From a plasmid, in the sequence record NZ_CP064762.1: a stretch of 13,939 nucleotides of DNA, one strand, 5' to 3'. The notes beneath the pieces are model-generated. The model searched no databases and was not told where the DNA came from. It was given only the letters and a program-made list of their open reading frames with translations. Positions 1-13,939 of the stretch are shown here, one piece after another. A program made the position numbers and the translations under genes. The number at the start of each line of letters is the position of its first letter. Within the stretch, counting starts at the first letter, position 1.

Positions 1-936
1 ATGGGAAATGAAATTATTAAATATGATCCAGAGTTAAATACCATTCCACTTCGAAAATTTACTCCAGTTGAAATGAATTTATTTTTTTCGATTATTTCTC
101 GTATGCGTGATAAGGGAGATCAGACCGTTCGTTTTACTTTTGATCAATTAAAAGAGTTAAGTGCTTATAAACCTACTGCAAATAACCGTTTTGAAGATGA
201 CATTCAGAGAACTTATGAAAAAATGATGGGATTACATTTTGGTAGACGAAGTAAAAGTGGATTAACTCGAGAGTTTTTTGTTTTGTTTACAGAATTTAAA
301 ATTGATGGAGATGCAGAAGAACCTTATGTAGACGTAAAAGTTTATGAACGTGCTTTACCCCTTTTAAACAAGCTTGAAAGTTGGGTTCGTTATGCGTTGG
401 CAGAGTTTAGAGATTTAAAAAGTAGTTACGCAAAAACAATGTTTCGGTTACTAAAACAGTTCAGAACCACTGGATATGCTTATTTTTCTAAAGAAGACTT
501 TTTTGAATTACTAGATATGCCCAAAAGTTACTGGAATAGTCCCTCTAACGTCGATAAATTTGTTATAAAACCCATTAAAGAAGAATTAACTCCTTTGTTT
601 AGAGGATTAACTGTTCGAAAGAAATATGGTAAAGGGCGAGGGAAACCAGTTATTGGCTATTCGTTTACCTGGAAACCCGAAAAGAAAGACGCTAACGACT
701 TCTCACAAGGTCAATTTCAAGATGAACGTCAAAAACTCTTTAATATTCAGCATAATGGTGAATTAACAGAACAGGAAAAATGGCGTGCCATTGATAAAGT
801 TAAGGGGTTAACTCTAGGCTCTACTGAAAAACAAGCATTGGCTGATAAACAGGCCGAGCACGATAAAAAAATAAGAGATCAAGCAAGAAAAGAAGCACTT
901 GCTGAACTCCGAAAGGGGTTGGGAAATCATGCCTAA
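1..936 (+). CDS. repA: Plasmid replication initiator, Rep_3 family (theta-type, iteron-binding)
   Basis: 311-aa ORF. The N-terminal two-thirds has the typical Rep_3 initiator character and the C-terminus is lysine-rich. The iteron origin, promoter and RBS that match this gene sit at the far 3' end of the window, with AGGAGG 6 nt before the ATG across the circular junction. Confidence 0.9.
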   Translation: MGNEIIKYDPELNTIPLRKFTPVEMNLFFSIISRMRDKGDQTVRFTFDQLKELSAYKPTANNRFEDDIQRTYEKMMGLHFGRRSKSGLTREFFVLFTEFKIDGDAEEPYVDVKVYERALPLLNKLESWVRYALAEFRDLKSSYAKTMFRLLKQFRTTGYAYFSKEDFFELLDMPKSYWNSPSNVDKFVIKPIKEELTPLFRGLTVRKKYGKGRGKPVIGYSFTWKPEKKDANDFSQGQFQDERQKLFNIQHNGELTEQEKWRAIDKVKGLTLGSTEKQALADKQAEHDKKIRDQARKEALAELRKGLGNHA

Positions 937-1021
937 AACTATTAGAGAGCTTGCTGATGAGTTTGGTGTATCAAAACAAGCCATTAGGAAAAAACTAGCT
1001 ACAAACTTTAGTTGTTGTTAA
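929..1021 (+). pseudogene. 30-aa HTH-like ORF (MPKTIRELADEFGVSKQAIRKKLATNFSCC) overlapping the repA stop; apparent truncated N-terminal duplicate of the downstream repB/orfX-like gene
   Basis: ATG at 929 lies in the ATGCCTAA overlap with the repA stop. Its HTH-like segment (ELADEFGVSKQAIRKKL) parallels residues 10-30 of the 1205-1783 ORF (LSEELRLSKQAINQRI), then terminates after 30 codons. Confidence 0.35.
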
Positions 1022-1113
1022 TTTGGGCTATTTGCTGTTAAAGCAACATTCATTGGTGGCAACAACCAGAACCAAATTAATTATAGTTTAGCTTGAATAT
1101 TGATACCTAGTCT

Positions 1114-1176
1114 AAAAACGACAAGAACGACAACAAGTTTAAGATTTACTTGTCGATTGGTGTTCTTGTCGTTTTT
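1114..1176. terminator. Imperfect ~25-bp-arm inverted repeat ending in a T5 run; putative terminator or structured element between repA and the next ORF
   Basis: The 1114-1138 arm aaaaacgacaagaacgacaacaagt pairs with 1148-1176 acttgtcgattggtgttcttgtcgttttt. The second arm is followed by TTTTT. Confidence 0.4.
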
Positions 1177-1204
1177 AACTTATAATTTAAGGCGGATTAA
1201 TTAG

Positions 1205-1783
1205 GTGGTGAAACTATTGGGCAAGACTATTCGACAACTTTCAGAAGAATTAAGATTATCAAAGCAGGCTATCAATCAACGTATTAATAGCATTAATGGT
1301 TTTCGAAGTAAACACACTTATAAGGTCAAAAACCATCTAGAAATAGACAATCAAGGCGTTAAACTGCTTGCTAATTTTGACAAGCAAAAACGACAAGAAC
1401 GACAACCAAATCGGCAAGCTGAAAACGACAAGGACAAAAATATTGATCAGATCTTGCTGAAGCAACTTGATGTTAAAGATCAACAAATTGCAAATTTACA
1501 ACAAGCCTTAGATCAGCAGCAAAAATTACAGATAGCAACGGTTGCAGAGAACCATCGATTAAAAGAACACGTTCAGAAACTGAGTGGTTTGTTTGAATCT
1601 TCTAGTGCTACTCATCAGCAACAATTAAACGACAAGGACGATACCTTGACGAATAGTTCTAATACCAGTCACATCAAGGATAAAAACGACAATCAAAATG
1701 AAAATAAAGTTGCTGAATATGGTAATAGACAAAAGAAAACATTTAAGAACAACACCAATAATAGTTGGTGGCATTTTTGGTGA
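1205..1783 (+). CDS. Replication-associated HTH/coiled-coil protein (OrfX/RepB-like, DUF536-like, C-terminal WW motif)
   Basis: 192-aa ORF with an N-terminal HTH-like segment (LSKQAINQRINS), a Q/K-rich probable coiled-coil, repeated NDKD motifs and the C-terminus NNSWWHFW. GTG at 1205 or TTG at 1217 could be the start, and AGGTGG lies at 1203-1208. The position directly after repA matches the usual accessory gene of Rep_3 replicons. Confidence 0.7.
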   Translation: MVKLLGKTIRQLSEELRLSKQAINQRINSINGFRSKHTYKVKNHLEIDNQGVKLLANFDKQKRQERQPNRQAENDKDKNIDQILLKQLDVKDQQIANLQQALDQQQKLQIATVAENHRLKEHVQKLSGLFESSSATHQQQLNDKDDTLTNSSNTSHIKDKNDNQNENKVAEYGNRQKKTFKNNTNNSWWHFW

Positions 1784-1841
1784 CAATCTACCATAAAACT
1801 AATAGTACCAACTCAAAAAGCTAACAATAGGAGATAAATAT

Positions 1842-4800
1842 ATGCAAAGTAATTTTGAGTTTTTGAAAACTAATCCATTGACTGCTGATTATTTTCCTTC
1901 AGCAACACAAGCTGAAAAATCGTATGCTCTTGGTTTATATTCTGGTGAAGAAACAAGCATTCGTGTCGTGGCTGAGAACATTGCACGCGATATTGCAGAT
2001 CAACAGTTCTTGAATGTTACTAATACTGATACTTTTAATGATGTTCTGCGAGTACTTAAATATGACACTAATATTGATCATGACACGTTGGAGTTATTTT
2101 ATGATCTTAAGCAAAGTGGTAATCAAGCAGCACACCAACTAGCAGTTATGACGGTTTCAAAAACCGACCAAGAGACGGGATTACGTGATTTAAAACGACT
2201 ATACAAATTGTTATTTTGGTTTGTGAACACATTTTATGATCAAACCATTTCTGAAAACGATTTTCATGAACCACAAAGAGAAGATTACATCTACACTGCT
2301 ACAATAACTCCTTCTGCCGCTGAGCGAAACTTAATCTACATTCAGAGTGCTAAAACAGAAAATGGACATTTTATTGATTACATCGGTAGTGAAAAGATAG
2401 GAAAGGCTTCTGTTACTGATCTTGAAGCTGACATGAGTGAAAATAGCGATTATTTGCGTCAAACTGCTCAGAAACGTATCAATCAGTACATGGAGACCGC
2501 AGGTGTGCCTTCTAAATTAGAGTGGGCTGAACTAGCTTACCGCAAGAATGGTGAGCCACATTGGTTTACAGATAAGGATGTTCATAAGGTCCTGGAACGG
2601 TCAAAAGTGCAACACAGTCCCAGTCTTGCGGGTCAGGAATGGTTCAAAACTGATTTGACAACTGCTAAAAAAGCAATCAAAGCTGTTAAGAACAATCAGT
2701 CAGTTATTGATGTTAATGGTAACAAGAATCAGAAACCTAAGATTGTATTGCGTCCAGAACAGCTTGCTGCTGTTAAAAAGACTGAGAAAGCTTTCAAGAA
2801 CAATAAATACACGAACATGCTTTGGAACGCCAAAATGCGGTTCGGAAAGACATTGTCTGCTTTACAGTTAATTAAAGATGAAGGATACAAGCATGTCTTA
2901 ATTATGACGCACAGACCGGCCGTTGATGAGAGCTGGTTCGATGACTTCGTAAAAATAGGAATGCCAGAAGCCGGTTATTTGTATGGCTCAAAGAACCAAG
3001 GTGCAACATTTAAATCACTTCAAGATGGATCGAAGCCGTTTGTTTACTTTGCCAGTTTACAAGACCTGTCAGGTTCAAAGCTAGTCGGTGGTAAGGTTAA
3101 AGATAAGAATCAAGAACTATTTTCTGAAGATTGGGACTTAGTCATTATTGATGAAGCTCACGAAGGTACTCAAACAGAACTAGCCCAACAAGTGTTAAAT
3201 CAAGTCCAGGGTCCTAAAACTAAGTTTCTTGAATTATCTGGTACACCATTCAACATTCTAGATCAATATGAGGACGATCAAGTATATACATGGGATTACA
3301 CAATGGAACAGCGTGCTAAACAACAATGGGAAATTGACCACCCACATGAACCAAATCCATACGCTGGATTACCACGTGTTAACATGTTCACTTTCAGCAT
3401 GAGCGACAAGTTTAAAAATCCTAAATTTAGTCAGGTGGGTGACAAGTCGTTTAACTTTAAGGAGTTTTTCAGAGTTAATGAGCAAGGCAACTTTGTTTAC
3501 GAAAGCTACATTAAGCAGTTTCTGAGAAACATTACAACACCAAGTAAACATACCAGTTATCCATTTTCTACTAACCCATTTCGTGATCAATTACGTCATA
3601 CACTTTGGCTAATGCCAGGTGTTAAAGAAGCCGGAGCAATGGAACGTTTGCTAAAACAGGACCCTGTTCTTGGTGAAATTAGTGGTTATAAGATTATTAA
3701 TGTTGTTAAAGATGTTAGGGGAGAAGATAAAGGTATCACGGATCAGACTGATGTTGATCGTGTTAAATCAGCAATTGGTGATGATCCAGCATCAACTAAG
3801 ACAATAACGCTAACGGTTCGTAAACTTACAACAGGAGTTACTATTAAGCCATGGACAGGTGTTATCTTTTTATCCAACACTAATTCGGCTATGCAATATC
3901 TTCAAGCAGCATTCAGGGCGCAGACACCTTATTCTGACCCCCATTTTGGTACCAAGACTGATTGCTTTATTTTTGATTTTGCACCAGATCGAGCATTAAC
4001 GATTATGGCGGAGTCAGCGCAAATGAACAGCGGTGTGGGTAAACGGACAACAAGTGTTCAGAAACAGCGTATGGCTGATTTGTTAAACTTTCTACCTATC
4101 ATTGGAGAACAGGGTAACCAAATGAGGCCATTTCATGTGGACTCAATGCTTAAACAAATTAAAAAGATATATGCTGAAAAAGCTGTTAAATCAGGCTTTG
4201 AAGATGATTCACTTTATTCAGACGAATTGTTGATGATTAAGGAAGCCGACCTTGAAGACTTTAAGGATTTGAAGGTAATGGTTGGTAAAACCAAACGTGA
4301 AAACACCAAAGTTAAGGTTAATATCAATAATCAAGGACTAACGGACGAGCAGTATGATAAAGCGGTGAGTGGTCAGAAAAAGCCTAAGAAGGAACGTTCA
4401 CCTGAGGAACAAGCTGCTATTGACCAGATGAATGCCATGAAGAAACAGCGTAAAACGCTGATTTCAATTTTGCGTTCAATTTCGATCAGGATTCCATTGA
4501 TGATCTATGGTATGGACGTTGATTTAGCAAAAGATATTAGCATCAACACTTTCGTCGATAAGGTTGATGAGCAATCTTGGAAGGAATTCATGCCTAAGAA
4601 GGTTGATAAGGCACTGTTCCGCAAGTTTATCAAATACTATGACCCACAAGTATTCTTGGAAGCTGGTCAAATTATTCGGCAAAAAGTAAAAGAGCTTGAC
4701 AATGCTGACCCAATTGAACGGATTGGTAAATTAACAGACATTCTAGGCACGTTCCATAATCCTGATAAAGAAACAGTATTGACCCCTTGGCGAGTAGTTA

Positions 4801-6287
4801 ACATGCACCTTGGTAAAACTGTTGGTGGACTATCGTTCTTTGACAAGGATTATAAGTACAATACAGAAAACGGTGAAAGTGCCAATCATTGGATTAGCAC
4901 TGAGTATACTGGCCAAGTATTTAAACCTGATACACATATTCTCGAAATTAACAGTAAAACTGGAACTTATCCTTTATACATGGCAGCATCTTTATACTGG
5001 AAGGGGTTTCAGAAGCTGAATGAACAAACGGCCGGGAAGTTTACTTTAGAAAATGAACTGTTCATTTGGCAAAAGGTCCTTCGTGAGAATATCTTTATGA
5101 TTGCCAAGACGCCAATGGCCAAATCTATTGCCATTCGTACCTTATGTGGCTTCCAGAAATTCAATACTAATATTGAGTACATTGACGGTATTGTTGGGGA
5201 TATTAAAGAAAATATTGGAGTAGAGACTAAAAAGATAAAGGAACGGTTTGGAATGATGAAGTTTGATGTAGTAATCGGGAATCCGCCATATCAACAAGAA
5301 GCAAATGGTGCATCTACTCGTGATGAACCTATTTACCATAATTTTATGGATTTGTCTTATAAACTAGCTCCGTTGGTAACTTTGATCACGCCTGGTAGAT
5401 TCTTGTTTAATGCAGGGCAGACCCCTAAAAAGTGGAATGAGAAAATGCTTAAGAATGATCATTTAAAGGTGGTTATGTATCAGCAAGATAGTAGTAAGAT
5501 CTTCCCAAGGACAGATATTAAGGGGGGAATAGCTATAACCTTGATGGATGCACACAAAAAAATTGGTCCAATTGGAACCTTTACAATTTTTAATCAGCTA
5601 AATTCTATAGTTAAGAAGGTCAACACAAGCAACAGTCTTAGTAAAATTATTTCTTCTCAAGGATTATATAGGTTCAGTGATCTTGCCTTGACATCACATC
5701 CAGAAATATTAGAGAAAACAGGAAAAGGAACTAAAAATAAGATTACATCCAAGGTCTTTGGAACGTTAAGTTCTATTTTTACGTCTAATCCAATTGGAGA
5801 TAATAACATTAAAATGTTGGGACTGGTTGATGGAAAAAGACAATATAGATATATAAAAAGAGACTATATTGAAGAAAATTCATATATTAATAGTTATAAA
5901 GTGTTTATACCTGAATCTAATGGTTCCGGTGCTATTGGCGAAGTGCTGAGCACACCGCTCGTTGGAGCTCCGCTCGTTGGAGCTCCGCTCGTTGGAGCCA
6001 CTGACACCTTTTTGAACATTGGTCCATTTAATAATAAGGATGAGGCAAATAACTTACTTAAATATGTGAAAAGTAAATTCGCAAGAACAATGTTAGGTGT
6101 GAAAAAGATTACGCAACATAATCCTAGTTCAACTTGGACAATGGTTCCACTTCAAGACTTTACTTCTAATTCGGATATTGATTGGTCTCGGCCAATTTCT
6201 GAAATTGATCAGCAACTTTATACTAAGTACAATCTCTCGCAAGATGAAATTGACTTCATTGAAACGAGAGTACAGGCAATGGATTGA
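1842..6287 (+). CDS. Single-polypeptide Type ISP-like restriction-modification enzyme (HEPN/DUF4145-like N-terminus + Mrr-like motif + SF2 DEAH ATPase + gamma-class N6-adenine methyltransferase + TRD)
   Basis: 1481-aa ORF with AGGAG 7 nt upstream.
- Residues ~88-99 carry LKQSGNQAAHQ, a DUF4145/HEPN-type (R/K)xxGNxxAH motif.
- Residues ~148-171 carry DYIYTA...NLIYIQSAK, which resembles the Mrr-family catalytic strand (IYIQxK).
- The ATPase motifs are Walker A MRFGKTLSAL (~333-340), DEAH VIIDEAHEG (~434-442), motif III LSGTP (~465-469) and an Arg-containing motif VI-like QAAFRAQ (~688-694).
- The MTase motifs are X TVLTPWRVVNMHL (~978-990), I ILEINSKTGTYPL (~1033-1045, TaqI-like single Gly), II NIEYIDGI (~1110-1117) and IV FDVVIGNPPY (~1141-1150).
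- About 330 aa follow motif IV, which is consistent with a TRD. Confidence 0.8.
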   Translation: MQSNFEFLKTNPLTADYFPSATQAEKSYALGLYSGEETSIRVVAENIARDIADQQFLNVTNTDTFNDVLRVLKYDTNIDHDTLELFYDLKQSGNQAAHQLAVMTVSKTDQETGLRDLKRLYKLLFWFVNTFYDQTISENDFHEPQREDYIYTATITPSAAERNLIYIQSAKTENGHFIDYIGSEKIGKASVTDLEADMSENSDYLRQTAQKRINQYMETAGVPSKLEWAELAYRKNGEPHWFTDKDVHKVLERSKVQHSPSLAGQEWFKTDLTTAKKAIKAVKNNQSVIDVNGNKNQKPKIVLRPEQLAAVKKTEKAFKNNKYTNMLWNAKMRFGKTLSALQLIKDEGYKHVLIMTHRPAVDESWFDDFVKIGMPEAGYLYGSKNQGATFKSLQDGSKPFVYFASLQDLSGSKLVGGKVKDKNQELFSEDWDLVIIDEAHEGTQTELAQQVLNQVQGPKTKFLELSGTPFNILDQYEDDQVYTWDYTMEQRAKQQWEIDHPHEPNPYAGLPRVNMFTFSMSDKFKNPKFSQVGDKSFNFKEFFRVNEQGNFVYESYIKQFLRNITTPSKHTSYPFSTNPFRDQLRHTLWLMPGVKEAGAMERLLKQDPVLGEISGYKIINVVKDVRGEDKGITDQTDVDRVKSAIGDDPASTKTITLTVRKLTTGVTIKPWTGVIFLSNTNSAMQYLQAAFRAQTPYSDPHFGTKTDCFIFDFAPDRALTIMAESAQMNSGVGKRTTSVQKQRMADLLNFLPIIGEQGNQMRPFHVDSMLKQIKKIYAEKAVKSGFEDDSLYSDELLMIKEADLEDFKDLKVMVGKTKRENTKVKVNINNQGLTDEQYDKAVSGQKKPKKERSPEEQAAIDQMNAMKKQRKTLISILRSISIRIPLMIYGMDVDLAKDISINTFVDKVDEQSWKEFMPKKVDKALFRKFIKYYDPQVFLEAGQIIRQKVKELDNADPIERIGKLTDILGTFHNPDKETVLTPWRVVNMHLGKTVGGLSFFDKDYKYNTENGESANHWISTEYTGQVFKPDTHILEINSKTGTYPLYMAASLYWKGFQKLNEQTAGKFTLENELFIWQKVLRENIFMIAKTPMAKSIAIRTLCGFQKFNTNIEYIDGIVGDIKENIGVETKKIKERFGMMKFDVVIGNPPYQQEANGASTRDEPIYHNFMDLSYKLAPLVTLITPGRFLFNAGQTPKKWNEKMLKNDHLKVVMYQQDSSKIFPRTDIKGGIAITLMDAHKKIGPIGTFTIFNQLNSIVKKVNTSNSLSKIISSQGLYRFSDLALTSHPEILEKTGKGTKNKITSKVFGTLSSIFTSNPIGDNNIKMLGLVDGKRQYRYIKRDYIEENSYINSYKVFIPESNGSGAIGEVLSTPLVGAPLVGAPLVGATDTFLNIGPFNNKDEANNLLKYVKSKFARTMLGVKKITQHNPSSTWTMVPLQDFTSNSDIDWSRPISEIDQQLYTKYNLSQDEIDFIETRVQAMD
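5955..5999 (+). repeat. Perfect 15-bp tandem repeat x3 (ccgctcgttggagcN) encoding PLVGA-PLVGA-PLVGA inside the putative TRD
   Basis: Three contiguous head-to-tail copies are visible directly. Only the last base differs (t/t/c). The repeat is in frame and GC-rich relative to its surroundings. Confidence 0.95.
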
Positions 6288-6289
6288 TT

Positions 6290-6997
6290 ATGAACGAGAA
6301 AATAATAAAGTCGGCTGATAGAGTCAAAAATAATGGTGAAGTTTTCACACCAAGTCGGATCGTTAAAATGATGTTAGCTCAGCCTGAAATTCAAGTTAAA
6401 ATTCACGACCTTTCAGCTACCTTTTTAGAGCCTTCTGCCGGAGAAGGAGCTTTTCTAGTTGAACTGTTAAAGCAAAAGATGGCTGTTGCCTTGTCTAAAA
6501 GTACTAGTGCTGTTACTTATAATCGGAATTGCCTGATAGCACTTAGCAGTTTATATGGTATTGAGTACTTAGAAGATAATGTTGAAATGCTAGTAATGAA
6601 CATGATTACAACTTTTAATCAGCTGTACGTACAAGATATTACTAACTTCGCTAAGAAACCAAATCAACACGTGTTAGAAAGTGCTAAGGTAATAATTCGT
6701 ACTAACATGGCGCAGGGAGATACATTGAAATACGTGAATGCCGACGGTAAACCAATATTGTTAAGCGAGTGGAAACAAGTTGATGGTAAGGCTAATTTGG
6801 TACAACGAACTGAATACACCTTTGAGTCAATTGTTAATGAATCTGGACCAACTAATACTGTTGCTGGCGAGACAGAAGAAATGGACTTATTTGCTGGTAG
6901 TGGATTTTTTGAGGAAAAACCAAAGGCTAAATTACATCGTTATAAGGCTTGCAGGTGGACTGATATTTACAAGCAAGAAATAGAAAATTTACCGTAG
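6290..6997 (+). CDS. Methyltransferase-like protein with motifs X, I and II but no NPPY-type motif IV and no TRD; partner of the upstream RM gene
   Basis: The start is ATG at 6290 or TTG at 6284. Either choice overlaps or abuts the upstream TGA at 6285-6287, which indicates translational coupling. Motif X is GEVFTPSRIVKMML (~18-31), motif I is FLEPSAGEGAFL (~47-58) and motif II is LYGIEYLED (~90-98). At the expected motif IV position the sequence reads AKVIIRTNMAQGD. The protein has 237 aa, and a strong hairpin terminator follows at ~7199-7239. Confidence 0.75.
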   Translation: MNEKIIKSADRVKNNGEVFTPSRIVKMMLAQPEIQVKIHDLSATFLEPSAGEGAFLVELLKQKMAVALSKSTSAVTYNRNCLIALSSLYGIEYLEDNVEMLVMNMITTFNQLYVQDITNFAKKPNQHVLESAKVIIRTNMAQGDTLKYVNADGKPILLSEWKQVDGKANLVQRTEYTFESIVNESGPTNTVAGETEEMDLFAGSGFFEEKPKAKLHRYKACRWTDIYKQEIENLP

Positions 6998-7017
6998 AAT
7001 TGTGAGGTGATTGTATA

Positions 7018-7146
7018 TTGGAAGATGATAGTTATTCAATTTTAAATCAAAGAGCTATTATAGATTTACTTATACAAGGAGACATAATCCCCTATATGAC
7101 TGGATCTGAAATTCAAGATATAGGAATGAAATTTAAATTTTTTTGA
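7018..7146 (+). CDS. Short ORF (42 aa, TTG start; LEDDSYSILNQRAIIDLLIQGDIIPYMTGSEIQDIGMKFKFF), possibly the 5' remnant of a third gene of the RM operon cut by a repeat element
   Basis: GAGGTGA (7004-7010) sits 7 nt before TTG 7018. The ORF ends exactly where the ~70-bp repeated terminator element begins (~7150-7170). No homology was recognised. Confidence 0.2.
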   Translation: MEDDSYSILNQRAIIDLLIQGDIIPYMTGSEIQDIGMKFKFF

Positions 7147-7198
7147 TTCAGTATTTAGGGTCTATAATTACCAAATAACCCCTCGAAAACGTTGTTAA

Positions 7199-7239
7199 AA
7201 TAGCCCCCAATATCTATAATATAGATATTGGGGGCTATT
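7199..7239. terminator. Bidirectional rho-independent terminator (perfect 15-bp stem cccccaatatctata/tatagatattggggg flanked by A- and T-runs) between convergent operons
   Basis: aatagcccccaatatctata-at-atagatattgggggctatt is followed by ttttaatttattttttt and preceded by gttaaaa. It lies between the + operon ending at 6997 and the - operon ending at 7276. Confidence 0.7.
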
Positions 7240-7275
7240 TTAATTTATTTTTTTATAAGTGCCCCTAAACTATAG

Positions 7276-7578
7276 CTATTGATTCAAGATTTCATGGGAG
7301 CCAGTTGCAACCAATAACAAAATCAATTCATCATGATCTAGCTGATAAATAACAATCCAGTTGTCATAATTTTTACCATAGTTTCCATATCTGGCAGGGT
7401 GAAATTCACGATAGCCACGCCAATTTCCTTTTAATGCATGATCTTTAATCTGTTTCAAAACAAGTACATCTTGTTCAACAATTGCTTCTAAACAAGGCTT
7501 CAAGACAGTTATTGGGAAATGTTTTTTGACTAGTTTTTTTAATTCACGTTCAAAAGATTTGGTCTGTTTAATTTGCAT
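7276..7578 (-). CDS. yafQ: Type II toxin, YafQ/RelE-family mRNA interferase
   Basis: 100-aa protein with the C-terminal signature ...WRGYREFH...NWIVIYQLDHDELILLLVATGSHEIL. It overlaps the upstream antitoxin gene by 11 nt. Confidence 0.8.
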   Translation of the reverse strand: MQIKQTKSFERELKKLVKKHFPITVLKPCLEAIVEQDVLVLKQIKDHALKGNWRGYREFHPARYGNYGKNYDNWIVIYQLDHDELILLLVATGSHEILNQ

Positions 7579-7846
7579 CTAACTTATCGATCCAATCTTC
7601 AAAGTCAGTCAATGAACCAATGTTTTTGACCTGCCCTGTTTCTGCTTCTTTTTTAGCGGCTAAGGCTTCCGGAGAATCTAAAAAGCTGACTAATCGAACT
7701 TCATTATTGGCCGCTTTAACTAACGATAAGCGTATATACTCAGAAACGGTTAGCCCTTGTTTTGCTAGATTAGCTTTAGCCCGTTCACTAATGTCAGGTG
7801 TTACACGAGTTGAAATTGTCTTGTTTTTAATAATAGTATTACTCAT
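7568..7846 (-). CDS. dinJ: Type II antitoxin, DinJ/RelB-like ribbon-helix-helix
   Basis: 92-aa protein with an N-terminal RHH-like region (TISTRVTPDISERAKANLAKQGLTVSEYIRLSL). It lies upstream of and overlaps the YafQ-like toxin. A GGGGG RBS sits 10 nt before the ATG. Confidence 0.75.
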   Translation of the reverse strand: MSNTIIKNKTISTRVTPDISERAKANLAKQGLTVSEYIRLSLVKAANNEVRLVSFLDSPEALAAKKEAETGQVKNIGSLTDFEDWIDKLDAN

Positions 7847-7879
7847 TCTAATCCGCCCCCTTTCAGTTTACCATCGTAC

Positions 7880-7915
7880 TACATTATAATATTCGATTTT
7901 TAGGTTTTCTGCAAC
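7880..7915 (-). promoter_or_regulatory. Putative sigma70-type promoter of the dinJ-yafQ operon (minus strand: TTGCAG-17-TATTAT/TATAAT)
   Basis: Read on the minus strand the sequence is ttgcagaaaacctaaaaatcgaatattataat, about 30 nt upstream of the antitoxin RBS. Confidence 0.4.
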
Positions 7916-7949
7916 TAAATTAATTTTAAAGTAAAGGAACTAACAGCTT

Positions 7950-8060
7950 ATGCAACAAGTTGTCTTACCCATCAAAGATTCAAATGTTCTCAAGGAGGTT
8001 CAAGATACGTTACTCAATAACTTTAGAAGCTGTTTAGTATCTTTGATTTTGACCAAATAA
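7950..8060 (+). pseudogene. Truncated duplicate of the 5' end of the tyrosine-recombinase gene (first ~26 codons nearly identical to 11673-11750, then frameshifted to a stop)
   Basis: 7950-8027 is atgcaacaagttgtcttacccatcaaagattcaaatgttctcaaggaggttcaagatacgttactcaataacttt. It matches 11673-11750 with only a few substitutions, and the similarity stops at ~8028. Confidence 0.75.
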
Positions 8061-8094
8061 TTTGATAACTACTGTCAAAAAAGTTGGTGATCAT

Positions 8095-8211
8095 ATGCAA
8101 CATTTTAGTCATCATTACCAAAGCGATATTTCTCGGCAACAATTCGATTTGATCCGCCAGGATCTGGAAGCTTCAAGGTCCCCAATTCCCCCCTCACTCA
8201 AAAAGGAGTGA
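8095..8211 (+). pseudogene. N-terminal fragment of a DDE transposase (DUF4096-like motif, MQHFSHHYQSDISRQQFDLIRQDLE...), truncated
   Basis: The 38-codon ORF begins with a sequence resembling the 'LTDEQWELIEPLL' N-termini of IS5/IS1182-type transposases. There is no downstream continuation. Confidence 0.3.
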
Positions 8212-8306
8212 GCGAAGCCCACGCTCACATTTAACTGCGCCTCCCGTTGGTCGTTGCTAAAATCAAGCCCATGGTTAGGAAACTTCGGTCACACCCTCAG
8301 GCAGAA

Positions 8307-8528
8307 TTAAATAGCGTTAATAGCTGATCTGGCCCTTTGAAGTTGTTTGAATTCTTTGGACGTTACTTCAGTACCGTCTTCTAGCTCAACTGATTTAGCG
8401 CCTTTAACCCAATTCCGAATTGAATCGGCTGAAGGACCGTATTCCTTGGATAATTCATCGGATCGTCGTCCCGCTTTAACCATCTCCACAATGGACTTTT
8501 TTAAGTCCTCTTCATAACGTGTAACCAT
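8307..8528 (-). pseudogene. IS3-family transposase OrfA (HTH, PF01527-like), 3'-truncated
   Basis: MVTRYEEDLKKSIVEMVKAGRRSDELSKEYGPSADSIRNWVKG...SKEFKQLQ fits the IS3/IS911 OrfA HTH plus the start of a leucine zipper. It is truncated after ~70 aa and has no orfB. An AGGAGCA RBS lies within the adjacent 62-bp IS-end element. Confidence 0.7.
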
Positions 8529-8537
8529 AAATAAAAA

Positions 8538-8599
8538 TGCTCCTATGATGATATTTTACCAAACTAGCAAAACTAGTCCGGAATCTCATCATAAGAGCA
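8538..8599 (-). mobile_element. 62-bp IS-end-like element (copy A). It begins TG..., ends ...CA, carries internal 15-bp palindromic arms, and is contiguous with the IS3-like orfA fragment
   Basis: tgctcctatgatgatattttaccaaactagcaaaactagtccggaatctcatcataagagca. It is 57/62 identical to the reverse complement of 10402-10463. Confidence 0.5.
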
Positions 8600-8653
8600 T
8601 GTATACTTGTGTATAGTAAGTTTGTTGAACTGCAACAAATACAGGAGGAACAA

Positions 8654-9706
8654 ATGTTTTTAGCAATTAGAGAGATTAAAAAAGAAAAACTACGGTACGG
8701 CTTGATTCTAACAGTCGTCGTCTTAATCAGTTATTTGATTTTCATTTTAAGTGCCCTGGCGCTCGGGCTGGCAACAGCTAACACCGCTGCGGTGGACAGC
8801 TGGCAGTCTAAGTCCTTTGTAATGACCAAAGACGCTAATGGCAATGCCGGACAGTCATTACTGACAACGAAACAGGTGGATCAGTTAAGCGACGACAAAA
8901 CCGCAACACTTGGCATTACACCAGTTAATATGAAAATTGGCGGAAAACGTGAATCCGCACAATTCGTTGGGATGAATAACGACGAGTACATCGCTAAAAA
9001 CCTACAATTAACCAAGGGGCACTTGCCAAAGGCAGCTAACGAAGTCGTCCTCGCTGACTCAGTTGATAAGGATATTTACGGTATGGGGGATAAAATTTCG
9101 ATTGGGTTATCTGATACGAAATATAAAATCGTGGGTTATGCGAAAAATGCCACGTATAACACCGCACCTGTTATTTATGGCGCGTTAGCGCAATGGCGTG
9201 TCATTAAGGGCGTGTCAGATCAATTCCAAGGTAGCGTAGTTACTTCAAAAACGTCACAATCGGTCGATGATAAAGCATTAAAGACTTATTCATACCAAGC
9301 CTTTATCAATAAATTGCCAGGTTATACACCGCAAAAAGCGACGTTTGGTCTCATGATTGGCTTCCTGATTGTCATTTCATTGATTGTGATTACCATCTTC
9401 CTCTACATTCTAACGGTTCAAAAATTGCCTAACTTGGCAGTTTTGCGTGCACAAGGCATTCCAAATCGTTTCTTGGCCCAAAATACGTTATTTGAGACGT
9501 TCTTTATTATGGCAACTGGTATCGTCGTTGGTGCTGTACTATCGGCATTAACTGAATTTGGGATTCCAGATAGCGTACCAATGGCATTTGATTGGGGATT
9601 GATGGGACTCATTGCGGCCGGATTGATGGTAACCGGGTTACTGGGTGCAATCATTCCGATTCGTGTGATTAGTAAGATTGATCCGGTATCAGTAATTGGA
9701 GGTTAA
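8654..9706 (+). CDS. ABC transporter permease, FtsX/MacB-like (N-terminal TM, large extracytoplasmic domain, three C-terminal TM helices)
   Basis: AGGAGG (8643-8648) precedes ATG 8654. The ORF-track start at 8609 is probably too far upstream. Hydrophobic segments occur at ~15-40 and in the last ~130 aa. The next gene is translationally coupled. Confidence 0.85.
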   Translation: MFLAIREIKKEKLRYGLILTVVVLISYLIFILSALALGLATANTAAVDSWQSKSFVMTKDANGNAGQSLLTTKQVDQLSDDKTATLGITPVNMKIGGKRESAQFVGMNNDEYIAKNLQLTKGHLPKAANEVVLADSVDKDIYGMGDKISIGLSDTKYKIVGYAKNATYNTAPVIYGALAQWRVIKGVSDQFQGSVVTSKTSQSVDDKALKTYSYQAFINKLPGYTPQKATFGLMIGFLIVISLIVITIFLYILTVQKLPNLAVLRAQGIPNRFLAQNTLFETFFIMATGIVVGAVLSALTEFGIPDSVPMAFDWGLMGLIAAGLMVTGLLGAIIPIRVISKIDPVSVIGG

Positions 9707-9710
9707 AAAG

Positions 9711-10391
9711 ATGCGTGAAGAAAAACTAGCCCTTGAACACGTGACGAAACAATTTGGTCAGAAAACCAATTTAGTTACGGCACTAGAAGACGTCAGTTTA
9801 GCGTTTAAAGCTGGTGAGGTGTCGCTTATCATTGGTCCTTCAGGATCTGGTAAAAGTACCTTGCTAACCATTTTAGGCGGGTTACAGACACCAACAGACG
9901 GCTCAGTTCGTTTGAATGGTCACGACATCAGTGATTTGAGTACCAAAGAAGCCGAAAAAACACGACTTGAACAAATCGGTTTCGTCTTACAGGCGTACAA
10001 TCTCGTGCCATATTTAACCGTAGCAGACCAATTCAAACTTGTTGACCAGGTGAAGCCTAACAATAACCTCAGTCAAGATGGATTTGACAAAATTATTGAA
10101 ACGCTAGGCATTCAAAAATTATTAAACAAATACCCTGGCGAATTGTCTGGCGGTCAACAACAGCGCGTTGCAATTGCCCGTGCGTTGTATACAGACCCGG
10201 CGATCATCCTAGCCGATGAACCTACGGCAGCATTAGATACGGCACGTGTCAAAGAAGTTGGCCAACTTTTTGCTAATATTGCGCATGACGAGGAAAAAGC
10301 AGTCGTCATCGTCACGCACGATGATCGTCTGCGAGAGTTTTCTGATAATGTCTACAAAATTGTCGACGGAAAACTATCTAATACGGACTGA
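9711..10391 (+). CDS. ABC transporter ATP-binding protein
   Basis: The motifs present are Walker A GPSGSGKST, Q-loop, ABC signature LSGGQQQRVAIARAL, Walker B IILADEPTAALD and H-loop VTHD. GGAGG at 9698-9702 precedes ATG 9711. Confidence 0.9.
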   Translation: MREEKLALEHVTKQFGQKTNLVTALEDVSLAFKAGEVSLIIGPSGSGKSTLLTILGGLQTPTDGSVRLNGHDISDLSTKEAEKTRLEQIGFVLQAYNLVPYLTVADQFKLVDQVKPNNNLSQDGFDKIIETLGIQKLLNKYPGELSGGQQQRVAIARALYTDPAIILADEPTAALDTARVKEVGQLFANIAHDEEKAVVIVTHDDRLREFSDNVYKIVDGKLSNTD

Positions 10392-10401
10392 TTAACACAC
10401 T

Positions 10402-10463
10402 TGCTCTTATGCTGATATTCCGGACTAGTTTTTCTCGTTTGGTAAAATATCATCATAAGAGCA
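10402..10463 (+). mobile_element. 62-bp IS-end-like element (copy B), inverted relative to copy A and not followed by a transposase gene (solo end)
   Basis: tgctcttatgctgatattccggactagtttttctcgtttggtaaaatatcatcataagagca. Together with copy A it brackets the two ABC genes as an inverted pair. Confidence 0.5.
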
Positions 10464-10559
10464 ATAGATTATTTAGTTATGTTTTTGTCGAGCTTGCATT
10501 TTTGCTAGTCCGCTTGTAGCAAGGGTTTCAGCCCAATATAATAACTAAAATTTATAAGG

Positions 10560-10742
10560 TTACTTTTCAAATGTGTTGATTATCCATTGCAGAGAAAAGA
10601 ACACAATAAAAATGATAAGAATAGGAAGCAGTCTAGCCAGCCAAATATTGATGTTTGGATATTGTGACAGAGTATGATAGAGCCATTGGGCAATTATAAA
10701 AGCGCCCAATCCGCTGACGATTTATTTGATGTTTTTATACAT
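10560..10742 (-). pseudogene. Small two-TM hydrophobic protein gene (~60 aa) with its own promoter and GGAGA RBS, interrupted by an in-frame TAA at codon 7
   Basis: The minus strand reads ttggagaaataacATG TAT AAA AAC ATC AAA TAA ATC GTC AGC GGA TTG GGC... and translates to MYKNIK*IVSGLGAFIIAQWLYHTLSQYPNINIWLARLLPILIIFIVFFSLQWIINTFEK. An upstream TTGTTT-17-TATATT promoter is present. An alternative TTG start at 10709 would give 49 aa. Confidence 0.35.
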
Positions 10743-10800
10743 GTTATTTCTCCAATATATTCATACTAATATAGTACCTATAATACCATTAAACAAAAAA

Positions 10801-10842
10801 ACAGCCCCTATTATCTATCCACTAGATAACGGGGGCTGTTTT
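10801..10842. terminator. Hairpin terminator (acagcccctattatctat...atagataacgggggctgt) flanked by A7 and T4
   Basis: Imperfect inverted repeat with an 8-bp GC-rich stem base. aaaaaaa lies upstream and tttt downstream. Confidence 0.55.
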
Positions 10843-10891
10843 ATAGGGGCGATTAAAAAAGGCACAAATAACCCCTCAAAAACGTTTTTAA

Positions 10892-10932
10892 AATAACCCC
10901 CAATATCTATAATGTAGATATTGGGGGTTATT
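10892..10932. terminator. Bidirectional terminator, second copy of the ~70-bp repeated hairpin element (cccccaatatcta / tagatattggggg)
   Basis: aataacccccaatatctataatgtagatattgggggttatt is followed by tgtttttata. It sits 3' of the minus-strand relE-like gene that ends at 10961. Confidence 0.7.
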
Positions 10933-10960
10933 TGTTTTTATATGGTATAAATGACTTCTC

Positions 10961-11317
10961 TTATTCGTCATTTTTTCGATACCTTTTGGAACGATTTTGA
11001 CCAGGAAATAAACGATCATGCGATCCGACTCGAATGCCAATTAAGACTAGTTCATCTTTATCAATCGTATAAACCACCAGGACATCGTTAGTTTCGCTTG
11101 GTGTTTTGTTTTTCGGGGTATCTCGTAAGTGAAATTCATTATAACCGCTCATTCGCCGATTAAGCTCATGATCTTCAAATTCTGGTGGTAATTGTTGTTG
11201 CTCAAGCAACAGGTCAATGGCTGCTCGAACTTCATCAATAATAGATTTGTCTAAACTGGCTAACCGTTTTAGATCAGCATTAAAGGTTGCACGTGGTTTA
11301 AATCTTAGTTTTTTCAT
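10961..11317 (-). CDS. Type II toxin, RelE/ParE/YafQ-superfamily
   Basis: 118-aa protein with C-terminal ...GYNEFHLRD...DVLVVYTIDKDELVLIGIRVGSHDRLF. Its ATG overlaps the antitoxin stop in a TAATG arrangement. Confidence 0.75.
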   Translation of the reverse strand: MKKLRFKPRATFNADLKRLASLDKSIIDEVRAAIDLLLEQQQLPPEFEDHELNRRMSGYNEFHLRDTPKNKTPSETNDVLVVYTIDKDELVLIGIRVGSHDRLFPGQNRSKRYRKNDE

Positions 11318-11595
11318 TATTTAAACTGACCCCAATAATCATCATCTGATTCAACAATTTCATCGTCAGGTAAAACATGGCGTTTAATTAACTGATCACG
11401 TGCAATTGCATATTCTAACGAACCTTCTTTAGCTTTTAATGCTCTTTCTAGCCAGTCCATTTTTTCTTGTGAAACGATGGCTACTGCGCGACTATTTGAA
11501 CGAGCAATATAAACGGTTTCGTCTTCGTCATTAACTTGATCTAAATATTTTTTTAGGTTAGCGCGAAAATCGCTCTGTGTTAGTGCTAATGTCAT
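11317..11595 (-). CDS. Type II antitoxin, Phd/YefM family
   Basis: The N-terminus MTLALTQSDFRANLKKYLDQVNDEDETVYIARSNSRAVAIVSQEKMDWLE is typical of Phd/YefM. AGGGTGG sits 7 nt before ATG 11595, and the ORF-track GTG start at 11604 falls inside that RBS. Confidence 0.8.
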   Translation of the reverse strand: MTLALTQSDFRANLKKYLDQVNDEDETVYIARSNSRAVAIVSQEKMDWLERALKAKEGSLEYAIARDQLIKRHVLPDDEIVESDDDYWGQFK

Positions 11596-11612
11596 ATTTA
11601 CCACCCTTTCAT

Positions 11613-11641
11613 TGTACTTAATATTGTACTTTAATTTGTAC
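11613..11641 (-). promoter_or_regulatory. Promoter of the phd/relE-like operon (minus strand TTGATT-17-TACAAT) overlapping three direct (A)GTACAA(T) repeats that are likely antitoxin operator sites
   Basis: The minus strand reads ttgatttttagtacaaattaaagtacaatattaagtacaatg, ~15 nt before the RBS. The repeat AGTACAA occurs three times at ~10-bp spacing. Confidence 0.55.
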
Positions 11642-11672
11642 TAAAAATCAATTTTTTTAAGGAGCTAAAACT

Positions 11673-12260
11673 ATGCAACAAGTTGTCTTACCCATCAAAG
11701 ATTCAAACGTTCTTAAAGAGGTTCAAGATACGTTACTCAATAACTTTAAAGCTGGCCGACGTAACTATACAGTTTTTCAAGTTGGCAAAGCGACGCTACT
11801 GCGAGTGAGTGATGTCATGCGCTTAAAACAGACCGATATTTTTAATCCGGACGGTTCTATTAAACAAAATGCGTTCATTCACGACCGAAAAACGGGTAAG
11901 CCTAATACCTTGTACCTTAAACCAGTTCAAACAGAGCTCTTATTGTACCGTCAATGGCTACTTGATCATAGACTGGATTCTGAATGGCTCTTTCCTTCCA
12001 TTCAACACCCAGAACGCCATATCACGGAAAAACAGTTCTACAAAATTATGAGTAAGGTTGGCGATCTGTTAGGAATTAATTATCTAGGGACCCATACGAT
12101 GCGCAAAACCGGGGCTTATCGCGTTTACACGCAATCAAATTATAATATTGGCTTAGTCATGAATTTGCTAAATCATTCCAGTGAAGCGATGACTTTAGCT
12201 TATTTAGGCTTAGACCAGGCTAGTACTGAAACGATGCTGGATCAAATTGATTTTGGTTAG
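11673..12260 (+). CDS. Small tyrosine site-specific recombinase / integrase (phage-integrase family, 195 aa)
   Basis: The C-terminal catalytic region reads LGTHTMRKTGAYRVY and an upstream Arg lies in ...RVSDVMRLKQTD, consistent with the R..H-x-x-R...Y arrangement of tyrosine recombinases. AAGGAG lies 8 nt upstream of the ATG. Confidence 0.8.
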   Translation: MQQVVLPIKDSNVLKEVQDTLLNNFKAGRRNYTVFQVGKATLLRVSDVMRLKQTDIFNPDGSIKQNAFIHDRKTGKPNTLYLKPVQTELLLYRQWLLDHRLDSEWLFPSIQHPERHITEKQFYKIMSKVGDLLGINYLGTHTMRKTGAYRVYTQSNYNIGLVMNLLNHSSEAMTLAYLGLDQASTETMLDQIDFG

Positions 12261-12272
12261 GAGGTTGTCCTT

Positions 12273-12632
12273 ATGGATTTAGATTTTAAAACCAACAAAT
12301 ATGAGCTGTTTGATGATTGGCATCAAAATAAGACTAAACAAGCCTTTACACAAAAGTTGCAACAACAAGCTCAAATTGAAAAAAAACACCTGCCACAATT
12401 ATTGTCGCGTGAAGATTTAAAAATTCGTTGGCAGATGAACTCTCGTCAAAGTGTTCACCAAGTTACTAGTAAGCCTGATTTTCCACAACCCGTTTTTGCT
12501 TTTAATCATGGTAAGACGCCGCTTTACTTAGCAACTGAAATTCAAATTTTTGAAATTAATCACCCTTGGGTGATAACTCCCGGTGCTCGTCTTGCTTATA
12601 GTCATTGGATCCTTCGTAATGTGATTGATTAA
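12273..12632 (+). CDS. Hypothetical protein translationally coupled to the recombinase; possible HTH/excisionase-like recombination directionality factor
   Basis: AGGAGG at 12259-12264 precedes ATG 12273. The segment LLSREDLKIRWQMNSRQSVHQVTSKPDFPQP...LATEIQIFE loosely resembles Xis/AlpA-type HTH_17 proteins. Confidence 0.4.
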   Translation: MDLDFKTNKYELFDDWHQNKTKQAFTQKLQQQAQIEKKHLPQLLSREDLKIRWQMNSRQSVHQVTSKPDFPQPVFAFNHGKTPLYLATEIQIFEINHPWVITPGARLAYSHWILRNVID

Positions 12633-12717
12633 TCTTGAGATTTGGCTCTAGGATTTTTATCGTTGGCGCTAGCCTTCTAATACAAATAATCCCCATCAAA
12701 ATGGGGATTAAATCTAT

Positions 12718-12750
12718 CCTTGACAAGTGTCAAGGGTGTAAGTGCGCATT
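12718..12750 (+). other. Orphan oriT-like site of the RSF1010/MOBQ type: 8-bp inverted repeat (ccttgaca-agt-gtcaagg) followed by a TAAGTGCGC nick-core
   Basis: RSF1010/R1162 oriT has an inverted repeat followed by GGTAAGTGCG|CCCT. Here the sequence ccttgacaagtgtcaagg gtg TAAGTGCGC att gives a 9/9 core match at the same distance from the inverted repeat. No relaxase gene is present in the window. Confidence 0.45.
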
Positions 12751-13024
12751 GACCTCGTTTCACTCGGTCTGCTGATAACCATAAAATCAATTTTTGCCGT
12801 TGTTGAATTGACTGTATTTTTAATTCAATTTATGCTTACACTTAACTGAGTTTGTTATGCTTTAAATGCTAAAAATTGTTGCATATCCCGCTGCTTTCAA
12901 CCAAATTTTTTTAATTGCTTTATGCAGAGAATCTTCATAAACCTGGCAACAAAATTTGAATAACTAACTGTAAGAACTGCGTATCTAAACTGAAATCATT
13001 ATTTTAATGTTAGGAGTAATTAAG

Positions 13025-13219
13025 ATGGACGAAAAGAAAGTATTAAAACCCATTGATGAAATGCTTGCTGATCCTTGGCAAGTTGATATTCAAGAATTGT
13101 TTGAAGCTTCTGTCAATGAACCTGACGAGATCAAAAAGAATTTGTATGATTCCTTATATACTTATATTTTGCAAAAAAGACAAGAAGATATTATTAATCG
13201 TCCTGGCTTCGTTATTTAG
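13025..13219 (+). CDS. Small acidic hypothetical protein (64 aa)
   Basis: AGGAG at 13012-13016 precedes ATG 13025. The ORF-track start at 13007 contains that RBS. A hairpin terminator follows directly. Confidence 0.45.
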   Translation: MDEKKVLKPIDEMLADPWQVDIQELFEASVNEPDEIKKNLYDSLYTYILQKRQEDIINRPGFVI

Positions 13220-13250
13220 CCCTCTAAGAGCCTGCTGAGGGCTTTTTATT
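13218..13250 (+). terminator. Rho-independent terminator (agccctc-N12-gagggct + TTTTTATTTT)
   Basis: agccctctaagagcctgctgagggctttttatttt overlaps the stop codon of the small ORF. Confidence 0.6.
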
Positions 13251-13369
13251 TTGGCTTTGGTATAAATATATATAAATAGTCTCAAAATCGCTGAGAACAA
13301 AAAATAAGGCCCTTAAAAAGGGACATAGCAGTTAAATCTTTATCAAGTTTTAGAAAATCTAACTATTTG

Positions 13370-13665
13370 CTGTCAATGGTAGCGGACGAGCGTAGCGTGG
13401 GAGCATAAGGAATTGACAGCTCTAAACCAGTCTTAACACTGAAATGGCGAAAGCCAAAGTTTCTATAAAACTTTGCTTTCCTGCCTAACGGCGAGTGAAA
13501 AAGCGGTCAAGCTGGTTCAGCTTGGACGGGGTACGGGGCGTCAGCGCCCGAATTAATGTGGCTTGCCACACCTTTTAGGCAACGAACAGAGTGAGGCGCA
13601 AGGAGCATAGCGACTGGAGTTTAATGTGAGCCGGTTTTTGGCTCACTCCTTTGTATTTTTTGTTT
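13370..13665. other. GC-rich multi-hairpin element: ssoA-like single-strand origin remnant or structured ncRNA
   Basis: Local GC is well above the plasmid background.
- A long hairpin gctgtcaat...attgacagc (13370-13420) carries cgTAGCGTgggagc in its loop, resembling the CS-6 TAGCGT/A loop of ssoA elements.
- A GNRA-looped stem tggcGAAAgcca lies at ~13446-13457.
- Further stems include caaagtt...aactttg, caagctg-gtt-cagcttg and gggcg-tcag-cgccc.
- A terminal stem gagcc-ggttttt-ggctc is followed by a T-rich tail (13628-13660). Confidence 0.35.
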
Positions 13666-13690
13666 TAGATTTTAATCTCGTACAGTGGTG

Positions 13691-13734
13691 CCTCTTTTAT
13701 ACCTCTTTTATAAACCTCTTTTAAACCTCTTTTA
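13691..13734 (+). repeat. Four ~11-bp direct repeats (cctctttta) of the origin region
   Basis: cctctttta occurs at 13691, 13702, 13715 and 13726. This is typical of the DnaA/AT-rich side of Rep_3 iteron origins. Confidence 0.7.
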
Positions 13735-13772
13735 GACCCCTATTGAGGCTTACTCTCCCAAGGCTTATAGAA

Positions 13773-13873
13773 GTTTATCAACGAGGTTTTGTCTGTTTAT
13801 CAACGAGGTTTTGTCTGTTTATCAAGTAGGTTTTGTCTGTTTATCAAGTAGGTTTTGTCTGTTTATCAAGTAG
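13773..13873 (+). repeat. Origin iterons: 4.5 contiguous 22-bp direct repeats (gtttatcaaSKAGGttttgtct)
   Basis: The repeats lie at 13773-13794, 13795-13816, 13817-13838 and 13839-13860, with a half-repeat at 13861-13873. Copies 1-2 read ...caacgagg... and copies 3-4 read ...caagtagg.... Confidence 0.9.
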
Positions 13874-13883
13874 AAATATAAAG

Positions 13884-13939
13884 TTGACTACTTGATAAAC
13901 ATAACCTAAAATTAATTTGTAATCATTAGGAGGTACAGC
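13884..13939 (+). promoter_or_regulatory. repA promoter (TTGACT-17-TAAAAT), an operator formed by the last half-iteron and its inverted copy ctacttgataaac overlapping the -35, and the AGGAGG RBS
   Basis: The -35 is at 13884-13889 and the -10 at 13907-13912. The RBS at 13928-13933 sits 6 nt before the ATG at position 1 if the molecule is circular. The inverted repeat is gtttatcaagtag (13861-13873) / ctacttgataaac (13888-13900). Confidence 0.7.

What the first reader, a model, noticed from the sequence alone, without database searches (positions are those of the whole stretch)
1842..6997. Two-gene defence locus: Type ISP-like fused nuclease-ATPase-methyltransferase plus a translationally coupled methyltransferase-like half-protein
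The 1481-aa protein combines, in one chain and in order, a HEPN/DUF4145-like motif, an Mrr-like IYIQSAK strand, an SF2 ATPase (GKT, DEAH, SGTP), a complete gamma-class N6A-MTase (TPWRVV / LEINSKTGTY / NIEYIDG / NPPY) and a ~330-aa TRD. This is the architecture of single-polypeptide Type ISP enzymes such as the LlaGI/LlaBIII class from lactococcal plasmids. Those enzymes act alone, yet here the stop codon overlaps the start of a second gene that encodes only the AdoMet-binding half of an MTase. I considered BREX, DISARM and classical Type I/III systems; the pairing does not match any of them, because there is no PglZ, DrmB, separate S subunit or Mod gene. It may be an uncharacterised variant in which a catalytically inert MTase-like subunit modulates or licenses the fused enzyme.
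Basis: partly seen in the sequence, partly recalled or inferred. Interest (0 to 1): 0.85.

Follow-up and report, generated by a model that had tools for sequence, protein, structure and literature searches.

The report
Two-subunit Type ISP-like restriction-modification system
This plasmid carries an ATP-driven restriction-modification enzyme that always comes with a small partner protein consisting of only the cofactor-binding half of a DNA methylase, a widespread pairing I found no description of and whose division of labour is still unknown.

Summary
Both genes are real and intact. The window matches a Companilactobacillus futsaii theta plasmid at 100% over the locus.

The 1481-aa protein contains, in order:
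- an HsdR-like N-terminal domain;
- an SF2 ATPase;
- a linker;
- an Eco57I-family gamma-class adenine methylase fold;
- a hypervariable C-terminal specificity region.

The 235-aa protein (S) is a compact AdoMet-binding half-methylase. It has canonical motifs X, I, II and III but carries SEW where NPPY should be.

S is not a gene fragment. Its family has thousands of members of about 235 aa and evolves under purifying selection (dN/dS 0.12). In 77 of 80 genome loci S lies next to the large enzyme's modules. The gene order varies between loci, the modules can be split across genes, and natural fusions of S to the NPPY+TRD half exist.

The motifs degenerate in a reciprocal way. The large protein's own cofactor half always reads (E/D)xxxK(S/T)GxY, with Ala where the ribose-binding acid should be. 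S keeps the canonical residues.

The system works like a Type ISP enzyme but is not a member of that family. The role of S is inferred, not shown. I found no paper describing the pair.

The parts
1842..6287 (+). Large gene (1481 aa): fused nuclease, ATPase, methylase and specificity protein
   Evidence: ORF. SD AGGAG at 1829-1833. Annotated WP_195702120.1 in NZ_CP064862.1.
1842..2306 (+). N-terminal HsdR-N-like domain (DUF4145-like), aa 1-155. Present only in the gene-order-A lineage.
   Evidence: NCBIfam PRK11448 positions 2-192, E 1.9e-18. PADLOC REase_I and PDC-M16A match the N-terminus only. Pfam DUF4145 is sub-threshold at E 0.084. The domain is absent from B/C/D/F-type proteins.
2319..2711 (+). 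T5orf172 / GIY-YIG-clan putative nuclease domain, aa 160-290 (LIYIQ164, EKIGKA184, RINQY212, HKVL248, EWF266)
   Evidence: Pfam T5orf172 E 7.7e-5, 23.6 bits against cut-off 20. The motifs are conserved across all gene arrangements. Positions.
2739..4241 (+). SF2 helicase-like ATPase, aa 300-800 (GKT335, DEAH437, SGTP466, QAAFRAQ688)
   Evidence: Pfam ResIII E 2.2e-16. Motif positions. dN/dS 0.02-0.03.
4242..4721 (+). Linker or 'coupler' region, aa 801-960. No family match.
   Evidence: No Pfam hit. Conserved, with dN/dS 0.02-0.03.
4722..5258 (+). N': the AdoMet-binding half of the large protein's methylase fold, aa 961-1139. Motif X (TPWRVV) is present, motif I is the non-canonical LEINSKTGTY, and Ala1088 replaces the motif II acid.
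   Evidence: AF2 model strands b1-b3. K1039, T/S1040 and G1041 in 71 of 71 sequences and A1088 in 70 of 71. hhalign against the S family aligns motifs X and I.
5259..6284 (+). CT cassette: the catalytic half (b4-NPPY at nt 5280-5291) plus the TRD and C-terminal helices, aa 1140-1481. This is the hypervariable, shuffled specificity module.
   Evidence: Pfam Eco57I. PADLOC IIG and MTase_II models match 1129-1480. NPPY in 63 of 63 sequences. dN 0.3-0.7 against 0.04-0.09 for the rest of the protein. It is a separate gene in C-type loci.
6290..6997 (+). S gene (235 aa): a stand-alone AdoMet-binding half-methylase. Motifs X GEVFTP, I FLEPSAGEGAF, II LYGIE, III QGDTL, and SEW in place of NPPY. An alternative TTG start at 6284 overlaps the upstream stop codon.
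7196..7242 (.). 20-bp-stem bidirectional terminator that ends the operon and separates it from the convergent toxin-antitoxin pair

Best explanation
The locus is a two-subunit, ATP-dependent restriction-modification system that works like a Type ISP enzyme.

The large subunit would read an asymmetric DNA site with its C-terminal TRD and flip the target adenine into the invariant NPPY pocket. On unmodified DNA it would use its SF2 ATPase to translocate and its T5orf172/GIY-YIG-type domain to cut. These steps are inferred from the domains and from the behaviour of Type ISP enzymes.

The small protein S is an obligatory, stoichiometric partner. It is a closed five-stranded half-methylase that keeps every canonical AdoMet-binding residue but has no catalytic motif and no DNA-recognition domain. 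The large subunit's own cofactor half (N') has lost the glycine loop and the ribose-binding acid.

I therefore propose that S is the AdoMet-binding subunit. It would be needed for host-protective methylation, or for AdoMet-dependent licensing of the enzyme. It would dock onto the conserved body of the enzyme, next to the catalytic/TRD cassette.

What is shown: the domain content, the fold, the motif patterns, the co-occurrence, the fusions and the selection on both genes. What is inferred: AdoMet binding by S, the failure of N' to bind AdoMet, and every enzymatic activity.
For: Domains of the large protein:
- Pfam, PADLOC and NCBIfam hits.
- The T5orf172 motifs are conserved in all lineages.
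- The AF2 model of residues 940-1481 (pLDDT 87.6) matches CamA (E 1.5e-14), BrxX/PglX, LlaBIII (3.8e-11) and LlaGI.

Nature of S:
- In 130 S-family representatives (clustered at 50% identity), motif I ExxxGxGxF is present in 126-129, the motif II acid in 130, and G(D/N) in 129. None has NPPY.

State of N':
- Among 71 N' sequences, K-(S/T)-G replaces the G-x-G loop in 71, and Ala sits at the acid position in 70. NPPY is kept in 63 of 63.

Partnership:
- S lies beside the partner modules in 77 of 80 genome loci, in at least five gene orders.
- Natural S::CT fusion proteins exist.
- The S start usually overlaps or abuts the stop codon of the neighbouring gene.
- dN/dS is 0.12 for S.
- S identity tracks the nuclease, motor and N' regions (rho 0.63-0.72), not the CT/TRD cassette (rho 0.11-0.20).
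Against: - No biochemical or methylome data were found for any member of the family.
- N' keeps motif X, the motif I acid, one glycine and the aromatic residue. It might still bind AdoMet in a non-canonical way, which would make the large enzyme self-sufficient.
- AF2 packs N' against the catalytic half as a normal methylase fold. S has its own b4-like strand. It is therefore unclear how AdoMet held by S could reach the NPPY pocket.
- Co-folding could not be run.
- One orphan S::CT protein occurs without any motor gene nearby. This does not fit a simple three-part complex.
Confidence: 0.55

Rival explanations
1. The large enzyme is self-sufficient, as LlaGI is. It binds AdoMet through its unusual K-(S/T)-G pocket. 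S is a regulator rather than the cofactor subunit. For example, it could sense AdoMet and tune restriction against modification when the plasmid enters a new host. It could also detect AdoMet depletion caused by phage enzymes.
For: N' forms a complete, confidently modelled fold with the catalytic half. N' retains motif X, an acidic residue, one Gly and an aromatic residue in motif I. S co-varies with the constant body of the enzyme, not with the specificity cassette.
Against: The acid at the end of strand b2 is the most conserved AdoMet contact in this fold (established knowledge). It is Ala in 70 of 71 N' sequences. The S::CT fusions suggest S works in direct contact with the catalytic half.
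Confidence: 0.25
2. Alternating partners. The NPPY+TRD cassette (CT) completes a methylase fold with either of two N-terminal halves. Paired with S it is AdoMet-competent and methylates. Paired with N' it is AdoMet-incompetent and tethered to the motor and nuclease, and it restricts. One specificity module would then serve both activities.
For: CT occurs fused behind N' (gene orders A, B, F) or behind S (gene order D), or as a free gene placed directly after S (gene order C). The evolutionary recombination breakpoint lies at the b3/b4 junction. The degeneracy of S and N' is reciprocal.
Against: The S model is a closed domain with its own b4'/b5' hairpin, which would occupy the position CT's b4 needs. 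In the window N' is covalently joined to CT and would have to be displaced.
Confidence: 0.13
3. S is a decaying remnant of a disrupted methylase gene and has no function.
For: S lacks motif IV and a TRD. NCBI annotates it simply as 'N-6 DNA methylase'.
Against: The family has 1177 clusters at 90% identity and 3523 clusters at 50% identity, nearly all of 200-260 aa. dN/dS is 0.12. The cofactor motifs are invariant. No CT-like continuation lies downstream in any reading frame.
Confidence: 0.02
4. The system is not a restriction-modification system. The NPPY pocket would only read DNA, there would be no host methylation, and the system would act as a modification-independent or abortive defence, or in plasmid maintenance.
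For: Both cofactor sites look incomplete on their own. The B. subtilis DnmA-YeeB-YeeC cluster, which has the same domain set, showed no restriction in tests (PMC9973331). The locus sits among toxin-antitoxin genes.
Against: NPPY is invariant and the AdoMet motifs of S are invariant. The TRD cassette is shuffled in the way specificity modules of RM systems are. Diverse defence genes are inserted between the two genes in relatives.
Confidence: 0.05

Closest known systems
[quoted passage not shown]
   Same: The domain order is nuclease, SF2 ATPase, linker, gamma-class N6A methylase, TRD, in one chain of about 1500 aa. Both are plasmid-borne in lactic acid bacteria. The constant body is conserved while the TRD diverges, as with LlaGI and LlaBIII (PMC3553950). 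Both appear among the fold matches.
   Different: There is no sequence-level match. The nuclease is T5orf172/GIY-YIG-type rather than Mrr. There is an extra HsdR-like N-terminal domain. Motifs I and II are non-canonical. A second subunit (S) is obligatory. The swapped cassette includes the catalytic half of the methylase, not just the TRD.
DnmA(YeeA)-YeeB-YeeC cluster (B. subtilis; Vibrio crassostreae)
   Same: The same three functions are present: an MmeI-like methylase with TRD, an SF2 helicase and a T5orf172 protein. According to PMC9973331 the cluster is linked to phage defence in Vibrio.
   Different: The three functions are separate genes in a different order, and no half-methylase partner has been reported. 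Homology to this locus was not tested here.
Type I systems (EcoKI-type HsdR; HsdM/HsdS)
   Same: The N-terminal roughly 200 aa are homologous to the N-terminus of HsdR. Both have a multi-subunit logic with a shuffled specificity module. In both, accessory defence genes are embedded in the operon.
   Different: There is no HsdS and no PD-(D/E)xK nuclease. The full-length HsdR model scores 65.9 bits against a cut-off of 729.
CamA and PglX/BrxX (gamma-class N6A methylase plus TRD; Eco57I Pfam family for the large protein)
   Same: These are the best structural matches for residues 940-1481. The Eco57I domain scores above threshold.
   Different: Those enzymes carry canonical cofactor motifs in a single chain, and none has a half-domain partner of this kind.
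Methylase heterodimers with an inactive paralogue (METTL3-METTL14, DNMT3A-DNMT3L; from my own knowledge)
   Same: A non-catalytic methylase-like partner is required by, or stimulates, an active methylase.
   Different: In those pairs one protomer has both the cofactor site and the catalytic site. Here the two features appear to be divided between the two proteins.
MANTIS / Gao_RL (bioRxiv 10.64898/2026.09.23.753747)
   Same: A methylase needs accessory proteins for hemimethylation, and a helicase-nuclease acts as effector.
   Different: Its accessory proteins are a AAA+ ATPase and MtsB, which has no known fold. Its nuclease is of the PLD type. No PADLOC match to this system was found.

Membership tests
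Type ISP (LlaGI/LlaBIII) | A single chain with nuclease, SF2 ATPase, gamma-class methylase and TRD in that order | tested here: met
Type ISP (LlaGI/LlaBIII) | An Mrr-family (PD-(D/E)xK) nuclease domain | tested here: not met
   No Mrr_cat hit. T5orf172 is found instead. In L. reuteri a true Mrr protein is encoded by a separate inserted gene.
Type ISP (LlaGI/LlaBIII) | One polypeptide carries out every function, with no accessory subunit | tested here: not met
   S is adjacent to the partner modules in 77 of 80 loci, is under purifying selection, and is fused to CT in some genomes. The requirement for S is inferred, not shown biochemically.
Type ISP (LlaGI/LlaBIII) | Sequence homology to LlaGI or LlaBIII | tested here: not met
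   phmmer and a profile search against PDB sequences, which include entries 4XQK and 5FFJ, found nothing. Only fold-level similarity was seen.
Type ISP (LlaGI/LlaBIII) | One-strand methylation of an asymmetric site, with ATP-driven collision cleavage between head-to-head sites | not testable with these tools
   This needs a methylome and biochemical assays.
Eco57I-family gamma-class N6-adenine methylase (PF07669) | A domain match above the gathering score, with an NPPY catalytic motif | tested here: met
   93 bits against a cut-off of 25.3. NPPY is invariant.
Eco57I-family gamma-class N6-adenine methylase (PF07669) | Canonical AdoMet motifs: I (PxxGxGxF) and the motif II acid | tested here: not met
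   In the large protein motif I is EINSKTGTY and Ala1088 sits at the acid position. The same pattern holds in 70-71 of 71 relatives. S meets both criteria.
T5orf172 / GIY-YIG clan | A Pfam match above the cut-off, with the conserved motifs IY.Y, KIG.T, R, H and EWF | tested here: met
   20.9-23.6 bits against a cut-off of 20, which is marginal. The motifs are conserved in all lineages. Nuclease activity was not tested.
Type I HsdR | A full-length match to the HsdR model | tested here: not met
   65.9 bits against a cut-off of 729. Only the N-terminal roughly 200 aa align.
BREX / DISARM / MANTIS / Hma | The signature proteins of these systems (PglZ, BrxC, DrmA/B, MtsA/B and so on) | tested here: not met
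   PADLOC returned only IIG, MTase and REase_I models for both proteins. No such genes are present in the window.

The most novel reading that the evidence does not exclude
The methylase active site is divided between two polypeptides. S would hold AdoMet, and the large subunit would hold the flipped adenine and the TRD. The large subunit's own cofactor half (N') would be a pseudo-domain that ties the specificity cassette to the motor and nuclease. The NPPY+TRD cassette would switch between S (modification) and N' (restriction). This would be a new way for an RM enzyme to separate self-protection from attack. It would also explain why the cassette recombines exactly at the b3/b4 junction of the Rossmann fold.
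Probability: 0.2. Interest if true: 0.85.

Novelty: new variant of a known kind. Interest (0 to 1): 0.62.

Why it matters
If S is required, single-chain ATP-dependent RM enzymes are not one class. A large family on plasmids of dairy lactococci, lactobacilli and drug-resistance enterococcal plasmids would use a separate cofactor-binding subunit.

That would give a natural system for studying how methylation and restriction are partitioned. It would explain annotations that currently call S a 'DNA methylase' even though it cannot be one. It would also matter in practice for transforming lactic acid bacteria and for phage resistance in starter cultures.

Two further features of the family are useful leads in their own right. 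The catalytic-half-plus-TRD unit behaves as a mobile specificity cassette. In relatives, a slot between the two genes collects other defence genes.

Tried and rejected
- Sequence searches of both proteins and both family profiles against the PDB found nothing useful: no hits for the large protein and only weak motif X/I hits for S.
- hhalign of the S family against N' is reliable only across motifs X and I. The rest of that alignment is not trustworthy, so I make no claim that S and N' are paralogues.
- MANTIS/Gao_RL was read and rejected as a match.
- Literature searches by protein accession, by T5orf172+helicase+methylase, by GIY-YIG+Type ISP, by Eco57I+Lactococcus and by Type ISP+methylome found no description of the pair.
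- The Dolosigranulum pigrum methylome paper does not mention this enzyme.
- A 16-codon mini-ORF after S ends in MKFKFF and superficially recalls the start of CT. It gave no profile match and was dismissed as chance.
- The frameshift or fragment explanation for S was tested and rejected.
Full report
**Source and setting.** Window 1842-6997 is 100% identical to Companilactobacillus futsaii CQ16Z11 plasmid unnamed2 (NZ_CP064862.1). Plasmids of Levilactobacillus brevis ATCC 367 and Limosilactobacillus reuteri AN417 carry the same locus at 82-85% identity. The locus follows a Rep3-type repB gene and a DUF536 gene, which is a theta-replicon backbone. It ends at a 20-bp-stem bidirectional terminator at 7196-7242. 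Beyond that lies a convergent YafQ/RelB pair.

**Checking the observation.** The 1481-aa ORF (1842-6287) has an AGGAG Shine-Dalgarno at 1829-1833. The second ORF most likely starts at ATG 6290, two bases after the TGA stop. NCBI uses this start and it fits the N-termini of homologues. Only the alternative TTG at 6284 overlaps the stop codon.

**Domains of the large protein.** Pfam finds ResIII at residues 301-470 (E 2e-16), Eco57I at 1082-1221 (E 2.9e-26) and T5orf172 at 209-282 (23.6 bits against a cut-off of 20 when the N-terminal 300 aa are scanned alone).
- Residues 1-201 match the N-terminus of EcoKI-type HsdR (NCBIfam PRK11448, E 1.9e-18). The Pfam DUF4145 hit itself is sub-threshold.
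- There is no Mrr hit. The 'IYIQSAK' strand is the GIY-like strand of a T5orf172 domain. Its motifs (IY.Y, KIG.T, R, H, EWF) are conserved in every lineage of the family.
- An AlphaFold model of residues 940-1481 (pLDDT 87.6) is a complete methylase fold plus TRD. Its best matches are CamA (E 1.5e-14), BrxX/PglX, LlaBIII (3.8e-11), M.BseCI, DrdV and LlaGI.
- Neither phmmer nor a family profile finds any PDB sequence, LlaGI and LlaBIII included.
- PADLOC returns only Type IIG, methylase and REase_I models, and nothing from BREX, DISARM, Hma or Gao_RL.

**The small protein S.**
- *Sequence matches.* Pfam N6_Mtase matches only profile positions 21-98 of 311.
- *Motifs.* The family alignment shows canonical motif X (GEVFTP), I (FLEPSAGEGAF), II (LYGIE) and III (QGDTL). 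An invariant SEW follows the fourth strand, where NPPY would normally be.
- *Predicted structure.* The AlphaFold model (pLDDT 85.4, pTM 0.82) is a compact domain. It has strands b1 to b3, a b4'/b5' hairpin, a disordered acidic loop (residues 192-212) carrying a conserved DLF, and a C-terminal helix that packs back onto the domain.

**S is a family, not a fragment.**
- A word-indexed search found 1177 clusters at 90% identity. The best 120 are 197-252 aa long and share as little as 53% identity with S.
- An exhaustive profile search found 3523 clusters at 50% identity with E<=1e-3, of which 217 have E<=1e-30. Nearly all are 200-260 aa long.
- dN/dS between the three plasmid copies is 0.12-0.14.
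- No CT-like sequence lies downstream of S in any reading frame.

**Co-occurrence and gene arrangements.** Eighty genome loci from across the Bacillota, and a few other phyla, were fetched with the S family. They were classified with region-specific HMMs. S lies beside the partner modules in 77 loci. The other three loci are cut by contig ends. The arrangements are:
- A: large gene then S, as in the window (about 41 loci). Some of these have one gene inserted between the two.
- B: S then the large gene (about 30 loci). This form also occurs on Lactococcus dairy plasmids and on Enterococcus optrA/fexA plasmids.
- C: S, then a 350-aa protein that starts at KFKFDVVIGNPPY (CT), then a 1100-aa protein with T5orf172, helicase, linker and N' (6 loci).
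- D: an S::CT fusion of 578 aa followed by the motor-N' protein.
- F: S, then N'-CT (513 aa), then the motor protein.

One orphan S::CT protein has no motor gene nearby. In several loci the large gene is broken into pieces.

**Reciprocal motif degeneracy.** Among 71 distinct N' sequences, motif I is (E/D)xxxK(S/T)GxY. Lys, Ser/Thr and Gly are each present in 71 of 71. The last residue of strand b2, which is normally the ribose-binding acid, is Ala in 70 of 71. NPPY is present in all 63 sequences that include that region. Among 130 S-family representatives (clustered at 50% identity), ExxxGxGxF is present in 126-129, the b2 acid (E or D) in 130, and G(D/N) in 129. None has NPPY. hhalign aligns S with N' across motifs X and I (probability 64-77%).

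**A shuffled cassette.** Between the three plasmids, dN is 0.04-0.09 from the N-terminus through N'. It jumps to 0.3-0.7 from residue 1140 onward. Across 56 paired loci, S identity correlates with the T5orf172, motor, linker and N' regions (rho 0.63-0.72). It does not correlate with the CT core or the TRD (rho 0.11-0.20). The recombination boundary therefore coincides with the b3/b4 junction, which is also where the gene is split in C- and D-type loci.

**Interpretation.** The architecture and fold support an ATP-dependent RM enzyme that works like Type ISP. It fails four membership criteria for that family: the nuclease family, the single-polypeptide criterion, sequence homology and canonical motifs. 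S is clearly an integral partner of the large enzyme. The reciprocal motif pattern and the S::CT fusions make 'S is the AdoMet-binding subunit needed for modification or licensing' the best-supported role.

This remains an inference. N' might bind AdoMet in a non-canonical way. The modelled N'-CT fold is closed, and S has its own b4-like strand. How AdoMet held by S could serve the NPPY pocket is therefore unresolved.

**Literature.** I found no paper describing the pair. The Type ISP paper PMC3553950 mentions a 'wider cohort' of related enzymes that use helicase domains and GIY-YIG nucleases. The unfused DnmA-YeeB-YeeC cluster has the same domain set (PMC9973331).

**Verdict.** This is a real and widespread variant of ATP-dependent RM systems with an obligatory half-methylase subunit, and I found no description of it. 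It is interesting but mechanistically unproven.

Noticed in passing
L003:9431-10360; L019:574-1446; L016:8348-9862; L041:8338-9810; L020:9178-9993; L035:4655-5656; L004:8992-9987: In A-type relatives the gap between the large gene and S acts as an insertion slot for varied defence-type genes. These include Mrr_N+Mrr_cat, a TIR_2 protein, Schlafen AlbA_2+HATPase_c_4, DUF2971 and several proteins with no family. The window has no insert, only a 2-nt gap.
   Followed up: partly
window 7276-7846 (-) and 10961-11604 (-): There are two type II toxin-antitoxin pairs: YafQ with RelB/DinJ, and a YafQ-family toxin with a Phd-family antitoxin. Both are annotated in the identical plasmid record. The second pair, together with the integrase and hypothetical-gene block, is also found next to the locus in L. 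brevis plasmid 2.
   Followed up: no
window 13784-13871: Four tandem 22-bp direct repeats (AGGTTTTGTCTGTTTATCAAGT-like) lie upstream of repB on the circular map. They are probably iterons of the theta origin.
   Followed up: no
window 8609-10391 (+): An ABC transporter permease and ATP-binding pair has higher GC content (about 0.41-0.43) than the rest of the plasmid (about 0.35). This suggests a separately acquired module.
   Followed up: no
NC_015980.1 3912-4518 (hit H4): A Fructilactobacillus sanfranciscensis plasmid holds only the first 607 bp of the large gene, at 98.8% identity, annotated as hypothetical. It is apparently a truncated remnant.
   Followed up: no
L097 (NZ_MT261365.1) 6245-11354: B-type copies of the system sit on many Enterococcus faecium and E. 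faecalis plasmids. In this record the system lies a few kb from the optrA and fexA resistance genes. Thirty-two of the 66 plasmid hits are enterococcal.
   Followed up: partly
whole window against NZ_CP064862.1: The window is 13939 bases but the matching circular record is 13805 bases. A simple wrap-around at the offset I tried did not reproduce the window, so the two may differ outside the locus, for example in iteron number.
   Followed up: no
L023, L034, L039, L042, L046, L058: In several chromosomal loci the large gene is broken into two to five pieces while S remains a single ORF. These look like decaying copies.
   Followed up: no

Follow-up and report, generated by a model that had tools for sequence, protein, structure and literature searches.

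The closest described counterparts of the locus reported here are composite transposons built from inverted IS copies, together with their decay products. In the ISApl1-mcr-1 type, one or both IS copies are lost or truncated and the cargo becomes immobilised on plasmids (PMC5821093). Two further precedents concern the control of transposase genes: leaders that sequester the Shine-Dalgarno (SD) sequence, namely the stem-loop of the IS200 leader (PMC4513863) and the 5′-UTR of ISPpu9 (PMC8450116), and the circle-junction promoters known for IS3-family circles (PMC3219604, PMC3299598).

The DNA analysed was a 13,939-nt stretch of plasmid record NZ_CP064762.1, hereafter the window. In the "fold-back" of IS10 and IS50, which protects these elements against external transcription, only transcripts started outside the element carry both arms. 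As for the cargo, the hrtRBA genes of Lactococcus form a heme-detoxifying ABC exporter system.

Like ISApl1-mcr-1 and its derivatives, the present locus holds a cargo operon between inverted stretches of IS sequence, probably remnants of two copies of one element. Unlike them, it showed neither a target duplication nor another insertion site. Its flanks are two inverted left ends, one of them an IS cut to exactly its 62-nt hairpin-forming left end and the other borne by a truncated hybrid IS, a chimera in which the two ends and the DNA-binding domain are no longer a matching set. The repeats are left ends of an IS3-family element given the working name IS-X. We consider it probable that they once bounded a composite-type hrtBA unit that has since decayed, and that their arms form a hairpin occluding an SD sequence.

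The 62-bp inverted repeats

A repeat search of the whole window returned, as its longest inverted repeat, a 65-nt pair at 8538–8602 and 10399–10463 (91% complementary), with a runner-up of only 46 nt. Alignment of 8520–8620 on the plus strand with the reverse complement of 10380–10480 gave five mismatches between copies A (8538–8599) and B (10402–10463). The first-pass annotation was thus right to call them 57/62 identical in inverted orientation, and both do begin with TG and end with CA. The features of the region are as follows.

8026–8316, strand not assigned: unrelated IS debris that truncates the IS of copy A, also present in plasmids without the module
about 8069–8199, strand not assigned: 5′ end of an IS5-family transposase gene inside the debris (family assigned from reading of the translation)
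8317–8537, minus: what is left of the IS body, namely a 9-nt spacer and truncated orfA (ORF 8307–8528, HTH_Tnp_1)
8538–8599, minus: copy A, IS left end nt 1–62, placed by sequence (IS nt n = window 8600-n)
8538–8552, minus: inner arm of copy A, holding the SD AGGAG (CTCCT on the plus strand at 8540–8544)
8553–8561, minus: TGGTAAAAT, an extended -10-like motif of copy A (IS nt 39–47)
8577–8582, minus: TCCGGA, core of the terminal inverted repeat of copy A
8585–8599, minus: tip and outer arm of copy A
8588–8593, minus: TATGAT, the -10 half of a circle-junction promoter in copy A (predicted from the motif)
8600–8653, plus: native leader of the ABC operon (from 8600 on, homologous to L087, an IS-free relative)
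8654–9706, plus: hrtB-like FtsX-type ABC permease, 350 aa (PDB 7W78_B, E=2.4e-30, full length)
9711–10391, plus: hrtA-like ABC ATPase, 226 aa (Pfam ABC_tran)
10402–10463, plus: copy B, a solo left end of the IS (outer arm 10402–10416, inner arm 10449–10463; IS nt n = window 10401+n)
10464–10864, plus: right flank, a constant companion present wherever the module is

Both copies possess 15-nt arms, as had been noted, although the complementary arm first written down is exact for copy B only. The arms of copy A, TGCTCCTATGATGAT (8538–8552) and CTCATCATAAGAGCA (8585–8599), match at 13/15 positions by Watson-Crick pairing and at 14/15 when G·T is allowed; in copy B, 10402–10416 and 10449–10463 are complementary at 14/15. 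The 62-mers fold far better than chance, with z-scores of -6.4 to -8.7 and none of 200 shuffles folding equally well. The 32-nt core between the arms, once described as asymmetric, is not fully so, for a second, imperfect hairpin lies inside it (CCGGACUAG...CUAGUUUGG). In an Rfam scan of 7000–11200, no family covered the 62-mers. The sole matches in that interval were sub-threshold hits to miRNA models on the palindromic terminators at 7183–7259 and 10876–10944.

The parent element

The 62-mer is nt 1–62 of an IS3-family element, comprising the terminal inverted repeat and the 5′ leader up to the Shine-Dalgarno sequence. The proposal that these repeats are IS3-type left ends is borne out in Weissella fermenti, where the same 62-mer, followed by the start of orfA, heads full IS copies at about 35 differently flanked sites. 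IS-X is 1476 bp long, with a long 3′ non-coding tail, and is bounded by a 3-bp target duplication in 14 of the 23 full copies in W. fermenti. Of two copies of the Leuconostoc-type relative, one has such a duplication. Full elements end in IRL TGCTCTTATGATGAGATTCCGGAC and IRR ...GTCCGGAGTCTTGACATCAGAGCC. These are the imperfect TG...CA terminal repeats that the IS3 family requires (IRL TGCTCTTATGATGAGATTCCGGACTAG; IRR reverse complement GGCTCTGATGTCAAGACTCCGGACC; Periweissella TGCTCTGATG...). OrfA matches PF01527 (HTH_Tnp_1), and the OrfB clusters carry the rve-type domains PF00665 and PF13276 with the annotation "IS3 family transposase". That generic label is all that NCBI annotation offers, and no specific IS name was found there. 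IS-X is native to Weissella and Periweissella, and the full element is absent from PLSDB plasmids.

Among named elements, the nearest are IS1163 and IS1520, IS3-family members of Lactobacillaceae. They share with IS-X the tip TGCTCYTAT, the layout of orfA (HTH) followed by orfB (rve), and a TTGACA 8 nt from the right tip. In IS1163, as in IS-X, the tip is complementary to the SD region (TGCTCCTATC...GATAGGAGCA). A literature search on IS1163 found nothing describing its ends. The OrfB proteins of IS-X and IS1520 are about 50% identical, and IS-X differs in its inverted-repeat core (TCCGGAC versus TTTGGTACAT).

Copy A runs directly into an HTH_Tnp_1 orfA and includes its SD, so it does supply the ribosome-binding site of that gene, as first suggested. 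The element behind it is a hybrid. IS-X, not IS1163, accounts for the 62-mer and for codons 1–26 of orfA (95% identical to the W. fermenti element), while past approximately nt 150–200 the left-hand IS is IS1163 itself; in window coordinates, about 8451–8537 is of IS-X type and 8317–8450 of IS1163 type. The whole OrfA of the module is 74% identical to that of IS-X. The hybrid is cut at 8317–8333, at a CCCTTT microhomology. Truncation by recombination within an IS1163 shared with F. rossiae-type plasmids was considered and rejected, since those plasmids diverge at the CCCTTT microhomology and carry no IS1163 there.

An HrtBA-like cargo

Judged from its genes, the cargo is of HrtBA type, an FtsX-type HrtB homologue adjoining its cognate ATPase. 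Residues 1–349 of the permease align with HrtB of 7W78_B (E=2.4e-30), Pfam assigns it to FtsX, and homologues are named HrtB in their sources. The HrtBA of Corynebacterium diphtheriae (7W78) likewise has an FtsX-type permease followed by a MacB/LolD-type ATPase, in the order B-A. Unlike chromosomal HrtBA, the present pair is plasmid-borne, and no regulator gene (TetR/HrtR or HssRS) lies between or beside the 62-mers; a chromosomal relative 57% identical to it has a TetR gene downstream. At the protein level, chromosomal homologues reach at most 57% identity, with the exception of one metagenomic contig.

The cargo was said to be GC-richer than its surroundings, and it is: the ABC coding sequences have 43.0% GC versus 36.1% for the window outside 8026–10463, where 1738-bp windows average 36.3% (sd 1.7, maximum 39.8%). 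Codon positions agree, with GC3 values of 0.43 and 0.39 for the two ABC genes versus 0.22–0.33 in most other genes.

The first 25 nt of the native leader, TGTATACTTGTGTATAGTAAGTTTG, are presumably a promoter or operator because they are 100% conserved in L087. A consensus scan for an hrtBA promoter flagged none on the plus strand, where only weak -35 candidates occur upstream of TATACT and TATAGT. At the other end of the operon, copy B begins 10 nt past the stop codon of hrtA; read in the hrtBA sense, its fold has an energy of -26.5 kcal/mol.

Boundaries, spread and history of the unit

The left boundary of the cargo is fixed by an empty site. In the IS-free relative L087 (84% DNA identity), homology begins exactly at 8600, the outer edge of copy A. 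The same contig was tried for the right-hand boundary and was of no use there: homology stops at 10183, inside hrtA, and the contig then enters a different ATPase, which marks it as a chimera or recombinant.

From 8538 to 10463, the 1926-bp unit is 99.8–100% identical across about 20 species of Lactobacillaceae and 15 plasmids, and its flanks are identical in all of its approximately 35 occurrences. No second insertion context was found among these occurrences, and no matching 3-bp flank, as a target duplication would leave, was found around the whole unit. An inverted isomer does exist in one case: in L016, a lineage 97% identical, the outer flank of copy A is joined to the inner flank of copy B.

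Capture of the ABC genes from a different host by the flanking IS, as the first-pass annotation proposed, is upheld in part. The homology of L087 begins at the edge of copy A, and the parental IS belongs to Weissella and Periweissella and is not found whole on PLSDB plasmids. On the other side, there is no target duplication and no second context, and no donor genome was found, the next relatives being 57% identical (protein). As the unit is known from one insertion context only, its past as a composite transposon is something that we infer. In the likeliest course of events, two inverted copies of IS-X, left ends inward, would once have flanked a regulator-less hrtB-hrtA-like operon in the manner of a composite transposon. 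The left copy would later have recombined with IS1163 and been truncated, as it is in this window, and the right copy would have collapsed to a 62-bp scar. The unit would now spread passively within a larger plasmid segment among the Lactobacillaceae of fermented vegetables, while its 62-bp inverted repeats could still recombine and flip the cargo. In kind, this is an ordinary decayed IS-bounded cargo.

It might instead be supposed that the two ends arrived as separate, unrelated IS insertions, or are scars of rearrangement, at a recombination hot spot of the plasmid and bracket the ABC genes incidentally. The region is certainly a mosaic of duplicated TA-integrase modules, IS5 debris, a hybrid IS and microhomology junctions; the unit has no flanking duplication; and copies A and B, which differ at 5/62 positions, are for that reason not recent copies of one IS. 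Moreover, a Periweissella locus shows a full IS and a solo end in the same geometry around unrelated genes. We nevertheless regard independent arrival as unlikely, given that both ends and the cargo travel together at near identity through all those species, that L016 already has a 62-mer at the same cargo boundary, that similarity between the cargo and L087 sets in precisely at the IS tip, and that the parental IS is foreign to the plasmids of these hosts, which fits a joint import of IS and cargo. The Periweissella loci with two left ends were also considered as the ancestral hrtBA context, and were set aside because the genes that they enclose are unrelated.

Solo left ends

Copy B is indeed a solo end, as had been proposed, and it has company. 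At least eight independent solo copies stop at the 3′ end of the inner arm or within 4 nt of it, and the breaks of 8 of 10 solos recur at the 3′ foot of the hairpin, several with terminal bases of right-end type. In the terminus of copy B (CATAAGAGCA), the A six bases from the 3′ end fits the true IRR of the IS and not intact inner arms, while Leuconostoc-type solos finish in a perfect ...GGAGCA that intact copies lack. A search for 3-bp duplications around the IS of copy A (L001), around copy B and around every solo had no hit, and a simple insertion model was rejected on that ground.

These termini invite the idea that the 62-mer is a MITE-like mini-element whose inner arm serves as a pseudo right end, and that 8538–10463 is cargo between two of them, mobilised in trans by the IS transposase. 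The TG...CA ends with 15-nt terminal inverted repeats, the recurrent stops of the solos and the right-end-like finish of the Leuconostoc type all speak for it. The behaviour of the 62-mer does not follow suit: no solo has a clear 3-bp target duplication, and solos number 0–2 per genome, with none in W. fermenti despite its roughly 35 full IS copies. Furthermore, measured from the TCCGGA core, the true tip is 17 nt away and the inner tip 39 nt, a spacing that leaves the pseudo-end without a correctly placed binding site. Since, in addition, the flanks of the 1926-bp unit are always identical and copy A is contiguous with a transposase gene, a mini-element is highly improbable. Left ends of a decayed composite-type unit remain the preferred identity of the repeats.

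A probable hairpin over the transposase Shine-Dalgarno sequence

Subterminal palindromes were at first held to be unusual in an IS3-type end. This is not supported, as the tip is complementary to the SD region, in a conserved and covarying manner, in IS1163, IS1520-like, Leuconostoc, L. hilgardii and L. backii relatives. In an alignment of 19 sequences from at least seven related IS lineages, with inner arms anchored on the SD motif, pair 10 occurs as AU, GC and CG and pair 11 as CG and AU. The covariation score was 0.198 versus 0.129 in shuffles (0/500 reached 0.198), a statistic that overstates independence because many rows are closely related; slid registers gave at most 0.132. The pairing contains 20 G·U cells versus 6 A·C cells. 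RNA of the transposase sense also folds more stably than the antisense, at -32 versus -21.7 kcal/mol for copy A and -29.3 versus -17.8 kcal/mol for IS-X. Sequence comparison further shows that, in each of the three lineages with a known IRR, the inner arm tracks the tip of the IRL and not that of the IRR.

Such a conserved, covarying helix between an upstream segment and the SD is, at the level of sequence, what SD-sequestering leaders possess. Most likely, the "palindromic arms" pair in RNA as a hairpin that masks the ribosome-binding site of the transposase, and it is the covariation, the G·U bias and the stronger sense-strand fold that argue for an SD-occluding hairpin in read-through transcripts. 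Of course, other constraints may act on the SD and on the IS tip separately, and nt 7–12 of the tip may double as a -10 box.

The geometry of a circle-junction promoter is kept in three lineages. A -35-like hexamer in the IRR, TTGACA (IS-X, IS1163) or TTGACT (Leuconostoc type), is followed after 8+3+6 = 17 bp by TATGAT, TATACT or TATCCT in the IRL. Internal -10-like motifs also occur, TGGTAAAAT at nt 39–47 in IS-X with equivalents in IS1163 and the Leuconostoc type. The consensus promoter scan flagged a flank/IRL hybrid promoter only, and start sites are predicted from the motifs.

The expected workings of the leader, both hairpin function and promoter usage, can be sketched from these motifs. 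The first 10–15 nt of the IS hold CTCCT, an anti-Shine-Dalgarno sequence, and would pair with the stretch ending in the orfA SD. A transcript entering from outside the IS would carry both arms, form the hairpin and have its SD occluded. One from the circle junction (TTGACA in the right end, a 3-bp spacer, TATGAT at nt 7–12) would start past the 5′ arm and be translatable, and likewise those from the weak internal TGGTAAAAT promoter. As in IS10/IS50, IS200 and ISPpu9, an upstream segment would thus pair with the transposase SD and limit translation. Unlike in those systems, the 5′ arm here is the very tip of the inverted repeat plus the -10 half of the junction promoter, so the same 15 nt would serve in cleavage, as a promoter and as an anti-SD.

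That the arms act in DNA, whether through a cruciform or by offering the transposase a second place to bind or cleave, or that the plus strand has been exapted, with copy B as a 3′ stabiliser or terminator and copy A as an upstream insulator for hrtBA, scarcely seems credible: the inner arm does resemble the right-end tip (CATAGGAGCA) at a recurrent breakpoint, and copy B is well placed and stable behind hrtA, but the G·U excess and a transposase-sense fold better by 6–11.5 kcal/mol indicate that it is IS-sense RNA which matters, covariation ties the inner arm to the tip of the IRL and not of the IRR, and copy B has no T-run on its 3′ side and is not flagged by a terminator scan.

A broader generalisation from the RNA hairpin is conceivable, though doubtful. 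In this IS3 clade, the 10–15 nt of the left-end tip could be at once cleavage substrate, junction -10 and anti-SD arm, with transposase translated only from junction- or internal-promoter transcripts, and the hairpin foot could act as a pseudo right end that reduces the IS to scars of 62–75 bp.

Significance

For plasmid annotation, these results explain a near-identical module shared by about 20 species of Lactobacillaceae of pickled and fermented vegetables. The exporter, hrtBA-like and orphan, appears to have arrived together with a Weissella-type IS whose decay now holds it in place, and the module would be useful as a marker of recent plasmid exchange in such foods. For IS biology, the covariation provides comparative evidence that a Gram-positive IS3 clade may shield the translation of orfA by pairing the IS tip with the SD in a hairpin, and a reproducible breakpoint is flagged at the hairpin foot. 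Neither point changes current concepts. Just beyond copy B, within the constant right flank, 10469–10530 is similar to the sequence preceding a small tyrosine-recombinase gene of a Lactococcus piscium plasmid.

Structure and spread of the hrtBA module

The structure is real but ordinary: promiscuous Lactobacillaceae plasmids carry an hrtBA cargo module that is IS-bounded (composite-transposon-like) and decayed. Modestly new are the identification of its Weissella-type parental IS (here called IS-X), an IS-X/IS1163 chimera, an inverted isomer, comparative evidence for a hairpin between the IS tip and the Shine-Dalgarno sequence (SD) of orfA, and a breakpoint at the foot of that hairpin. The module comprises:

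8317-8599, minus strand, truncated IS: copy A, 9 nt, then an ORF (orfA) with an HTH_Tnp_1 domain
8538-8599, copy A of the 62-mer
8654-9706, hrtB-like permease gene
9711-10391, hrtA-like ATPase gene
10402-10463, copy B of the 62-mer, inverted relative to copy A

Aligned in opposite orientations, the two 62-mers differ at 5 positions; they form the longest inverted repeat of the window (65 nt at 91% in a repeat search). Their ends are self-complementary at 13-14 of 15 positions in copy A and 14 of 15 in copy B, the core holds an inner imperfect hairpin (CCGGACUAG/CUAGUUUGG), and the folds beat shuffled controls by far (z-scores of -6.4 to -8.7). The inverted, arm-bearing repeats described in the first-pass annotation are thus confirmed, with small corrections to the letters of the arms.

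Positions 8000-10700 are 100% identical to a 13.8-kb Companilactobacillus futsaii plasmid. At 99.8-100% identity, the 1926-bp unit (8538-10463) recurs in 15 plasmids and in about 20 species, which belong to Levilactobacillus, Companilactobacillus, Lactiplantibacillus, Secundilactobacillus, Lacticaseibacillus, Paucilactobacillus and Latilactobacillus; pickled vegetables are the source of many carriers. Since every occurrence has orfA after copy A and the same right flank after copy B, a flank found only together with the module, the unit has spread within a larger segment and not by its own transposition.

The cargo genes had been described as GC-richer than the backbone, and a composition check bore this out: GC stands at 43.0% in them and at 36.1% in the remainder of the window, where no stretch of equal length exceeds 39.8%, and GC3 is correspondingly higher. 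The permease carries an FtsX domain. Its alignment with the HrtB chain of PDB 7W78 is full-length (E=2.4e-30), and the sources of its homologues label them putative hemin transport permease HrtB. The product of the second gene is an ABC ATPase of the MacB/LolD/DevA type. The closest relative outside the module, on metagenomic contig L087, shows 94% protein and 84% DNA identity; those that follow are chromosomal, at most 57% identical, and have a TetR-type gene downstream, whereas the module has no regulator. L087 contains no 62-mer, and its homology to the window starts exactly at 8600, the base after the tip of copy A, which is the signature of an IS-mediated junction 5′ of the operon; the boundary comparison is limited to that side, as L087 diverges inside hrtA on the other. 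The proposed capture of the cargo by flanking IS copies is plausible but unproven.

Identity of the insertion sequence

A complete version of the copy-A element lies on a Paucilactobacillus plasmid (L001, 4051-5222), where it spans 1172 bp from TGCTCTTATGATG... to ...TTGACATAGGAGCA. Past about nt 150-200 it is 98-100% identical to IS1163, while its 62-mer and first 26 codons are not IS1163. By sequence comparison, the IS beside the cargo is an IS-X/IS1163 chimera, in which the IS-X left end and HTH-coding start of orfA pass into IS1163 inside a conserved patch, IRNWVK. Because its two ends come from different elements, it is probably immobile.

In a pattern scan that took one genome per species, the 62-mer together with this orfA start turned up in Weissella fermenti BK2 at about 35 sites, their flanks unrelated, and also in W. 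cibaria, Periweissella and metagenomes. The parental IS-X is 1476 bp long, with inverted repeats of about 30 bp sharing a TCCGGAC core and 3-bp target duplications in 14 of 23 copies; its OrfB, an IS3-family transposase of the rve type, shares about 50% identity with IS1520. Since the 62-mer heads orfA at so many sites, and the parent itself was found, the first-pass reading of the repeats as IS left ends is correct; so is that of copy B as a solo end, there being no transposase sequence behind it. In PLSDB plasmids, full IS-X was not found, only its first 197 bp, inside the module. The roughly 35 copies in the single BK2 genome (contigs L008-L084), mostly with intact 3-bp duplications, indicate a recent expansion there.

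Predicted pairing of the IS tip with the SD of orfA

Nucleotides 1-15 of the IS are complementary to nt 48-62, a stretch ending in the orfA SD, with CTCCT in the tip and AGGAG in the inner arm. Fold-back protection is a feature of IS10 and IS50. The claim of the first-pass annotation that such palindromes are unusual in an IS3-type end proved wrong: the same design recurs, in other sequence, in IS1163 (TGCTCCTATC/GATAGGAGCA) and a 1218-bp Leuconostoc element (TGCTCCTATAC/GTATAGGAGC), in elements of L. pseudomesenteroides, L. hilgardii/L. mesenteroides and L. backii, and, with a bulge, in IS1520.

The inner arm could conceivably serve as a second transposase site, or the arms could pair as RNA. 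In an alignment of 19 tips and inner arms, the latter anchored on the SD, two-sided changes occur at pairs 10 (AU/GC/CG) and 11 (CG/AU), and the covariation score is 0.198 against 0.129±0.012 for shuffled sets (0 of 500 reach 0.198) and at most 0.132 for slid registers. Of the non-Watson-Crick cells, read in the transposase sense, most are G·U (20, versus 6 A·C). The antisense RNA is less stable than the sense RNA by 6-11.5 kcal/mol, and the inner arm matches the left tip where left and right tips differ, in the three lineages with a known right end. Together these favour an RNA hairpin in transcripts reading into the IS over a second transposase site.

In the predicted read-through RNA (131 nt, -39 kcal/mol), the SD is buried in a 15-bp stem, while in those predicted from about nt 19 or about nt 54 it is free. 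Read-through transcripts would thus fold with the SD occluded, whereas transcripts starting downstream of the tip arm would keep it open, and we infer an SD-occluding function for the arms. In a candidate circle-junction promoter, TATGAT at nt 7-12 is preceded by a -35-like hexamer whose distance from the right tip is 8 nt; this hexamer reads TTGACA in IS-X and IS1163 and TTGACT in the Leuconostoc type, and the 17-bp spacing (8 nt, 3-bp spacer, 6 nt) is kept in three lineages. A second candidate start is an internal extended -10-like sequence, TGGTAAAAT, at nt 39-47, with equivalents in the other lineages. In IS3-family circles, junction promoters are well documented (PMC3219604, PMC3299598), as are SD-sequestering leaders in IS200 and ISPpu9 (PMC4513863, PMC8450116).

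Solo ends and rearrangements

Ten independent solo left ends were collected, and in eight the break falls at, or no more than 4 nt past, the 3′ foot of the hairpin. An origin of the solos as MITEs is disfavoured by their very low copy number, by a misplaced binding core and by the lack of target duplications, which were looked for at all ten and found at none. The terminal sequence CATAAGAGCA is shared by copy B and L107, an unrelated metagenomic solo; at this place intact IS-X copies read CATAGGAG(C/T)A, and the right tip of IS-X reads CATCAGAGC(A/C). Likewise, all three Leuconostoc-type solos end in GCA, as does that element's right tip (TTAGGAGCA), and GCT occupies this position in 8/8 intact copies. 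The inner arm and right tip form direct repeats of 7-10 nt. These right-tip-like ends suggest that the IS body may have been lost through recombination between inner arm and right tip, or through transposase acting on a pseudo-end; two solos that keep 3-4 extra T residues fit either simple route poorly. Of IS-X, plasmids of Liquorilactobacillus hordei and L. nagelii (H179 and H180) contain no more than the final 107 bp (96% identity); these are solo right ends that correspond to the solo left ones.

A 573-bp contig in an Amycolatopsis minnesotensis assembly (L016, NZ_BAAANN010000152.1) is lactobacillus plasmid DNA, and therefore probably contamination. It is 97% identical to the module across the 538 bp common to both, and its single 62-mer links the cargo-side flank of copy A to the outer flank of copy B. 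Inversion of the cargo between the two repeats would be expected to yield this arrangement; the contig holds the hrtBA segment as an inverted isomer.

The left IS of the window is further cut at 8317-8333, at a CCCTTT microhomology, adjoining IS debris present also in plasmids without the module. Nearby, 8069-8199 codes for the N-terminus of a transposase (MQHFSHHYQSDISRQQFDLIRQDLEA...) that we take to be of the IS5 family; this fragment is missing from the L. pentosus/L. plantarum versions (95% coverage in two pieces).

Other repeats in the window

A palindromic direct repeat of about 70 bp (90% identical) occurs at 7172-7248 and 10865-10941 (also 10798-10842), each copy holding a perfect palindrome of 19-24 bp (AAATAGCCCCCAATATCTATA/TATAGATATTGGGGGCTATTT). 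The copies look like bidirectional terminators 3′ of toxin-antitoxin pairs; their Rfam matches, to miRNA models only, were judged spurious. Neighbouring backbone modules are shuffled at this repeat, and in other plasmids segment 7172-7990 directly follows 10933, making it a recombination boundary of these modules. The first 77 bp of a small tyrosine-recombinase ("site-specific integrase") gene are duplicated at 7949-8025 and 11672-11748 (96% identity), next to different toxin-antitoxin pairs (YafQ/RelB and YafQ/Phd-type), and the 7949-8025 copy is a stump ended by IS debris.

Five tandem 22-bp repeats at 13751-13882 (GTTTATCAACGAGGTTTTGTCT), preceded at 13691-13738 by 11-13-bp CCTCTTTTA repeats, are probably the replication-origin iterons of the plasmid. 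A 15-bp unit (CCGCTCGTTGGAGCT) is repeated three times in tandem at 5955-5999, within a large Eco57I-type restriction-modification gene (1842-6287). Finally, a GC-rich terminator-like hairpin (GTGAGCG...CGCTCAC) forms the centre of a 35-nt inverted repeat (80%), which has one copy within the IS debris (8202-8236) and the other near the putative origin (13618-13652).

Follow-up and report, generated by a model that had tools for sequence, protein, structure and literature searches.

What does a plasmid that replicates by the theta mode do with a GC-rich, multi-hairpin element placed directly upstream of its theta origin? The element lies at 13369-13665 of the window, the 13,939-nt stretch of sequence record NZ_CP064762.1 analysed here. 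The original prediction had described it as an ssoA-like relic or an unannotated structured RNA that departs from an AT-rich backbone, contains no ORF and is densely packed with stems. The composition, the lack of an ORF, the dense packing with stems and the limits given (13369 to ~13665) were borne out. The GC content of 13351-13650 is 0.49, which is the top 300-nt value of the whole window, while the backbone ranges from ~0.30 to 0.40. No ORF of at least 50 aa was found at the element, and 13360-13670 is overlapped by chance ORFs of 23-33 aa only. Folded as ssDNA, the region reaches -50.4 kcal/mol compared to -40 ± 4 kcal/mol for dinucleotide shuffles (z = -2.56; 2 of 100 shuffles were as stable), and six local hairpins (I-VI) were placed exactly. 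The z value is the same for either strand, hence folding energy in the window alone does not separate the strands.

Based on sequence homology, the element is a single-strand origin (sso) of the Bacillus pBAA1/pTA1060 type (ssoT), in line with the single-strand origin originally proposed. An Rfam search, the failure of which had been named as evidence against the prediction, yielded RF01691 ('Bacillus-plasmid RNA') at 13369-13429 with 74.1 bits (gathering threshold 31, E = 1e-15) over model positions 1-61 of 61; no other Rfam family came near threshold on either strand of 13200-13939. The RF01691 seed includes near-identical sequences from pSMB74 and pRC18, plasmids of the same family as the window. 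'Unannotated' thus applies to the remainder of the element, but not to its first hairpin. The same model matches within the experimentally defined sso of pTA1060 and pTA1040 with 61-62 bits, and the pTA1060 match (455-510) falls inside the defined sso at 450-650 (coordinates for both plasmids from PMC4595007). Another instance of the motif, upstream of ydcS in B. subtilis (Weinberg et al. 2010), is located at the place of ICEBs1 sso1, a functional and orientation-specific sso (PMC4595007).

The homology extends beyond RF01691 to a covarying hairpin II, the motif CTGCCTAACGGCGAGTGA and GC-rich hairpins, supporting the conclusion that this is an ssoT-type origin. By BLAST, the sequence between mob and rep in small rolling-circle (RCR) plasmids is similar up to ~13550. 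Stem-loop I of ssoT (GTCAAYGGTA ... TAAGGARTTGAC, with conserved loop ends) is found at 13369-13429, a second stem-loop (13449-13480) stands directly 5' of CTGCCTA(A/C)CGGCGAG(T/G)GA (13481-13498), and GC-rich distal stem-loops with G-tracts follow at 13507-13549, where the sequence aligns with RCR plasmid pPS1 and the layout is like that in Bacillus. Three stem-loops are important for the activity of pBAA1, as stated in PMC4595007.

The ssoA affinity, for which GGCATAGCGTGAGC had been quoted, was not sustained. TAGCGT does occur in the loop of the long hairpin (13393-98, hairpin I), but no more than 11 of 38 relatives share it, so that its likeness to CS-6 is a chance one; the other relatives have AAGCGT or CAGCGT at this position and the Rfam consensus there is gaAGgGaG. 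This non-conserved hexamer sets the element apart from pMV158 ssoA, to which no link was found.

All six hairpins are given for the + strand. Hairpin I (13369-13429) consists of a 9-bp stem GCTGTCAAT/ATTGACAGC (13369-77/13412-20), a 34-nt loop, the ends of which are conserved, and a 3' tail. Hairpin II (13449-62/13468-80; GAAAGC-c-AAAGTTT, loop ctata, AAACTTT-GCTTTC) adjoins the conserved motif. Across lineages it was assessed by a motif-anchored hairpin count, MAFFT having lost register there: of 54 non-redundant ssoT lineages, 50 have a perfect stem of at least 7 bp that ends 2-9 nt before the motif; the arms come in 26 different sequences, and 83% were better than shuffles at p ≤ 0.05. The stem tggcGAAAgcca, taken before for a GNRA tetraloop hairpin, is present, but its GAAAGC serves as the 5' arm in hairpin II, which is larger; in pPS1, hairpin II is kept and the tetraloop is destroyed by an inserted T. 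The single-stranded motif CTGCCTAACGGCGAGTGA (13481-13498; CTGCCTACCGGCGAGGGA in its Bacillus version) is invariant in the 38-species alignment, and most loci of Bacillus and Lactobacillaceae have CGGCGAG(T/G)GA 55-69 nt downstream of hairpin I.

Within the ssoT core, the GC-rich 3' portion (13507-13549) comprises hairpin III (TCAAGCTG/CAGCTTGG, 13507-14/13518-25), the G-tracts GGGGtacGGGG and hairpin IV (GGGCG/CGCCC, 13536-40/13545-49); it is common to pPS1 and small mobV-rep plasmids. Diverged members carry compensatory changes in hairpin III (CAAGCTG/CAGCTTG, CAAGCGC/GCGCTTG and CAAGCGT/ACGCTTG). The family-specific 3' extension at 13557-13625 has no counterpart outside the theta-plasmid family other than that of S. 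haemolyticus pY80 (76%). It starts with the weak hairpin V (TGTGGC/GCCACA, 13557-62/13565-70), which has the most broken cells of all stems (96.9% paired), and contains a conserved linker with a second GGAGCATA at 13601-08, a repeat of 13400-07. In L. curvatus pL1407-2, a deletion lies between its two GGAGCATA copies. As originally noted, a terminal hairpin with a U-rich tail closes the element: hairpin VI (GTGAGCC/GGCTCAC, 13626-32/13640-46, the part extending to 13668) is terminator-like, with an invariant CTCACTCC and a T-rich tail. Its compensatory stems are GTGAGAG/CTCTCAC in Staphylococcus and Vagococcus and GTGAGCG/CGCTCAC in Enterococcus as well as in a relic copy within the window (8208-8231).

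Among the 38 species-level relatives, 99.3% of stem cells are paired, compared to 33-48% with slid partners. A smaller share of columns varies in the stems (18 of 96) than elsewhere in the element (80 of 204; p = 4e-4), and one-sided stem changes nearly all lead to G-T wobble. Covariation within the close family is almost absent, with one pair showing double changes. Long-range pairs suggested by RNAalifold (62-69 with 254-260 and 123-131 with 194-202) were rejected; they never vary and are absent in diverged members.

Around 300 sequenced Lactobacillaceae plasmids carry the 300-nt element, with nothing annotated under it, and in ~260 plasmids it stands next to the theta origin in one fixed orientation to ori and repA. 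Identity of the element across 38 Lactobacillaceae species is 93-97%, compared to 74-83% for the adjacent intergenic DNA, 72-78% for the iterons and 63-94% for repA, and its length is 299-302 nt in 37 of 39 loci. Mosaic breakpoints were observed inside the element at ~13439, after hairpin I, and at ~13505 in pY80.

The strand was resolved by comparison with relatives. The sense strand gives a better fold than the complementary strand in 27 of the 33 diverged lineages (Wilcoxon p = 7e-6), and stems of diverged lineages contain 71 G-T pairs in the sense strand against 10 in the complement, an asymmetry that could be due in part to the G-richness of the sense strand. The location is that of ssoT, on the displaced or transferred strand. 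The element occupies the strand that codes for rep in the seven annotated RCR plasmids examined, where the order is usually mobV-sso-rep, and likewise in a Listeria contig that encodes an RCR-type Rep. A Bacillus chromosomal locus, an ICE, encodes a NicK-type relaxase, followed 52 nt downstream by the hairpin on the same strand. For the window, the transferred strand is indicated by a predicted oriT nick.

This predicted oriT is of the MOBQ/RSF1010 type (12719-12760, + strand) and consists of the inverted repeat CTTGACAagTGTCAAG (12719-12735) followed by GGTGTAAGTGCG/CATTG. Its nick would fall between 12746 and 12747 on the + strand. The geometry equals that of the RSF1010 substrate GAGAAACCGGTAAGTGCG/CCCTCCC, in which the hairpin lies on the 5' side of nic; cleavage of this substrate was demonstrated experimentally (PMC4814116). 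The arrangement typical of MOBQ/RSF1010, an inverted repeat 5' of a TAAGTGCG/C nick core on the nicked strand, is thus predicted at 12719-12752. A core of ~41 nt (~12736-12776), at 92-100% identity, is the sole matching segment in many of 929 plasmid records, 136 of which are typed conjugative.

A distance of 622 nt separates the predicted nick from the element, which is on the same strand and on the 3' side. The oriT core precedes the element by 350-700 nt on the same strand in 26 of the 29 family loci whose flanks are long enough. These 26 loci do not count as independent observations, the constant spacing being due largely to a single conserved module that recombination has spread. Three loci do not have this oriT upstream and none of the 29 has the core on the opposite strand only. 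In pPS1, an RCR plasmid, an oriT-like core is on the strand opposite to the sso. A domain search of the ORFs found no relaxase encoded in the 13,939-nt window, and transfer would therefore depend on a helper plasmid.

Taken together, the element probably acts as a + strand sso that primes the complementary strand after conjugative mobilisation. Complementary-strand synthesis after entry through the nearby oriT, as proposed originally, is the best-supported reading of an element on the predicted nicked strand. Since the plasmid replicates by the theta mode, mobilisation would be the occasion on which the + strand becomes single-stranded, the state in which alone the element would be active. A MOBQ relaxase supplied in trans would nick oriT at 12746/12747, and the nicked + strand would enter the recipient with its 5' end first, so that the sso would arrive 622-918 nt behind the nick. 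The strand would then fold into hairpins I-IV around the unpaired CTGCCTAACGGCGAGTGA, and the folded DNA would be recognised by the host priming machinery. A short RNA primer laid down on the + strand would be extended leftwards (towards the 5' end of the + strand), converting the incoming strand to duplex. Transcription of repA and use of the theta origin would be possible only after this conversion. The usual priming enzyme of the sso class is RNA polymerase, which reportedly primes at ssoT and is presumably also the priming enzyme here. In vivo, ssoT converts ssDNA to dsDNA by rifampicin-sensitive priming, reduces ssDNA accumulation and renders RCR vectors more stable.

Compared to ssoT of the Bacillus RCR plasmids pBAA1, pTA1015, pTA1040 and pTA1060, the element shares hairpin I (RF01691), the second hairpin adjoining CTGCC..CGGCGAG.GA and the GC-rich hairpins with G-tracts, all within ~190 nt, identically ordered and on the functional strand. 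However, the Bacillus hosts are rolling-circle replicons and the window plasmid is of the theta type, the stem sequences of hairpins II-IV are unrelated, and a conserved ~100-nt 3' extension with its own terminal hairpin takes the place of the Bacillus distal hairpins. Activity of ssoT was defined experimentally in Bacillus and is putative for the window element.

ICEBs1 sso1 is likewise of the ssoT type, belongs to a conjugative element and lies just downstream of the relaxase and oriT on the transferred strand (PMC4595007). It contributes to the stable acquisition of ICEBs1 by transconjugants (Wright, Johnson & Grossman 2015, PMC4595007). ICEBs1 replicates by rolling circle after excision, such that sso1 serves both processes, whereas the window strand would be exposed by transfer only; its relaxase is NicK (Rep_trans) and not MOBQ as predicted for the window plasmid. 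The pMV158 cassette (MobM, oriT, ssoA, ssoU) also holds its sso within the mob module, and its mob-sso-rep order is found in small Lactobacillaceae RCR plasmids as well. An sso is needed for efficient pMV158 transfer into some hosts, and ssoU raises transfer 300-1000 fold (PMC4595007), but the pMV158 relaxase is of the MOBV type, unlike the MOBQ-like oriT of the window. Frpo/ssi of F and ssiA of pAMbeta1 also consist of ssDNA folded close to oriT or ori, to which RNA polymerase or a primosome is recruited for initiation of complementary-strand synthesis (PMC4595007), but have no sequence relationship to the window element. Frpo in addition drives mRNA of leading genes from the incoming strand, for which the ORF neighbouring the element has the wrong sense.

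This ORF (13007-13219, + strand) is situated between oriT and the element, in what would be the leading region, and is followed by a terminator predicted by a terminator scan at 13226-13246 (+ strand). It encodes an acidic, helical protein of 70 aa (or 64 aa from M7), with 92-97% nucleotide identity over 17 species-level loci. No Pfam, NCBIfam or PHROG match was obtained, and all 548 homologous clusters are annotated as hypothetical. The AF2 model (pLDDT 82) predicts three helices, and no fold match at E ≤ 0.001 was found for it. Since the sso is located just 3' of this gene and priming would proceed leftwards, the 70-aa gene and its promoter would be the first duplex formed in the recipient. 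It is conceivable, if rather unlikely, that oriT, the acidic ORF and the sso form a Gram-positive 'establishment cassette' for theta plasmids; an establishment or anti-defence protein would then be expressed very early, before the rest of the plasmid is copied.

On the other side of the element, a pUCL287-type theta origin follows on the + strand with four 11-bp repeats (~13691-13736) and 4.5 iterons of 22 bp (~13775-13873), 13691-13873 in total. The distance from the end of the element to the 11-bp repeats is 25 nt. A predicted repA promoter (13884-13912, + strand) precedes repA, which spans positions 1-936 across the record start and contains Rep_3 domains. The pUCL287-type family was described in PMC5702455 and PMC7117683; the family papers examined, on pRC12/pRC18 and pMN1, make no mention of an sso or oriT at the position of the element.

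The immediate neighbourhood of this origin leaves some room for a different role of 13626-13668, the only part concerned. An intrinsic terminator there, independent of the sso, could shield the iterons and the repA promoter from upstream transcription. This is improbable, though of the alternatives it is the one that fares best: the + strand was called terminator-like, and the covarying stem, the invariant CTCACTCC and the T-run stand directly upstream of Rep_3 origins in four genera. However, the upstream ORF has its own terminator, the T-run is not continuous (TCCTTTGTATTTTTT), pL1407-2 retains the ORF and the origin but has a decayed hairpin, and the pPS1 sso ends in an analogous hairpin with a T-rich loop where there is no theta origin.

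Slightly less probable is an auxiliary function in theta replication itself, in which melting of the 11-bp repeats by RepA would leave the + strand to their left single-stranded and its sso-like fold would prime the leftward leading strand or load a primosome, as does pAMbeta1 ssiA. The 25-nt distance and the single orientation in ~260 plasmids would suit such a function, and leftward extension from the + strand fits the leftward fork of the reportedly bidirectional replicon (PMC5702455). In addition, the terminal 45-130 nt are kept beside Rep_3 origins with different iterons, without hairpin I, in Staphylococcus, Enterococcus and Vagococcus, and recur in the relic copy; this may indicate a replication-linked role for the 3' part. 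An essential origin part should be present in all pUCL287-type replicons, which is not the case. In the Enterococcus homologues listed as examples among 518 matching records, the alignment starts from the 11-bp repeats (query 323) or within repA (query 572) and never covers the element. The complete 3.2-kb plasmid pJS33 has a homologous ori-repA without a trace of it, and the sso core is deleted from pL1407-2, where the terminal hairpin is decayed. The element is dispensable for the replicon family. Furthermore, the papers examined define the origin by the repeats and repA/repB only (PMC5702455, PMC7117683), hairpin I travels with the oriT module into plasmids without an adjoining pUCL287 origin (L006 and ~100 others), and RCR plasmids and ICEBs1 carry the same element without a neighbouring theta origin. 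Within the rather unlikely reading of an 'establishment cassette', the 100-nt 3' extension and the terminal hairpin may have a further role, by which the sso would be coupled to Rep_3 origins in several genera.

A transcribed structured RNA is very unlikely. RF01691 is filed in Rfam as 'Gene; sRNA', and its discoverers proposed a cis-antisense RNA controlling copy number given the distance of 200-300 nt from the motif to repA or mob genes downstream (Weinberg et al. 2010). For such a cis-antisense or small regulatory RNA, the + strand does provide an end, the terminator-like hairpin with its T-rich tail, and a possible extended -10 TGGTATAAA (~13257-13266) was recognised by eye, although the promoter scan did not flag it and no sigma-70-like promoter was predicted upstream on the + strand. 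As repA shares the strand of the element, any transcript would be sense, not antisense, to repA, and it would stop short of the origin. In Bacillus, the homologues have been defined by experiment as ssDNA origins that work in one orientation only. The element is always on the displaced strand in the RCR plasmids examined, which an sso needs and an RNA gene does not, and relatives of the replicon lack it altogether. Least probable of all is an inactive and no longer used remnant that came with the mob-rep junction of a rolling-circle ancestor or cointegrate: the order oriT/mob-sso-rep as in small RCR plasmids, the breakpoints inside the element and the known truncated and decayed copies would agree with it, but no other non-coding stretch of the replicon module is as conserved as the supposed 'relic', which forms a conservation peak above repA and well above the flanking intergenic DNA and has a fixed length and protected stems, and it is where the core was deleted that the terminal hairpin decayed (loss of constraint), in contrast to intact copies.

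Recognition of an ssoT-type origin accounts for the most conserved non-coding stretch of these Lactobacillaceae replicons. It also suggests that RF01691, a model of the first hairpin only that is labelled as sRNA, represents stem-loop I of a single-strand DNA origin of ~200-300 nt and not an sRNA. Plasmids typed as 'non-mobilizable' would have a transfer route with oriT in cis and a relaxase in trans, which bears on the spread of traits among food and gut lactobacilli, and in vectors the presence or absence of the element should alter establishment after transfer. No new principle is involved, as an sso serving conjugation is known from pMV158 and ICEBs1; new is a known kind of element in a setting, the lactobacillus theta plasmid, previously without such annotation.

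Three minor observations concern individual parts of the sequence. The 3' arm of hairpin I includes TTGACA (13413-18); a promoter formed by it and a downstream -10 on a single-stranded template was considered, but a duplex -10 is absent. The would-be primer RNA contains a terminator-like hairpin (13524-13508), the A-run of which is not conserved outside the theta-plasmid family. The relic copy is a degenerate second copy of the 3' end of the element on the - strand at 8202-8262 (TTTTAGCAACGA...GAGGCGCA...AATGTGAGCGTGGGCTTCGCTCACTCCTTT; 80-82% identity in two blocks by local BLAST) and adjoins a truncated transposase ORF (HTH_Tnp_1, 8307-8528).

The window comprises an entire circular plasmid of 13,939 bases. 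The stretch of interest (13369 to approximately 13665, + strand), hereafter the element, is flanked by a small conserved ORF (13007-13219) on one side and the four 11-bp repeats of a pUCL287-type origin on the other. This origin additionally comprises 22-bp iterons (4.5 copies) and the promoter and RBS of repA and occupies the end of the window; repA (1-936), the Rep_3 initiator gene, lies at its start and is followed by a DUF536 (repB-like) gene. As described in the original prediction, the element is GC-rich, free of ORFs and rich in hairpins. The GC content of 0.49 over 300 nt at approximately 13351-13650 is the maximum of the plasmid, and only chance ORFs of 23-33 aa were found at the element. 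As ssDNA, the region folds with -50.4 kcal/mol compared to -40 ± 4 kcal/mol for dinucleotide shuffles (z = -2.56; identical z for the complement strand). Six local hairpins were placed programmatically on the + strand: I (13369-77/13412-20), II (13449-62/13468-80), III (13507-14/13518-25), IV (13536-40/13545-49), V (13557-62/13565-70) and VI (13626-32/13640-46), the latter with a T-rich tail 3' of the stem. The direct repeat GGAGCATA is present in the loop of hairpin I (13400-07) and in the 3' linker (13601-08).

Per-position identity to the window across loci of 17 other species was 93-97% for the element, 92-97% (nucleotide) for the small ORF, 72-78% for the iterons and 63-94% for repA. Intergenic DNA on both flanks reached 74-83%. 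By these values, the element is not a decaying relic as previously suggested; judged by its sequence, it is under strong constraint. Among 38 species-level relatives, its length is 299-302 nt in all but two loci, with 90-96% identity to the window. Covariation is scarce in such similar sequences, with double changes at one pair. However, 99.3% of the stem cells are paired, compared to 33-48% with partners slid, nearly all one-sided stem changes lead to G-T wobbles, and variable columns amount to 18/96 in stems versus 80/204 in the rest (Fisher p = 4e-4). A 13.8-kb plasmid of Companilactobacillus futsaii is 99.8% identical over the 401-nt query region. Locus L099 (3119-3446) features a 27-nt tandem duplication within the 3' linker, with GCAACGAACGGAGTGAGGCGCAAAGAGCGTAGCGAATGGAGT partly repeated, indicating that the linker tolerates length changes and the core does not.

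The Rfam scan proposed in the original prediction yielded a match to RF01691 ('Bacillus-plasmid RNA') at 13369-13429 (+) with 74 bits (gathering threshold 31) and no other above-threshold match in the window. The seed of this family already includes pSMB74 and pRC18, which belong to the window's own plasmid family. RF01691 matches the very start of both single-strand origins (sso's) of the B. subtilis plasmids pTA1060 and pTA1040, for which coordinates were published (Wright et al. 2015, PMC4595007). The site upstream of ydcS, at which an RF01691 instance was listed (Weinberg et al. 2010), is the location of ICEBs1 sso1, later found by four assays to be a functional and orientation-specific sso (PMC4595007). 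A Bacillus chromosomal locus has a layout like that of the ICEBs1 sso1 region: an FtsK-like coupling protein and a Rep_trans relaxase are followed, 52 nt downstream and on the same strand, by the hairpin and then by a small ORF. Based on these matches, RF01691 is stem-loop I of the pBAA1/pTA1060-type origin (ssoT). By homology, the proposed ssoA-like origin is a probable sso of the ssoT rather than the ssoA family. The hairpin I loop sequence TAGCGT, previously compared to ssoA CS-6, is kept in only 11 of the 38 relatives, so this likeness is due to chance. For the supposed GNRA tetraloop tggcGAAAgcca, hairpin II is a competing structure, its 5' arm being the same GAAAGC; in pPS1, hairpin II is kept and the tetraloop is destroyed by an extra T.

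A degenerate hairpin I pattern, run on one genome per species, yielded at least 120 loci in Bacillaceae, Lactobacillaceae, Staphylococcus, Enterococcus, Listeria and others. With loci oriented on hairpin I, the motif C(T)GCC..CGGCGAG(T/G)GA was found 55-69 nt past it in most Bacillus and Lactobacillaceae loci among the matches listed; in the window, it reads CTGCCTAACGGCGAGTGA (13481-98, +). Directly 5' of the motif, a hairpin is always present; in 50 of 54 non-redundant segments, the end of a perfect stem (7 bp or longer) is 2-9 nt away from the motif. These stems have 26 distinct arm sequences, unrelated between lineages, and 83% are better than shuffled controls at p ≤ 0.05. GC-rich hairpins and G-tracts follow 3' of the motif. 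Among diverged members, the two arms of hairpin III have changed in a compensatory manner (CAAGCTG/CAGCTTG, CAAGCGC/GCGCTTG, CAAGCGT/ACGCTTG). In BLAST, 13369 to approximately 13550 resembles the mobV-rep interval of the small rolling-circle plasmids pPS1, pLP-8, pSD11, pLP325, pPC101 and pLp900-6. Motif, hairpins on both of its sides and BLAST likeness thus identify, at the level of sequence, the first ~190 nt of the element as a complete ssoT homologue. The last ~100 nt (hairpin V, conserved linker and hairpin VI) were found in the theta-plasmid family only. Elements of this kind and their use in conjugation are already known, as is hairpin I as an Rfam family; new are the link between RF01691 and single-strand origins and the identification of the 300-nt unit as a whole in ~300 theta plasmids lacking an annotation for it.

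The element is on the rep-coding strand in 7/7 annotated rolling-circle plasmids examined and in a Listeria contig with a rolling-circle-type Rep, mostly arranged as mobV - sso - rep. The rep-coding strand of rolling-circle plasmids is the displaced strand. In 27 of 33 diverged ssoT lineages, ssDNA of the Rfam-sense strand has a better fold than that of the complement (Wilcoxon p = 7e-6). The sense strand carries 71 G-T pairs compared to 10 on the complement, an asymmetry to which G-richness of the sense strand may contribute.

A predicted oriT region (CTTGACAagTGTCAAG GGTGTAAGTGCG CATTG) is located upstream of the element at 12719-12752 (+), and an inverted repeat plus GTGTAAGTGCGCATTG (12719-12776, +) resembles the oriT of RSF1010 and pIP501. 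The RSF1010 substrate cleaved in experiments is ...GAGAAACCGGTAAGTGCG/CCCTCCC, with a hairpin 5' of the nick and the relaxase staying bound to DNA 3' of it (PMC4814116). By analogy, the nick is predicted between 12746 and 12747 of the + strand, which with this geometry would enter the recipient 5' first. The sso is on this predicted transferred strand, 622-918 nt behind the predicted nick. Upstream sequence of 700 nt or more is available for 29 family loci; the oriT core is on the same strand 350-700 nt upstream in 26 of them and solely on the opposite strand in none. These are not independent observations, since one conserved module is common to all. The ~41-nt core recurs alone with 92-100% identity in many of 929 matching records of Lactobacillaceae and related plasmids (136 typed conjugative). 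The window contains no relaxase gene, and a helper would hence be required for transfer. Most relatives are non-mobilizable according to MOB-suite, and plasmids of this type may be mobilisable in trans. Five family loci (L014, L032, L044, L070 and L099), including Tetragenococcus halophilus, carry, ~550 nt upstream of hairpin I, an additional oriT-like core on the opposite strand, at a distance of ~90 nt to its same-strand counterpart. In L014 and L070, the same-strand core is moreover present twice.

Once the + strand is single-stranded, hairpins I-IV would fold around the unpaired motif, and host machinery, most likely RNA polymerase, would make a short primer on this strand, to be extended leftwards by DNA polymerase. 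RNA polymerase is the probable priming enzyme at ssoT in particular. It is also the usual priming route for Gram-positive sso's (PMC4595007). For a theta plasmid, conjugative entry would be the natural occasion for a single-stranded + strand, which would have to turn duplex before repA expression because the repA template is the missing strand. In other systems, mini-ICEBs1 is stably acquired more readily with sso1, and pMV158 is transferred to E. faecalis 300-1000 fold more efficiently with ssoU (PMC4595007). The previously proposed combination of sso and oriT is the best-supported reading, and an ssoT-type sso on the transferred strand is the likely main explanation of the element.

The small acidic ORF (13007-13219, +) encodes 70 aa (64 aa with a start at the second Met), is three-helical by prediction and always located between oriT and sso. 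All of its 548 homologue clusters are annotated as hypothetical, and family and fold searches yielded no match. The ORF is thus a candidate for a gene of the leading region or of establishment. Leftward synthesis would duplex this gene and its upstream region first, and on this ground oriT, ORF and sso could form an establishment cassette for very early expression in the recipient, although we consider this improbable.

The element is probably dispensable for the theta origin. With element, origin and 5' repA joined as query, 518 Enterococcus records were obtained, and alignments among the matches listed begin only at the 11-bp repeats just past the element or within repA. In pJS33, a complete plasmid of 3.2 kb, homologous repeats are present and the element is entirely absent. 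L. curvatus pL1407-2 (CP016220.1) has lost the sso core by a clean deletion between the GGAGCATA copies, exactly as recombination between them predicts, and its terminal hairpin has decayed, yet repeats, iterons and repA are intact. The published descriptions consulted define the origin by repeats and repA/repB and mention neither the element's region nor an sso or oriT. On the other hand, S. haemolyticus pY80, E. faecium p1525-c and a Vagococcus plasmid keep the last 45-130 nt beside Rep_3 origins whose iterons are different, and the hairpin VI stem covaries in these copies. Both pY80 (3800-4131) and p1525-c (2789-2812) have a mobC-relaxase module, then a version of the element and then the Rep_3 gene; this version is 5'-truncated in pY80, which retains the 3' arm of hairpin I (AGTTGAC), and minimal in p1525-c. 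A degenerate second copy of the last 60 nt (8202-8262, -), with a compensated terminal hairpin (GTGAGCG/CGCTCAC), adjoins a truncated transposase ORF (HTH_Tnp_1), in the patch that ranks second in GC content within the plasmid. This copy resembles a scar left by IS-mediated fusion to a different replicon. Given these copies, the 3' end may have a secondary role, origin-linked or as a terminator.

In ~100 plasmids, e.g. CP096868.1 (1443-1503), homology covering oriT, ORF and hairpin I ends just past hairpin I (window ~13439), followed by unrelated sequence without the CGGCGAG motif. Either hairpin I is useful alone or the sso is a recombination hotspot leaving truncated copies. In pTA1060, a match to 'skipping-rope RNA' (RF02924, 50 bits; 292-361, -) lies ~95 nt from the sso on the opposite strand, another candidate structured element adjoining an sso. 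Among the cargo of the window (1842-6997, 7276-7846 and 10961-11604) is a fused restriction-modification protein of 1481 aa, which has T5orf172, ResIII and Eco57I domains and is followed downstream by an N6-methylase-like ORF. Two toxin-antitoxin pairs of the YafQ family and an FtsX/ABC transporter pair are also present.
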